Shown piece after piece: positions 1 through 64,000 of a stretch of DNA of 64,000 nucleotides. Origin of the DNA: an uncultured bacterium (lineage in GTDB: Bacteria; Krumholzibacteriota; Krumholzibacteriia; LZORAL124-64-63); assembly GCA_963732385.1 (NCBI GenBank), contig CAVSZB010000004.1, positions 168,989-232,988 on the forward strand. The letters run 5' to 3'. The position numbers were made by a program, and so were the translations under genes. Under the pieces are notes generated by a model that worked only from the letters and a program-made list of their open reading frames with translations, did not search any database and was not told the origin of the DNA. The stretch's first letter is position 1, and each line of letters begins with the position of its first letter.

Positions 1-1
1 G

Positions 2-607
2 CATTACGACACCCGCCCCCGCAGCGACCGCGACCCCGACCCGCGGCTGGCCGCCCTCCCCCTGATCGGCGCGAACGACGGTGCGAGCGGCGTGGCCGTC
101 CTGCTGCACCTGGCGGAACTGCTGGCGGCGCACCCCCCGGCGCGCGGTGTGGATCTCCTCTTTCTCGACGCGGAGGACTATGGACGGGAGGGGGATCCGG
201 CCAATTACTGCCTCGGTGCGACCCGTCTGGCGGCGCACTGGCGCGACTTCGGCAGCCCTCTGGCCGGCGGCAGTCCTGAGGGGCTCGTACTGCTCGACAT
301 GGTCGGAAAACGGGATCTGGCCATCCCCATGGAAGGGTATTCGCTGCGTCTGGCCGGTGCGTGGACGCGAACTGTCTTCGACCGGGCCGCAGAACTCGGG
401 CTGGACGCCTGCGTGCCCGCGGAGGGGCCCTCGGTCTGGGACGACCATGTGCCGTTCCTGCGGGCAGGGATACCGGCTGTCGATCTGATCGATTTCGACT
501 ATCCGCAGTGGCATACCTCGCGGGATACGCCGGAGATGTGTGACCCGGCCAGCCTGGAGCAGGTCGGCCGCCTGGTGACCGATCTCTGCTACCGGCCGGG
601 GCCCTGA
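2..607 (+). CDS. M28 family metallopeptidase (glutaminyl-cyclase-like), 5' partial
   Basis: Frame is open from base 2: HYDTRP...GANDGASGVAVLL, DAEDYG, LLDMVG, DDHVPF, WHT..DT are M28 zinc-ligand motifs. Confidence 0.9.
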   Translation, partial: HYDTRPRSDRDPDPRLAALPLIGANDGASGVAVLLHLAELLAAHPPARGVDLLFLDAEDYGREGDPANYCLGATRLAAHWRDFGSPLAGGSPEGLVLLDMVGKRDLAIPMEGYSLRLAGAWTRTVFDRAAELGLDACVPAEGPSVWDDHVPFLRAGIPAVDLIDFDYPQWHTSRDTPEMCDPASLEQVGRLVTDLCYRPGP

Positions 608-644
608 TTCCGCGCTCCCCGGTCCGCCCGGAGGCCGATTTCGC

Positions 645-673
645 TTGCCAAGGCTGGCCGACTGGCATATATT
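645..673 (+). promoter_or_regulatory. sigma70-type promoter of the rimP-nusA-infB operon
   Basis: TTGCCA (645-650), 17 nt spacer, TATATT (668-673). Confidence 0.7.
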
Positions 674-705
674 GGCCCCGGTCGGTGCACCTCGGGGGGG
701 GCTCG

Positions 706-733
706 GAAGTGGGCGTAAGTCCACTTCTTTTCT
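706..733 (+). promoter_or_regulatory. rimP leader terminator-like hairpin (attenuator)
   Basis: GAAGTGGG-cgtaag-TCCACTTC followed by TTTTCT between the promoter and rimP; resembles the conserved rimP-leader hairpin. Confidence 0.7.
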
Positions 734-774
734 TGTCGGGACCGCCCTCCTCCGGACGGTGTGCCGTGGGAAGG

Positions 775-1488
775 TTGCTGGTCTTGGATAAGGATGCGCT
801 CCGGCGCAGGATCACCGATCTCATAGAGAGTGAACTCGCCGCGGTCGGGTATGAACTGCTCGATGTGCGACTGTTTACCGGCGGTGGCCGTCTGCACGTG
901 CGGGTATTCTTGGATCGCGAGGGTGGGATCGGGCTGGATGGTTGTGTCGCGGCGGGCCGGACGATCGGAATGCTGCTCGAAGAGGCGGCGTTTCTCGGCG
1001 AGGCCTATGTGATCGAAGCCTCGTCGCCCGGTGTGCGGCGACCTCTGCGACTGCCGGCGCATTTCGCGGCGGTGATCGGGCAGCGGATCGAGTTGCGCGT
1101 CGGCCGGGGGCGGCAGACGACGCGGCGCGGGGTGCTGCTGGAGGTCGGTCCGGAGGGGTTGCGCCTACGCGCCGAGGCCGGTCCGGCGGCGCCGACCGGG
1201 GACGACGAGGAAGCGGATGCGGCCGGGGCTGTGGGTGAGACACCGGTTTTGACGCCGGTCGTGCTCCCCGACACGCCAAAGGCGGCGGAGGCGCGGTCGG
1301 AGGAGACGGAGTTTACCGTGGCGTGGGATGAACTCGCCGCGGCGAACCTCGATCCTGATTTCGACATTCAGACGCTTATCAACGCCGACCGACGGCGTCG
1401 GCGGGACGAGCGCAAGACGCGGCAGGGCCAGGCCAGGGAGGCGCGGGAGGCGCGCCTGGCGCGAAGGCGGCGTCCCAGGGCGGAGTAG
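775..1488 (+). CDS. rimP: ribosome maturation factor RimP
   Basis: GYELLDV..VRVFLDREGGIGLDGC..YVIEASSPGVRRPL; first gene of the nusA operon. Start uncertain (TTG 775 or 784). Confidence 0.92.
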   Translation: MLVLDKDALRRRITDLIESELAAVGYELLDVRLFTGGGRLHVRVFLDREGGIGLDGCVAAGRTIGMLLEEAAFLGEAYVIEASSPGVRRPLRLPAHFAAVIGQRIELRVGRGRQTTRRGVLLEVGPEGLRLRAEAGPAAPTGDDEEADAAGAVGETPVLTPVVLPDTPKAAEARSEETEFTVAWDELAAANLDPDFDIQTLINADRRRRRDERKTRQGQAREAREARLARRRRPRAE

Positions 1489-1543
1489 GGCGGCGCGGGC
1501 GGACCGTCCGTGGCGCGCGACAGTTTTACGGGAGCGGTGCCAG

Positions 1544-3061
1544 ATGGATTACAATGTCCTTGACGCCCTGGCGATGATCACGCGGGAGAAGTCCGTCGAC
1601 CGCCGGATCGTCATTGAATCGCTTGTGGCCGGCCTGCAGTCCGCCGCCAAGAAGAAGGTGGGGGCCGATGCCGTGGTCGATGCGCGTGTCGACGAAACCA
1701 CCGGCGAGATGGTGGTCGAGCAGGTGAAAATCGTCGTGGAGCAGGTGGAGGTCGCCGACGCCCAGATCTCGCTGGCCGAAGCGCAGGTCGAATTCGGCGA
1801 CCAGGTCCTGCCGGGCGACGAGGTGCGCTGGGAACTGCCGCTGGAGACTTTCGGCCGCAATGCGATCCTGGTTGCCAAGCAGATTCTCGTGCAGAAGGTG
1901 CGCGAGGCCGAGCGGAATCAGATCTTCGAGGACTTCAAGGATCGCGCCAACGAGATCGTGGTCGGCACGATCCAGCAGGTGGACCGCGGGAACGTGCTCG
2001 TGAACCTGGGCCGCGTGGAGGCTCTGCTGCCGTACCGCGAGCAGATCCGGGGCGAGAAGTACCACCAGGGCAAGACGGTCCGGGCTCTGATCATCGAAGT
2101 GCTGGACAACGCCAAGGGTCCGCAGGTCATCCTCTCGCGCAGCCACCCCGGGTTCCTGAAGTCGCTGTTCGCGCAGGAGGTGCCGGAGATCCAGGAGGGC
2201 ATCGTCGAGATCAAGGCGGTGGCCCGCGAGCCGGGCACCCGTTCCAAGATCGCCGTCGTATCGCGCGATGACCGCGTGGACGCCGTCGGCTCGTGCGTCG
2301 GCATGAAGGGAAGCCGCGTGCAGGCGGTTACCCGTGAACTGGCCGGCGAGCGGATCGACATCGTGCCGTGGAGCGCCGAGCCGTCCCTGCTCATCAGCCG
2401 CGCGCTCAGCCCGGCCGAGGTCAGTTCGATCGTGCTGGACGAGGAGCGGCACTCCGCCACGGTCATCGTCAGCGACGACCAGCTTTCCAAGGCGATCGGC
2501 AAAGAGGGCAAGAATGTCCGCCTCGCCGCCAAGCTTACGGAGTGGAAGATCAACCTCGTCTCGGCCCGCGAGCATCACCTGCGCCAGCGGATCACGCAGG
2601 AGATGTCGATGGAGCTTGAGGAGATGTCGGGCGTGACCGCCCGCATCTCCGGGCTGCTGGGCGAGGCCGGCATCTCCACGATCGCGGAGTTGGCGGAGGC
2701 GACCATCGGGCAGCTCGAGGCTATACCCGGCATCGGCCCCAAGACGGCCGAAGCGCTCGCCGGCACGGCCCGCGCCACGCTGGACGAACTGCAGCAGCAG
2801 ATCGAGGCGACCGTGAAGGAGGAGCTGGCCCGGCTGGCAGCCGAGGAGAAACCGCTCTTCGACGAGAGCGTCTTCAGCGGGAACGAGGTCGTCCCGGATG
2901 GCACTCCGGCCGAGCCGACCGGCCCGGAGGATGTCCCGATGCCCGAGGGGAATATCTTCGCGGGGTTCGATGAGCTGGTCGATCCCGAGGGTGAGCGCCC
3001 GGCCGACGAGCCGCCGGCGCCCAAGGTCGATCCGTTCGCCGGATCGGGCCTGGACGATTGA
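1544..3061 (+). CDS. nusA: transcription termination/antitermination factor NusA
   Basis: FGRNAILVAKQ, S1 domain, AREPGTRSKIAV, GSCVGMKGSRV, AIGKEGKNVRLAAKLT KH motifs, C-terminal HhH repeats; ATG 1544 after GGAG. Confidence 0.98.
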   Translation: MDYNVLDALAMITREKSVDRRIVIESLVAGLQSAAKKKVGADAVVDARVDETTGEMVVEQVKIVVEQVEVADAQISLAEAQVEFGDQVLPGDEVRWELPLETFGRNAILVAKQILVQKVREAERNQIFEDFKDRANEIVVGTIQQVDRGNVLVNLGRVEALLPYREQIRGEKYHQGKTVRALIIEVLDNAKGPQVILSRSHPGFLKSLFAQEVPEIQEGIVEIKAVAREPGTRSKIAVVSRDDRVDAVGSCVGMKGSRVQAVTRELAGERIDIVPWSAEPSLLISRALSPAEVSSIVLDEERHSATVIVSDDQLSKAIGKEGKNVRLAAKLTEWKINLVSAREHHLRQRITQEMSMELEEMSGVTARISGLLGEAGISTIAELAEATIGQLEAIPGIGPKTAEALAGTARATLDELQQQIEATVKEELARLAAEEKPLFDESVFSGNEVVPDGTPAEPTGPEDVPMPEGNIFAGFDELVDPEGERPADEPPAPKVDPFAGSGLDD

Positions 3062-3071
3062 GCGCGCGGCC

Positions 3072-3398
3072 GTGACGGACGGAATCGGGCCCCGGCTGCT
3101 CGGCCTGTTGGGCCTGGCACGGCGGGCGGGGAAGCTCGCCGTGGGGACCTCGGCGGTGGAGCGGATGATCCACGAGGGTCGGCGGCCGCTGCTGATCATC
3201 GCGAGCGACGCCGGGGAGGGACCGCGGGCGCGGTTACTGCGCCTTGCGCCGGTGCGGGCGGTGCTCGCGGATGTCGTGAGCAGGGACGATCTGGCGATGG
3301 CGCTGGGACGCAAGGAATTGACGGTGGTCGCCGTGAGCGACCCGGACTTCGTGCAGGGGATCGAGCGGCTGGCCGGGGAGGCCGGCGGCCGGAGGTGA
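3072..3398 (+). CDS. L7Ae/YlxQ-family RNA-binding protein
   Basis: LLGLLGLARRAGKLAVG..LIIASDA..LAMALGRKELTVVAVSD; canonical position between nusA and infB. Confidence 0.88.
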   Translation: MTDGIGPRLLGLLGLARRAGKLAVGTSAVERMIHEGRRPLLIIASDAGEGPRARLLRLAPVRAVLADVVSRDDLAMALGRKELTVVAVSDPDFVQGIERLAGEAGGRR

Positions 3399-3404
3399 GC
3401 CGTC

Positions 3405-6269
3405 TTGGCGAGGAAGCTCAGAGTTTACGAACTCGCGAAGCACTACGGCGTGGAAAGCCCGACCATCATGGCCATCCTGCGCCAGATGAAGGCCGAGGCG
3501 AAGAGCCACATGAGCGTCGTCGAAGATGACGCGGTGGATCGCATCCACGCCCGCTTCCAACGCGAGCGAGAGCTGGCGCGGCTCAACTATGCCCGGGCCC
3601 ACGGGCTGGATCCCGAGAAACTGAAGCATGTGGCCAGCCTGCGCGAGTTGCCGCGACCGGAGCCGGCCGTGCAGGAGGAGAAGGCGCCCCCGACAGCCAG
3701 GAAGGCGCCGGCCCGGAAGGCGCCCGCGAAGAACAAGATCGTCATCATCAAGAAGGCAGGCACGCGCACGGCCGTGACGCTGGCGAAGGCCAAGGCTCGC
3801 GAGCGTGACGAGACGTCGGCTGCCGAGCGGTCGGCGGCGCGCGATACGAAGGTCGTCAAGAAACTGGTGCGACGTTCGCTGGATCCGCCTCCACCGCCTC
3901 CCACGCCGGCGCCTCCCGAGATCGCCGTGGTCCCTGATTCGCCGGCCCCGGCGTCCGAGGCGACGACCGTCGCCGCGGCGCCGGACATGCCGGTGGATCC
4001 GGAGGCCCCGTTCGCGCCGCCGGTCGAGGCCGCGCCCGAAGTCGCCGCGTCCGAGACGCCTGCGGTCGGCGATGAGTCGGTTGCGACCGCGCCGACGGAC
4101 GTTCCGGCCGAGCCGGCCAAGCCGGCGACTCCGGTCCGACGCGGCGCCCGGATCGTCCGCCTCGGCCCTGGGGCGCCCACCAAGACGACGTACAGCCACC
4201 CGCGGGCGGCGTTGATCGATCCGGGCGTGTCGGGTGAATTGCCGGTGCCGGGCGAGGTTGCCGCGGCCGGGTTGGGCAAGGACGCCAAGGATTCCGTGAA
4301 GGAATCGGTCAAGGCTGCCATCCGCAAGCGGAAGGATGCCAAGGCCCAGGAAGAGGCGGAGCAGGTCCTGCGCAAGCGGGTCCGGCATCGCCGCAAGAAG
4401 ATCGACGAGGCCGAGGTCGCCAAGAACGTCAAGCAGACGCTGGCGCAGATCGAGACCGGTCCGGGGCGTCGCCATCGGGCTCGCCGGTCGGATCAGGCGG
4501 AAGAGACGGTTGAAGAGGGAGATCTGTTGCGCGTGACCGAGTTCATCACTGTCCAGCAGATGGCCGAGAAGCTGGAGGTGCAGGCTCGCGACGTGATCGG
4601 CAAGCTGTTCGCGCTCGGCATAATGGCCACGATCAACCAGCGGCTTGACCACGACCAGATCGAGCTGGTGGCGTCGGAGTTCGAACGCGACGTCGAGTTT
4701 CTCGGCGAGGATGACGAGATCCTGGCGGAGGAGGAGATCCAGCCCGAGGATCTGGTTCACCGCGCACCGGTAGTGACGGTCATGGGGCACGTCGACCACG
4801 GCAAGACGTCGTTGCTCGACACCATCCGTCGTACCAACGTGATCGCCGGCGAGGTGGGCGGCATCACGCAGCACATTGGCGCCTACCGCGTGGAAACACC
4901 GGGCGGGCCGATCACCTTCCTCGACACGCCGGGCCACGAGGCCTTCACCGCGATGCGCGCCCGCGGCGCCCAGGTGACCGATATCGTCATCCTGGTGGTG
5001 GCGGCCGACGACCGGATTATGCCGCAGACGGTCGAGGCGATCAATCATGCCAAGGCTGCCGGGGTGCCGCTTATCGTCGCCATCAACAAGATCGACCTGC
5101 CGTCGGCGCGCCCCGAGCTCGTGAAGCAGGACCTGCTGCAGCACGGCATTGTCCTGGAGGACTTCGGCGGCCAGGCGCTCAGCGCCGAGATCTCGGCCAA
5201 GAAGAACATCAACGTGGACAAGCTGCTCGATCTCGTGCACCTGCAGGCGGATGTGCTCGAACTCAGGGCGAGTCCCAAGGGCCACGCGCGCGGCACGGTC
5301 GTGGAGGCTTCCAAGGAACCGGGTCGCGGCGTCCTCTTCACTGTGCTGATCGACAAGGGCACGCTGAAGGTCGGGGACAATTTCGTGTCCGGGATGCAGG
5401 ACGGCAAGGTGCGTGCGCTGCATGACGAGCGCGGTGACGCCCTGCAGGAGGTCGGTCCGGGTGAGCCGGCGGTCATCATGGGCGCCAACGATGTGCCTGA
5501 GGCCGGCGACCGTTTCAATGTTGTCGAGAGCGAGCGCGAGGCCCGGGACATCGCCACGCGGCGCCGCACCCTGCAACGGCAGCAACAGCAGGCGCGGCCC
5601 AAGCGTCAGGTCAACCTGGACAACCTCGCCGCCATGATCAGCAGCCAGGCGCTCAAGGAATTGCCCATCATCGTCAAGGGCGATGTGGCCGGTTCCGTGG
5701 AGGCCCTCTGCGATCAGTTGATGCAGCTGAACACGGAAGAGGTCCAGATCAAGATCGTCCACAAGGCGGTGGGCGCGGTCACGGAATCGGATGTCCTGCT
5801 GGCCGCGAACACGGGCGCGATGATCGTCGGGTTCCATCTGCGTCCCGGCTCGACCGTGCGCGAGAAGGCGAAGCAGGAGGGGGTGACGATCGAGGTCTTC
5901 GACATCATCTACGAGGCCGTCGACACCCTGAAGAAGGCGATGGCCGGCCTGCTCGGCACGATCGAGCGCGAGGTGCCCACCGGCTCGGCGGAGGTCCGTA
6001 TGGTCTTCACCATCCCGAAGACCGGCCAGATCGCCGGCTCGTACGTCACCAACGGTTCGATCCTGCGCAACTCTCGGGCGCGACTGGTGCGCAGCGAGGT
6101 CATGATCTTCGAGGGCAAGATCAACTCGCTGAAGCGGTTCAAGGACGACGCGCGCGAAGTCCAGACCGGCTTCGAGTGCGGTATCGGACTCGAGAACTTC
6201 CACGACCTGCAGCCCGGGGACGTCATCGAGACCTACCGCATCGAGGAGATCGTCCGCACCGAGTTGTAG
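3405..6269 (+). CDS. infB: translation initiation factor IF-2
   Basis: RVYELAK N-domain; [34 protein letters not shown]-motifs; [15 protein letters not shown]-terminus. Confidence 0.99.
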
Positions 6270-6281
6270 GCGGGGGCGGCC

Positions 6282-7688
6282 ATGACGACGAGTCCTTACA
6301 AAGGCGTGAAACTCAACGCCTCGATCCACAAGACCCTGGCCGAGCTGTTGCAGCAGTCGGCCAAGGACCCGCGACTCGAAATGGTCTCGATCGTCAGCGT
6401 GGAGCTGAACCGGGACCGTTCGGTGGCCAAGGTATTCTGGTCCACTCTCGGCGCCGACGGTGAGCGCGAAGCCTGCGCGAAGGCCCTGAGGCGGGCGCGC
6501 GGTTTCCTGCAGAGCCGCCTCGGCGACATCCTCCGGCTGCGCGAGACCCCCGAACTGCGCTTCTACCCGGACGAAACGCTCGATCGCAGCCTGGGCGTGG
6601 ACGAGGTGCTGCGCGAACTGGCCACCCGGGGCGAGTTCGAAGACGAGGCGGCTCGTCGACGTCGGCTCGTGCTGGCCGATCTGGTCCCGCCCGCCGACCT
6701 GCTCGCCGCGCTGCGCCGGGCGGAGCGGCTCTGGCTCGTGCCCCACTGGAACCCCGATCCTGATGCGATGGGGGCCTGCCTCGCCCTCGCCGGCGCTCTG
6801 CACGCCCTGGGCAAGGAGGTGCGGGTGTTCTCCTACCCCGATCCGCCGGCAGGGTTCGCCGCGCTGCCGGGCCATCCCCGGCGGACCACACCGGCCGCGG
6901 AGGCCGCCGGTCTGCTGCTGTCCGCTCCGCCCGACACGCTGCTGATGCTCGACTGCCACCGGCGTGAGCGGGCCGAACCGCTGGCCGACGTGCTCGCGCA
7001 CGTGGCAAACGCCTGGACCATCGACCACCACCTCACGAGCGGACGGCGGCAGGCGCTGCCGGGCTGGATCGAGCCGGTGGCGGATTCGACCTGCACTCTG
7101 GTCTACCGGGTGATCGAGGAGCTGGCGCGCGGCGATGCGGCGGGTGACGGCGGCTTCACGCCCGATCCCGGCATGCTGACGAACATCTACGCGGGGATCG
7201 TGAACGACACCGGAGGTTTCCGCTTCCCGAGCACCCTGCCGCTCACCTTCGAACTCGCCCATACCCTCGCCCGTGCCGGGGTGGACACCGCCGCCGTGAC
7301 CGAGGCGACCCTGCATCGTCGCTCCCGCGCGGCCACCGCCCTGCTGCAGAAGGTGCTCGCCAGCTACACGTACCACGCCCGCGGCCGGGTTCTCACCCTG
7401 CGCGCGGATCTCGCGATGCTGGCCGAGACGGGGGCCGTGGCGGCCGACACCGAGGGGATGCTCATGCTGGCAAGCGCCGTCGAGGGGGTGGCGTTCGTGG
7501 TCTTCCTCAAGCAGATCGAAGCGGATCGCTGGCGCGCCTCCCTGCGTGCCCCCGGCGGTGGCGACGTGCAGATTGCCGCCGCCCGCTTCGGCGGCGGCGG
7601 ACACCGGGCGGCGGCCGGCTGCACGCTGGTCGGCGAACCGGACGCCCTGGAGCGCGAACTGGTGGACGCTCTCCTGGAGCAGTTGTAG
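6282..7688 (+). CDS. rbfA: RbfA fused to a DHH/DHHA1 (NrnA-like) phosphoesterase
   Basis: About aa 1-119 RbfA (KDPRL..SIVSVELNRD..LRETPELRF); then HWNPDPDAMG, MLDC, IDHH, GIVNDTGGF, SLRA, GGGGHRAAAG in one ORF. Confidence 0.92.
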   Translation: MTTSPYKGVKLNASIHKTLAELLQQSAKDPRLEMVSIVSVELNRDRSVAKVFWSTLGADGEREACAKALRRARGFLQSRLGDILRLRETPELRFYPDETLDRSLGVDEVLRELATRGEFEDEAARRRRLVLADLVPPADLLAALRRAERLWLVPHWNPDPDAMGACLALAGALHALGKEVRVFSYPDPPAGFAALPGHPRRTTPAAEAAGLLLSAPPDTLLMLDCHRRERAEPLADVLAHVANAWTIDHHLTSGRRQALPGWIEPVADSTCTLVYRVIEELARGDAAGDGGFTPDPGMLTNIYAGIVNDTGGFRFPSTLPLTFELAHTLARAGVDTAAVTEATLHRRSRAATALLQKVLASYTYHARGRVLTLRADLAMLAETGAVAADTEGMLMLASAVEGVAFVVFLKQIEADRWRASLRAPGGGDVQIAAARFGGGGHRAAAGCTLVGEPDALERELVDALLEQL

Positions 7689-8756
7689 GTGGCATTACGC
7701 GACGGTGTCCTGCTGCTGGACAAGCCGGCCGGCCCGACCTCCTTCCAGACCGTGGCGATCGCGCGCGGGGTGCTCAGGGCCGCCTGGGGCGGACCGCGGC
7801 CGCGTGTCGGGCATGCCGGCAGCCTCGATCCGCTCGCCACCGGGCTGCTCTTGGTGATGGTCGGCGCCGCGACCCGCCTGTCGCCCTGGCTCATGGGGCT
7901 CGACAAAACCTATCTCCTGACCGCCCGCTTCGGTGTCGGCACCGATACGCTCGATGCCGACGGAGCCGTGACCGGGCGTCTGCCGGTCGACCGCGGCCCG
8001 GAGGCGCTGACCGCCGCCCTGGCCCGCTTCCGCGGCGGGATCGACCAGGTGCCGCCGGCCTATTCGGCGCTCAAACGGGACGGCGAACGCCTGTACAAGC
8101 TGGCGCGTGAGGGACGCGAATTGCCGGAATTGACGCCACGGCGGGTGCGGATCGACCGGCTGGACTTGCTGGCGACGCGCTGGGGCGTCACACCTGACCG
8201 GGTGGACGCGCCGCCCGCTCCGGCGTTGCCTGCCGTCTCTGCCGAGATGGACGCCGGTTTGCCGCGGCCGTCTGACTGCCTGATTTACGAGGCCGATCTC
8301 GTGGTCGATTGCACCAGCGGTACCTATGTGCGGGCCCTCGTGCGCGACCTTGCCGCCTTCCTCGGCACGCTCGGGCACGTACGCCGCCTGCGCCGGGAGC
8401 GGGTGGGCCCGTTCGTTGTGACCGACGCCGTCCCGCCCGACGCGCTGCGCGACGCCGCGGCGCTGGTCGGTGGTCTGCGCGCTCCGGCCGCCGGGATAGC
8501 GCACCTGCCGGAGGTGCGACTGCGCGTGGAAGAGGCGCGGGCGGTGCGCCACGGCGCGGCGCCCGAGCCGGCCTGGCTGGCGCGGTTGGGGCGGGCGCCG
8601 TGGGAGGATCCCAAGAGCGGCGACCAGTTCTTCACGCTGCTGGACGAGGCGGGAGAGTTGGCGGCGGTCGTCACGCGTCGCGCCAGCGGCGGGGCTCTGC
8701 GCCTGGCGGCGGTGTTTGCCGCAGCCGGTGCTCCGGATCGGGGGAGGGCGGCGTGA
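7689..8756 (+). CDS. truB: tRNA pseudouridine(55) synthase TruB
   Basis: LDKPAGPTS, VGHAGSLDPLATGLL, QVPPAYSALK, CTSGTYVRALVRD. Confidence 0.96.
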   Translation: MALRDGVLLLDKPAGPTSFQTVAIARGVLRAAWGGPRPRVGHAGSLDPLATGLLLVMVGAATRLSPWLMGLDKTYLLTARFGVGTDTLDADGAVTGRLPVDRGPEALTAALARFRGGIDQVPPAYSALKRDGERLYKLAREGRELPELTPRRVRIDRLDLLATRWGVTPDRVDAPPAPALPAVSAEMDAGLPRPSDCLIYEADLVVDCTSGTYVRALVRDLAAFLGTLGHVRRLRRERVGPFVVTDAVPPDALRDAAALVGGLRAPAAGIAHLPEVRLRVEEARAVRHGAAPEPAWLARLGRAPWEDPKSGDQFFTLLDEAGELAAVVTRRASGGALRLAAVFAAAGAPDRGRAA

Positions 8757-9838
8757 AGCTGATCCACCTGACCGGGACGACGATCGACGAACTGCTCGGC
8801 GGCCGGCTCGATGGTCGGCATCCCGACGCCGCCCCCTGTGCCCTCTCGCTCGGCGCGTTCGACGGCCTGCACCTCGGCCACCGGCGGCTGATCGCAACGG
8901 TGCGCGAGGCGCAGGCGCGGCTCGGTCTGCCGGTCAGCGCGCTGTTCACTTTCCGCCATCACCCACGGCAGTTGCTCGATCCGGACGGGGCGCCGGCGCT
9001 GTTGACGCCGTGGCGCGAGCGGCTGGCGCTGCTGGACGGGCTCGGTCTCGATCTCCTGGTTGCCGCCGACTTCTGTCCCGCCCTCGCGCGCACGCCGTAC
9101 GACGACTTCGTGCGCCTGTTTCTCGTGGGGCATCTTGGCCTGCGTTACATGGTGGCGGGCCACGACGTGCATCTCGGCGCCGGACGGGGCGGTAACGCCG
9201 CCACCCTGGCGGCGCTCGGTCCGGTGCTCGGCTACGGCTTCGAGGAGGTGCCGGTCCTCGAGGTGGACGGGCGGGTCGTCAGCAGTTCCGTCATCCGCCG
9301 CTGTCTTGCCGCCGGCGACGTGGCGGACGCAGCCGTCCTGCTCGGTCGCCCTTACGCGCTCTGGGGCGAGGTGGGTCCCGGCGACGGTCGTGGCGACACC
9401 ATCGGTTTCCCAACCGCCAACATCACTCCGTTCGAAGCGCAAAAACTCCTGCCGGCGCCCGGAGTCTACGCCGTCCGGGTGCTGGTGCCGGCTGATCTCG
9501 CGGCTCGCGGCGCGGCGTGGGGGGCCGACTCCGTTGTACGCGCGACCCCCCCCTCCACGGCGGCGGGTGACGAGTACGTTGTCGGTCCCGCGACCGCCTG
9601 GCGCAGCCTGCCCGGCATGCTGAATTACGGCTGTGCTCCGACCTTCCACGCCGGCGGTCTCGATCGTCCCCGGGTCGAGGCGCACCTGTTCGACTTCGCG
9701 GGCGACCTGCGCGGACGCACCGTGCGCATCGATTGGATCGCCCGTCTGCGCGACGAGCGCCGATTCCCCGGCGTCGACGCTCTCGTCGCCCAGCTTGCCC
9801 ACGACCGCGAGGCGGCCCTGCGCGCGCTCATCGACTGA
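8753..9838 (+). CDS. ribF: bifunctional riboflavin kinase/FAD synthetase
   Basis: GAFDGLHLGH, VSSSVIR, GDGRGDTIGFPTAN, VEAHLFDF, LRDERRF; GTGA overlap with the truB stop. Confidence 0.96.
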   Translation: MKLIHLTGTTIDELLGGRLDGRHPDAAPCALSLGAFDGLHLGHRRLIATVREAQARLGLPVSALFTFRHHPRQLLDPDGAPALLTPWRERLALLDGLGLDLLVAADFCPALARTPYDDFVRLFLVGHLGLRYMVAGHDVHLGAGRGGNAATLAALGPVLGYGFEEVPVLEVDGRVVSSSVIRRCLAAGDVADAAVLLGRPYALWGEVGPGDGRGDTIGFPTANITPFEAQKLLPAPGVYAVRVLVPADLAARGAAWGADSVVRATPPSTAAGDEYVVGPATAWRSLPGMLNYGCAPTFHAGGLDRPRVEAHLFDFAGDLRGRTVRIDWIARLRDERRFPGVDALVAQLAHDREAALRALID

Positions 9839-9868
9839 CGCTCTTCCATCGCCCGCACATTTTCTCGT

Positions 9869-10864
9869 CTATAGGTCGGCGATCGCGATTTCGCGCCGTT
9901 GGCGGTGGGATCGGTAGCAGGCGGCGACGATTTCCAGGGTGCGCAGGCCGTCCTGCGCCGTGACCGGCGGCGCGGGGCGCCGCAGGTCGCGCGCGTTGGC
10001 GAGCCAGTCGCCCAGCACGAGCGGCAGGGTGGGGGAGGCGGCCGACACGTCGTCCGTCGTTATCTCGCGCCCCCGGATGACGCGCAGACCGCCGAACTGG
10101 TAGTCGGCCAGAAGCTGACCCTCCTCGCCGACCGCTTCGAGCAGACAGCCGCGCGTACGGCCGAACTTGCTCACCTCGAAGGAGACCAGCGTGCCATCGT
10201 CGAGTTCGGCGCGGGCAAGGAAGAGATCCTCGCAGGCGTGGTTGCGCCAGCTTCGCTGGCGGGAGTCCACGGCGACCACTTCACGGCCGGTGAGGAACCG
10301 CGCCAGATCGAAGATGTGCACGCCGGTCAGCAGGACCGAGCCGCCGCCCGCCGTCGCCGGATCCTGCTGCCAGGCGAGCGCTGTCGGCTCGAGCCGTTGC
10401 GCCAGGCGCACGAGACGCACCGGGCCGAGCGTCGGCCAGAGCTGTCGCGCGCGCCGCACCACCGGATTCCAGCGCAGGGTCTGGGCGAGCATGAGGGGCG
10501 GGGCGCCGCTCGCCGTGCCGTCGGCGTCGAGCCGCGCGAGGGCGCGCGCCTCGTCGAGGGTGGCGGTGAGCGGCTTTTCGAGCAGCAGCGGCTTGCCGGC
10601 CGCCAGCACCGCGCGCGCGAGTTCGAAGTGCGAGGAGGGGGGCGTGGCCACGATTACACCATCGACGTCGGCGGCGTCGATCAGGCGCGCCGCGTCGGCC
10701 TCGTAGCGAACGCCGGTTTCCCGCGCGAGCGCCTCGCCGGCTGCGCGGTCGCGCCGGCAGAGGGCGGTGGGGCGCAGCCCCGGCACGTCGCCGAGCGCGT
10801 GCCGGAGGTAGCGCCCCCCGTGAACGCCGGCGCCGATGACGCCGACACGCAGCGGTGTCGCCAT
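9869..10864 (-). CDS. Gfo/Idh/MocA family NAD(P)-dependent oxidoreductase
   Basis: MATPLRVGVIGAG Rossmann motif, ATPPSSH, LLEKPL, GGGSVLLTGVHIFD; ATG overlaps the cytochrome stop (TGATG). Confidence 0.9.
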   Translation of the reverse strand: MATPLRVGVIGAGVHGGRYLRHALGDVPGLRPTALCRRDRAAGEALARETGVRYEADAARLIDAADVDGVIVATPPSSHFELARAVLAAGKPLLLEKPLTATLDEARALARLDADGTASGAPPLMLAQTLRWNPVVRRARQLWPTLGPVRLVRLAQRLEPTALAWQQDPATAGGGSVLLTGVHIFDLARFLTGREVVAVDSRQRSWRNHACEDLFLARAELDDGTLVSFEVSKFGRTRGCLLEAVGEEGQLLADYQFGGLRVIRGREITTDDVSAASPTLPLVLGDWLANARDLRRPAPPVTAQDGLRTLEIVAACYRSHRQRREIAIADL

Positions 10865-12213
10865 CAGGGGCGCGCCGCCCAGGTGAACTGGTGCGGCCAG
10901 GCCGCGGTGTTGGACGGCACCGATGTGTGGCAGATGTTGCAGGCCGACGGCTGCGCGCCGGAGCCGCCGTGTTCTTCGCCGAAATCGCCCGCGCCGCCGC
11001 CGTGCGAGTTGTCGTGGCAGACCGCACAGGAACCGAGGCTCTTCGCACGCGACTGGTACTGGATCGACTGGTAGTTGTCGCTCGCCTCGCGGCTCGGCAC
11101 CATCGCGTGAGGGCTGCCGTGGCAACCGGCGCAGTAGACGCCGCCGTGCCCTTTCGCGTTCCGGTACAGGACGGCGCCGGTATCGACCTCCTGCACGCCG
11201 CCGTGGCAGGTCACACATTTTGGCTCGCTCACCCAGGGGACGCGTCCGCCTGTCGCGATGCTGGAGGCGACCTGCGCCAGGTCCCCGTGGCACGCCACGC
11301 AGTGCCCGTCATCGGCCGTATGGGCCAGGCTGCGCGTGCACTTCGTCACCGCGCCGGGATGGCAGTCGTAGCAGGCGGCGCCCCGCGCGGCATGCGAGCC
11401 GTGGATCACGCGCGACAGGTAGTTTTCCGGGTCGTCCGGGGTGGCGCTGCCCAGGGCGGGGCTGGCGTGGCATGATGCGCACAGGATCGGTTTGTTATCG
11501 ACGTGGCTGGTCCCGTGCAGGACGTCGTGCGCCAGCAGGATATTGTTGAACGGGCTCACGCCGCCGCCGCCGGTCAGGCTCACCGTACCGGTGCCGCCCT
11601 GCGCGTGGCACTTCGCGCAGTCGATCTCGTCGGAGGTGGGCACCGTGCAGCGGGTCTGCGCGATGACCTGTCCGGCGCTGCGGACGGTGATTTCGGCCAC
11701 CTGGTAGGGGTTCCAGCTGTTGTCATCGAGCACCGGCACCAGCGGCACGCCGTCGACCGTGAAGTGGTCGCCGCGCAACGTCAGCGCGCCCGACAAGCCG
11801 TTGTGGACCGCCGGTTCCGCCAGGTTCAGCCCGGTGTCAACGGCGAGCGACACCCCGAAGAGCTGCTGCGCGTGCGTCCAGAACTGGGCGAAGATCCCGC
11901 CGTGGCTGTCCGTTTTTCCGGAGGAGGAGGTGTTGCCCACGATCCGGTATTCCACCGTCACTCCGCTCGTGACGACATGGGGCGGTGCGCCGCGCCGGAT
12001 CACCTGGGCCCAGATCGTGTTGTACGGCGGCAGGATGACCGCTTCGTCGTAGGTCGGATTGAGGCAGTGCATGCCGAGGTCATTCCAGGCGATCACAATG
12101 GTCTCGCTCTGCTGGATGCCGACCGCGTTGACATCCTGGCTGCTGCAGCCGCTCAGCGCCCACGCCAGCAGGGGCAGCGCCCCCCACGTCAAACACGACA
12201 GTCTGTGCTTCAT
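10864..12213 (-). CDS. multiheme (8 CxxCH) c-type cytochrome, predicted lipoprotein
   Basis: Lipobox LSG-C; CAKCH, CASCH, CYDCH, CVACH, CVTCH, CAGCH, CAVCH, CNICH; N-terminal heme-free domain with AWNDLGMHC. Confidence 0.92.
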   Translation of the reverse strand: MKHRLSCLTWGALPLLAWALSGCSSQDVNAVGIQQSETIVIAWNDLGMHCLNPTYDEAVILPPYNTIWAQVIRRGAPPHVVTSGVTVEYRIVGNTSSSGKTDSHGGIFAQFWTHAQQLFGVSLAVDTGLNLAEPAVHNGLSGALTLRGDHFTVDGVPLVPVLDDNSWNPYQVAEITVRSAGQVIAQTRCTVPTSDEIDCAKCHAQGGTGTVSLTGGGGVSPFNNILLAHDVLHGTSHVDNKPILCASCHASPALGSATPDDPENYLSRVIHGSHAARGAACYDCHPGAVTKCTRSLAHTADDGHCVACHGDLAQVASSIATGGRVPWVSEPKCVTCHGGVQEVDTGAVLYRNAKGHGGVYCAGCHGSPHAMVPSREASDNYQSIQYQSRAKSLGSCAVCHDNSHGGGAGDFGEEHGGSGAQPSACNICHTSVPSNTAAWPHQFTWAARP

Positions 12214-12533
12214 GATCGTGGATTCCTTTCCGGGCGAGGGCCCGACACCGAGGCGGCGGGGAGGAATACCTCGTGACTGTACGCCTGCGCAATCGCAGAG
12301 TCAAATGACGTAACGCCCATGTCGGGCGACGTTGAATGATATTTAAAGCACGCCCTTGCAATGGTTTGTCAAGGATGTATCACGTAGTGCATGAAGTCGC
12401 GATCGCAGTTGTCCACGCATTTGACGTCCCGCCTCTCGCCCTGAAGCGAGGCTGGCGCGACTCTGGCAGCACGGCTCCGTGACCCGGGCGGTCCTGCGCC
12501 GCCTTCCATCTCCTCCCGGATCGGAGTGGTTCC

Positions 12534-13181
12534 ATGTCGAAGCGCCATCGCGCCCCGTTCTCCGTCTGCCTGTTGTGTGCCGCCGCGCTCGGAGTGACTT
12601 CGTCATCCCCGGTCGCAGCGGCGGTCGTGCTGTCTGAAATCCTCGGCGACCCGGCCCGCGACTGGAACGGCAGCGGTGCCGTCGACAGCCGTGACGACGA
12701 ATGGGTCGAAGTGCTCAACACCGGTCCCGACCCGGTCGATCTCGCGGAATACTATCTGCGCGATGCGCTGGGGACCGAGCCGCATCTGCGTCTGTCCGGC
12801 CTGCTGGCGGCGGGGGAGGTGCGCGTCTTCCACGGCAGCGACGCGGTAGCCTGGCAGACGGCGCAGGAACTGACTCTCACCGGGCTCTCGCTCAACAACG
12901 CCGGCGACACCGTCGAATTGCACCGCGGCGTTCCGGGCGAGCCCGGTTCGCAACTGGTCGACGTCTACATCTATCGCGACCATGAGGCGGAGGACGATCG
13001 TTCGAGCGCCCGTCAGGCGGATGGCACCTGGATCCTGTTCGACTACTACCTGCCGTACACCGGCGCGCTGACACCGGGCGGCAGTGGCTGCGCCCCTTCG
13101 CCCGGCGCCGTGAACGTCTGCGAAGGCAATGTCGCCGACGAGCGGTCGAGCTGGGGGGGGCTCAAGAGCGACTACCGCTGA
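12534..13181 (+). CDS. exported lamin-tail-domain (LTD) protein with a C-terminal WGxLKS motif
   Basis: Signal peptide; VVLSEIL..DEWVEVLNTG..VDL..LNNAGDTVEL..SPGAVN LTD signature; ends VADERSSWGGLKSDYR. Confidence 0.85.
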   Translation: MSKRHRAPFSVCLLCAAALGVTSSSPVAAAVVLSEILGDPARDWNGSGAVDSRDDEWVEVLNTGPDPVDLAEYYLRDALGTEPHLRLSGLLAAGEVRVFHGSDAVAWQTAQELTLTGLSLNNAGDTVELHRGVPGEPGSQLVDVYIYRDHEAEDDRSSARQADGTWILFDYYLPYTGALTPGGSGCAPSPGAVNVCEGNVADERSSWGGLKSDYR

Positions 13182-13343
13182 TATTTCTGCGGTCGGTGCC
13201 GTCGCGCCGCCCGGCACCGTGCCAGCGCGCCGCCGGCGTCTGGGACCCCGCTACCCGGACGCCGGCTGCCGCGCGACTTCCGCAAAGGCGGTGCCGGTGT
13301 TATCGTTTCCCCGGCGCCGGTGCCGCCGGCGCGGGGAGGCCGC

Positions 13344-14360
13344 GTGACGCAAGCGTCGTATGACCCCGAAGCCCTCGTCGCGCGGCTCTGCGCGGGCGAC
13401 AACCTGGCCTGCGCGCGCGCGATCACCTACGTCGAAGCGCTCGACGCACGGTCTGACGCGCTGCTGGCGCTCCTGTTCCCGCGGCTGGGCCGGGCCTGGC
13501 GCGTGGGTGTGGCCGGTCCGCCCGGGGCCGGCAAGAGCACACTGGCGCTGCGCCTGGCGCGGATCTGGAGGGATCGCGGCTGGCGGGTCGGTGTCATCGC
13601 TGTCGATCCCACCTCGCCGCTTACGGGGGGCGCGCTGCTGGGCGACCGCATCCGGCTGCGGGATGTCGCCACCGACCCCGGCGTTTTCATTCGCTCTTTG
13701 GCGACCCGCGGTTCGCTCGGCGGCCTGAGCCTGGCGACCGGACGGGTCGCCGACGTACTCGATGCCTGGGGCGCCGACGTTGTCCTGATCGAGACGGTCG
13801 GCATGGGTCAGGTAGGGGGAGATGTGCGGCTGGAGGCCGACACCACCGCTGTCGTCATGGTGCCGGAGTCGGGTGACGGGGTCCAGACCATGAAGGCCGG
13901 GATCCTGGAGCTGGCCGACGTGCTGGTGGTCAACAAGGCGGACCGTCCCGGAGCCGCGGACATGCTGAGGCAACTCGCCGCGCGCGGCGGTCGCGCCCCC
14001 GGACTGCCCGGGCACGGCCTGGTGGAGGCCGGAGGCGCTGCCGCGTGGGACCCTCCCGTCATCGGCACCTGCGCCGCCGACGGGGCCGGAACTGTGGAGT
14101 TGGCCGCGGCCCTCGATCGTCACCGCGCCGTGGTCGCGGCGGCGGGCACGCGGGCGCGAGACGACGATGCGTTCTGGCGCGAGAGGTTCGCCCGTCTGGC
14201 GGAAACGGCCATCGTGCGGGAGTTGCGTGGCGCGCTCGCGGCCGAACCGGCGTTGGCGCCGCGTCTGGCGGCCGTACGGCGTGGCGAAACGCCCTTCGGG
14301 GCGCTGCTGGCCGAGGTCCTTGACCGGTTCCGGGGGCGTCCGACCGGTCATTCCGGATGA
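13344..14360 (+). CDS. meaB: methylmalonyl-CoA mutase-associated GTPase MeaB/ArgK
   Basis: GPPGAGKST, AVDPTSPLTGGALLGDRIR, IETVG, QTMKAGILE, NKAD. Confidence 0.95.
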   Translation: MTQASYDPEALVARLCAGDNLACARAITYVEALDARSDALLALLFPRLGRAWRVGVAGPPGAGKSTLALRLARIWRDRGWRVGVIAVDPTSPLTGGALLGDRIRLRDVATDPGVFIRSLATRGSLGGLSLATGRVADVLDAWGADVVLIETVGMGQVGGDVRLEADTTAVVMVPESGDGVQTMKAGILELADVLVVNKADRPGAADMLRQLAARGGRAPGLPGHGLVEAGGAAAWDPPVIGTCAADGAGTVELAAALDRHRAVVAAAGTRARDDDAFWRERFARLAETAIVRELRGALAAEPALAPRLAAVRRGETPFGALLAEVLDRFRGRPTGHSG

Positions 14361-14452
14361 AAAGTCTGTGCATGCAGGATTTGTTCGGTTAACCTGCTTC
14401 CGCTTCGCGCCGGCCTGGCGCGCGTGGCGGGACGAGCGTGGGAGGCTCGAGG

Positions 14453-14881
14453 ATGTCCGTCAAGCGCGTGCTGGTCGCCAAGCCTGGTCTGGATGGCCAC
14501 GACCGGGGGGCCAAGGTGGTAGCCAACGCCCTGCGCGACGCCGGCATGGAAGTGATCTACACCGGGCTGCATCAGACGCCGGAGATGATCGTCCAGGCCG
14601 CGCTGCAGGAAGACGTCGATGTGATCGCGCTGAGCGTCCTGTCGGGAGCCCACATGACGGTGTTCCCGCGGGTGATGCAGCTGTTGCGTGACGGTGGCGG
14701 CGACCAGATCGCCGTCACTGGCGGCGGGATCATTCCCGAGGCGGACCGACAGGCCCTGCAGACCCTGGGTGTGGGGCGCCTGTTCGGCCCCGGCAGCACC
14801 ATGGCCGAGATTGTCGCCTACATCCGCGCCCTGCCGGGCCGCCCGGCCGACGGGCAGGGAGTTGACGGACCCGCGGGCTGA
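14453..14881 (+). CDS. methylmalonyl-CoA mutase small (cobalamin-binding) subunit
   Basis: [15 protein letters not shown] (DxHxxG), SVLSGAH, GGGIIP. Confidence 0.95.
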
Positions 14882-14968
14882 CCGGTCTCCCCTCGGTCGA
14901 CGCTCGCGAAGCGCGCCGCCCCGTCGGGCGGCGTGGCGCGGGTCCGCCGTTCGCGCCGAGGAGGATCG

Positions 14969-16111
14969 ATGGGGTTCACCGAAAACCAGAAGATGATCCG
15001 CGACCTTGCCCGCAGTTTCGCGCAGGACAAGGTCCGGCCGATCGCCGCCGCCTGCGACGAGAGCGGCGATTTTCCCGTGGCCACCGTGCGGGAGATGGGC
15101 GAACTCGGACTGCTCGGCCTGACCGTGCCCGAGGAGTTCGGCGGGGTCGGCGCCGACACGCTTTCCTACGCGCTGGTGGTGGAGGAGCTGGCGAAGGTCT
15201 GCGGCAGTCACGCCCTGATCTGCGCCGCGCATAACAGTCTCGGCTGCGGGCCGATCGTCAACTTCGGCTCGTCCGACCAGAAAGACCGCTGGTTGCCGGG
15301 GGCCGCCCGCGGCGAATACCTGCTCGCCTTCGGCCTGACCGAGGCGGGCGCCGGCAGCGACGCCGGCGGCACCCGCACGACCGCCGTGCGCGACGGCGAT
15401 GGCTGGCTCGTCAACGGCAGCAAGATGTGGATCACCAACGCGCACCAGGCGGGCGCGGTGATCATCACGGCGGTGACCGGCCAGGCGGGCGGCGCCGGCC
15501 ACGGCATCAGCGCCTTCATCGTCCCGACCGGGACCGCCGGTTTCACGGTCGAGCGCAAGGAGGACAAGCTCGGGGTGCGCGCCTCCGACACCTCTCCGCT
15601 GACCCTCGTGGATGTTCGCCTGCCGGCGGACGCCCTGCTCGGCGCCGAGGGGCAGGGATTCCGGGCCTTCATGCAGATTCTCGACGGCGGGCGGATCTCG
15701 ATCGCCGCCATGGCGCTCGGCCTGGCGGTCGGCGCCTTCGAGGCGGCGCGGTCCTACGCGAAGACCAGGGTGCAGTTCGGACGACCGATCGCCGCCAACC
15801 AGGCCGTGCAGTTCATGCTCGCCGACATGGCGACCCGCATCGAGGCTTCCCGCCTGCTCACCTGGGAGGCGGCCCGGCTTAAGGATGCCGGTCGGACGCA
15901 CGGACGCGAGGCCGGCATGGCGAAGCTGTACGCCAGCGAAACCGCAATGTTCGTCACCGACCGGGCCATCCAGATCCTGGGGGGCTACGGCTTCACCAGG
16001 GACTACCCGGTGGAGCGGTTCTACCGCGACGCGAAACTCTGCACGATCGGCGAGGGGACGAGCGAGATCCAGCGTCTCGTCATCGCCCGAGCCCTGCTCG
16101 AGGACGACTGA
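14969..16111 (+). CDS. acyl-CoA dehydrogenase (short/branched chain)
   Basis: [49 protein letters not shown]. Confidence 0.95.
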
Positions 16112-16126
16112 GAAGGAGGACCCGTC

Positions 16127-17314
16127 GTGAGCGACAAGCCGGTCATCGTTGAAGCCCTGCGCACCCCGATCGGCCGCTTCCAGGGCGGCCTTGCCGATCT
16201 GCCGGCGCCGCGCCTGGGCGCGGTTGCCGTGCGCGCCGTGCTCGAGCGCTGTGGTCTCGATCCCGAACTGATCGACGAGGTCATCATGGGGAACGTCGTG
16301 CAGGCGGGGCTCGGCCAGAACCCCGCGCGGCAGGCGGCCATCCACGGCGGCGTGCCGCCGAGCGTCAGCGCCCTGACCATCAACAAGGTCTGCGGCTCGG
16401 GGCTCAAAGCGGTGGCGCTGGCGGCGCAGGCTATCCGCGCCGGCGACGCGAGCTGCGTCTTGGCGGGGGGCATGGAGAACATGAGCCGCATCCCGTACGC
16501 GTTGCTGGGCGCGCGCGACGGACTGCGTCTCGGCCACGGGCAGGTCACCGATCTGCTGGTTCACGACGGCCTGTGGGACGTGTACAACGACTACCACATG
16601 GGGATGACCGCGGAGCTGGTCGTCGAGAAGTACGGGATCACGCGCGAGGAGCAGGACGCTTTTGCGGCCGAATCGCAGCGGCGCGCCGTGGCCGCGCGCG
16701 ACGCCGGCGAATTCGCGCGTGAAATCGTCCCGGTCGAGGTGCCGCAGCGCAAGGGCGATCCGGTGAAGGTGACGCAGGACGAGGGTCCACGCGCTGAAAA
16801 CACTGTGGCGGCGCTGGCGAAACTCAAGCCGGCGTTCAAGCGCGACGGCGGCACGGTCACGGCCGGCAACGCCTCCACCATCAACGACGGCGCGGCGGCG
16901 CTGCTGGTCTGCGGTCAGTCGTTCGCGCGGTCGCACGGCCTGAAGGTGCGCGCCGTGATCGAGGGTTACGCCACCGGCGGCGTGGAACCGCAGTGGGTGA
17001 TGATGGCGCCGGTGCGCGCGCTGCGGAACCTGCTCGGACGCGTGGGGCGTCCGCTGGCCGATTTCGGCCTGTTCGAATTGAATGAGGCGTTCGCGGCGCA
17101 GGCGGTGGCCGTCTCGCGGGAGGCGGGACTCGATCCCGCGCTGGTCAATGTGCGCGGCGGTTCGATCGCTCTCGGGCATCCGATCGGCGCTTCCGGCGCG
17201 CGCATCCTGGTCACGCTGCTGCACGCCATGGAGGACCGGGACGTCAAGCGCGGCATCGCCGCGCTCTGTCTCGGCGGTGGCGATGCGGTCGCCCTGGCGA
17301 TCGCACGTCCGTGA
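16127..17314 (+). CDS. acetyl-CoA C-acetyltransferase (thiolase)
   Basis: [27 protein letters not shown] catalytic motifs. Confidence 0.97.
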
Positions 17315-17354
17315 CCGCGCGCATCGACAGTCACCACAACGCGAAGGGAAGGGC

Positions 17355-18197
<843 letters not shown>

Positions 18198-18212
18198 CGC
18201 GGGGAGAGGGCC

Positions 18213-19352
18213 GTGGATTTCAGCCTGACCGAACAGCAACGGACGATCAAGCAGCTGGCCGCCGATTTCGCCGCCCGCGAGGTGGCGCCGATCGCCGCCG
18301 CGATCGACCGCGAGGAGCGCTTCCCCACGGCGGTGGTGAAACGGCTCGGCGAGCTCGGCTTCATGGGGATGAACGTGGCGCCCGAGTACGGCGGCGCCGG
18401 GCTCGACACGATCAGCTACGTGGTCGCGATGGAGGAGGTCTCGAAGGCCTGCGCCAGCACCGGCGTGATCATGTCGGTGAACAACAGCCTGGTCTGCTGG
18501 CCGCTGGAAACGTACGGGGACGAGGCGCAGAAACGCGACTTCCTCGCGCCGCTGGCGAAGGGGGAGAAGCTCGGCGCCTTCTGCCTGAGCGAGCCCAACG
18601 CCGGCACCGACGCCGCCAACCAGCAGACCCGCGCCGTGCGCGACGGCGACGAATGGGTGCTCAACGGGATGAAGAACTTCATCACCAACGGCGCCCACGC
18701 CGACCTGCTGATCGTGTTCGCGATGGCCGAGCCGGACCAGAAGCACAAGGGGATCAACGCCTTCATCGTCGAGACCGACCGCCCCGGATTCGCGGTGATC
18801 GCGAAGGAGAAGAAGCTGGGCATTCGCGCCTCGGACACCGCTCAACTCGCCTTCGACAACGTGCGGATCCCCGCCGGCCATCTGCTCGCCCGGCCTGGCG
18901 ACGGCTTCCGTATCGCCATGTCGACGCTCGACGGCGGACGCATCGGGATCGCTGCGCAGGCGCTTGGCATCGCGCAGGCCGCCTACGAGGCCGCGCGCGC
19001 CTACGCCCGCCAGAGGGAGCAGTTCGGCCGCCCGATCGCCGGTTTCCAGGCCATCCAGTGGAAAATCGCCGACATGTGGATGCGGCTGGAGTCGGCGCGC
19101 CTGCTCACCTACCGCGCGGCCTGGCTGAAGGACCAGAAGGTGCGGCACACGGAGGAATCGGCCATGGCCAAGCTCGCGGCCAGCGAGGCGGCCGGCTTCA
19201 TCGTGAACGAGGCGGTGCAGATCTTCGGCGGCAACGGCTACAGTAAGGAGTTCCCGGTCGAGCGTCACTTCCGCGACGCGAAGATCACCGAGATCTATGA
19301 AGGCACGAGCGAGGCGCAGCGCCTGGTGATCGCCGCGTCCCAGTTGAAGTAG
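18213..19352 (+). CDS. acyl-CoA dehydrogenase (butyryl-CoA-type)
   Basis: FCLSEPNAGTDA, KKLGIRAS, REQFG, IYEGTSEAQR. Confidence 0.95.
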   Translation: MDFSLTEQQRTIKQLAADFAAREVAPIAAAIDREERFPTAVVKRLGELGFMGMNVAPEYGGAGLDTISYVVAMEEVSKACASTGVIMSVNNSLVCWPLETYGDEAQKRDFLAPLAKGEKLGAFCLSEPNAGTDAANQQTRAVRDGDEWVLNGMKNFITNGAHADLLIVFAMAEPDQKHKGINAFIVETDRPGFAVIAKEKKLGIRASDTAQLAFDNVRIPAGHLLARPGDGFRIAMSTLDGGRIGIAAQALGIAQAAYEAARAYARQREQFGRPIAGFQAIQWKIADMWMRLESARLLTYRAAWLKDQKVRHTEESAMAKLAASEAAGFIVNEAVQIFGGNGYSKEFPVERHFRDAKITEIYEGTSEAQRLVIAASQLK

Positions 19353-19360
19353 GCGGCGCG

Positions 19361-20503
19361 ATGGACTTCGCATTCACCGAGAACCAGCTCATGATGCGCG
19401 ACATGGTGCGCGATTTCGCGCGCCGCGAGATCGCTCCGCTGGCGCGCGAGATGGACGAGCGCCAGGAGATCCCCGACGCGCTCCTGGCGAAAATGCGCGA
19501 GCACGGCTTCTTCGGCCTCTCCTTCCCCGAAGCCTACGGCGGGCTGGCTGTGGACACGGTCACCTACGCCCTGATTATCGAAGAACTCAGCCGCGCCAGC
19601 GCCGGCGTGGCGATCATGGTGACGGTGCACAACAGCGTCGGTTCCTACCCGCTGGCGATGTTCGGCAGCGAGGAGATCAAGCAGCGTTTCCTGCCGCGCA
19701 TGGCGGCGGGTGAGATCGCGGCGTTCTGCGTCACCGAGCCGGGCGCCGGCAGCGATGCCGCGGCGTTGGCGAGCACGGCCCGCCGCGAAGGCGATACGTA
19801 CGTGCTCAACGGCAGCAAGCTGTTCGTGACCAACGGCGCGAAGGCCGCCTTCTACGTGATCCTCGCCCGCAGCCCCGGCAGCAGCGGACACCAGGAGGTG
19901 CACGCGTTCCTGGTGGAGCGGGGGACCCCGGGCCTGACGATCGCCAAGAAGGAAGACAAGATGGGCCTGCGGGCCTCCGACACCGTCGCTCTCGACCTGA
20001 CCGATGCGCGCGTGCCGGCTTCCCAGCTGCTCGGGCGCGAAGGGGACGGATTCCGGATCGCCATGTCGGCGCTCGACGGGGGGCGCATCGGCGTGGCGTT
20101 CCAGGCGCTGGGCATCGGCCTGGCCTGTCTCGATGAGGCGATCGGCTACGCGAAGGTCCGGGAGCAGTTCGGGCGTCCCCTGGCAGACCAGCCGTCCGTG
20201 CGCAATCTGCTGGCCGACATGGCGACCGAACTGCAGGCGGGCCGCCTGCTCGGCTTTCACGCTGCCTGGCTGAAGGACCATGGCCGGTCGTGCACCAAAG
20301 AGGCGGCCATGGCGAAGCTGTACGGCACCGAGGCCGCCTGCCGGGCGGCCGACGCGGCTCTGCAGATCCACGGCGGCTACGGCTACGTCAAGGATTACGC
20401 GGTCGAGCGCTATTATCGCGATGTCCGCGTTACCCGCATCTACGAGGGCACGAGCGAAATCCAGCGTCTCGTCATCGCCCGGCGGCTGCTGGCCGAGAGT
20501 TGA
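19361..20503 (+). CDS. acyl-CoA dehydrogenase
   Basis: [34 protein letters not shown]. Confidence 0.95.
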   Translation: MDFAFTENQLMMRDMVRDFARREIAPLAREMDERQEIPDALLAKMREHGFFGLSFPEAYGGLAVDTVTYALIIEELSRASAGVAIMVTVHNSVGSYPLAMFGSEEIKQRFLPRMAAGEIAAFCVTEPGAGSDAAALASTARREGDTYVLNGSKLFVTNGAKAAFYVILARSPGSSGHQEVHAFLVERGTPGLTIAKKEDKMGLRASDTVALDLTDARVPASQLLGREGDGFRIAMSALDGGRIGVAFQALGIGLACLDEAIGYAKVREQFGRPLADQPSVRNLLADMATELQAGRLLGFHAAWLKDHGRSCTKEAAMAKLYGTEAACRAADAALQIHGGYGYVKDYAVERYYRDVRVTRIYEGTSEIQRLVIARRLLAES

Positions 20504-20570
20504 TTTGCGCGGATGGCCGCTCTCCCCCCGCGGGAAGCCGGTCCCTGACCCCGGCAACACTCCATCATCA

Positions 20571-20981
20571 TCAGCGGCAGTGGAGAATCTGGTAGCCCCA
20601 GGCGGCCGTCAGCGCGACCGCGGCACCGAGGCGCCAGAAGCGCCGCTCCGCGGGCCCGAATTCCACCGTGGCGCGCAACCGCGGCGCCGCTGTCGCTGCC
20701 GCGCCCCAGGCGCCCCACAGTCCCAGGGCCAGCGCCCCCACTGTTACCAGCGGGTTCGCCTGCAGTGCGGCGCCCGGATCCAGGCGCGCCAGGGCGAGCG
20801 CCGCGCGTGTGCCGCCGCAGGTCGGGCAGGGAAGGCCGGTGAACTCGAACAGGGGGCAGCGTGCGGCGCGCGCGATCCCATCGCCCCACCAGCGCAGGGC
20901 GGCCCAGCCCAGCGCGGCGATCGCGAGATAGACGAGCGCCAGCAGGCGCGGCAGGGGGTCGGTTTCCGGGCGGAGGTGCAT
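20571..20981 (-). CDS. DUF2752-like membrane protein
   Basis: CPLFEFTGLPCPTCGGTRA..ALQANPL motif with flanking TM helices. Confidence 0.85.
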   Translation of the reverse strand: MHLRPETDPLPRLLALVYLAIAALGWAALRWWGDGIARAARCPLFEFTGLPCPTCGGTRAALALARLDPGAALQANPLVTVGALALGLWGAWGAAATAAPRLRATVEFGPAERRFWRLGAAVALTAAWGYQILHCR

Positions 20982-20989
20982 GGCCGGCG

Positions 20990-21652
20990 TCAGTGGAGCA
21001 GGCCCTTGGTGATACCCAGCAGGGCGAGTCCTCCGCAACTCGCCAGGCAGATGATCATCGGCAGGGTGACGGCCAGCACCGCGCTCCCCGTCGTCGCGCC
21101 ATGCAACCGGCGCAGGCCGATGATGGTCACCACTGCCCCCCAGAACAGGGCCACGGTATTACCGCAAAAAGGCACGGCGGCCAGGATCCAGACCGCCTGG
21201 GCGTACGCTACGGCGCGGAAGGTCGCTTCGAACCCGCGGTGCGTTCCGGCCACGAGGAGCAGGCAGAGGTGGACAATCCCGGCCTGCACGAAGACGGTCA
21301 CGAACGCGATGCCGGGGCTCATTATGAAAAAGAATCCGGAGGAGAGCTGCCCCCGCAGGAGGCGCGCCACATCCTCCTCGATCAGGATGCGCAGCGAGGA
21401 GGCGGCCAGGGTCCACATCCAGTCGAGAAAGGCGCTCAGTGTCCCCACCACGAGCGCGAACAGCAGGGGCTGCCACAGCCCGCCGCGCACCGGCACCCGC
21501 GCGAAAAAGCGCTCCGGAGCGCCCAGAACGTCGCGGGTCGTGAGGTAAAGGGCGTTCAGAAAACCGTAGCGCCAGCGCTCTTCCCACGGCGGCAGTGCCG
21601 GGGCGGGCCCCGGCGGCGGTGCGGATGCGTACTGTTCGCCGTCGATCTGCAC
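20990..21652 (-). CDS. YIP1-family multi-pass membrane protein
   Basis: PPWEER..VLGAPERFF..GFEATFRAVAYA..GLRRLHG; about five TM helices; GGAGG before GTG 21652. Confidence 0.8.
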   Translation of the reverse strand: MQIDGEQYASAPPPGPAPALPPWEERWRYGFLNALYLTTRDVLGAPERFFARVPVRGGLWQPLLFALVVGTLSAFLDWMWTLAASSLRILIEEDVARLLRGQLSSGFFFIMSPGIAFVTVFVQAGIVHLCLLLVAGTHRGFEATFRAVAYAQAVWILAAVPFCGNTVALFWGAVVTIIGLRRLHGATTGSAVLAVTLPMIICLASCGGLALLGITKGLLH

Positions 21653-21902
21653 GTGGCCTCCCGCGGCCGGACAACGCCCCCGAAATAGCTGCGCGTAAGG
21701 ATGACTACGCAGGTCCGCTGTTACGGTTGCCGAGCTTCGCACACGGCGCGACGGCCTGCAAGCGGTGCGTCGTGCCGGCCGGTGCCGCGTCTCCACATCT
21801 CTCTCCACATCCTCTCTTCCCCTGCACCGCGACGGTGGTAAGATCGCCGGTGTGGCCGGACATGTCGTGACGGTCTGCAATAACGGCGGAGGGAACGTCG
21901 CA

Positions 21903-23468
21903 ATGGAGTGGAGCGTTGGCGTGGGGAAGGCGACCACTGTGGTGGCCGATCTGCTTGTGGTGGCGGTGCCGGAGGGGCGATCCGGGCCTGATTTCAGCGG
22001 GCTCGAGAGTCTCGACAGCGCATGCGACGGGGGGCTGGGCGCGCTGGCCGACGGTCGCGTCTTCGCCGGACGCAAGGAGACGAGCGCGGTGCTCCCGGGC
22101 CGGGGTTGCGCAGCGCCGTGGGTGCTGCTGGCAGGTCTTGGCCGTCCCGGAGATCTCACCCTCGAGCGCCTGCGGCGCTGCGCCGGCACGGCGGCCGCCC
22201 AGGCCCGCCGGCTGAAGGCGCGGCGCTGCGCGCTGCTTTTGCCGGACGACTCACTTGGCGGGTTCGATCCGCAGGCCGTGGCGCGCGCCTGGGTGGAGGG
22301 GACGGAGCTTGCCCTGGGCGCCGTGGAACGGCTGCGCGGCGTCCCCGCGGGCGGGCCGGGTGACCGGCGTCCTCGCACCGCCGACGACGAGGCCGACGCG
22401 GTCTTCCTCCCCGATGCCTGGCGACTCGTCGAGCCAGGGCGCCGGCGGATCGCCGCGCTGACGAGGGGGCTCGCGGAGGGGCAGGCCTATGCGGCGGGGT
22501 GCCTGTTCGCCCGTCGCCTGGTCAATCTGCCGCCGAATGTGCTTACCCCGTCGCGTCTGGCTGACGAGGCGCGCGGTTTAGCCCGCGTACAGGGGTATGA
22601 CTGCCGGGTGCTCGGTCCGGCCGGGATCGCGAAGCTCGGCATGGGCGGCCTGCTCGGCGTGGCGCGGGGCAGTCGGCAGGAGCCCCGGCTCATTCTCCTC
22701 GGATCGCGGCCGGGGCCCGCCGGCGGCCGGCGCCGGCGCACGCCCCTGGTGGCTCTCGTTGGCAAGGGGCTCACCTTTGATTCGGGCGGCCTTTCCCTCA
22801 AGGCCGCGGCCCGCATGGAACAGATGAAGGACGACATGGGGGGCGCTGCCGCGGTGCTCGGGGCGGCGCTGATCGTGGCGCGCCTGAAGTTGCCGGTGCG
22901 GCTGCTCGTGGTGATCCCCGCGGCTGAGAACCTGCCCGGCGGCGATGCGCTGCGTCCCGGGGATGTCATCACCATGGCGTCCGGACGCACGGTCGAGGTC
23001 ATGAACACCGATGCCGAGGGGCGGCTCGTGCTCGGCGATGCCCTGCATCACGCGTGCGGCGCGCGCCCCGACTGGCTGATCGACGCCGCCACCCTCACCG
23101 GCGCCTGCGCGGTCGCCCTGGGCGAACAGTTCGCCGGCCTGATGGGCAGTGACGCCCGCCTGCTCGCCGTGCTCGACCGCGCCGGCGGTGACACCTGCGA
23201 ACGGGTCTGGCCGCTGCCGCTGCTCGATGAGCACCGCCGTTCGTTGCGCAGCGACGTGGCCGACTGCAAAAACATCGGCCCGCGCGACGGCAGCATCCTC
23301 ACCGCAGGGGCGTTCCTTTCCTTCTTCGTGGACGAGGCGATTCCGTGGGCGCATATCGACATGGCGGGCCCGGTCTGGACTGACACGGCCGGGCCGCTCG
23401 GGCCGAAGGGGGCCACCGGCTATGGCGCCCGCCTGCTGGCGCGGGCGGTGCAACTGCTGGTATCCTAG
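21903..23468 (+). CDS. pepA: leucyl aminopeptidase (M17)
   Basis: VGKGLTFDSGG, MKDDMGGAA, NTDAEGRL, DAATLTGA, WAHIDMAG. Confidence 0.96.
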   Translation: MEWSVGVGKATTVVADLLVVAVPEGRSGPDFSGLESLDSACDGGLGALADGRVFAGRKETSAVLPGRGCAAPWVLLAGLGRPGDLTLERLRRCAGTAAAQARRLKARRCALLLPDDSLGGFDPQAVARAWVEGTELALGAVERLRGVPAGGPGDRRPRTADDEADAVFLPDAWRLVEPGRRRIAALTRGLAEGQAYAAGCLFARRLVNLPPNVLTPSRLADEARGLARVQGYDCRVLGPAGIAKLGMGGLLGVARGSRQEPRLILLGSRPGPAGGRRRRTPLVALVGKGLTFDSGGLSLKAAARMEQMKDDMGGAAAVLGAALIVARLKLPVRLLVVIPAAENLPGGDALRPGDVITMASGRTVEVMNTDAEGRLVLGDALHHACGARPDWLIDAATLTGACAVALGEQFAGLMGSDARLLAVLDRAGGDTCERVWPLPLLDEHRRSLRSDVADCKNIGPRDGSILTAGAFLSFFVDEAIPWAHIDMAGPVWTDTAGPLGPKGATGYGARLLARAVQLLVS

Positions 23469-23531
23469 GCCGGTGCTCGTTCGGCGCATCATCGCGCCGG
23501 TGTCCGCCTTTTTCCCTGCCGAGGATCCACC

Positions 23532-24887
23532 ATGTCCGGCTGGCAGCGCAGGAACGTCCACGAGTCGCTGCCGGTGCGCCTGACACGCCTCGCCGTGCCG
23601 GTGATGGTGGCCAACCTCGCCCAGACCCTGATGGGGCTGGTGGACACGCTCATGGTCGGCCGGCTGGGCGAGGCGTCGATTGCCGCGGTCGGCGTGGCCA
23701 CGCTCTACTTCTCGATGCTGGCCAGCTCCCTCAAAGCGATCGACGTGGCGGTGCAGACCTTCACCGCGCAGCGGGTCGGCGCGGGGCGCCGCGCCGAAGT
23801 CGGCACGGTGCTGGCGACCGCGGTCACGGTGGCTCTGGTCGCCGGCGCGCTGTTCACCGGGCTCGGGATGTGGCGTCCGGAAGCGTTGATGGACCTCGTC
23901 ACGAACGACCCCGCGGTGCGTGTCCTGGGCGCCGATTACCTGCGCTGGCGCTATCCCGGGCTGCTGCCGTGGCTCGTGTTCTGCATGTTCCGCGCGACGT
24001 TCGACGGGATCGGCGCCACCCGGATCGGCATGGTCGCGGTGATCGTGATGATCGCGGCGAACGTCGTGCTCAACTGGATCCTCATCTTTGGCCATTTCGG
24101 GGCGCCGCGGCTGGGGGTGGGCGGGGCGGCGTTGGCGAGCACGCTGGCCAGCCTGCTGGCCGCGGCCGTGGTGGTTGCCTGGGCGCTGCGGCGGCCGGTG
24201 CGTCGCGCCTTCGGTCTCGTCCGCCGGCGCAACCTGGACGTGAAGCTGATGCTCCCGTTCCTGCGCCTGGCCTGGCCCCCCGCGCTGCAGTCGTTTGGTC
24301 TGATCGTCGCCCTGCTGGTCTTCTTCGGGATCCTTGGGCGCATCTCGACCCTGGCGGTGGCGGCCGGCAACGTGGCGCTGCGCATCGCCTCCCTGTCGAT
24401 CATGCCGGGCGTGGGGGTGGCGGTGGCGACACAGACGATCGTCGGGCAGGCGCTCGGCCGACGCGACCTGCGCGCGGCGGTGCGGGCCGGCTGGACCGGC
24501 GTGGCGGTGGCGATGATCTTCATGGGCGCGTTCGGCCTGCTGTTTCTGCTCGCGCCGGGCGCCCTGCTGCGCCTGTTCTCCCCCAGCGAGGCGCTGGCGC
24601 ACGAGGGGCGGCCGATCCTGCGGCTTCTGGGTCTGGTTCAACTGGTCGCCGCCCTCGGCCTCACGCTGGGGGGAGCGCTGCGCGGAGCCGGGGCGACACA
24701 CGCGGTGATGGTCATCGACATCGTCTGCGGCTGGTGTCTCTTCCTGCCGGCCACCTGGCTGTTCGGCATCGTGTGGCGGGGAGGCCTGCTGGGGGCCTGG
24801 TGGGGCGTGCTGCTGTGGATCTGTCTCTATGCCTTCGGGATGACGGCGTGGTGGCTCAAGGGGAGTTGGCGGGAGATTCGTCTATGA
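23532..24887 (+). CDS. MATE family efflux transporter
   Basis: About 12 TM helices; LAVPVM..VDTLMVGRLG, NVVLNWILIFG..LGVGGAALAS. Confidence 0.93.
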   Translation: MSGWQRRNVHESLPVRLTRLAVPVMVANLAQTLMGLVDTLMVGRLGEASIAAVGVATLYFSMLASSLKAIDVAVQTFTAQRVGAGRRAEVGTVLATAVTVALVAGALFTGLGMWRPEALMDLVTNDPAVRVLGADYLRWRYPGLLPWLVFCMFRATFDGIGATRIGMVAVIVMIAANVVLNWILIFGHFGAPRLGVGGAALASTLASLLAAAVVVAWALRRPVRRAFGLVRRRNLDVKLMLPFLRLAWPPALQSFGLIVALLVFFGILGRISTLAVAAGNVALRIASLSIMPGVGVAVATQTIVGQALGRRDLRAAVRAGWTGVAVAMIFMGAFGLLFLLAPGALLRLFSPSEALAHEGRPILRLLGLVQLVAALGLTLGGALRGAGATHAVMVIDIVCGWCLFLPATWLFGIVWRGGLLGAWWGVLLWICLYAFGMTAWWLKGSWREIRL

Positions 24888-24902
24888 CGCGGCAGGACGC
24901 GC

Positions 24903-26432
24903 ATGCGTGACGACGCCACGCCCTCTGCCGACCGCCGGGTGTTCACGGTGGCCGAGCTGAACCAGACCATCCAGGCCGCGCTGCACGATGCGTTCCCGGG
25001 GCCGGTCTGGGTGCGGGGCGAGGTGCAGCGTCTGCCGATCGACGCGGCTCGCCGCCAGCACGTCTACTTCGAGCTGCACCAGGCCGGCGCTTCCGGCGCC
25101 GTGGCCGGGTTCCAGATCCCCGCCGCGATCCTCGGCTGGGACCGGCAGCGGTTCGGCCTCGGCCGTTACCTCGACGGCAGCGATCCCGACCTGCGTCTCG
25201 CCGACCGGCTGGAGGTCTGCCTGGAGTGCGTGGTCGACTTCTACCCGCCGTACGGCAAGCTGTCGCTCAAGGTGATCGGCGTGGACCGGGAGTTCACGCT
25301 CGGACGTCTCGAAGCGCGGCGGCAAGAAGTGCTCGCGCGGCTGAAGACGGCGGGGCTGCTCGAGCGCAACGGCGCCCTGCCGCTGGCGGAGCTGCCGCTG
25401 CGCGTCGGTCTGATCACCGCGGCGGGCAGCGCCGCCGAGCGCGACTTCCTCAGCGGGCTGGCGGCCTCCGGACGCGGCTTTACCGTGTGGCGGGCGGATT
25501 GCCGGATGCAGGGGGAGAGCGTGGAGCCGCAGGTCGTGGCGGCGCTGCGCGGCCTGGCGGCGCTCGGCCTGGACGTGATCGTCATCACGCGGGGCGGCGG
25601 CTCGCGGGCCGACCTCTCCTGGTTCGACCAGCTCGGGCTGGCCACCGCCATCGCGCTCTGTCCCGTGCCGGTCGTGACCGCCATCGGGCACGAGATCGAC
25701 ACCGCCATTGCCGACCTGGTCGCGCACACCCGTTGCAAGACCCCCACGGCGGCGGCGCAGTTGCTGGTCGATCGCGTGGCCACGGCGGCCGCGCGCGTGG
25801 CGAAGGCGGCCGAGCGGCTGGCGGCGGCGGGGCCGGCGCGGCTCACGGGGGCGCGCGACCGGCTGCAGCGCGGCGCCATGGGACTGGAGCGCCAGGTGGC
25901 GTGCCGGGTGCGCGACGCGCGGGTAGGCCTGGCGGACCGTCAGGCGCGGCTGGCGGCGGCGGCGCGCGGGCGCCTCGCGCGCGAACGGGCGCGACAAGAG
26001 GACCGGGAGAGACGGTTGGGGCGGGGGGCGCCGGCGGCGACCGCGGCGGCCCGGGTCCGGCTCGACCTCGCGGCGCACGCGTTGCGCCCCGCGCGCCTGC
26101 TGGCCGGCTGGCCCGGCCGGTTGCGGGAGCTCTCGCGTGCCGGGGGGCGTCTCGACCGTCTGGTCGCCGCCACCCTTGCCGTCGCCGGAAGACGACTCGG
26201 CGCGGCGTCGGACCAGGCGCGGCTGCTCGATCCGCAGCGGCAGCTCGCGCGCGGTTACACCCTGACCTGCGACGCCGCCGGACGTCCGCTCGCCGCGGCG
26301 TCCGGCCTGGCGCCGGGCGATCGTTTGACCACGCGCTTTCGCGATGGCACGGTCGGCAGCATCGTGGAGCGGATCGAGAGGGCTGCCGCGGCGGCCCGTG
26401 ACGATGCGGAAGCGTCGGACCGGAAGGAGTGA
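24903..26432 (+). CDS. xseA: exodeoxyribonuclease VII large subunit
   Basis: VWVRGEV..HVYFEL OB fold; ITRGGGS, TAIGHEID, KTPTAAA, LARGY. Confidence 0.95.
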   Translation: MRDDATPSADRRVFTVAELNQTIQAALHDAFPGPVWVRGEVQRLPIDAARRQHVYFELHQAGASGAVAGFQIPAAILGWDRQRFGLGRYLDGSDPDLRLADRLEVCLECVVDFYPPYGKLSLKVIGVDREFTLGRLEARRQEVLARLKTAGLLERNGALPLAELPLRVGLITAAGSAAERDFLSGLAASGRGFTVWRADCRMQGESVEPQVVAALRGLAALGLDVIVITRGGGSRADLSWFDQLGLATAIALCPVPVVTAIGHEIDTAIADLVAHTRCKTPTAAAQLLVDRVATAAARVAKAAERLAAAGPARLTGARDRLQRGAMGLERQVACRVRDARVGLADRQARLAAAARGRLARERARQEDRERRLGRGAPAATAAARVRLDLAAHALRPARLLAGWPGRLRELSRAGGRLDRLVAATLAVAGRRLGAASDQARLLDPQRQLARGYTLTCDAAGRPLAAASGLAPGDRLTTRFRDGTVGSIVERIERAAAAARDDAEASDRKE

Positions 26433-26433
26433 C

Positions 26434-26745
26434 ATGGCGGAGCAGGTGAAGCGGAAGCCCCGGGGGGGCGCCGGCGCCGGAGCGGCCGGGCAGCCGGCTT
26501 TCGGCGCGGCGGTGGAAGAGGTCGAGCGGATTCTGGCGCGTCTGGAGGCGGAGCAGGTCGACATCGACGACCTGGCGCGCGAAGTCCGGCGGGCGGTCGA
26601 GCTGATCGGCCTCTGCCGGAGCAAGCTGGCCGCTACCGAAACCGAGGTGCGCGCCTACGTCGATGCGTTGCAGACGCCGGAGCCGGGCGCGCCGGCGGAT
26701 GGCGGGCCGACCGGTGATGCCGGCGATTCCCGGCTGCCGTTCTGA
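26434..26745 (+). CDS. xseB: exodeoxyribonuclease VII small subunit
   Basis: FGAAVEEVERILARLE..IDDL..ELIGLCRSKL coiled coil immediately after xseA. Confidence 0.88.
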   Translation: MAEQVKRKPRGGAGAGAAGQPAFGAAVEEVERILARLEAEQVDIDDLAREVRRAVELIGLCRSKLAATETEVRAYVDALQTPEPGAPADGGPTGDAGDSRLPF

Positions 26746-26749
26746 CGCC

Positions 26750-27793
26750 ATGGCCGGCCTGATCCGCGTCGAACATCTCGTCAAGGACTACGTGAGCAGC
26801 CATCGCCGCGAGGGGGTGCGGGGGGGGCTGATCGACCTGGTGCGTCCGCGCCGGCGGATCGTGCGGGCGGTCGACGAAGTCTCCTTCGCCATCGACGAGG
26901 GGGAGATGGTGGGCTACATCGGCGCCAACGGCGCCGGCAAGTCCACGACCATCAAGGTGCTGACCGGCATCCTCACGCCGACCGCCGGGACCGTGCGCGT
27001 GGGGGGACTGGTGCCGTACCGCGAGCGGCAGCGCTATACGCGGCACATCGGCGTGGTGTTCGGGCAGCGCACGCAACTCTGGTGGGACCTGGCGGTCGTG
27101 GAGTCGCTGCGGCTGCTCAAGAAGATCTACGAGGTGGACGACGCCGTCTACGCGGCGCAGCTCGACCTGTTCGACGAGCTGCTGCAGATCCGCGAGCTGC
27201 TCAACCAGCCGGTGCGCAAGCTGTCGCTCGGCCAGCGCATGCGCTGCGATCTCGCAGCGGCGCTGCTGCACCGCCCCCGCATCCTGTTCCTCGACGAGCC
27301 GACGATCGGCCTCGATGTCGTGGCGAAGCAGAACGTGCGTGGCTTCCTCAAGGAGGCCCGCGACCGGCTCGGCACCACGGTCATCCTCACCACGCACGAT
27401 CTGGGCGACATCCAGGAACTGTGCCGACGCATCCTGATCATCGATCACGGACGGCTGCTGTTCGACGGCGCGTTGGCTGATCTGCGGCTGCGGCTGGGGG
27501 ATCAGGTGCGGGTGCTGGTCGAGCTCTACGACCCGGCGCCCGTGCGGGCGCTGGCCGCCTGCACCGACGGCCTGCCGGTGGCGTGGGACAGCCTCGACCG
27601 GCCCGACGGGCACGAGCACGCGGTCGCCTTCAGCCGCCGCGACGTGACCGCGGCCGAGGTGATCCGCCGCGTCGTCAACGGCTGCCGCGTGCACGACGTG
27701 CGCATCGTCGAACCGACGATCGAGGAGGTCGTGCGCCGCATCTACCGTGCCGGCGCGGTGGAGGACAACGGCCGGGAGGCGGACCGTGGCTGA
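26750..27793 (+). CDS. ABC-2 type transporter ATP-binding protein
   Basis: GANGAGKST, FGQRTQLWWDL, LSLGQRMR, LFLDEPT, TTHD. Confidence 0.95.
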   Translation: MAGLIRVEHLVKDYVSSHRREGVRGGLIDLVRPRRRIVRAVDEVSFAIDEGEMVGYIGANGAGKSTTIKVLTGILTPTAGTVRVGGLVPYRERQRYTRHIGVVFGQRTQLWWDLAVVESLRLLKKIYEVDDAVYAAQLDLFDELLQIRELLNQPVRKLSLGQRMRCDLAAALLHRPRILFLDEPTIGLDVVAKQNVRGFLKEARDRLGTTVILTTHDLGDIQELCRRILIIDHGRLLFDGALADLRLRLGDQVRVLVELYDPAPVRALAACTDGLPVAWDSLDRPDGHEHAVAFSRRDVTAAEVIRRVVNGCRVHDVRIVEPTIEEVVRRIYRAGAVEDNGREADRG

Positions 27794-28649
27794 GGCCGTC
27801 GCGCTGATTCCCTGGCGGCGGCGTCCAGGCGCGACGCTGGGTCTCTACCTGCACTTCGTGCGCCTGTCGTTCCTGGAATTCCTCGCCTACCGCCTGCGGT
27901 ATTACACCGGGGTCGTCACCTACACCGTCTTCGTGGCCGGCAACTACTTCCTGTATACCGCGTTGTTCGCCAGCCGTCCCGTCGCGGCCGGCGGCGTGGC
28001 GACGATGGGCGGGCTGACGCTGGGCGAGATGATCACCTACATCGGGCTGAGCTGGATCGGCCGCAGTTTCTACTTCAACAACATCGATCGCGATCTTTCG
28101 GGACAGATCCGCGAGGGTCAGGTGGCGATGCTGCTGATCAAGCCGGTGCACGCCCAGACCATGCTGATGTTCCAGGCCCTGGGCGAGGCGGCGTTCCGGC
28201 TGTTGCTCTTCACGCTGCCGATCATCGTCGTGGTGGGGCCGGTTTTCCACCTGCTGCCGCCGCCCCGCCCGTCGCTCTACGGCTGGACGCTGCTCAGCTT
28301 CCTGCTCGCCTTTCTGGTCAACGCCCAGGTGAATTTTCTGGTCGGCTGCCTTGCCTTCTATCTCCATAACATCCTCGGGGTGATCCGCGCCAAGCTCGTG
28401 ATCATGGAACTCCTCACCGGCGTGCTGGTGCCGTTCACGCTGTTCCCGGAGTGGGTGCAGAAAGTGATGTCGTGGCTGCCGTTCCAGGCGATCAACTATA
28501 TCCCGGTCATGACCTACCTCGGTCGGCGTTCCGGCGATGCGCTCGCGCGCGGCCTGCTCGTGCAGGCGGCGTGGGCGGCCGGCCTGCTGCTGCTGGGCCG
28601 CTGGATCTGGAACCGCGCGGTGCGTCAGGTGACGCTGCAGGGAGGATGA
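27786..28649 (+). CDS. ABC-2 family permease
   Basis: Multiple TM helices; IREGQVAMLLIKP, LPFQAI..P, C-terminal LQGG. Confidence 0.9.
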   Translation: MAEAVALIPWRRRPGATLGLYLHFVRLSFLEFLAYRLRYYTGVVTYTVFVAGNYFLYTALFASRPVAAGGVATMGGLTLGEMITYIGLSWIGRSFYFNNIDRDLSGQIREGQVAMLLIKPVHAQTMLMFQALGEAAFRLLLFTLPIIVVVGPVFHLLPPPRPSLYGWTLLSFLLAFLVNAQVNFLVGCLAFYLHNILGVIRAKLVIMELLTGVLVPFTLFPEWVQKVMSWLPFQAINYIPVMTYLGRRSGDALARGLLVQAAWAAGLLLLGRWIWNRAVRQVTLQGG

Positions 28650-29374
28650 TCGTGAGGACGGCGCACGCGCTGGCGCTTTGTCTGCTGCTGCTGGCGACGG
28701 TCGCCGACGGCGCGTCCGCGGTCGGCCCTGCCGGCGGGACCGACTCTCTCTACGCGGCGTGGCGCCCGCTGCTGGCGCGGGCGGTCCGTGCCGGCCAGGG
28801 CGACGACCCGTCCGACCTGTACAAACTGATTCACCAGGGGGTGATGGGGCCGGCGCACGCCGTGCCGTCAGCGTCCTCGGCGCTCGCCTGGCTCGACGAC
28901 GAGTGGCGCGCAATGGCCGCGACGGCCGACCCGCCCGCGGTCGCCTGGCCGCTGATCGAGCCGATCCGGCCCGACAGCCTGCTGGTGCGCGTACATCTGC
29001 GTCCCCTCGCGGTCCTCACGACGACGGGGCCGGATGGAGACGAGGCGCGGCGGGCGGCCTGGAGCGCGCTCGCAGAGGCGTTCGTACGCACGGCGGCGGT
29101 CTGGCACGGCGACGCCGGCCGGCTGCGGGACCTCTGGAGCCGCGCGCTCGCCGACCGGGCGCTCTGGCCCGCCGCGGCCGATTCCTCGCTGCGCGCCGCG
29201 TTCACCGCCGAGGTCGCGGCGGCCGGCTGGCCGGCGGTGCACCATGGCGCGACCTTCGCGCGGACATGGGCGCCGCACTATCGGGTCGTGGCCTGCGCCG
29301 AACTGCCGGCCGCCTGGCTGGCGGCCGCGGGCTGGCCGCCGCCGCGCGGCGCCGCCGGAAGCGGGGCGCCATGA
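28646..29374 (+). CDS. exported hypothetical protein inside the ABC-2 operon
   Basis: Signal-peptide-like N-terminus; DLYKLIHQGVMGPAH, VRVHLRP, VHH..W.PHYRVV; ATGA overlaps at both ends. Confidence 0.75.
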   Translation: MIVRTAHALALCLLLLATVADGASAVGPAGGTDSLYAAWRPLLARAVRAGQGDDPSDLYKLIHQGVMGPAHAVPSASSALAWLDDEWRAMAATADPPAVAWPLIEPIRPDSLLVRVHLRPLAVLTTTGPDGDEARRAAWSALAEAFVRTAAVWHGDAGRLRDLWSRALADRALWPAAADSSLRAAFTAEVAAAGWPAVHHGATFARTWAPHYRVVACAELPAAWLAAAGWPPPRGAAGSGAP

Positions 29375-30219
29375 ACGCAGCGAGCGGCGGCATCGCGACG
29401 ACGCGGGGGGACGGGGCCTGGCGGACGCTGCGCCGTCAGGGGGGTATCTTCGCCGCCTACTTTGCCCAGTTCCTCAAGATGCGACTCGCCTACCGGGTCG
29501 ACTTCGCCATCGATCTCTTCGCCAACCTCGTCCAGGCCGGCGTTCAGATCGTGATCCTGGCGGTTCTCTTCGCCAGGGTGCCGTCGCTGCGCGGCTGGAC
29601 CTACGAGCAGGTGCTGTTCATCTACGGGTTCAGTCTGCTTCCGCTCGGGCTGTTCAACATCGTCAGCATCAATCTCTACCGGTTCGGCGAGCGCTATGTG
29701 ATCGAGGGACACTTCGACCGGGTGCTGCTGCGCCCGATCAATCCGCTCGCCCAGATCATGTTCGAGGAGTTCAATATTGCCGGGGTGAACGAGATCGCGG
29801 TGGGGATCGGCGTGATGGCGCACGCGGGGATGCGGCTGGGACTCGCCTGGAGTTTCCTCGATCTGACCCTGCTCCTGCTGCTGGCGGTGTCGTCGGCCCT
29901 GGTTTTCACCGGGATTTTTCTCGGTCTTACTTCGGTATCATTCTGGTTCGAGGACCGCCTGGGGCTGGCGCCTCCGGTTTACAACATCATCCGGTTCAGT
30001 CGCTACCCCATGACGATCTTCAGTCCCCTGGTGCGGCTGCTCCTGACCTTCGTGCTGCCGTTCGCCTGGGTCGCCTTCTACCCCGCGACCTGGTTCATCG
30101 GCAGTCCGGAGGTGCGGGGCCTCGCCCTGCTGACGCCGCTGGTCGGCGCGGCAGTGTTCGGACTGGCCTACGTCATCTGGAGCCGGGGCGCGCGTCGCTA
30201 CGCCAGCACCGGCAGTTGA
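29371..30219 (+). CDS. ABC-2 family permease
   Basis: YRVDF, GWTYEQV, GHFDRVLLRP, RYPMTIF, YASTGS. Confidence 0.9.
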   Translation: MNAASGGIATTRGDGAWRTLRRQGGIFAAYFAQFLKMRLAYRVDFAIDLFANLVQAGVQIVILAVLFARVPSLRGWTYEQVLFIYGFSLLPLGLFNIVSINLYRFGERYVIEGHFDRVLLRPINPLAQIMFEEFNIAGVNEIAVGIGVMAHAGMRLGLAWSFLDLTLLLLLAVSSALVFTGIFLGLTSVSFWFEDRLGLAPPVYNIIRFSRYPMTIFSPLVRLLLTFVLPFAWVAFYPATWFIGSPEVRGLALLTPLVGAAVFGLAYVIWSRGARRYASTGS

Positions 30220-30275
30220 TCCCATCACGCGGAGCTCCGGGCCAGGCGGCCTTGTCTTCACATCGGCGCTGCGGT

Positions 30276-30758
30276 TCAGGCGTTTCCGCCGGGGGCCGGG
30301 GCGGGGGCGCAGAGTTCGATCAGCACGCCGCCGGTCGATTTCGGGTGGACGAACGCCACCCGCCTGCCGCCGGCGCCGGTACGCGGGGTCCGGTCGAGCA
30401 GTTCGAGCCCGGCCGCGGCGCAGGCCGCCATGACCGCCTCGATATCAATCACCGCCACGGCGAGGTGGTGCAGGCCGGGGCCGCGCTTCTCGATGAACTT
30501 CGCGATCGCCCCCTCGGACACCGTCGGTTGCAGAAGTTCGAGATGTCCGAGGGCGCCGGCGCGGTCGAGTTTCAGCATCGCCACCCGCACCTTCTCCGTC
30601 GGCACCTCTTCGATCCGTTCCAGTTCGAGGCCGAGCAGGTCGCGGTAGAGGCGCACGCCGGCCTCGAGGTCCGTCACTGCGATGCCGATGTGATCGACGG
30701 TGCCGGCCGTGCCCGGGGGGAGGGCTGCCGCCGCGCCGGTGGTCTCCGGAAACTTCAT
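30276..30758 (-). CDS. mce: methylmalonyl-CoA epimerase
   Basis: DHIGIAV, ELLQP, KRGPGLHHLA, FVHPKSTGGVLIEL; directly downstream of the mutase. Confidence 0.93.
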   Translation of the reverse strand: MKFPETTGAAAALPPGTAGTVDHIGIAVTDLEAGVRLYRDLLGLELERIEEVPTEKVRVAMLKLDRAGALGHLELLQPTVSEGAIAKFIEKRGPGLHHLAVAVIDIEAVMAACAAAGLELLDRTPRTGAGGRRVAFVHPKSTGGVLIELCAPAPAPGGNA

Positions 30759-30790
30759 GGTCGCCGGTCCTTTCCGCGCCGTCGGCGCGG

Positions 30791-32461
30791 TCAGTGGGTC
30801 TCGTGGTGCATGCCGTAGACGCCGCGCAGGACGTTGCACATCTCGCCGACCGAGCCGTAGGCGCGCACGCACGCCAGCAGCGACGGCATCAGGTTGCCGC
30901 CGGACCGCGCCGTCGCCTCCAGGTCGGCCAGTGCAGCGGTGACTGCGGCCGCGTCGCGGCGGGCGCGCACGGCGGCCAGGCGCTGCTTCTGCTCCGCCTC
31001 GACCTCGGGACGCAGCTGGAATCCGCCCCGGGCCGGCTCCGGCTGCGCGTCGGCGTACTTGTTCACGCCGACGAGCACGGTGCGCCGCGCGTCGATGGCC
31101 TGCTGAGCGGCGTAGGCGCTCGCCTCGATCCGCCGCTGCGGGTACCCCTCCTCGATCGCCTTGACCATTCCGCCCAGGTCGTCGATGCGGCGCAGCTCTT
31201 CCCAGACCGCCGCCTCCATGGCGTCGGTGAGCGACTCCACCGCGAAGCTGCCCCCGAGCGGATCGACCGTGTCGCAGACCCCGGTCTCCTCGGCGATGAT
31301 CTGCTGCGTGCGCAGGGCCAGGCGCGCCGCGTCGGCCGTCGGCAGGGAGAGGGCTTCGTCGAAGCTGTTCGTGTGCAGCGACTGTGTCCCGCCCAGCACG
31401 GCGGCCAGCGCCTGGATCGCCACGCGCACGACGTTGTTCGCCGGCTCCTGGGCCGTGAGGGTGGAGCCGGCCGTCTGGGTGTGGAAGCGCAGCTTGCCCG
31501 ACTCCGGGTTCCGCGCCCCGAAGCGCTCGCGGCAGATCCGCTCCCAGATGCGGCGCGCGGCGCGGAACTTGGCCACCTCCTCGAGGAAGTGGTTGTGCAC
31601 GTTGAAGAAAAAGGAGAGTCGCGGCGCGAATTTGTCGAATTCAAGTCCCGCGGTGACGGCCGCCTCGCAGTAGGCGATCGCGTCCGCGAAAGTGAACGCC
31701 AGCTCCTGGACGGCCGTCGATCCGGCTTCGCGGATATGGTAGCCGCTGATCGAGATGGTATTCCAGCGGGGGAGGTTGTCGCGGCACCAGGCGAAGATGT
31801 CGGTGATGATCTTCATGGACGGCTGCGGGGGGTGGATGTATGTGCCGCGCGCCATGTACTCCTTGAGCACGTCGTTCTGGATCGTCCCGGTCAGGAGTTT
31901 CGGGTCGACCCCCTGCCGCTCGGCCGCGGCCACCACCATCAGCAGCAGCATGGCGGCCGGCGCGTTGATCGTCATCGAGACGCTCACCTTGTCGAGCGGG
32001 ATGCCGGCGAGCAGATCCTCCATGTCCTGCAGCGTGTCGATGGCCACGCCGGTGCGCCCGACCTCGCCCTCGGCGAGCGGGTCATCGGAGTCGTAACCCA
32101 TCTGCGTCGGCAGGTCGAAGGCGACCGACAGCCCCGTCTGACCCTGGCCGAGCAGGTAGCGGAAACGCTGGTTGGTCTCGAGGCAGGAACCGAAACCGGC
32201 GTACTGGCGCATGGTCCAGGCGCGGCCGCGGTACATCGTCGGCTGGATGCCGCGGGTGAAGGGGGCCGCGCCCGGCAGGCCGAGGCGGGCCAGATAGTCA
32301 TCTTCGGGGAGGTCCAGCGGGGTATAGATCCGCTTCACTTCGAGATCCGAAGAGGTGGCGAAGCGTTCATGACGCTCCGGAAAGCGCTTCAGCACGGGCG
32401 CCACCGCGTCCTGTTCCCAGGCGTGCACGGCGTCGGTGAGGCGGTTGCGGTCGTCGGCCAT
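30791..32461 (-). CDS. methylmalonyl-CoA mutase large (substrate-binding) subunit
   Basis: [58 protein letters not shown]; no B12 domain. Confidence 0.96.
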
Positions 32462-32635
32462 GGTCGGGTCCTTTCCCCGGGCGGAAGCCTTTGCCCGGTC
32501 AGGTCCGGCAGGATGCGCCGGGCGTCGACGCCAAGATAGGAAACCCCGGCCCGCGCCGGAAACCGCTTTTTCACACCGGCCCGAACGGCTATCCTTTCCC
32601 GGCTGTATTTCGCCGGACACGACCGAGGAGGAGCG

Positions 32636-33754
32636 ATGCACGACCCGCGCCTGGCCACCCTGGCCGATCAGCTCGTTTCGTACAGTGTCGATGTCCAGCC
32701 GGGCGAGAAGATCTACCTCGAGATCAAGGGGGTGGAGGCGCTGGCGCTCGGTCGCGAGCTGGTCCGCGCCGCCACGCAGCGCGGCGCCGTGCCGTTCTGG
32801 TACTACAACGACGAGGATCTCGCGCGGCCGTTCGTCCGTCACGCCGGCGAGGCGCAGTTCGAGGCGTGGGGCGCCTTCCACCGCGGCATCATGGAGCAGG
32901 TCGACGCCTACATTGCCATTCGCGGGTCCGCCAACCCGTTCGATTTCGGCGATGTCGATCCCGAGCGGATGAAATGGCACGACCTGGCCTATTGGCAGCA
33001 GGTCCACCTCGGTGTGCGCCTGAAGAAGAAATGGTGCGTGCTGCGCTATCCCAACCCGAGCATGGCGGTCCTCGCGCAGCAGCCGACCGAGGCGTTCGCC
33101 GATTTCTACTTCAAGGTCTGCCTGCTCGACTATGCCCGCCTGTCGCTGGCGATGGATCCCCTCAAGGCGCTGCTCGAACGGACCGATCGGGTCGAACTGC
33201 GCGGACCCGGCACGGAGCTGACGTTCAGCATCAAGGACATTCCGGCCGTCAAGTGCGACGGCCGCCGCAACATTCCCGACGGCGAGATCTACACGGCGCC
33301 GGTGCGCGAATCGATGGAGGGCGTGATCACCTACAATGCGCCGAGCCTGAACAAGGGCACGCTGTTCCGCAACATCCGCTTCACTGTGGAGCGGGGGCGT
33401 ATCGTCGAAGCGACCTGCGACGGCGATCCCGCGAAGCTGAACCGCATCCTCGACACCGACGAGGGAGCGCGCTATTTCGGCGAATTCGCGCTCGGGCTCA
33501 ATCCCCATATCACCGCGCCGCTGAACGACACCCTGTTCGACGAAAAGATCTCTGGTTCCTTCCACCTCACGCCGGGCAAGGCCTATGACAAGGCTGACAA
33601 CGGCAACCGCTCGACCGTCCACTGGGACCTCGTCAACATCCAGACTCCTGCCTGGGGTGGCGGTGAGATCGTCTTCGACGGCGTCGTCATACGTCGCGAC
33701 GGCCTGTTCACCCTGCCCGAACTGCAGGGGCTGAATCCGGAGGAGTTGGCGTGA
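32636..33754 (+). CDS. aminopeptidase, M29 (PepS/AmpS-like)
   Basis: MHDPR, NIPDGEIYTAP, GEFALG, LFDEKI..SFHLTPG, HWDLV. Confidence 0.93.
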   Translation: MHDPRLATLADQLVSYSVDVQPGEKIYLEIKGVEALALGRELVRAATQRGAVPFWYYNDEDLARPFVRHAGEAQFEAWGAFHRGIMEQVDAYIAIRGSANPFDFGDVDPERMKWHDLAYWQQVHLGVRLKKKWCVLRYPNPSMAVLAQQPTEAFADFYFKVCLLDYARLSLAMDPLKALLERTDRVELRGPGTELTFSIKDIPAVKCDGRRNIPDGEIYTAPVRESMEGVITYNAPSLNKGTLFRNIRFTVERGRIVEATCDGDPAKLNRILDTDEGARYFGEFALGLNPHITAPLNDTLFDEKISGSFHLTPGKAYDKADNGNRSTVHWDLVNIQTPAWGGGEIVFDGVVIRRDGLFTLPELQGLNPEELA

Positions 33755-34455
33755 GGCGCGCGGCGGCGATCACCGCGGCGACGCTCGGCCTGTTCGTCGT
33801 TCTCGGCCTGTCCGTCGCCGCCGCTGCCGCCAGGGAGTCGGCGCCGCGCTGGGGCTTCGGCTGGGATCCGGGCGATGGGTCCGGCAGAGGTCTGACCCTG
33901 CGCCACCGGCTGGGCCGGGGGTGGGAGGTCGGTCTGGCGGCCGGTCCCGACGACAGCAAGTATGATGAAGATCGCCTCGATTGGGATTCGAGCGACCTGC
34001 CGGCTCCGGTCGAGACGCACGACGTGTACGGCTACCGCCGGGAATCGGGCTGGGTCCGCGTCACCGCCGCGCGGTGTTTCTGGCGGGACGGCCCCTTCGC
34101 CGCCGCCGCTCTGGCGGGCCTCACCTACAGTTGGAGCAATGAGCAGTGGTCCGACCGCTGGCCGGTCTCAACCCAGACCGCCGACTCGGACTACCGTAAC
34201 TACCGCAAGAATTCACGGACCGATCTCTGGCGCTGCGCGCTCGGTCTGCGCCCTTCCTGGTCAGCGACAGCCCGGCTGACCGTGGAATTCGAGGCCGGGA
34301 TGGCTTTCGAGACCTGGACGAGAACGGCCCGCGAGGACATCTGGTACGATTTCGATCCCAGGATCCAGCTCTTCTCGATCGACAACCCGAGTCATTCCTT
34401 CTCCTCGTATGGCGGCTTCGAATGGTCCCGGTTGAAATTCATCTTCTGGTTCTAG
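33751..34455 (+). CDS. putative small outer-membrane beta-barrel protein
   Basis: Signal peptide, alternating aromatic-rich strands, C-terminal LKFIFWF (BAM-type terminal Phe). Confidence 0.65.
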   Translation: MRRAAAITAATLGLFVVLGLSVAAAAARESAPRWGFGWDPGDGSGRGLTLRHRLGRGWEVGLAAGPDDSKYDEDRLDWDSSDLPAPVETHDVYGYRRESGWVRVTAARCFWRDGPFAAAALAGLTYSWSNEQWSDRWPVSTQTADSDYRNYRKNSRTDLWRCALGLRPSWSATARLTVEFEAGMAFETWTRTAREDIWYDFDPRIQLFSIDNPSHSFSSYGGFEWSRLKFIFWF

Positions 34456-34503
34456 ACGCTGGCGCGGCGTCCGCAGGGACGCGCGCCGGCGGGAGCGCCG
34501 CCG

Positions 34504-35403
34504 GTGATCTTCCCCGTTTCAGGCTGTGAACTGCCGCTCTGGCTGCCGCCGCTGGTGACCTTCGTCATCGGGGCGGTCTGTGCGTCGGCCGGGGTGTCGG
34601 GGGCGTTCCTGCTGCTGCCGTTCCAGATGAGCGTGCTCGGTTTCACCGCGCCGGCGGTCACCCCCACGAACCTGCTCTACAACGTGTTCGGGATTCCGGG
34701 CGGGGTGGCGCGCTACCTGCGGGAGGGGCGGCTCGACCGGACGCTCGCGGCGCTGCTCGCGCTCGGTCTGGTGCCGGGCGCGTTCCTGGGCATGCTGCTG
34801 CGGGTGCGGGTGTTGACCGATCCGGGCCGTTTCAGGCTGTTCGTGGCGGGGGTGCTGTTGCTGCTCGCGGCACGGCTCGCGGCGACGCTGCGCGCCGGAG
34901 CGGCCAACGGCGGGGGCGGGACGGACCGGATGCCGGAGGGGGCGCGGGTGGTAGCGGTGTCGCGCTCGTGGCGGCGGGTCACGGCGCGGCTCGGGCCGCA
35001 GGAGTACGCCTACCCGCCGGTCGCCATGGCGGGACTGGCGCTGGCCGTCGGCGCGGTCGGGGGGGCCTACGGCATCGGCGGCGGCGCGCTGATGGCGCCG
35101 CTGATGATCTCGCTGTTCCGCCTGCCGGTCCACGCCACCGCGGGGGCCAACCTCGCCGGAACGTTCACCGCCTCGCTGGCGGGGGCGCTGTTCTACGCCT
35201 GGTGCGGTCCGCGGCTGGCGGGGCCCGGGGCGGTGGTCGGCCCGGACTGGGCGCTCGGCCTGCTGTTCGGCGTGGGGGGGCTGTTCGGCATGTACCTGGG
35301 GGCGTCGTGGCAGCGCTTCCTGCCGGCGCGGCTGATCAAGCTGGTCCTGACCGCCCTGATGTTGTTCCTGGCCGCGAAATACCTGTTCGATTCGCTGGCC
35401 TGA
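34504..35403 (+). CDS. TauE/SafE (TSUP) family transporter
   Basis: GVSGAFLLLPFQ..TPTNL, GAYGIGGGALMAP, PDWALGLLFG. Confidence 0.9.
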   Translation: MIFPVSGCELPLWLPPLVTFVIGAVCASAGVSGAFLLLPFQMSVLGFTAPAVTPTNLLYNVFGIPGGVARYLREGRLDRTLAALLALGLVPGAFLGMLLRVRVLTDPGRFRLFVAGVLLLLAARLAATLRAGAANGGGGTDRMPEGARVVAVSRSWRRVTARLGPQEYAYPPVAMAGLALAVGAVGGAYGIGGGALMAPLMISLFRLPVHATAGANLAGTFTASLAGALFYAWCGPRLAGPGAVVGPDWALGLLFGVGGLFGMYLGASWQRFLPARLIKLVLTALMLFLAAKYLFDSLA

Positions 35404-35419
35404 CCGGCGCCGCGTGGCG

Positions 35420-35944
35420 TCAGCCGGCGGCCGGCGTGATGACCACCAGCGTGTCGCCGGCGTTAACGGTGCGGCCGGCCTGCCCCGGCACGCTCGCCAC
35501 CACGCCGTCGCACGGCGCGGCCAGTTCGTTCTGCATCTTCATCGCCTCGAGCACGACGACCGGTTCGCCGCGTTTCACCGCCTGCCCTTCCCGCACCCGG
35601 ATCTCGACCACCAGCCCGGGAATCTCGGCCGCCACGATGCCGCTGCCGGCCACAGTGCCGGCGGCGACGAGGGCGAGGGCGTGCAGTTCGTCCAGCACGG
35701 TCAGCTCCAGCGGCTGGCCGAGCAGGGTCGCGGTGACCTCCCCGCGCGGCCCGGACGTCGAGAGGTGGATCAGGTGCACGCGGTTGCCGATGCGCAGGGA
35801 GAGGGCGCGGCCGTTGTGGACCACGGCCGCGTCGACGTCGCGTGGCGGGGCGTCGTCGAGCTGCACGGTGAGCTGGTCGCCCTGGCGGGCCACCACGGCC
35901 CGGTGCTCGCCGTCAGGAGCCCGCAGCAGATAGCGCTTTTTCAT
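35420..35944 (-). CDS. biotin carboxyl carrier protein
   Basis: IPGLVV..VLEAMKMQNEL biotinylation motif. Confidence 0.93.
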   Translation of the reverse strand: MKKRYLLRAPDGEHRAVVARQGDQLTVQLDDAPPRDVDAAVVHNGRALSLRIGNRVHLIHLSTSGPRGEVTATLLGQPLELTVLDELHALALVAAGTVAGSGIVAAEIPGLVVEIRVREGQAVKRGEPVVVLEAMKMQNELAAPCDGVVASVPGQAGRTVNAGDTLVVITPAAG

Positions 35945-35975
35945 CCACACGGTCGTCAGGCCTCCGAGGGCGGCG

Positions 35976-37532
35976 TCAGTCGCGGCCGGTCATGCGGCGC
36001 AGCGCGGCGCGCCGCCAGTTGGTCATGGCGCACTCGCGCCCGGGGGCCCCGGCCACGTAGTCCGGGCCGCCGGCCAGCGTGCCGGCCATCCGGCGCGCCG
36101 CTTCGAACAGCGCGCCCGCCGACAGCAGCGCCTCCTGGTCGTCCGGCGCCAGGGGCGGCGCGAAGGTCGCGGGGTCGAAGCACGCCTCGATGAAACGGGT
36201 CGTGTAGCTGCCGTCGCGGAACGACGGCTGGTCGAGCGCCCAGAGGTGGAACGGGATGTTGTGGATCGGTCCGTGCAGGATGTACTCCTCGAGCGCCCGG
36301 CGGCCCCGCGCCAGGGCGCGCGCCCGGTCCTCCCCCCAGACGATCAGCTTGGCCAGCAGCGGATCGTAATGGATCGGCACCCGGCACCCCTCGGCGATGC
36401 CGCTGTCCACCCGCACGCCGGGGCCGGCCGGCTCCATGAGCGCGGTGATCTCGCCGATCGCCGGGGCGAAATTGCGGCGGGGGTTCTCGGCGCAGATCCG
36501 GAACTCGATCGCCCAGCCGCGCTGCGTGATCTCCTCCTGGCGCAGGCGCAGCCCGCGCCCGCCGGCCACATCGAGCTGCGCGCGCACCAGATCGACGCCG
36601 GTCACCATCTCCGTCACCGGGTGTTCGACCTGCAGGCGCGTGTTCATCTCGAGAAAGAAGAATTCCCCCGCCGGACTGAGCACGAACTCCACGGTGCCGG
36701 CGCCGCGGTAATTCACCGACTCGGCGGTGCGCACCGCGGCGGCGCAGATCGCCGTCCGCAGTTCCGGTGTCAGACAGGGGGAGGGGGACTCCTCGATCAG
36801 CTTCTGGTGCCGGCGCTGCACTGAGCACTCGCGCTCGAAGAGGTGGAGCGCCCGCCCCTCGCCGTCGCCGAGCACCTGCACTTCGATGTGCTTGGGATCC
36901 TCCACGTAGCGCTCGAGGAAGACGGAATCGTCGCCGAAGGCCGACTTCGCCTCGCCCATGGTCTGGCGGAGCGCAGCGGCGAGGCCTGCCGGGTCGCGCA
37001 CCACGCGCATCCCCTTGCCGCCGCCCCCGGCGGCCGCCTTCAGCAGGACCGGATAGCCGATCTCCGCCGCCGCGCGCCGTGCGGTTTCGGCGTCGCGCAC
37101 CGCCTCGTCGGTACCGGGGATCACCGGCACGCCGCTGGCGCGCATCCGCCGCCGCGCCGCCAGTTTGTTGCCCATCAACTCGATCGTGTCGGGGCGCGGT
37201 CCGATGAAGACGAGGCCCGCCTCCTCGCACATCCGCGCGAAGCCTGCGTTCTCGGAAAGAAAACCGTAGCCGGGATGGATGGCGCCGGCGCCGGCGCGTC
37301 TGGCCACCTCGATCAGCCGCTCGCCGCGCAGATAGCTCTCGGCCGCGGGCGCCGGACCGATCGGATACGCCTCGTGGGCGAGCAGCACGTGGGCCGCCGT
37401 GCGGTCCACCTCCGAGTAGACCGCCACCGTATGCAGCCCCAGCTCGCGCAGGCCGCGGATCACGCGCACCGCGATCTCGCCGCGGTTCGCCACGAGGACC
37501 TTCGCGAAGGGGAGCCTGCCCGCCACCGTCAT
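35976..37532 (-). CDS. biotin carboxylase subunit of acyl-CoA (propionyl-CoA) carboxylase
   Basis: ANRGEIA, HPGYGFLSEN, GGGGKGMR, ERECSVQRRHQK, EMNTRLQVEH. Confidence 0.96.
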   Translation of the reverse strand: MTVAGRLPFAKVLVANRGEIAVRVIRGLRELGLHTVAVYSEVDRTAAHVLLAHEAYPIGPAPAAESYLRGERLIEVARRAGAGAIHPGYGFLSENAGFARMCEEAGLVFIGPRPDTIELMGNKLAARRRMRASGVPVIPGTDEAVRDAETARRAAAEIGYPVLLKAAAGGGGKGMRVVRDPAGLAAALRQTMGEAKSAFGDDSVFLERYVEDPKHIEVQVLGDGEGRALHLFERECSVQRRHQKLIEESPSPCLTPELRTAICAAAVRTAESVNYRGAGTVEFVLSPAGEFFFLEMNTRLQVEHPVTEMVTGVDLVRAQLDVAGGRGLRLRQEEITQRGWAIEFRICAENPRRNFAPAIGEITALMEPAGPGVRVDSGIAEGCRVPIHYDPLLAKLIVWGEDRARALARGRRALEEYILHGPIHNIPFHLWALDQPSFRDGSYTTRFIEACFDPATFAPPLAPDDQEALLSAGALFEAARRMAGTLAGGPDYVAGAPGRECAMTNWRRAALRRMTGRD

Positions 37533-37551
37533 GATCGCCTCCGCACCCCGC

Positions 37552-39108
<1,557 letters not shown>

Positions 39109-39314
39109 GTCGCTCCTTCCGGCCGGGTGGCGCCAGCTTCGCAGGGCGCACCGGCGGGGGGGGATCCTAAGGCAGCGCCGCGGGGGGGGTCAAGGCGGCA
39201 GCGGAGCCCGGATCTCCGGTCTCGGGCATGGTCCGGGTCGGCACCATCTGCTATCCTGCCCAGGGCCGATGCCCCGGCCGCCCCGGGAATCGAGCGCGGA
39301 AAGGGAGACGAGAC

Positions 39315-40097
39315 ATGGAGTATCGGAATCTGCTGGTCACTTGTGCCGGAGGGGTGGCTGAGGTCACCATCAACCGCCCGGAAAAGCTGAATGCCCTCAA
39401 CGCGGCGGTGGTCGACGAACTGCACGCCTGCTTCAGCGCCCTGGGCGCCGATCCGGCGGCGCGGGTGATCGTCCTGACCGGGGCGGGAGAGAAGGCGTTC
39501 GTGGCCGGCGCCGACATTGCTGAGCTGGCGGCGCTGGGCGGTGGCGAAGCGGAGCGCTTTGCCGCGAAGGGTCAGGCGCTGATGTGGAAGATCGAAAACC
39601 TGGGCAAGCCGGTGCTGGCGGCGGTGAACGGCTACGCGCTTGGCGGTGGCTGCGAACTGGCGCTGGCCTGTACGTTCCGCTACGCCTCGACCAACGCGCG
39701 TCTGGGGTTGCCGGAGGTCGGTCTTGGTCTGATCCCTGGTTATGGCGGGACGCAACGGCTGCCGCGGTTGATCGGATCGGGCCGCGCCCTTGAACTGATC
39801 CTGACCGGCGAACCGCTCACCGCGATCGAGGCGCTGGACGTGGGGCTGGTGAATCGCGTGATGCCGCAGGAGGAACTGATGCCGGCGGTTCGTCAGACGG
39901 CCGGTCGGATAGCCGCCCGCTCCGCCGTAACGCTCCGTCTGGCCCTCAAGGCGGTTCACGAGGGGGCCAATTGCGGTCTCGACGCCGCCTGTCGGCTCGA
40001 AGCGGCCCTGTTCGGCGTCGTCGGCGCCACGGCCGACGCCGGCGAGGGGTGCCGCGCCTTCCTGGAGAAGCGGTCGCCGAAGTTTGCGGATCGCTGA
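39315..40097 (+). CDS. crt: enoyl-CoA hydratase (crotonase)
   Basis: [43 protein letters not shown]. Confidence 0.93.
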
Positions 40098-40223
40098 AAC
40101 CCTCTTCCCGCCCGCCGGTCCGGCCCCGGGGCCGGACCGGCAACAATTCTTTTCGTCCCCGGCGGGCCACCGGTTATGTTTGTCAAGGAATCCTCCGCCA
40201 CCCCTCACACCGAGGTGACGCGC

Positions 40224-40454
40224 ATGGAGAAAGCTGCCTCTCCCGCCGAGCCGTTCATCGAGATCGACCCGGAGCTCTGCAAGGGGTGCAAACTGTGCAT
40301 CCCGATCTGTCCCAAGGAAGTCATCGCCATCGGCGAGAAGCTCAACAGCGCCAGCTATCACCCGGCCTACTACCTGGGCCAGGCTTGCACCGGCTGTGCG
40401 CTCTGCTTCTACGCGTGCCCCGAGCCGGGAGCCATCCGCGTGGTGAAGCCTTAG
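40224..40454 (+). CDS. 2x[4Fe-4S] ferredoxin (VOR delta subunit)
   Basis: [12 protein letters not shown] and [12 protein letters not shown]. Confidence 0.92.
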
Positions 40455-40483
40455 GCACGTTCCCCGAACCCAGGAGTCCGGAG

Positions 40484-41557
40484 ATGGCCAATAAAGTGTT
40501 CATGAAGGGCAACGACGCGATCATCGTGGGGGCGCTCACTGCTGGTTGCCGGGCCTACTACGGCTACCCGATCACCCCCGCCAGCGAGATCGCCCATGCC
40601 GCCGCCCTCCATTTCCCCGCGCTTGGCGGGACGTTCATCCAGGCCGAGAGCGAAGTGGCCGCCATCAATATGTGTTATGGCACTGCGGGCATGGGGATCC
40701 GGGTCATGACCGCCTCCTCGAGCCCCGGTGTCAGCCTGAAGCAGGAGGGGCTCTCCTACTGCGCGGGCGCGGAACTGCCGGTGGTGATGGTGAACGTCAA
40801 CCGCGCCGGTCCCGGCCTGGGCAACATCGCCCCCGAGCAGGGCGACTACTTCCAGGCGGTCAAGGGGGGCGGGCATGGCAACTATCGGCTGCTCGTGCTG
40901 GCTCCCAACAGCGCCCAGGAGATGTGCGACCTGACGATGCTCGCCTTCGACCTGGCCGATCGCTATCGCAATCCGGCCTGCGTGTTGGCGGACGGTTTCA
41001 TCGGCCAGATGATGGAAGCGGTCGAACTGCCCCAGGCGAAACCGGTGCCGTACGACCACACCGCCTGGTGCGTGCGCGGTGACGCCGCCACCCGCGCGAA
41101 TCTGGTCAGCTCCATCGTGCTCGATCCGGCCGAGCTCGAGCGGCACAACCTGAAGCTGGCGGGCAAGTACCGGGAATGCGCGGCCAAAGAGGTGCGCTTC
41201 GAGGAGTACCAGACCGCCGACGCCGATCTGGTCGTGGTGGCCTACGGCATCGTCTCGCGCATCGTCTACTCGACGGTCGACGAGGCCCGTTCGCGCGGCC
41301 TGAAGGTCGGCCTGCTGCGTCCGATCACCCTCTGGCCGTTCCCGACGGCGCGCCTGGCGGAACTGGCCGGGCACGCCAAAGCCTTCCTCTCGGTCGAGTT
41401 GAGCACCGGCCAGATGGTCGAAGACGTGCGGCTCGCCGTCAACGGCCGCCGCCCCGTGCACTTCTACGGCCGCTGCGGCGGCATGGTCCCGACCGGTGAC
41501 GAGATCGTGGCGCAATACGAACAGATCCTGAAGGGGGCCCGCCATGAAGGTCACTGA
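40484..41557 (+). CDS. vorB: 2-ketoisovalerate:ferredoxin oxidoreductase alpha-type subunit
   Basis: [37 protein letters not shown]. Confidence 0.9.
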
Positions 41558-42974
41558 GAAAGCCCCGGCGTTCTACGATGTGTTCGAACGCAAGACCGGG
41601 CCGGCCCGGCAGGCCACGCACTACTGTCCCGGCTGCGGGCACGGAAACATCCACAAGATGATGGCCGAGGCGCTGACGGATCTGGGCATCGCCGAGCGCA
41701 CGGTCCTGGTATCGCCGGTCGGCTGCAGCGTGTTCGCCTACTACTACTTCGACGTGGGCAACATCCAGGCGGCGCACGGACGGGCGCCGGCCGTGGCGAC
41801 CGGGATCAAGCGGGCCAACCCCGGTGCGATCGTCATTTCCTACCAGGGCGACGGCGATCTGGCGGCCATCGGCACGGCCGAGACGATCCACGCCGCCAAT
41901 CGCGGCGAAAACATCTCGGTCTTCTTCGTCAACAACGCCATCTATGGCATGACCGGCGGGCAGATGGCGCCGACCACGCTCATCAACCAGAAGACCGCCA
42001 CCACGCCGCTGGGCCGCGTCGGTGCGCTGCATGGCAATCCGATCCGCGTTTGCGAACTGCTGGCCACGCTGCCCGCGCCGACCTACATCGAGCGCGTGGC
42101 GATCGGCGAGGCGAAACACACCCAGAAGGCGCGCAAGGCGATCCGCAAGGCGCTGCAGAACCAGGTCGAGGGGCGGGGCTACAGTTTCGTCGAGATCCTT
42201 GCCCCCTGTCCGACCGGTTGGAAGATGGATCCGGTGGACGCCCGCGAGTGGATGCTCGCCGAGATGACCAGGGTGTTCCCGCTCGGTGTTTTCAAGGACG
42301 AGGGGGACACGCGCGAGGGGCAGTGGCACCGCACGGTCACGCCGTTCGATACCGACGCGGTGTCCCGTTATTTCGGCGCGGGAGACCGCACCGAAGCCGC
42401 GGGGGCGGACGGTCCGGTGACCCTGAAGGAGGATCTGCACTGCAAGTTTGCCGGCTTCGGCGGACAGGGCATTCTTTCACTCGGACTGTTCACGGCGCAG
42501 ATCGGCATGCGCGCCGGCCTGCAGGTGTCGTGGATCCCGTCCTACGGCCCGGAGATGCGGGGCGGCACGGCCAACTGCCAGGTCAGCGTTTCGGGCCGGC
42601 GCATCGGCACGCCGATCGTTGAACGTCCCAATGTCATGGTGGTCATGAACCAGCCGTCGCTCGACGCCTTCGCCAGCGAGGTGGCCGAAGGCGGTCTGCT
42701 GATCGTTGACACGTCGATCGTGCAGGGCGAGGTGGCGAACCTGAACGCGCGCACGGTCCTGCTCCCGGCGACCCGAATCGCCGACCAGGTCGGCACGCCG
42801 AAGATCGCCAACGTGGTCCTCCTGGGCGCGCTCTGCGCGGCCACCGGCGCTTTCCAGCCCGCGCTCGCCGAGCAGACGCTGCGCGAGGTGATCAAGAAGC
42901 GTAATCTCGTGGACCTGAACCTGCAGGCCTTCCAGAAGGGCTACGCCTGGGTGACGGAGGGGCGTGGCGCCTGA
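41544..42974 (+). CDS. vorA: 2-oxoacid:ferredoxin oxidoreductase fused beta (TPP) plus gamma subunit
   Basis: [22 protein letters not shown], then [17 protein letters not shown]. Confidence 0.9.
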
Positions 42975-43013
42975 GCGGCCCCCCCTCGCGGCGCCCGCAG
43001 CGAGGAGTGAGCG

Positions 43014-44135
43014 ATGATCATCGGGATTCCGCGCGAAATCGCGGCGGATGAGAACCGGGTCGGCCTGCCGCCGAGCGCCGTGCTGAGCCTCGTCCGCCAG
43101 GGGCATCAGGTCTTCGTGGAGCGGGGCGCCGGGGCCGGCAGCGGCTTCGCAGATGAGGCCTTCGCCGCGGTGGGTGCGCAGATCGTGCACGGCGCCGACG
43201 AGGTCTACCGCCGCGCCGCGCTGCTGGTGAAGGTGATCGCGCCCGACCCCTCCGAATACGAGCTCCTCCAGCCGGAGCAGACCCTGGTCGCTCTGTTGCA
43301 CCTGGCGGCTCAGCCGCCGCGTCTGCTCGAAACGCTGCGTCAGGGGGGCGCCACCGCCATCGATCTCGCCACCATCGAAGACGCGGACGGGGGTTTGCCG
43401 GTGCTGCGGCCCATGTCGCAGATCGCCGGCCGCATCGTGGCGCAACTGGCGGGACGCTACCTGCAGAGCGACCACGGTGGCCGGGGCATTCTGCTCGGCG
43501 GTCTGCCGGCCGTGCCGCCCGCCGAAGTGGTCATCCTCGGTGGTGGCGTGGTGGGGCGCAACGCCGCGCGCGCGTTTGTTGGCTGCGGCGCGCGCGTGAC
43601 GGTGCTCGACACGGATTACGAGTGCCTGCGGGAGCTGGACTGGCGGTTCGACGGGCGGCTCACCACGTTCGTAGCCACCGAGTCGACGCTGCCGAAAGTG
43701 CTGAAGTACGCCGACGTGGTGATCGGCGCGGTGCTGATCCCCGGCGCCCGCACGCCTCATCTGGTCACCCGGCAGGCGCTGGGGCTGCTCAAGGACCGCG
43801 CCGTCGTCTTCGACATCGCCATCGACCAGGGAGGCTGTTTCGAAAGCAGTCGCCCGACCCGGCTCAGCGATCCCACCTACGTGATTGACGGCATCACCCA
43901 CTTCTGCGCGCCGAACCTGCCGAGCCTGGTGGCCCGCACTGCCACGCACGCTTTGGGCAATCTTGCCCTGCCGTACCTCGCCGCCCTCGCGGCCGAACCG
44001 GCGGGCGAGGCGCTGCGCCGCGACGCCGGGCTGCGGCGGGGCGTGAACGTCTTCCGGGGCCGGGTCGTCCACGAGCGGGTCGCTGCGGCCCACCGCTGTC
44101 CCCACGAGCCCCTGGAGGGGCTCCTGTCCCGCTGA
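43014..44135 (+). CDS. ald: alanine dehydrogenase family protein
   Basis: [40 protein letters not shown]. Confidence 0.85.
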
Positions 44136-44145
44136 GGAGCAACGC

Positions 44146-45483
44146 ATGGGCTGGCTGGACGACTATCGCGCCAGGCGCACGACGGCGGCGGAAGCGGTCC
44201 GCGCCGTGGGCTCGGGCGAGCGGGTCTACCTCGGCTCCGGCTGCGCGGTGCCCCACGCGCTGGTGGAGGCGCTGACGGCGCGCGCTGCCGACCTGGCCGG
44301 CGTGGAGATCCTGCAGGTGCTGACCATCGGCCCGGCGCCGTACACGGCGCGCGAACTGGCGGATCACTTCCGCTGCAACGCCCTGTTCATCGGACCGAAC
44401 GTGCGCGAGGCGGTCAACGAGGGCCGTGCCGATTATGTGCCGGTGCATCTGCATCAGGCGCCGGAACTGCTGCGCGACGGCAGCCTGCCGCTCGACCACG
44501 CCTTCGTGGTGGTGTCGCCGCCGGACGAACACGGGTTCTGCAGCTTCGGCATCGAGGTCGCGGTGACGAAGCCGGCCGCCCTGGCGGCGCGGCGGATCGT
44601 GGCCGAGGTGAACCGCCACATGCCGCGCACCCTGGGCGACAGCTTCATCCATGTCTCCAAGATCGATGCCTTCGTGGAGGTCGATCGCGCGCTCGACACC
44701 TGGCGGCCGGCGGAACCGAATCCCACCGAGAAACAGATCGGTGAATACGTGGCGGGGCTGGTCGAGGATGGCGCCTGCCTGCAGGTCGGCATCGGCGGTA
44801 TCCCCGGCGCGGTGCTCGAATATCTGGACGAACGGCGCGATCTTGGCGTGCATACCGAGATGTTCAGCGACGGGCTGCAGCGACTGATCGAGCGCGGCGT
44901 GGTCACCGGCGAGCGCAAGAACTTCCATCCTGGCAAGGTGGTGGCCGGATTTCTCCTCGGCAGCCGCGAGCTGTACGATTTCGCGCACGATAACGCCCAG
45001 ATCGAATTCCACCCCTCCGACTATGTCAACAACCCCTTCAACATCGCCCGCAACGACCGCATGATCGCGGTCAACGGCGCGCTGCAGGTCGATCTCACCG
45101 GACAGGTGTGCGCCGATTCGCTCGGCACTTCCTTCTATTCGGGATTCGGCGGTCAGGTTGACTTCATGCGCGGGGCCGCCATGTCACGGGGGGGGCAGGC
45201 GGTCACGGCCCTGCCGGCCACGGCGAAAGAAGGGACTCTTTCGCGGATCATCCCGGTGCTCGACTCCGGCGCGGGAGTGGTGGTGACGAGGGCCGACGTC
45301 AATGTCGTCGTCACGGAGTTCGGCGTGGCGCGGCTGCGCGGCCGGAATGTCCGCCAGCGTGCCGCTGCCCTCATCGAGGTGGCCGACCCCCGGTTCCGTG
45401 ACGATCTCACGCGAGCCGCCCGGGAGCGGGGGCTGTTCGGGCGGCCCGTGCCCGGCTTCGGTCCAGGGCCGTCGGACGCCTGA
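44146..45483 (+). CDS. acetyl-CoA hydrolase/CoA-transferase (4-hydroxybutyrate CoA-transferase-like)
   Basis: SPPDEHGFCSFG, LQVGIGGIP, GVHTEMFSDG, GFGGQVDF, VVTEFG. Confidence 0.93.
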   Translation: MGWLDDYRARRTTAAEAVRAVGSGERVYLGSGCAVPHALVEALTARAADLAGVEILQVLTIGPAPYTARELADHFRCNALFIGPNVREAVNEGRADYVPVHLHQAPELLRDGSLPLDHAFVVVSPPDEHGFCSFGIEVAVTKPAALAARRIVAEVNRHMPRTLGDSFIHVSKIDAFVEVDRALDTWRPAEPNPTEKQIGEYVAGLVEDGACLQVGIGGIPGAVLEYLDERRDLGVHTEMFSDGLQRLIERGVVTGERKNFHPGKVVAGFLLGSRELYDFAHDNAQIEFHPSDYVNNPFNIARNDRMIAVNGALQVDLTGQVCADSLGTSFYSGFGGQVDFMRGAAMSRGGQAVTALPATAKEGTLSRIIPVLDSGAGVVVTRADVNVVVTEFGVARLRGRNVRQRAAALIEVADPRFRDDLTRAARERGLFGRPVPGFGPGPSDA

Positions 45484-45517
45484 AACCGGGGCGACCGCGC
45501 CAGGTAGTCCACCCCGG

Positions 45518-45549
45518 TTGACATTTCGTCATCTTGTCGACAAAATGTC
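45518..45549 (+). promoter_or_regulatory. sigma70-type promoter overlapped by G(A/T)CA-N3-(T/C)GTC boxes
   Basis: TTGACA (45518-45523), 17 nt, CAAAAT (45541-45546); boxes GACATTTCGTC, GTCATCTTGTC, GACAAAATGTC. Confidence 0.55.
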
Positions 45550-45600
45550 CAACGGCGCCGGTGCCGGCTTCGTGGCGGCACCGTTTCGTCGGAGGACCGC

Positions 45601-46992
45601 ATGAGCATACCCGAGAATTTTCCCCCTCCCCGCGCGGACGCACCGGTCACCGCGGCCGACCCGGCCACCATCCTGGTTGTGGACGACGAGCCGGAGCTCT
45701 GCCTCGCGTTGTCGAAACTGCTCCGCCGTAACGGCTACCAGGTTCTCACCGCGATCAACGGGGAGGAGGGTCTGGAGACGCTGCGGCGCCACGAGGTGCA
45801 CGTCGTGCTCACCGATCTGATCATGCCGCGCCTCGGCGGGCTCGACCTGCTCAAGGCCGCCCAGGTGGTCTCGCCCGCCAGCGAAGTGATCATCATCACC
45901 GGCCACGGCACCATCGAAACGGCCGTGGGGGCGATGAAGCAGGGGGCCTACGACTTTATCGAGAAGCCGTTCACCACCGCGACCACCCTGAACGTGGTGC
46001 GCAAGGCGCTCGAGAAGCAGCAGCTGATGGCGGAGAACCTCGAACTGCGCCGGCAGCTCGAAGAGATCCGGGGGCAGCACGACATCATCGGCACCAGCGA
46101 AGTGATGCGGGCGACGGTGGAGACCGCGCAGCAGGTGGCCGGCAGTTCGGCCACGGTGCTGCTGACCGGCGAGAGCGGCACCGGCAAGGAGATTTTCGCC
46201 AACGCCATCCACCGCTGGAGCGATCGCGCCAAGTGGCCGCTGGTGAAGGTGTCGTGTGCGGCGCTGCCGGAAACCCTGCTCGAGGCGGAACTGTTCGGCT
46301 ACGAGAAGGGGTCGTTCACCGGCGCCGTGACGCGGCGCAAGGGGCGTTTCGAGGCGGCCCACCGGGGCACTCTGTTCCTGGACGAGGTGGGGGAGATGGC
46401 GCTCTCCATCCAGGTCAAGCTGCTGCGGGTCCTGCAGGAGGGAACCTTCGAGCGGCTCGGCGGCAACGAGCCGATCGACGCCGACGTGCGGATCATCGCC
46501 GCCACGAACGCCGATCTCGACAAGATGGTCGAGGGGGGCACCTTCCGCGAGGACCTCTACTACCGGCTGAACGTGATCAAGCTCGAACTGCCGGCTCTGC
46601 GTGGACGGTCCGAAGATGTGATCCTGCTCGCCAACTACTTCCTGAAGATCTACAACGAGAAAAACCACAAGGATCTGGCGGGATTCACCCGACCGACCGT
46701 GGACGTCCTGACCCGCTATTCCTGGCCCGGCAACGTGCGGGAACTGGAGAACTGCATCGAGCGGGCGGTGGTTTTGAGCAAGGGGCCCTTCGTCGATGTC
46801 GACGCCCTCTCCCCCTCGGTAGTGGCGGGCCGGAAGTGGTATGAATCGGTGTCGCTGCCGATCGGCACGACGCTCAGGGATGCCGAACTGAAGCTGATCC
46901 GGGCTACCCTCGCCAGTTGCGGCGGCGACAGGGAGACCGCGGCCAACATTCTCGGCATCGCCAGCCGCACTATCTATCGCAAGGTCAAATAG
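45601..46992 (+). CDS. sigma54-dependent response regulator (NtrC/AtoC family)
   Basis: REC domain (VVDDE, TDLIMP, KP), GESGTGKE, ELFGYEKGSFTGA, LFLDE, WPGNVREL, Fis-type HTH. Confidence 0.96.
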   Translation: MSIPENFPPPRADAPVTAADPATILVVDDEPELCLALSKLLRRNGYQVLTAINGEEGLETLRRHEVHVVLTDLIMPRLGGLDLLKAAQVVSPASEVIIITGHGTIETAVGAMKQGAYDFIEKPFTTATTLNVVRKALEKQQLMAENLELRRQLEEIRGQHDIIGTSEVMRATVETAQQVAGSSATVLLTGESGTGKEIFANAIHRWSDRAKWPLVKVSCAALPETLLEAELFGYEKGSFTGAVTRRKGRFEAAHRGTLFLDEVGEMALSIQVKLLRVLQEGTFERLGGNEPIDADVRIIAATNADLDKMVEGGTFREDLYYRLNVIKLELPALRGRSEDVILLANYFLKIYNEKNHKDLAGFTRPTVDVLTRYSWPGNVRELENCIERAVVLSKGPFVDVDALSPSVVAGRKWYESVSLPIGTTLRDAELKLIRATLASCGGDRETAANILGIASRTIYRKVK

Positions 46993-47014
46993 GGGACGGT
47001 CCGAGCGACTTGGC

Positions 47015-47043
47015 TTGACCCCTTCGCGCGGCGCTGCTATATT
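47015..47043 (+). promoter_or_regulatory. sigma70 promoter of tRNA-Leu/tig
   Basis: TTGACC, 17 nt, TATATT with extended -10 TG. Confidence 0.7.
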
Positions 47044-47127
47044 GGGTGCCCGGTCGGCGGAATCCGTCCGCCCTTTGTTTTCAAGGACTTAGGCGGGCCA
47101 TCCGCCCATGGCGATGCCCCTTGAGGC

Positions 47128-47212
47128 GCGAGAGTGGCGGAACTGGTAGACGCGCGGGATTTAGGATCCCGTGGTGCAAACCGTGGGGGTTCGAGTCCCC
47201 CCTCTCGCACCA
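47128..47212 (+). tRNA. tRNA-Leu (anticodon TAG)
   Basis: Acceptor GCGAGAG/CTCTCGC, discriminator A, CCA; anticodon arm CGGGA-TTTAGGA-TCCCG; long variable arm; GGTTCGAGTCC T-arm. Confidence 0.96.
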
Positions 47213-47266
47213 ATCCTGCCGTCGGCTCCTGCGGCCGTGACGATCCACCCCAGCGAGGACGTTCCC

Positions 47267-48607
47267 ATGACCGATTCCCCTGACCGCAACGCGACCCCGC
47301 TCGCTTTCAACTCGACCCTGGAAGCGCCGGAGCCGTGGCGCCGCGTGCTCCGGGTCGAGGTGGCCCGCGATTCCTTCGATCAGGAGTATGCGCGACGACT
47401 CCAATCGGCGCGCAAGCGCGCCGTGCGTCCCGGTTTCCGCCCCGGCCGCGTGCCGGTGGCGGTCATCGAGAAGGAACTCCGTGACGAGTTGCGGGTGCAG
47501 ACGGTCGAGACGGTGATCGAACAGGCCTACCGCGATGCGGTTGCGACCCACGAATTGGTGCCGGTGAACGATCCGAGCGTGACCAACCTTCGCTTCGAGG
47601 AGGCGGGACAGCCGGTCACGTTCGAAATCGTCTTCGAGGTGCGTCCTCCCGTCACGATCAGCGGCTACGATCAGTTGCCGCTGACCCGCCGCGCGGCCCG
47701 CGTGACCGATGCCGAAGTCGACGGCGTGGTGCTCCGTTTGCGCGAATCGCAGGCCATCCCGGAGCGGGTGGACCGGTCGGCGGAAACGGGCGATGAACTG
47801 CAGATCGACCTCGTGCCGCTCGGCGCCGACGGACAGCCGGAGGAGGCGCGCCGAGTCCCGGAATACGTCTTCTCGCTCGGCGAGCCGGATAACATCAAGG
47901 CGTTCGACGAAGGACTCGCCGGTGCCCGGTCGGGCGATACGCGCGAGGTCAGCGTGACCTACGCCGCGGACCATGGCAATGAACGCCTGCGCGGAACCAC
48001 GGTCGTCTACCGGATCGTGGTGAAGGAAGTGCGCCAGAAACTCCTGCCCGAACTGAACGATGCCTTCGCGGAGCGGGTCAAGCCGGGCGAGACGCTTCTG
48101 AGCCTGCGCGGCGCCATCCGCGCGGACCTGCGCCGCCAGGATGAGGAGACGACGCGCCGGGAGATGGAGGAGCAACTGGTGGATGCGCTGCTCGTCACCA
48201 ATGACATTCCGGTGCCCCCCTCGCTGGTCGGGCAGTACCTCGAGGCGGGGCTGAAGGACCTGCACTCCCAGAACGAACGGCATGGACGGCCCAATGGCCC
48301 CGAGGAGGACGCCCGCTACCGCGAGTTGACGCGGCCGCTCGCCGAGCGGATCATCCGGACCATCTTCCTGCTTGAAGCGGTGCGCCGGCAGGAGGGCCTC
48401 ACGGTCACGGAGGCGGAGGTCGACGCCCGGATCGAGGAGATCGCCCGCGAGTACGGGTTCGAACTGGAGAAATATCGTGCCTACGCCGATCAGGGCACGG
48501 AACGGGAGAGGATCAGCCGCACGCTCGAGGAGCGCAGGACGTTCGATTTCCTGATCTCTCGCGCCGTGGTTACCGAAGCACAGGCCGCTGAGGCGGGGGA
48601 GGCCTGA
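47267..48607 (+). CDS. tig: trigger factor
   Basis: PGFRPGRVP ribosome-binding motif, FKBP-like middle domain; upstream of clpP. Confidence 0.93.
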
Positions 48608-48737
48608 CCGGCAACGGGTACGCTTCCTGCCACGGCAGTGGCGGCGACAAAAGTGTGGAAACGAATCTTCCCCGATCCTTGTTGGCAATTGCAGCATCGA
48701 CAGGGATGTAGCCAGGATCCTGAGCGAAGGAGTCGAG

Positions 48738-49346
48738 ATGCTGATTCCGTATGTGGTTGATCAGACCAGCCATGGCGAGCGGGCCTACGACATTTTTTCC
48801 CGGTTGCTGAAGGACCGCATCGTTTTTCTGGGCGTGCCGATCGACGACACGGTCGCTAACATCGTCATCGCCCAGATGCTGTTCCTGCAGTCCGAGGATC
48901 CGGAGCGCGACATCTACCTTTACCTGAACTCGCCCGGTGGCAGTATTTCCGCAGGCCTTGCTATCTATGATACTATGCAATACCTTAGTAACGATGTGGT
49001 GACGATCTGCATGGGACAGGCGGCGAGCATGGCCGCTGTCCTGCTGGCGGCCGGCTCGGCCGGCAAGCGTTCGGCCCTGCCTCACTCGCGGGTGATGATC
49101 CACCAGCCGCTTGGCGGCAGCCAGGGCCAGGCCAGCATGATCGAGATCTACGCCAAGGAGATTCTCTATCTTCGGGACCGCCTGTACGATATTGTCGCCA
49201 AGCATACCGGTCAGTCGTTCGAGAAGATCGCCAGGGACAGCGACCGGGACTTTTTCATGTCGGCCGAGGGTGCCCGGGAATACGGCATCGTCGACCGTGT
49301 GATCGAGCGTCGTTCCGAAGTGATCAAGGAAAAGGGCCGGGACTGA
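48738..49346 (+). CDS. clpP: ATP-dependent Clp protease proteolytic subunit
   Basis: [35 protein letters not shown]. Confidence 0.98.
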
Positions 49347-49415
49347 GCCGGGCCGGCGTAGCCGGTGCCGGCTGTCGCAACGGCGACCCGGCGGCCCAGA
49401 CCTGTGGGAGGGGAG

Positions 49416-50675
<1,260 letters not shown>

Positions 50676-50761
50676 TCGCAAGCGGCCGCGGGCCGCGGTT
50701 GCGGGCCGCGCGGCGGTCCGCGGCCGTTGTGCGCCCGGCGGCCTAATGATGAAGGAATAGC

Positions 50762-53137
50762 ATGGGTGACAACGAATTCACTATCCAGCGCGACGGGGAG
50801 CCGGTGCTCCTGCCGACGCAATTGCCGCTGCTGCCGCTGCGGGACGTGGTCATGTTTCCCTACATGGTGACCCCGCTCCTGGTGGGACGCCCCCGCTCGA
50901 TCGCGGCCCTGGAGGCGGCGGTCGAGCGCGACAAGCACATCGTGGTGACGGCGCAGAAGGAGTCGGAAGAGGAGGAGCCGGGGCCGGAGGATCTGTACGA
51001 GGTCGGCACGATCATCAAGATCCTGCAGATCATCCGCACTCCAGACGAAACGCTCAAGATCCTCGTGGAGGGGGTCGCGCGGGTCCACATCGAGCAGTTC
51101 CTGCCCAACGAGGATTACCAGGAGGTCCTCGTCTCCCCGCTCGCCGAGATCGTGGAGGAGGGCCCCGAGCTGGAGGCCCTCAGCCGCTCGATCAAGGATC
51201 GGTTCAAGGAATATGTCCGCCTGAACAAGCGTCTGCCGGACGAGATTCTCCTGTCGGTGCTGAACCTCGAGGAGATCGACCGCATGGTCGATTCGATCAG
51301 CGCCTACATCCTCGGCAAGGTGCCGCTGAAGCAGCAGCTGCTGGAGGAGACGAGCCTGGCGCAGCGCATGCGGCGCATCAACCAGGTGCTCGCCGACGAG
51401 CTGGAAATCCTGGAGATCGAACAGCGCATCGACACCGAGGTGCAGAGCCAGGTCCAGAAGAACCAGCGGGAGTTCTATCTCAACGAGCAGTTGCGCGCGA
51501 TCCGCAAGGAGCTCGGCTATACCTCGGACGAGGACAGCGAGGTCGATGAGTACCAACAGCGCCTGGCCGAGGCCGATCTCACGCCCGAGGCGGTCGAGGT
51601 GGCCAAGCGCGAGGTGGGCCGCCTCGCCCGGATGCCCGGGATGTCGCCCGAGGCGACCGTCGTGCGCAACTATCTCGACACCCTGCTCGGCCTGCCGTGG
51701 AACAAGCGCTCGCGCGACCGTCTCGACACGCGCCGCGTCCGGGCGAAGCTCGATGCCGACCACTACGGACTGGAAAAGGTGAAGGACCGCATCGTCGAGT
51801 TTCTCGCCGTCTACAAGCTGACGAAGAAGATGCAGGGCTCGATCCTCTGTCTCGTCGGTCCGCCCGGCGTGGGCAAGACGAGTCTCGGACGGTCGATCGC
51901 GGACTCGATGGGACGACGTTTCGTGCGCATCTCCCTGGGTGGCGTGCGGGACGAGGCGGAGATCCGGGGACACCGGCGCACGTACATCGGCAGCAAGCCG
52001 GGCCGGGTGATCGAATCGCTGCGCAAGGCCGGCACCAAGAACCCGGTGTTTCTGCTGGACGAGATCGACAAGCTGGGCGCGGACTACCGCGGCGATCCGT
52101 CGGCTGCCCTGCTGGAGGTCCTCGACCCCGAGCAGAATTCGCATTTCAGCGACCACTATCTCGAAGTGGACTTCGATCTGAGCGAGGTCATGTTCATCAC
52201 GACCGCGAACTCACTGCATTCCATCCCGATCGCGCTCGAGGACCGGATGGAGATCATCAGGCTTCCGGGGTACCTGGAGCACGAGAAGCTGCGGATCGCC
52301 GAGAAGTACCTGGTGCCGCGGCAGCTCAAGCGCAACGGCGTGCCGGGCTGGCGGCGCGCGCTGCCCCCGCGGACCCTCGAGGCCATCGCCGACGGTTGGA
52401 CGCGCGAGGCGGGGGTGCGCAATCTGGAGCGGGAGATCGCCGCGATCTGCCGCAAGGCGGCCAAGCACCGCGCCGCGACGGGGCACCTGCCGCCTGCGGT
52501 CACGCCGCGCGGCCTCCCGCGCTATCTCGGAGCGCGCCGGTTCCACCGGCAGGTTGTGGATCGGGAGCCGGAGATCGGTACCGTGACCGGACTGGCCTGG
52601 ACCACGGCGGGCGGCGAGATCCTGCCGATCGAGGTGCTGTCGATGGCGGGCGCCGGCAAGCTGATGATCACCGGCAATCTCAAGGAGGTCATGAAGGAAT
52701 CGGCCGAGACCGCGCTCAGTTTCGCGCGGTCGCACTGCCGCAACGTGCCCCGCGAGTATATGAAGGAGCACGACATCCATCTGCACGTTCCGGAGGGGGC
52801 GATCCCCAAGGACGGCCCGAGCGCCGGCATCGCCATCGCCACCGCGTTCGTCTCGCTCCTGGAACAGCGCCCGGTGCGGCGCGACGTCGCCATGACGGGC
52901 GAGGTCACGCTGCGTGGCAAGGTGCTGCCGATCGGCGGCCTGCCGGAGAAGGCGGTCGCAGCGATCCGCGTCGGCGCGCGGGTGCTGATCATCCCCAAGG
53001 AGAACGAGGGAGAGTACCTCGAACTGCCGCAGCTCGTGCGCAAACAGCTCGATGTGCATCTGGCCGAGACCATGGATGAGGTGCTCGCCATCGCCCTGCT
53101 GCCGGATAGGGAGACGGCGTGCTTGCCCGTTTCGTAA
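50762..53137 (+). CDS. lon: Lon protease
   Basis: LPLLPLRD, GPPGVGKT, RGHRRTYIG, PKDGPSAG, IGGLPEK. Confidence 0.98.
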   Translation: MGDNEFTIQRDGEPVLLPTQLPLLPLRDVVMFPYMVTPLLVGRPRSIAALEAAVERDKHIVVTAQKESEEEEPGPEDLYEVGTIIKILQIIRTPDETLKILVEGVARVHIEQFLPNEDYQEVLVSPLAEIVEEGPELEALSRSIKDRFKEYVRLNKRLPDEILLSVLNLEEIDRMVDSISAYILGKVPLKQQLLEETSLAQRMRRINQVLADELEILEIEQRIDTEVQSQVQKNQREFYLNEQLRAIRKELGYTSDEDSEVDEYQQRLAEADLTPEAVEVAKREVGRLARMPGMSPEATVVRNYLDTLLGLPWNKRSRDRLDTRRVRAKLDADHYGLEKVKDRIVEFLAVYKLTKKMQGSILCLVGPPGVGKTSLGRSIADSMGRRFVRISLGGVRDEAEIRGHRRTYIGSKPGRVIESLRKAGTKNPVFLLDEIDKLGADYRGDPSAALLEVLDPEQNSHFSDHYLEVDFDLSEVMFITTANSLHSIPIALEDRMEIIRLPGYLEHEKLRIAEKYLVPRQLKRNGVPGWRRALPPRTLEAIADGWTREAGVRNLEREIAAICRKAAKHRAATGHLPPAVTPRGLPRYLGARRFHRQVVDREPEIGTVTGLAWTTAGGEILPIEVLSMAGAGKLMITGNLKEVMKESAETALSFARSHCRNVPREYMKEHDIHLHVPEGAIPKDGPSAGIAIATAFVSLLEQRPVRRDVAMTGEVTLRGKVLPIGGLPEKAVAAIRVGARVLIIPKENEGEYLELPQLVRKQLDVHLAETMDEVLAIALLPDRETACLPVS

Positions 53138-53712
53138 CCAGCGCCGCCTCGCTTGCCGGCCGACCGCAGCCGCCGTTGCCGGAGTTCGCCTTCGTCGGCC
53201 GCAGCAACTGCGGCAAGTCGTCGTTGATCAACCATTTCCTGGGGCGATCGAAGCTGGCGCTGACCAGTCGCCAGCCGGGCAAGACCCGGCTGCTGAACTA
53301 TTTCCTGATCGACGAGCGCTACTACATCGTCGACCTGCCTGGCTACGGCTACGCTCGCGTCAGTCAGGCGCAGCGCGCCGAATGGACGACGCTCGTGAGG
53401 GCGTACCTGGCCGCGGGGGACCGTTCGCTGGCGCTCTTCCACCTGCTCGATGCCCGTCACGACCCGAGTGCCGAGGATGCTGAGATGTCGCTCTGGCTGC
53501 GCGAGGCGGGGGTGCCGTTCGCGATCGCCGTCACCAAGGTGGACAAGGTCGGCAGCACGAAGCTGGCGACCCACCTGCGGCGAATCATCGCGGCGCTCGA
53601 GCTGCCGCCGGGAACCCCCTTCATCCCGACCTCCGCCACCCGTGGCCAGGGGCGGGGCGAAATGGCGGCCTGGATCGAGGCGCGGTTGGCGATCGCCGCG
53701 ACCGCTGGTTGA
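53119..53712 (+). CDS. engB: ribosome biogenesis GTPase EngB/YihA
   Basis: GRSNCGKSSLIN, PGKT, DLPGYG, TKVDK. Confidence 0.95.
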   Translation: MLARFVTSAASLAGRPQPPLPEFAFVGRSNCGKSSLINHFLGRSKLALTSRQPGKTRLLNYFLIDERYYIVDLPGYGYARVSQAQRAEWTTLVRAYLAAGDRSLALFHLLDARHDPSAEDAEMSLWLREAGVPFAIAVTKVDKVGSTKLATHLRRIIAALELPPGTPFIPTSATRGQGRGEMAAWIEARLAIAATAG

Positions 53713-53783
53713 CGGGGAGGGAAAGTGGACTATTCTATGCCGGTACCTGCGACGCCGGGCTCGGTCCACAAGTTGAATTTCCC

Positions 53784-53812
53784 TTGCAGCGCCCTTGTCG
53801 CTATGTCATAAT
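53784..53812 (+). promoter_or_regulatory. sigma70-type promoter of the temptin-like gene
   Basis: TTGCAG, 17 nt, CATAAT with extended -10 TG. Confidence 0.55.
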
Positions 53813-53895
53813 TGTTGAGGTTGGATCGTCCGGGGTGCGGGGCCCGACGGGGAGGATCGCGGGGACGATTGGCTAACTCTCGCGAAGACAGGAAC

Positions 53896-54321
53896 ATGGA
53901 ACGTCTGCTGGCGCGCAGCCTCACAACGATCGCCGTGGTCATCGCCGTCGTGGCGCTGGTGGCGGCGGTCAATGCGAATCCCACCCACATGGCGCAATTG
54001 CCGGCGTCCGCTACGCTGGGTTGCGCAAATTGTCACGTAGGCGGGACTGCCACGGAGGCGCCCAGCGTCGAGTTGAATTCGTTCGGCCTGGCCTTCAAGA
54101 ACAACGGCAAAGTCTGGAATCAAACTCTGGCGAACGGCAACGCCGACCAGGACGGATGCACGAACGGTGTCGAACTGGGCGATTCCGACGGCAACGGTGA
54201 GCCGGACGGGAACCAGACCCGGCAGACCAGCAATCCGGGCAGTAGCGGTGACTGCCATCCGAGTTCGATTGATGAACAGACCTGGGGCGCCCTGAAGAGC
54301 CTCTTCAACAGTAACAAGTAA
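53896..54321 (+). CDS. exported temptin-like protein with one CxxCH and a C-terminal WGxLKS motif
   Basis: Signal peptide; CANCH; LNSFGLAFKNNGKVW..DQDGCTNGVELGD..SNPG; ends EQTWGALKSLFNSNK. Confidence 0.8.
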   Translation: MERLLARSLTTIAVVIAVVALVAAVNANPTHMAQLPASATLGCANCHVGGTATEAPSVELNSFGLAFKNNGKVWNQTLANGNADQDGCTNGVELGDSDGNGEPDGNQTRQTSNPGSSGDCHPSSIDEQTWGALKSLFNSNK

Positions 54322-54350
54322 GCCTCACCGGTACCGGCGGCCTCAACGGC

Positions 54351-54377
54351 AGTCTCTGGTGCAGAGGCTTTTTTTTT
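54351..54377 (+). terminator. intrinsic terminator
   Basis: AGTCTCTG-gtg-CAGAGGCT followed by a T run. Confidence 0.85.
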
Positions 54378-54436
54378 GCGGGTGACGGCGGTGAGCCGGG
54401 AGCGGCGCGGCAGCCGCGAATCAGGGGGAGCGACGC

Positions 54437-55732
54437 GTGTTGAATCGCGTGGTCATCGGCGGGCAGTGGGGCGACGAGGGCAAAGGCAAGATCATCGATG
54501 CCCTTAGTGAGGGGATCGACTGGGTCCTGCGCTACCAGGGCGGCGCGAACGCCGGTCACACCATCAGCACCGGCGGACAGGAGCACGTGCTGCACCTGAT
54601 TCCCTCCGGGGTGTTCCACGAGCACGCCCGCTGCTTCCTCGGCAGCGGCATGGTCGTCGATCCCTGGGAGTTGCGCGACGAGATCGTGGCGCTCGAGGAG
54701 CGGGGAGTGAAAGCGCGGGGGCGGTTGTTCATCTCCGCCGCCGCCCACCTGATCCTGCCCTATCACAAGCGCGTGGACGAGCTGCGCGAGGTGAAGCTGA
54801 AGCGGCGCAGTCTCGGCACGACCGGTCGCGGCATCGGGCCGGCCTACGCCGACAAGGCGATGCGGGCCGGTCTGCGCATGGGCGACCTGCTGCTGCCCAA
54901 GGAGAATCTCGAGCGCAAGGTGATCGAGAAGGTGCTCGACTCGAACGAGGTGCTGTCGGAGTTCTACAAGTCTGATCCGCTGCCGGCCCCGGTCATTGCC
55001 GAGGAGCTCGTCGTGCTGGCCAAGAGCCTGGGGGCGATGATCGTCAACCCGCACGAGGCGCTGGCCGGCGTGCGGCGAGGCGAGGAAAGCGCCCTGTTCG
55101 AAGGGGCGCAGGGCACCATGCTCGACTGGGACCACGGCACCTACCCCTTCGTGACCTCGAGCAACTGCTCGGTCGGCGGCGCTATCGCCGGCACCGGCCT
55201 GCCGCCGCGCTGCCTGGGCGAGATCGAAGGGGTGTTCAAGGCGTACTGCACGCGGGTGGGCAACGGCCCCTTCCCCTCGGAGCTGCTGGCGGAGGAGGGG
55301 GAGTGCCTGCGCAAGCTGGGCGGCGAATTCGGCGCCACCACCGGCCGGCCGCGCCGTTGCGGCTGGTTCGATATGGTCGCCGCCCGCTACGCGGTCGAAC
55401 TGAGCGGCATGACCGGCGTCTACATCACCAAGCTGGACGTGCTCGATTCCCAGGCCACCGTGAAGGTGGCGACCGCCTACGAAATCGACGGCAAGACCAC
55501 GGAGATCTTCCCGCTGCGGGCCGATCGCCTGGCGCGCTGCCGCCCCGTCTACCGCGAACTCCCCGGCTGGCAGCAGCCGACCGTCGACTGCCGGAGCCTG
55601 GCGGATCTGCCCGCCGCCGCCCGCAGCTACCTGTCGTTCCTGCAGGCGGCCCTGGGCGCCCCGATCAAGGCCGTGTCGGTCGGCCGCGCCCGCGAAGCGA
55701 TCATCTGGACCCCTGACGGCGTGGACGTCTGA
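54437..55732 (+). CDS. purA: adenylosuccinate synthetase
   Basis: GQWGDEGKGK, QGGANAGHT, EGAQG, GATTGRPRRCGW, TKLDVL. Confidence 0.98.
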   Translation: MLNRVVIGGQWGDEGKGKIIDALSEGIDWVLRYQGGANAGHTISTGGQEHVLHLIPSGVFHEHARCFLGSGMVVDPWELRDEIVALEERGVKARGRLFISAAAHLILPYHKRVDELREVKLKRRSLGTTGRGIGPAYADKAMRAGLRMGDLLLPKENLERKVIEKVLDSNEVLSEFYKSDPLPAPVIAEELVVLAKSLGAMIVNPHEALAGVRRGEESALFEGAQGTMLDWDHGTYPFVTSSNCSVGGAIAGTGLPPRCLGEIEGVFKAYCTRVGNGPFPSELLAEEGECLRKLGGEFGATTGRPRRCGWFDMVAARYAVELSGMTGVYITKLDVLDSQATVKVATAYEIDGKTTEIFPLRADRLARCRPVYRELPGWQQPTVDCRSLADLPAAARSYLSFLQAALGAPIKAVSVGRAREAIIWTPDGVDV

Positions 55733-55753
55733 CCCGCGCTTCCGCGGTCAGCT

Positions 55754-55782
55754 TTGACACCCCCGCGCGGGTCGTCTATCAT
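55754..55782 (+). promoter_or_regulatory. sigma70 promoter of tRNA-Lys
   Basis: TTGACA, 17 nt, TATCAT. Confidence 0.8.
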
Positions 55783-55799
55783 GCCCCTTATCCTTCGGT

Positions 55800-55875
55800 G
55801 GGCCGCTAGCTCATCAGGCAGAGCATCTCCCTTTTAAGGAGATGGTGTCCGGTTCGAGTCCGGAGCGGCCTACCA
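55800..55875 (+). tRNA. tRNA-Lys (anticodon TTT)
   Basis: Acceptor GGGCCGC/GCGGCCT, discriminator A, CCA; anticodon arm TCTCC-CTTTTAA-GGAGA; GGTTCGAGTCC. Confidence 0.95.
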
Positions 55876-55892
55876 ACAACTTCAAGTGGGAC

Positions 55893-55926
55893 AAGGGCTT
55901 GCCCGGTGGGCGGGCCCTTCTTGTTT
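55893..55926 (+). terminator. intrinsic terminator after tRNA-Lys
   Basis: AAGGGCTTGCCC-ggt-GGGCGGGCCCTT then CTTGTTT. Confidence 0.7.
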
Positions 55927-56068
55927 GCCGCCCTGCGAGCGCGGCCAGGTTGAAGACGCACGAGCCCCCCGCCGCGTCGCCCTCCCGGCTCAGGTCGGGC
56001 CCTTTCGTACCGATACCGGGTGAATACGTGTCGGGTATCCTGGATCGCTATTCGCCGGGAGGGCGGCA

Positions 56069-57070
56069 ATGAAGCCACACGGACGCTCCACTCACGGTCA
56101 GACCGCGCTGCTCGACGCTCCGGAGGGGCGGCCCGAGACCAAGGCCGGCGCGCCGTCGTCGCTCGGACCGGCCGAGGAGCGCGTAAGGGAGCGGAAACCG
56201 GCCCCGGCGAAACCGCACCAGAGCTTCGAGACGGGAAAGTTCCCCTACTCCCGCCACATGAAGCGCGAGCTCTATGACGAGGAGAAGGTGAGGCTCCAGC
56301 AGGAGCTGATGAAGGCGCAGCGCTGGATCGAGGAGACGGGGCAGCGGGTCGTGGCGCTGTTCGAGGGGCGGGACGCGGCGGGCAAGGGCGGTACGATCAA
56401 GCGCTTCATGGAGCATCTGAATCCGCGCACGGCGCGCGTGGTGGCCCTGGCCAAGCCGACCGAACGCGAAGCGTCGCAGTGGTACTTCCAGCGCTACATC
56501 AGCCAGCTGCCGGCGGCGGGCGAGCTGTGCCTGTTCGACCGCTCCTGGTACAACCGCGCCGGCGTGGAGCGGGTCATGGGCTTCTGCACGCCCAACGAGT
56601 ACCTCGAGTTCATGCGGCAGTGCCCCGAGTTCGAGCGGATGCTCGTCCGCTCCGGCATCATCCTGCTCAAATACTGGTTCTCGGTGACCCAGGAGGAGCA
56701 GCGGCGCCGGTTCGCGCAGCGCATGAAGGACCCGCTCAAGCAGTGGAAACTCTCGCCCATCGACCTCGCCTCGCTCGACAAGTGGGATGATTACACCGAG
56801 GCCAAGGAGGCGACGTTCTTCTACACGGACACCGCCGATGCCCCCTGGACCATCGTCAAGTCCGACGACAAGAAACGGGCGAGGATCAGCTGCCTCCAGC
56901 ACTTTCTCGCCACGCTCCCGTACCCGAACAAGGATCGCGCGATCGTGAGCGGTCCCGATCCGCTGATCGTCGGCGCGACCCGGCAGGTGCTCGGCGAGGC
57001 TGGACGCTGGGATGTGCTGCCCGCGGCGCCCGAGTTGGTGTCGGCAGCCCGTACCGGCCCCTCCCGGTAG
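56069..57070 (+). CDS. ppk2: polyphosphate kinase 2 (class I-like)
   Basis: FEGRDAAGKGG, WYFQRY, FDRSWYNRAGVERVMGF, WKLSPID. Confidence 0.96.
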   Translation: MKPHGRSTHGQTALLDAPEGRPETKAGAPSSLGPAEERVRERKPAPAKPHQSFETGKFPYSRHMKRELYDEEKVRLQQELMKAQRWIEETGQRVVALFEGRDAAGKGGTIKRFMEHLNPRTARVVALAKPTEREASQWYFQRYISQLPAAGELCLFDRSWYNRAGVERVMGFCTPNEYLEFMRQCPEFERMLVRSGIILLKYWFSVTQEEQRRRFAQRMKDPLKQWKLSPIDLASLDKWDDYTEAKEATFFYTDTADAPWTIVKSDDKKRARISCLQHFLATLPYPNKDRAIVSGPDPLIVGATRQVLGEAGRWDVLPAAPELVSAARTGPSR

Positions 57071-57140
57071 CCCCCGCCCGCCGTGGTCTGCCAGATGATT
57101 CCGGGCGCTCGGCGGATCGCCCGGGAGGGGAACAGGGAGC

Positions 57141-58550
57141 TCAGGGCAAAGGCGATGACTCGACCAGGATGCCCTGCTCGAAGCGCAGGTGCCCGTTCAG
57201 CCAGGCGCGGTCCCACAGGTGTTCGCTTGCGCCCCCCTGGGTGAATTTCGTGAGCAGGTGGTCGCTGATTCCCAGGAAAGTCGGACGCAGCTCCGCGTCG
57301 AAATCCACACTGTAGTAATCGTCTTTCTGATGGCCGATGCTGGCCTGGATGCCCACGGTGCCGTCTTGCCTGTTGAACGTTCGGGCTTCGAAGGCCTCGA
57401 TGCGATCCCGGGTGCCGATAGCTCGGAGCGCCTCCTCCGGCCAGATCGGGATGACGATCCGCACGAGCGACGAATCCGGGGTTCCGCACCCGGGCGAGGT
57501 CAGCGGATCGATGGCGGCACCGGTGCGGTGCTCGTCATCGAGGATGAAGATGGTGGCCCCGTTGTAGGCCGGCGCGTTGTTGGTGCCGGCGCAGATGATC
57601 TCGTCTTTCCCGTCGGAATCCGTGTCCGCGATGTGGATGTCGTAGACGTGGCCCCGGTTGGCATACTGGGATTCGATCGCGCCGTCGCGGCCGACGACGC
57701 AGACGACGCTGGGGAACCACTTGTTGTGGATGAAATTGACGACGATTTCCCGCCGGTCGTCGCCGTCAAGATCGGCTTCCAGGATGTCCCGGCAGTGGAA
57801 CGCACCGCTGTAGACGAACTGCGGATCGAAAGCCTGCGCCAGCGGAGCAAGATCGGGTTCGATGTCCCAGAGCGTCTTGCCGCTCTTGAGATCCAGCGCC
57901 AGCAGCTGGCCACCTCCGGCCCTCTGGGCGGCAAGCCCGACGAGCAGGATGTCGTCGTCCCAGGGAGATACGCGCCAGCACTGAATGGCATTGGCGAAAT
58001 CCTGCCGCCAGAGAAGGCGCCCCAGCAGGGCGTCGTGGACTTCGACGATGCCGTCGGACTCACGCACCTGGAATTTTCGGCCGGGACCGCCGGCCACGAC
58101 CAGGAGCACGCTCGCCGTCAGCAACAGGGCGGCGGCGGCGAGGGCGATCCGGCCGGGACGGTGTCTCGAGGCGACGGTGGGCGCCGGTGGAGGCGGCGAG
58201 GTCGCTGGAAACTGGGACGTGGGGGGTGAAGGCGTTGCAGGTGCAGTCTTTGCGGAGTCTGCCACCGGGATCTGCCCGCGGTCGTTCTCGGCCGGATCGC
58301 CCGAAACAGGTGCAGAAGTCTTCCCGTTCAAGAGATCGGCATAGGTCACTTCAAGCACCTTGGCCAGGAGCATGATCGTCTGGACTTGTGCCCGGTCGCG
58401 CCGGCCGGACTCGAGTTCGTGGACGGAACGGGGAGAGATCTCGGCGCGGAAGGCGAGGTCGGTTTGAGTCAAATACCTATGTTCTCGCAAGTTACGCAGG
58501 CGCTCAGGAAAATCGTCGGGAAGTTCGACAATGCCGGCGGTCAATGGCAC
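57141..58550 (-). CDS. XRE-type HTH + single TM + extracytoplasmic FG-GAP-like/beta-propeller domain
   Basis: LRNLR..LTQTDLAFRAEIS..HELESG HTH; Pro-rich linker; TM ALAAAALLLTASVLLVV; ADLDGDDRREI and ADTDSDGKDEI loops. Start uncertain. Confidence 0.8.
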   Translation of the reverse strand: MPLTAGIVELPDDFPERLRNLREHRYLTQTDLAFRAEISPRSVHELESGRRDRAQVQTIMLLAKVLEVTYADLLNGKTSAPVSGDPAENDRGQIPVADSAKTAPATPSPPTSQFPATSPPPPAPTVASRHRPGRIALAAAALLLTASVLLVVAGGPGRKFQVRESDGIVEVHDALLGRLLWRQDFANAIQCWRVSPWDDDILLVGLAAQRAGGGQLLALDLKSGKTLWDIEPDLAPLAQAFDPQFVYSGAFHCRDILEADLDGDDRREIVVNFIHNKWFPSVVCVVGRDGAIESQYANRGHVYDIHIADTDSDGKDEIICAGTNNAPAYNGATIFILDDEHRTGAAIDPLTSPGCGTPDSSLVRIVIPIWPEEALRAIGTRDRIEAFEARTFNRQDGTVGIQASIGHQKDDYYSVDFDAELRPTFLGISDHLLTKFTQGGASEHLWDRAWLNGHLRFEQGILVESSPLP

Positions 58551-58870
58551 ACCCTTCAGATGATTGATGACTGCGGCGGATCCAATTGGATATGCGTCTC
58601 ATTCTACATCGGGATTCACATGTTTTCCAGCCGATTCCAGCCGATGCGATTGATCGCCTCCGTGCCGTTAGCCAGGATAGCGCTCGTGGGGCGGGGGTGT
58701 CGTTTGCGATGGTTTTTGGGCGAGAGCCGTCGTGGGTGATGCCTCCGCCTCAGATCACCGACTCGGATACCTAAAGTACAGAAACTTCAGTCTGCTGGTT
58801 GATCGATTATCCATCCCGACGCCTTGTGAAAATCGTTGGCAATGTTGCTGTATTTCGCGATAATCACCAC

Positions 58871-60046
58871 TTGAGCGAACCGCCAGTCAACTTCCATAGA
58901 TTGCTGGTCTTGCCGTGGTCTCTCAACCCCGTCACGGGTTCGGCTGCGGCATTTCTGTGGGGGCCTCGCCAGTCAGGCAAGACCACGCTGTTGCACCAGC
59001 GCTTCCCTACGGCCCGCTTCTACGACCTGCTGGACACCACGTTGAGCGCCGAGCTGAGCGTTACGCCGAAGTTGTTGCGGGAGCAGATCCTCGCTACCCG
59101 ACCGCCGGTCGTCGTGGTGGATGAAATCCAGAAAGTGCCGGCCCTGCTGGAAGAGGTGCACTGGCTGCTCGAAAACACCGCCACGCGCTTCCTGCTGTGC
59201 GGGTCCAGCGCGCGCACGCTGCGGCGGCGCGCCCGCAATCTGCTGGGTGGACGGGCGGTCGAACATCATCTGCTGCCGCTGACGAGCCGCGAGATCCCCG
59301 ACCTCGATCTGGACCGGTACCTCCACCACGGCGGTCTGCCCGTCCATTATCTGGTTGACGAGCCGTCCCCCCGGCTGAAGGCCTACGTGAACGCGTACAT
59401 CCGCGAGGAGATCATCGGCGAATCGGCGACGCGCAATGTTCCCGCCTTCGCCCGCTTCCTCCAGGTTGTCGCGCTGATGCATGCCCAGCAGCTCAACTAC
59501 GCGAATATCGCGCGCGAAACGGGGGTCTCGCCGAGCACGGTCCGCAACTACTTCCAGATCCTCGATGACACGCTGCTGGGATACACGCTGGAGCCGTGGC
59601 GGAAAAGCTCACGGCGCCGTCTCGTCGAGACCGCGAAGTACTACCTGTTCGATGTGGGCGTCGCGCGCGCTCTGCACCCGGAGGCGACCGTGGTGGTCGA
59701 GGGCTCGGATCTGTACGGCCGCGCCTTCGAACACTTTCTGCTGAATGAAGTGCGTGCGTACCTTGCCTACCATCGAGATGACCGTCCGCTGACGTTCTGG
59801 CGGACCCACTCGGGCTACGAAGTCGACCTCATCGTCGGCGACCTCGAGGCGGCCATCGAAATCAAGTCGGGCCGCCATGTCCGAGCCGCCGATTTCCGGG
59901 GGCTCAGGGCGCTGAAGGAGGAACATCGGGTCGGTCGGGCGATCATCGTCGCGCGCACGGATGAACCCCGCACCACCGACGACGGGATCGAGATCCTGCC
60001 CTGGCGACTGTTCTGCGCGCAGCTCTGGGACGGAGCGCTGGCCTGA
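58871..60046 (+). CDS. AAA+ ATPase with DUF4143 domain
   Basis: WGPRQSGKTTL, VDEIQK, LCGSS, KYYLFDVG, FWRT..YEVD..IEIKS. Start uncertain (58799-58915). Confidence 0.9.
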   Translation: MSEPPVNFHRLLVLPWSLNPVTGSAAAFLWGPRQSGKTTLLHQRFPTARFYDLLDTTLSAELSVTPKLLREQILATRPPVVVVDEIQKVPALLEEVHWLLENTATRFLLCGSSARTLRRRARNLLGGRAVEHHLLPLTSREIPDLDLDRYLHHGGLPVHYLVDEPSPRLKAYVNAYIREEIIGESATRNVPAFARFLQVVALMHAQQLNYANIARETGVSPSTVRNYFQILDDTLLGYTLEPWRKSSRRRLVETAKYYLFDVGVARALHPEATVVVEGSDLYGRAFEHFLLNEVRAYLAYHRDDRPLTFWRTHSGYEVDLIVGDLEAAIEIKSGRHVRAADFRGLRALKEEHRVGRAIIVARTDEPRTTDDGIEILPWRLFCAQLWDGALA

Positions 60047-60061
60047 GCTACGGCATAAGCG

Positions 60062-60095
60062 GGAAGGCCGCGATCCCGTGGGGCCGCGGCCTTCC
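60062..60095. terminator. GC-rich hairpin between convergent genes
   Basis: GGAAGGCCGCG...CGCGGCCTTCC inverted repeat. Confidence 0.55.
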
Positions 60096-60118
60096 GATTT
60101 CACGACGGTCGTGCCTGG

Positions 60119-62090
60119 TCAGGCCTTTCCGCCCTTGCCCCCCTTGCCCGGTTTGCCCGCCGCCGCCCGCTGCTGCTGGAGCTGGGTCCAGGTGCGGTCG
60201 AATTCGGCGACGGTCTTTTCGAACAGGTCGAGCATGTCGAGGATGGGGCGCGGCGTTTCGAGGTCGACGCCGGCGTTGCGCAGCAGGGTCAGGGGGGGGG
60301 CGGAGGCGCCCTGCTTGAGCAGACCGTTGATGTAGCGGTCGGCTGCGGGCTGGCCGCCGGCGGTGATCTGCGTGGCGAGCGAGAGGCCGCTCGTGAGGCC
60401 GGTCGCGTAGGAGAAGACGTAGAAGTTGTAATAGAAGTGGGGGATGAAGGCCCACTCCACCTCATCGTTCTCGCCCATCGCGTAGTCCGGGCCGTAGTAT
60501 TTCTGGATCAGTTCCCTGTACGTCGCGTCGAGGAAGGCGGCCGTGAGCGGCTCGCCCTGCTCGGCGTGCGCGTGGAAGCGCTGCTCGAAATCGGCGAACA
60601 GCGTCTGGCGGAAGATGGTGAGGCGGATGCTCTCGAGGCGCTGGTTGAGCAGGTTCAATCGCTGCGGGATGTCGGTCGTGCGGGCCAGCATGTGGTCGAG
60701 CAGCAGCGCCTCGTTGCAGGTGGAGGCGACTTCGGCCAGGAAGGTCGGTGTAGCCGGAGTAGACCGCCGGCTGGTTGCGGTTGCTGTAGACGGAATGGAT
60801 GGCGTGACCGATTCGTGCGCCGTGGTCGAGACCGCGTCGAGGCTGTTGTCGTAGTTCAGCAGGATGAACGGGTGCGACGAGCGCGCGCTGCCGTTGCTGT
60901 AGGCGCCGCCTCGCTTGCCCTCGTTCGGGTAGACGTCGACCCAGCCGTGGGCGGGGTCGAGACCGGCGCGCAGCTGCGCGAGGTAGTCGGGGCCGAGCGG
61001 CTTGAGGCCGGCCACGATCATCTCCTGCGCCTGGGCGTAGGGGTAGTTCTCCTCCACCTCATCCACGAGCGGATTGTAGAGGTTCGCGAAGGTGACCGGG
61101 CCGTCGAGGTCGAGCACCTTGCGGCGCAGGGCGACGTACTTGTGCAGCGAGCGGCCGAGGTTCGCGCCGATCGTCTCCACCAGCATGTTGTAGGCGGCGG
61201 GGGAGATGTGCGTCGGGGGTCAGCGCCGCCTCGAGGCAGGAGGCGTAACCGCGCGCGTCCTTGTTCATGATGTGGGCCTTGACCGCGCCGTCGAGCGAGG
61301 TGGCCAGCGTGTTCTCGTACTGGCGGAGGGTGGCGAAGAACGAATCGGCCGCCTGCCGGCGCACGTTGTAGACGGGGGAGGAGCGGTAGCGGCTGAAGCC
61401 GGTGAGGGTGAGCGGGACCGAGCGGCCCTGTTCGTCGACCAGCTGGGGGAACTCGACGTCGAGGTTCAGCATCGCCTCGTGCATCGCGGCCGGCACCTCG
61501 GCCAGGTTGCCGGTCAGTGCGAGGATCTTTTCCTCGCCCGGACGACAGCGTGTGGGCCTTGAGGCGGCGCACATTCTGCAGGTAGAAGCGATAGGTCCCG
61601 CCCAGGCCCGCGTGCCGGGCCTGGAAGCCGTCGAGCACCCCCTGATCGATGGCCAGCAGTTCGGGCTCGACGTAGGAGATCGCCTGCCCGAAGGCGGGCA
61701 ACAGCATCTGGATGCGGCCGGTCCGCACCTTGTTCTCGTCGACGCTCTGGTCGCCGTTGAAGCGGCTGTCGGCGTACAGGTAGAGCGTGTAGAGCCGGTC
61801 GCGCAGACGGTAGAGGGTTTCGAGGCAGTCGTAGATCGCCTCGGGGATTCGCCCAGTTTGCCGCGCCACTGATCGAGGGAGGGCAGTTCGGCGCTCGCCG
61901 CCGCGAACTCCTGCTCCCACGCCTCGACGGTGGGGAAGAGATGGCCCGGCTGCCACTGGAAACTGCCCGGCACGGAGGCGCGGGGAGCCGAGGGATCGGG
62001 ATCGTAGGCCAGGGCGGCGCCGGCGGCCAAAACGCCCAGGGCGAGCGTCAGACCGGCGAATACACGGCTGAGGTGTCGAGAACAGTTCAT
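60119..62090 (-). CDS. pepF: oligoendopeptidase F (M3B) with signal peptide; multiple frameshifts, probably sequencing errors
   Basis: Pieces in three frames: GKRGGAYS, HPFILLNY, HE/GHAIH, AEVAST.NE, RQTLFADFE, WAFIPHFYYNFYVFSYATG; frame changes near 61845, 61540, 61210, 60811, 60746. Confidence 0.88.
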
Positions 62091-62124
62091 GCGGAACCTC
62101 CCGAACCGGACTCTGGGGTGATCG

Positions 62125-62156
62125 AAAACAGACCCGGCCCTGAAGGGGGCCGGGTC
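62125..62156 (-). terminator. intrinsic terminator after the propeller gene
   Basis: On the minus strand GACCCGGCCC-loop-GGGCCGGGTC followed by TGTTTT. Confidence 0.65.
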
Positions 62157-62193
62157 CGGAGAAATAGCGATCGCGCGGCGCGAGGCGACGCGC

Positions 62194-63286
62194 TCAACGC
62201 AGCGGCCGGCCAAACCTGTCGGTCTCGACGGCGTCGACCGGGAGCGTCTTCGCCGCCGGCAGTGGCACGGTGAGGGTCGACCAGACGCTGCCGTCCCAGT
62301 GCACCAGCGCACCGTCGTATCCGACGGCGTAGATGTCATCGGCAGCGCTGCCCCAGATGCCGGAGAGCCAGAAGCCTCCGTCGTAGACGAGCGCCGTGCT
62401 CGTGCCGTCCGCGCTGCGCCGCACGATGTCCCCGTCGCGGGTCACGAAGTAGTAGGTCAACGCGTCGGGTGTGCCCCACATGTCGTCCACGGCGATGGTG
62501 GAGGGGCTGCTCACCTCGAGCCACGACAGCTCCGGTTGCAGTACGGTACAGCCTGCCGGTGTCGCTGGCCAGCCAGTTGTCCGGGATGTTCGCGCCGCCC
62601 CAGCCGGTGTTGATCCAGTCTCCGCTGTCGATGTGGCCGCGGCGCCAGCGGGTGGGCTTGGTGTCGGTCATCAGAGCCACGCCGTCGCTGCCGCTGATGG
62701 CGTAGGGCGTCACGGAGGTGAGCGCCACGATCTGGAAGCGGCTGCGCAGGAGCGTGTCTTCAGGGGCGGTGCCGGCCGCGTTGTAGAGCATGGCCGTGTC
62801 GGGCGTGGCCACCCAGTTCCCGCCGTCGAGACGGAACAGCGACCGCCTTTTCGCCGCGATGTAGATCGCATTGCCGGGGCCGCGCCGACGGAGTAGACGG
62901 TTGCGGCTCGTGCCGCTGCCCATCTGCGACCAGCCGGAGCCGTTGAAGTGGTACACGAGCCCCTTGTGGCCGACCACAAAGACGTCCGTCGGTCCGGTGC
63001 CCCACACGGCGGTGAGGGTTTCGCTGGTGCCGAGGGACTGCAGAGCCCACTCCGTCCCGTTCCAGTGGAGCAGGACGCCGGGTCGGCCGACGATGTAGAT
63101 ATCGTCCGGCCCGCTGCCCCAGATGTCGAGCAGCCAGGGCAGGCTGGTCGTCTCCGGCGGCGGGTCGTAGGTGAAGGACTTCGTCTTCTCGCCGCAGCCG
63201 ACCAGGCCGAGCAGCAGAAGGCCCGTCAGGAGGGCGGCGCCGCAGGCGAGCAGTCGTCCGTGGCGGCCGGGATGGCGACCGGTCAT
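62194..63286 (-). CDS. beta-propeller repeat lipoprotein, frameshifted
   Basis: Lipobox LVG-C; repeats of WGSGPDDIYIVG..LLHWNG..W type; C-terminal repeats continue in ORF 62194..62514. Confidence 0.75.
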
Positions 63287-63424
63287 GGCCAATTCTCCCT
63301 CGTGCATGTCTGCCAGAACCCTTCGGGGAAGGCGTGGGGGTTTCCGTTCCGCTTCCATCCCGGCGCCGGCCGGCCGGCCCCGGGGTGCGGCAGCCGCCCG
63401 CCAGGGGCGGCCATCCGACTGATG

Positions 63425-63453
63425 AATGTATGACCGGGCGCGGGGAAAGTCCA
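63425..63453 (-). promoter_or_regulatory. putative promoter of the propeller lipoprotein gene
   Basis: Minus strand TGGACT, 17 nt, TACATT. Confidence 0.45.
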
Positions 63454-63578
63454 CCCTTGGCTGGGGGGGGGGCGGACCGGAAGCGGCGCTTGCCGCCACC
63501 GCCTCCCGGGGCGAAATTGCGAATCGATCACCAGCCCCCGCCCGGGGCCCGGCGGTGTCCGCTGCGCGGGGAGTCGTC

Positions 63579-64000
63579 ATGGCCGTTCCCGTGACCTCGG
63601 TCCTGGGGCCAGGTTTCGATCTGTTCGCCGGTATTGACGATCTGCGGCGCCGCCTCAACGCGGTCATCCTGGCGCACTACTACCAGGAGCCGGACATCCA
63701 GGACGTGGCCGACTTCATCGGCGACAGCCTGGCGCTGGCCCGGCAGGCCGCGGCGACCGGGGCCGACGTCATCGTGTTCGCCGGGGTCCATTTCGTGGCC
63801 GAGACGGCCAAAGTCCTGATCCGGACCGACAGGTCCTGCTGCCGACCTGCGCGACGGCCGGCTCCAGCTCCGGCGGATGGCTGTCCGGCCGAGCCTTCTG
63901 TCGCCCTTCGTGGCGCGGCACCCTGGTCACCGGGTATCAGCTACATCAACTGCTTCCGGCCGCACACCAAGGCGTCAGCGACGTGATCTGCACCTCGTCC
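63579..64000 (+). CDS. nadA: quinolinate synthase NadA, 3' partial, frameshifted
   Basis: [34 protein letters not shown]; later SYINC and, in another frame, DVICTSS at the window end. Confidence 0.9.

Follow-up and report, generated by a model that had tools for sequence, protein, structure and literature searches.

A short C-terminal tail on small exported proteins of uncultured bacterial phyla, possibly a miniature signal linked to type IX secretion

In type IX secretion (T9SS) the translocon is thought to read the shape of its C-terminal signals rather than their sequence (PMC10994853). The structurally described C-terminal domains (CTDs) are beta structures, the shortest of which hold 40–55 residues in three strands; these short CTDs, from Prevotella intermedia, are still cut and glycosylated and have been modelled on PorV (PMC11969387). 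For the PorU cleavage site PMC4560394 gives the consensus X/(GSA)(VLI), and PMC11969387 alternatively PT/GI; a conserved Lys is reported for KLIKK-type CTD ends (PMC11285876). The tail that we describe here, of about 17 residues and with the consensus x-V-[PA]-x-[ED]-x-x-[ST]-W-G-x-[VI]-K-x-L-[YF]-R, is a real, widespread and uncatalogued C-terminal tag. It is made of two modules, a site resembling the linker that precedes a CTD and then a predicted amphipathic helix with a near-invariant lysine.

The window, which is the whole stretch of 64,000 nucleotides analysed, corresponds to C4:168989-232988 of G000, an uncultured Krumholzibacteriota genome (3.82 Mb, 9 contigs, 95.8% complete) whose genes were called with a codon model built within the analysis. 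The original prediction had pointed to two exported proteins sharing a C-terminal motif, and both tails are indeed present: window positions 13131-13181 read VADERSSWGGLKSDYR and then a stop, at the C-terminal end of ORF 12534-13181, which matches the Pfam LTD family at 39.6 bits (cut-off 34.3), and positions 54262-54321 read SSIDEQTWGALKSLFNSNK and then a stop, at the C-terminal end of ORF 53896-54321, a Temptin_C match of 50.4 bits (Table 1). As had also been proposed, both proteins show a signal peptide by our heuristic, with neither a lipobox nor a later transmembrane segment. Of the 54 called genes of the window, these 2 alone have the motif in their last 20 residues. The LTD protein family is conserved across records named Krumholzibacteria and Eisenbacteria, and close homologues of the PorV and LTD proteins of this genome carry mostly Krumholzibacteria names. 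A multiheme cytochrome c lipoprotein with several CxxCH motifs is encoded at window 10864-12213 on the minus strand, divergently from the LTD gene.

Table 1. The two tail-bearing genes of the window and the parts of their tails (window positions)
Feature	Position	Strand	Basis
Exported lamin-tail-domain (LTD) protein, 215 aa, cargo 1	12534..13181	+	Pfam, signal-peptide heuristic, AlphaFold2 model
Tail module 1 of cargo 1, V-A-D-E-R-S, offsets -6 to -1	13131..13148	+	Pre-CTD linker-like site; lower-confidence coil in model
Tail module 2 of cargo 1, S-W-G-G-L-K-S-D-Y-R-stop	13149..13181	+	Short helix at model residues 178-185, predicted amphipathic
Exported temptin-like protein, 141 aa, cargo 2	53896..54321	+	Temptin_C match, signal-peptide heuristic
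Cargo 2 tail, SSIDEQ-TWGALKSLFN + three extra residues	54262..54321	+	External profile 22.9 bits

Far from being confined to these two proteins, the tail forms the C-terminus of 22 ORFs in the genome, and their division into 17 cargo clusters rules out a single gene family with a common end. Among 45,722 stop-to-stop frames (6.5 million residues) there are 14 instances of the core [ST]WG.[LIVM]K, 13 of them no more than 13 residues from a stop, and no motif match appeared when all gene ends were shuffled 200 times. A tail profile retrieved the 22 ORFs above 35 bits, the next best reaching 14.6, and a second profile built from 246 tails of other genomes found the same 22 at 22.9 bits or more (next 14.5), the temptin-like tail being the lowest of them. 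Frame counts, shuffles and recovery by the external profile thus rule out chance or low complexity as the origin of the tail. The distance from S/T to the end is exactly 10 residues in 18 of the 22 tails and 11, 12, 13 and 31 in the remaining four. The count leaves out a degenerate 23rd tail, borne by a lipoprotein at C1:11924, whose score is under 7 bits. The Cys-closed domain end originally described before the motif did not prove general, Cys being found at −8 in 5 of 21 tails. When Pfam and NCBIfam models were run against 21 tails and the 21 full proteins, none covered the tail, in agreement with the earlier expectation that no characterised sorting-signal HMM would do so, and TIGR04183, PF18962 and PF13860 matched neither set. 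A literature search of main texts, largely of open papers, found no description of it.

Several tail loci are irregular. One tail gene exists in near-identical duplicate at C6:433-1350 and C5:402804-404108, one copy lying at a contig end beside CTD fragments. ORFs L194:6991-7185 and L373:631-1236 hold little more than a tail and could be either remnants or free tail peptides; they comprise a signal peptide with the tail almost immediately behind it and a possible ORF of 18 residues just past a tail gene. A frameshifted tail gene and a frameshifted beta-helix CTD gene (L004:5705-6900, L368:954-2559) represent assembly errors or pseudogenes.

The expected enrichment among exported proteins was borne out, since signal peptides were predicted in 20 of the 22 tail ORFs and in 868 of 2,839 other called genes (p 7e-9). 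These were called by a heuristic rather than by SignalP, with the starts of tail ORFs sought over the whole frame; identical start-codon treatment gave 18 of 19. The two misses are a remnant and a frameshifted gene whose signal peptide lies upstream across the frameshifts. Cargo domains over cut-off comprise LTD, Temptin_C and GSDH, as well as the NCBIfam choice-of-anchor W and E domains in two cargos, and choice-of-anchor domains may take alternative sorting signals. Tail-bearing frames are small (median 262 aa, maximum 434) in comparison with the 97 CTD frames (median 725, 20 of them at or below 434 aa). One beta-helix cargo family has the tail at its end in 13 sequences but, in this genome, a V-G-I-D-E linker plus a frameshifted CTD. 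Hydropathy rules out a transmembrane anchor, no such segment being present in 21 tails, where the top 19-residue Kyte-Doolittle mean was 1.18. Within near lengths only, no CTD or PEP-CTERM Pfam label was found among the 120 listed of 403 close LTD homologues or in any of 14 close choice-of-anchor W homologues, so that no anchor swap was found among these sequences. Fusions of tail and CTD were likewise absent from 121 metagenome matches (without taxonomy), the 22 ORFs here and 39 Coatesbacteria-type tails. The supposed restriction to non-lipoproteins fell away, as lipoproteins of other genomes also carry the tail, and three of these bear two to four copies, some internal: P0255 has four, P0325 two, and P0256 a duplicated domain plus tail. 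Members of one lipoprotein family (P0255, P0256, P0325, C1:11924-12817 and C7:1059429-1060238) appear to hold zero, one degenerate, two or four tails.

As for the anatomy of the tail, AlphaFold2 modelled the LTD protein of the window with a coil linker (pLDDT 71) and a terminal helix at residues 178-185, and a Zixibacteria-type protein with a coil linker and a terminal helix at residues 127-136 (pLDDT 61-68), that is, with helices of 8–10 residues or about 2.5 turns. The hydrophobic moment of the pattern-selected tails was highest at 110 degrees (0.64 vs 0.50 at 180). A six-column linker motif was learned solely from 53 pre-CTD linkers of this genome, those with a usable anchor among 84 CTD ends; it reads T/V-G/A-V/A-P/T-D/G and reached a log-likelihood of 174, against 105–118 in 5 shuffles. 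On the tails this motif peaked at offset −6 in three sets (21 here, 119 external and 39 Coatesbacteria-type) and at −11 in a low-GC variant (36 tails), and in each of the four sets none of 1000 composition-preserving shuffles attained its score. The likeness of tail and linker is nevertheless relative rather than close, because the mean linker-profile scores of the tails are negative (−0.9 to −2.4 bits). In 24 of the 39 Coatesbacteria-type tails (background 1.8) and 23 of the 36 low-GC tails (background 2.3) the PorU consensus stands at a single, fixed position; its strict form was found in 2 of the 21 tails of this genome, 16 of the 119 external ones and 2 of 14 of the Zixibacteria type. Pro occupies the would-be P1' in 10 of 21 tails here and 60 of 119 external tails, compared with 5 of 53 CTD linkers. 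The tail K, five residues from the end, parallels the conserved Lys of KLIKK-type CTDs (PMC11285876); in the CTDs of this genome a basic residue sits six from the end.

The original prediction had set the tail apart from the T9SS, a view at odds both with this linker-like first half and with a SprA gene (C4:162089-168616; L019:2089-8613; 452 bits, cut-off 200) that ends 373 bp to the left of the window. This SprA/Sov homologue is divergent from lptFG-like genes. The genome further contains five PorV-family genes over cut-off, 87 FlgD_ig and 67 TIGR04183 CTD matches, and a PorU-like gene of 416 bits (cut-off 420) with a C25 domain of 222 bits. The latter precedes PorV in one operon together with genes for an M6-like CTD protein, two small proteins, an NHL protein and a SprA-like protein some 1,100 aa long, an order that recurs in G190, G213 and G284 and, in part, in G181 and G304. 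In a quick tree of 30 of 72 matches from five genomes plus 6 own rows, the PorV of this operon grouped with one PorV from each of five other genomes (support 97), and in G181, a single case, two tail genes directly follow the PorV, NHL and SprA-like genes on the same strand. Searches of the genome for GldM and PorP (PF11751) gave no match, the controls being likewise silent, and the exosortase search gave 19.8 bits, below its cut-off of 25.7. Among relatives at least 95% complete, SprA was present in 70 of 70 (59 by PF14349, the other 11 by TIGR04189); it exceeded cut-off in 21 of the 24 tail-bearing genomes reached by pattern, with G183 and G184 giving no more than weak matches, and in all five tail-rich Coatesbacteria-type genomes, and the PorV family was found in 128 of 128. 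Co-occurrence of the tail with SprA, PorV and the PorU-like sortase is weak evidence for a T9SS-linked reading, because all tested lineages generally carry T9SS-like genes, kin are not independent and Zixibacteria-type genomes mostly hold 0–1 tails.

Other features of this gene set deserve mention. The SprA-like protein of about 1,100 aa (L018:15756-19043; C7:233756-237046) has a short SprA-like segment and no Pfam family, recurs in the PorU-PorV operons of G000, G190, G213, G284 and G181, and is possibly a second, smaller translocon. At L147, L148, L149, L151 and L152, PorV paralogues lie either immediately downstream of the gene for a large protein whose CTD end is of a variant kind or in one gene run with it, an arrangement that recalls type B cargo-shuttle pairs; the paralogue in L152 is split, and a PorV2-like paralogue at L150:7486-8508 stands as an orphan. 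Two Zixibacteria-type genomes (L245:8581-11730, L246:7564-10167) have PorV fused to the back of a beta-propeller region. Around the tail genes of this genome no common or dedicated neighbour gene was seen.

Contrary to the idea of a lineage-specific signal, the tail spans no fewer than four groups at phylum level. A DNA pattern with the stop included matched 180 of 181 genomes of the phylum, with about 3,300 matches (reversed control 0–2 per genome), and 94 of 101 genomes around an Eisenbacteria-titled record, while a related pattern was found in 20 of 25 genomes around a Coatesbacteria-titled record, six of which hold 44–60 copies. These 44–60 tails stand alongside 36–49 CTDs, and a trade-off between tail and CTD numbers was not seen. 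In a Zixibacteria-titled sample the pattern reached 45 of 81 genomes, many near control level, with TWG[KR]IKALF in 28 and mostly 0–1 tails per genome. All 14 fetched of these 28 genes belong to one secreted family of about 135 aa, in which 8 of 16 invariant columns fall in the last 10 residues. The gene (L155-L168) is single-copy, encodes a secreted beta-sandwich with an almost invariant tail, always lies downstream of a gene that we take from its sequence to encode a Rex-like repressor, and has a STAS and anti-sigma pair next in 7 of 14 cases; no homologue was found in G000, and a fold search with the protein returned generic small beta-sandwich matches only. A collection scan added at least 127 tail loci, whose titles name Eisenbacteria, Krumholzibacteria, Fibrobacteraceae and, in a few cases, other groups, or unnamed bacteria. 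Records titled Fibrobacteraceae or Fibrobacter sp. (L021, L039, L040, L049 and similar) appear to belong to the phylum of this genome; such titles are probably mislabels, because the phylum sample of 'Fibrobacter sp.'-titled G187 overlaps that phylum, and true Fibrobacter cargo was discarded as a candidate. A profile search retrieved at least 1,672 protein clusters (50% identity) at E ≤0.001. The proposed C-terminal restriction held in 147 of the best 150 of these matches, which lie within 3 residues of the C-terminus; the other three are the multi-copy lipoproteins. K is the same in every one of 146 aligned tails, a set largely chosen by pattern. The Trp of the motif as first drawn often gives way in the LTD family, where, among the 120 listed of 403 homologues, K is kept in 98% and W in 56% (otherwise mostly F), the strict motif occurring in 58.

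A role of the tail in sorting or attachment, as first suggested, appears likely. We are evenly divided on whether the tail is a miniature T9SS-linked signal for small cargo, an alternative to the CTD; this reading is favoured because of the linker site at fixed distance, the beta-helix family that ends in either the tail or a CTD linker, and the split in size between the two kinds of cargo. The cargo would be exported by Sec and fold in the periplasm, whereupon the helix, with its W, V/I, L and Y/F face and its near-invariant K, would be held at SprA by PorV or one of its paralogues, and the cargo would cross the outer membrane. Where a small residue stands at P1' of the linker site, that site would be cleaved by a C25 sortase, which would attach the cargo or set it free, whereas Pro at P1' would leave the tail uncut, or to another C25 paralogue. 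Somewhat more doubtful, and advanced tentatively, is the stronger proposal of a fourth class of T9SS signal, in which a 17-residue sortase site with one short helix replaces the folded CTD of small cargo in at least four uncultured phyla and is read by a PorV-family barrel of a T9SS-like machine without a recognisable Gld motor. The rarity of the strict PorU consensus here (2 of 21), the frequent Pro at P1' and the helical fold speak against a T9SS link. These last two features would suit a docking peptide rather than an export signal. Its helix would bind some conserved receptor or scaffold of the envelope, perhaps a surface-layer protein or a carrier with a CTD, and small proteins would thus be tethered or piggy-backed without being cut. 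Multivalent docking accommodates the lipoproteins with two to four copies better than a single export signal does, because the copies are tandem and some are internal. The tail tolerates as many as 21 further residues behind its helix, and in the Zixibacteria-type family half of the invariant columns crowd into the last 10 residues, as for a tight, fixed interface. Docking leaves unexplained, however, the fixed distance of the PorU-type site in four sets, and the exact 10-residue spacing to the end in 18 of 22 tails and the want of a visible common neighbour gene also tell against it; we regard it as possible but doubtful. The T9SS-linked and docking readings may overlap, if the partner is a T9SS part holding uncut cargo.

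Direct binding of membrane lipid or LPS through the W/V/L/Y face and K/R edge, with no protein reader, would be consistent with the hydrophobic moment peak at 110 degrees in the pattern-selected tails and with a helix predicted in two unrelated cargos. Lipid binding seldom requires such residue identity as that of K, kept throughout the largely pattern-selected alignment and in 98% of an LTD family not chosen by motif; with a fixed spacing to the end and a helix of only about 2.5 turns, we consider it unlikely. The free C-terminus on Sec cargo and the conserved site upstream of the helix could make the tail a tag by which a tail-specific protease or a chaperone of the periplasm recognises its substrates in turnover or maturation, unrelated to the T9SS. 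That is very improbable in our judgement: the lineage range of the tail matches T9SS-like genomes in every set tested, internal copies exist, and no such protease is linked to the tail here.

Whatever its reader, the tail singles out a large group of envelope or surface proteins that lack annotation, amounting to at least 1,672 clusters from uncultured phyla of wide occurrence. For that reader a clean bait is available in the single-copy Zixibacteria-type gene. Should the T9SS-linked reading be true, a 17-residue helical signal would overturn the requirement of size and fold for T9SS signals, and it would provide a synthesisable peptide to probe recognition by PorV and PorU as well as a compact export tag.

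Compared with known systems, the tail, judged by model matches and make-up, is not a member of the type A, type B or tripartite families. With the tripartite signals (LPXTG, PEP-CTERM, GlyGly-CTERM and MYXO-CTERM; 10.1101/2023.06.07.544157) it shares its shortness, its many copies per genome and its place at the C-termini of unrelated exported proteins, choice-of-anchor domains included; it differs in having neither a transmembrane segment nor an Arg cluster (one K and one terminal R), and the exosortase match of this genome is below cut-off. Type B CTDs with their PorP/SprF shuttles (PMC12618676) provide a precedent for alternative signals with dedicated barrel shuttles, paralleled here by several PorV paralogues, most of them beside their own large cargo gene. 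Those signals, however, have about 100 residues or more, against about 17 in the tail, whose genes have no adjacent shuttle; no type B model matched the tail, nor PF11751 the genome, where the control was silent. The type A CTDs (TIGR04183, PF18962; PF13860-type here) likewise pair a Sec signal peptide with a signal at the C-terminus of diverse cargo, have a conserved Lys near a basic C-terminus and occur in the same genomes as the machinery; the flexible linker in front of them has a PT/GI or X/(GSA)(VLI) site, which the linker site of the tail resembles in some of the variants. They are beta-sandwiches of 70–80 residues, unlike the tail of about 17 residues with its predicted helix, no motif B or D, frequent Pro at P1', small cargo and tandem copies on some lipoproteins; where a type A signal would be a folded beta sheet of 40 residues or more that bears motifs B, D and E, the two models show coil and a helix of 8–10 residues. 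The short CTDs of Prevotella intermedia (PMC11969387) keep 40–55 residues, three strands and motifs B, D and E, whereas the tail keeps no strand; they nonetheless supply a precedent for a shrunken T9SS signal.
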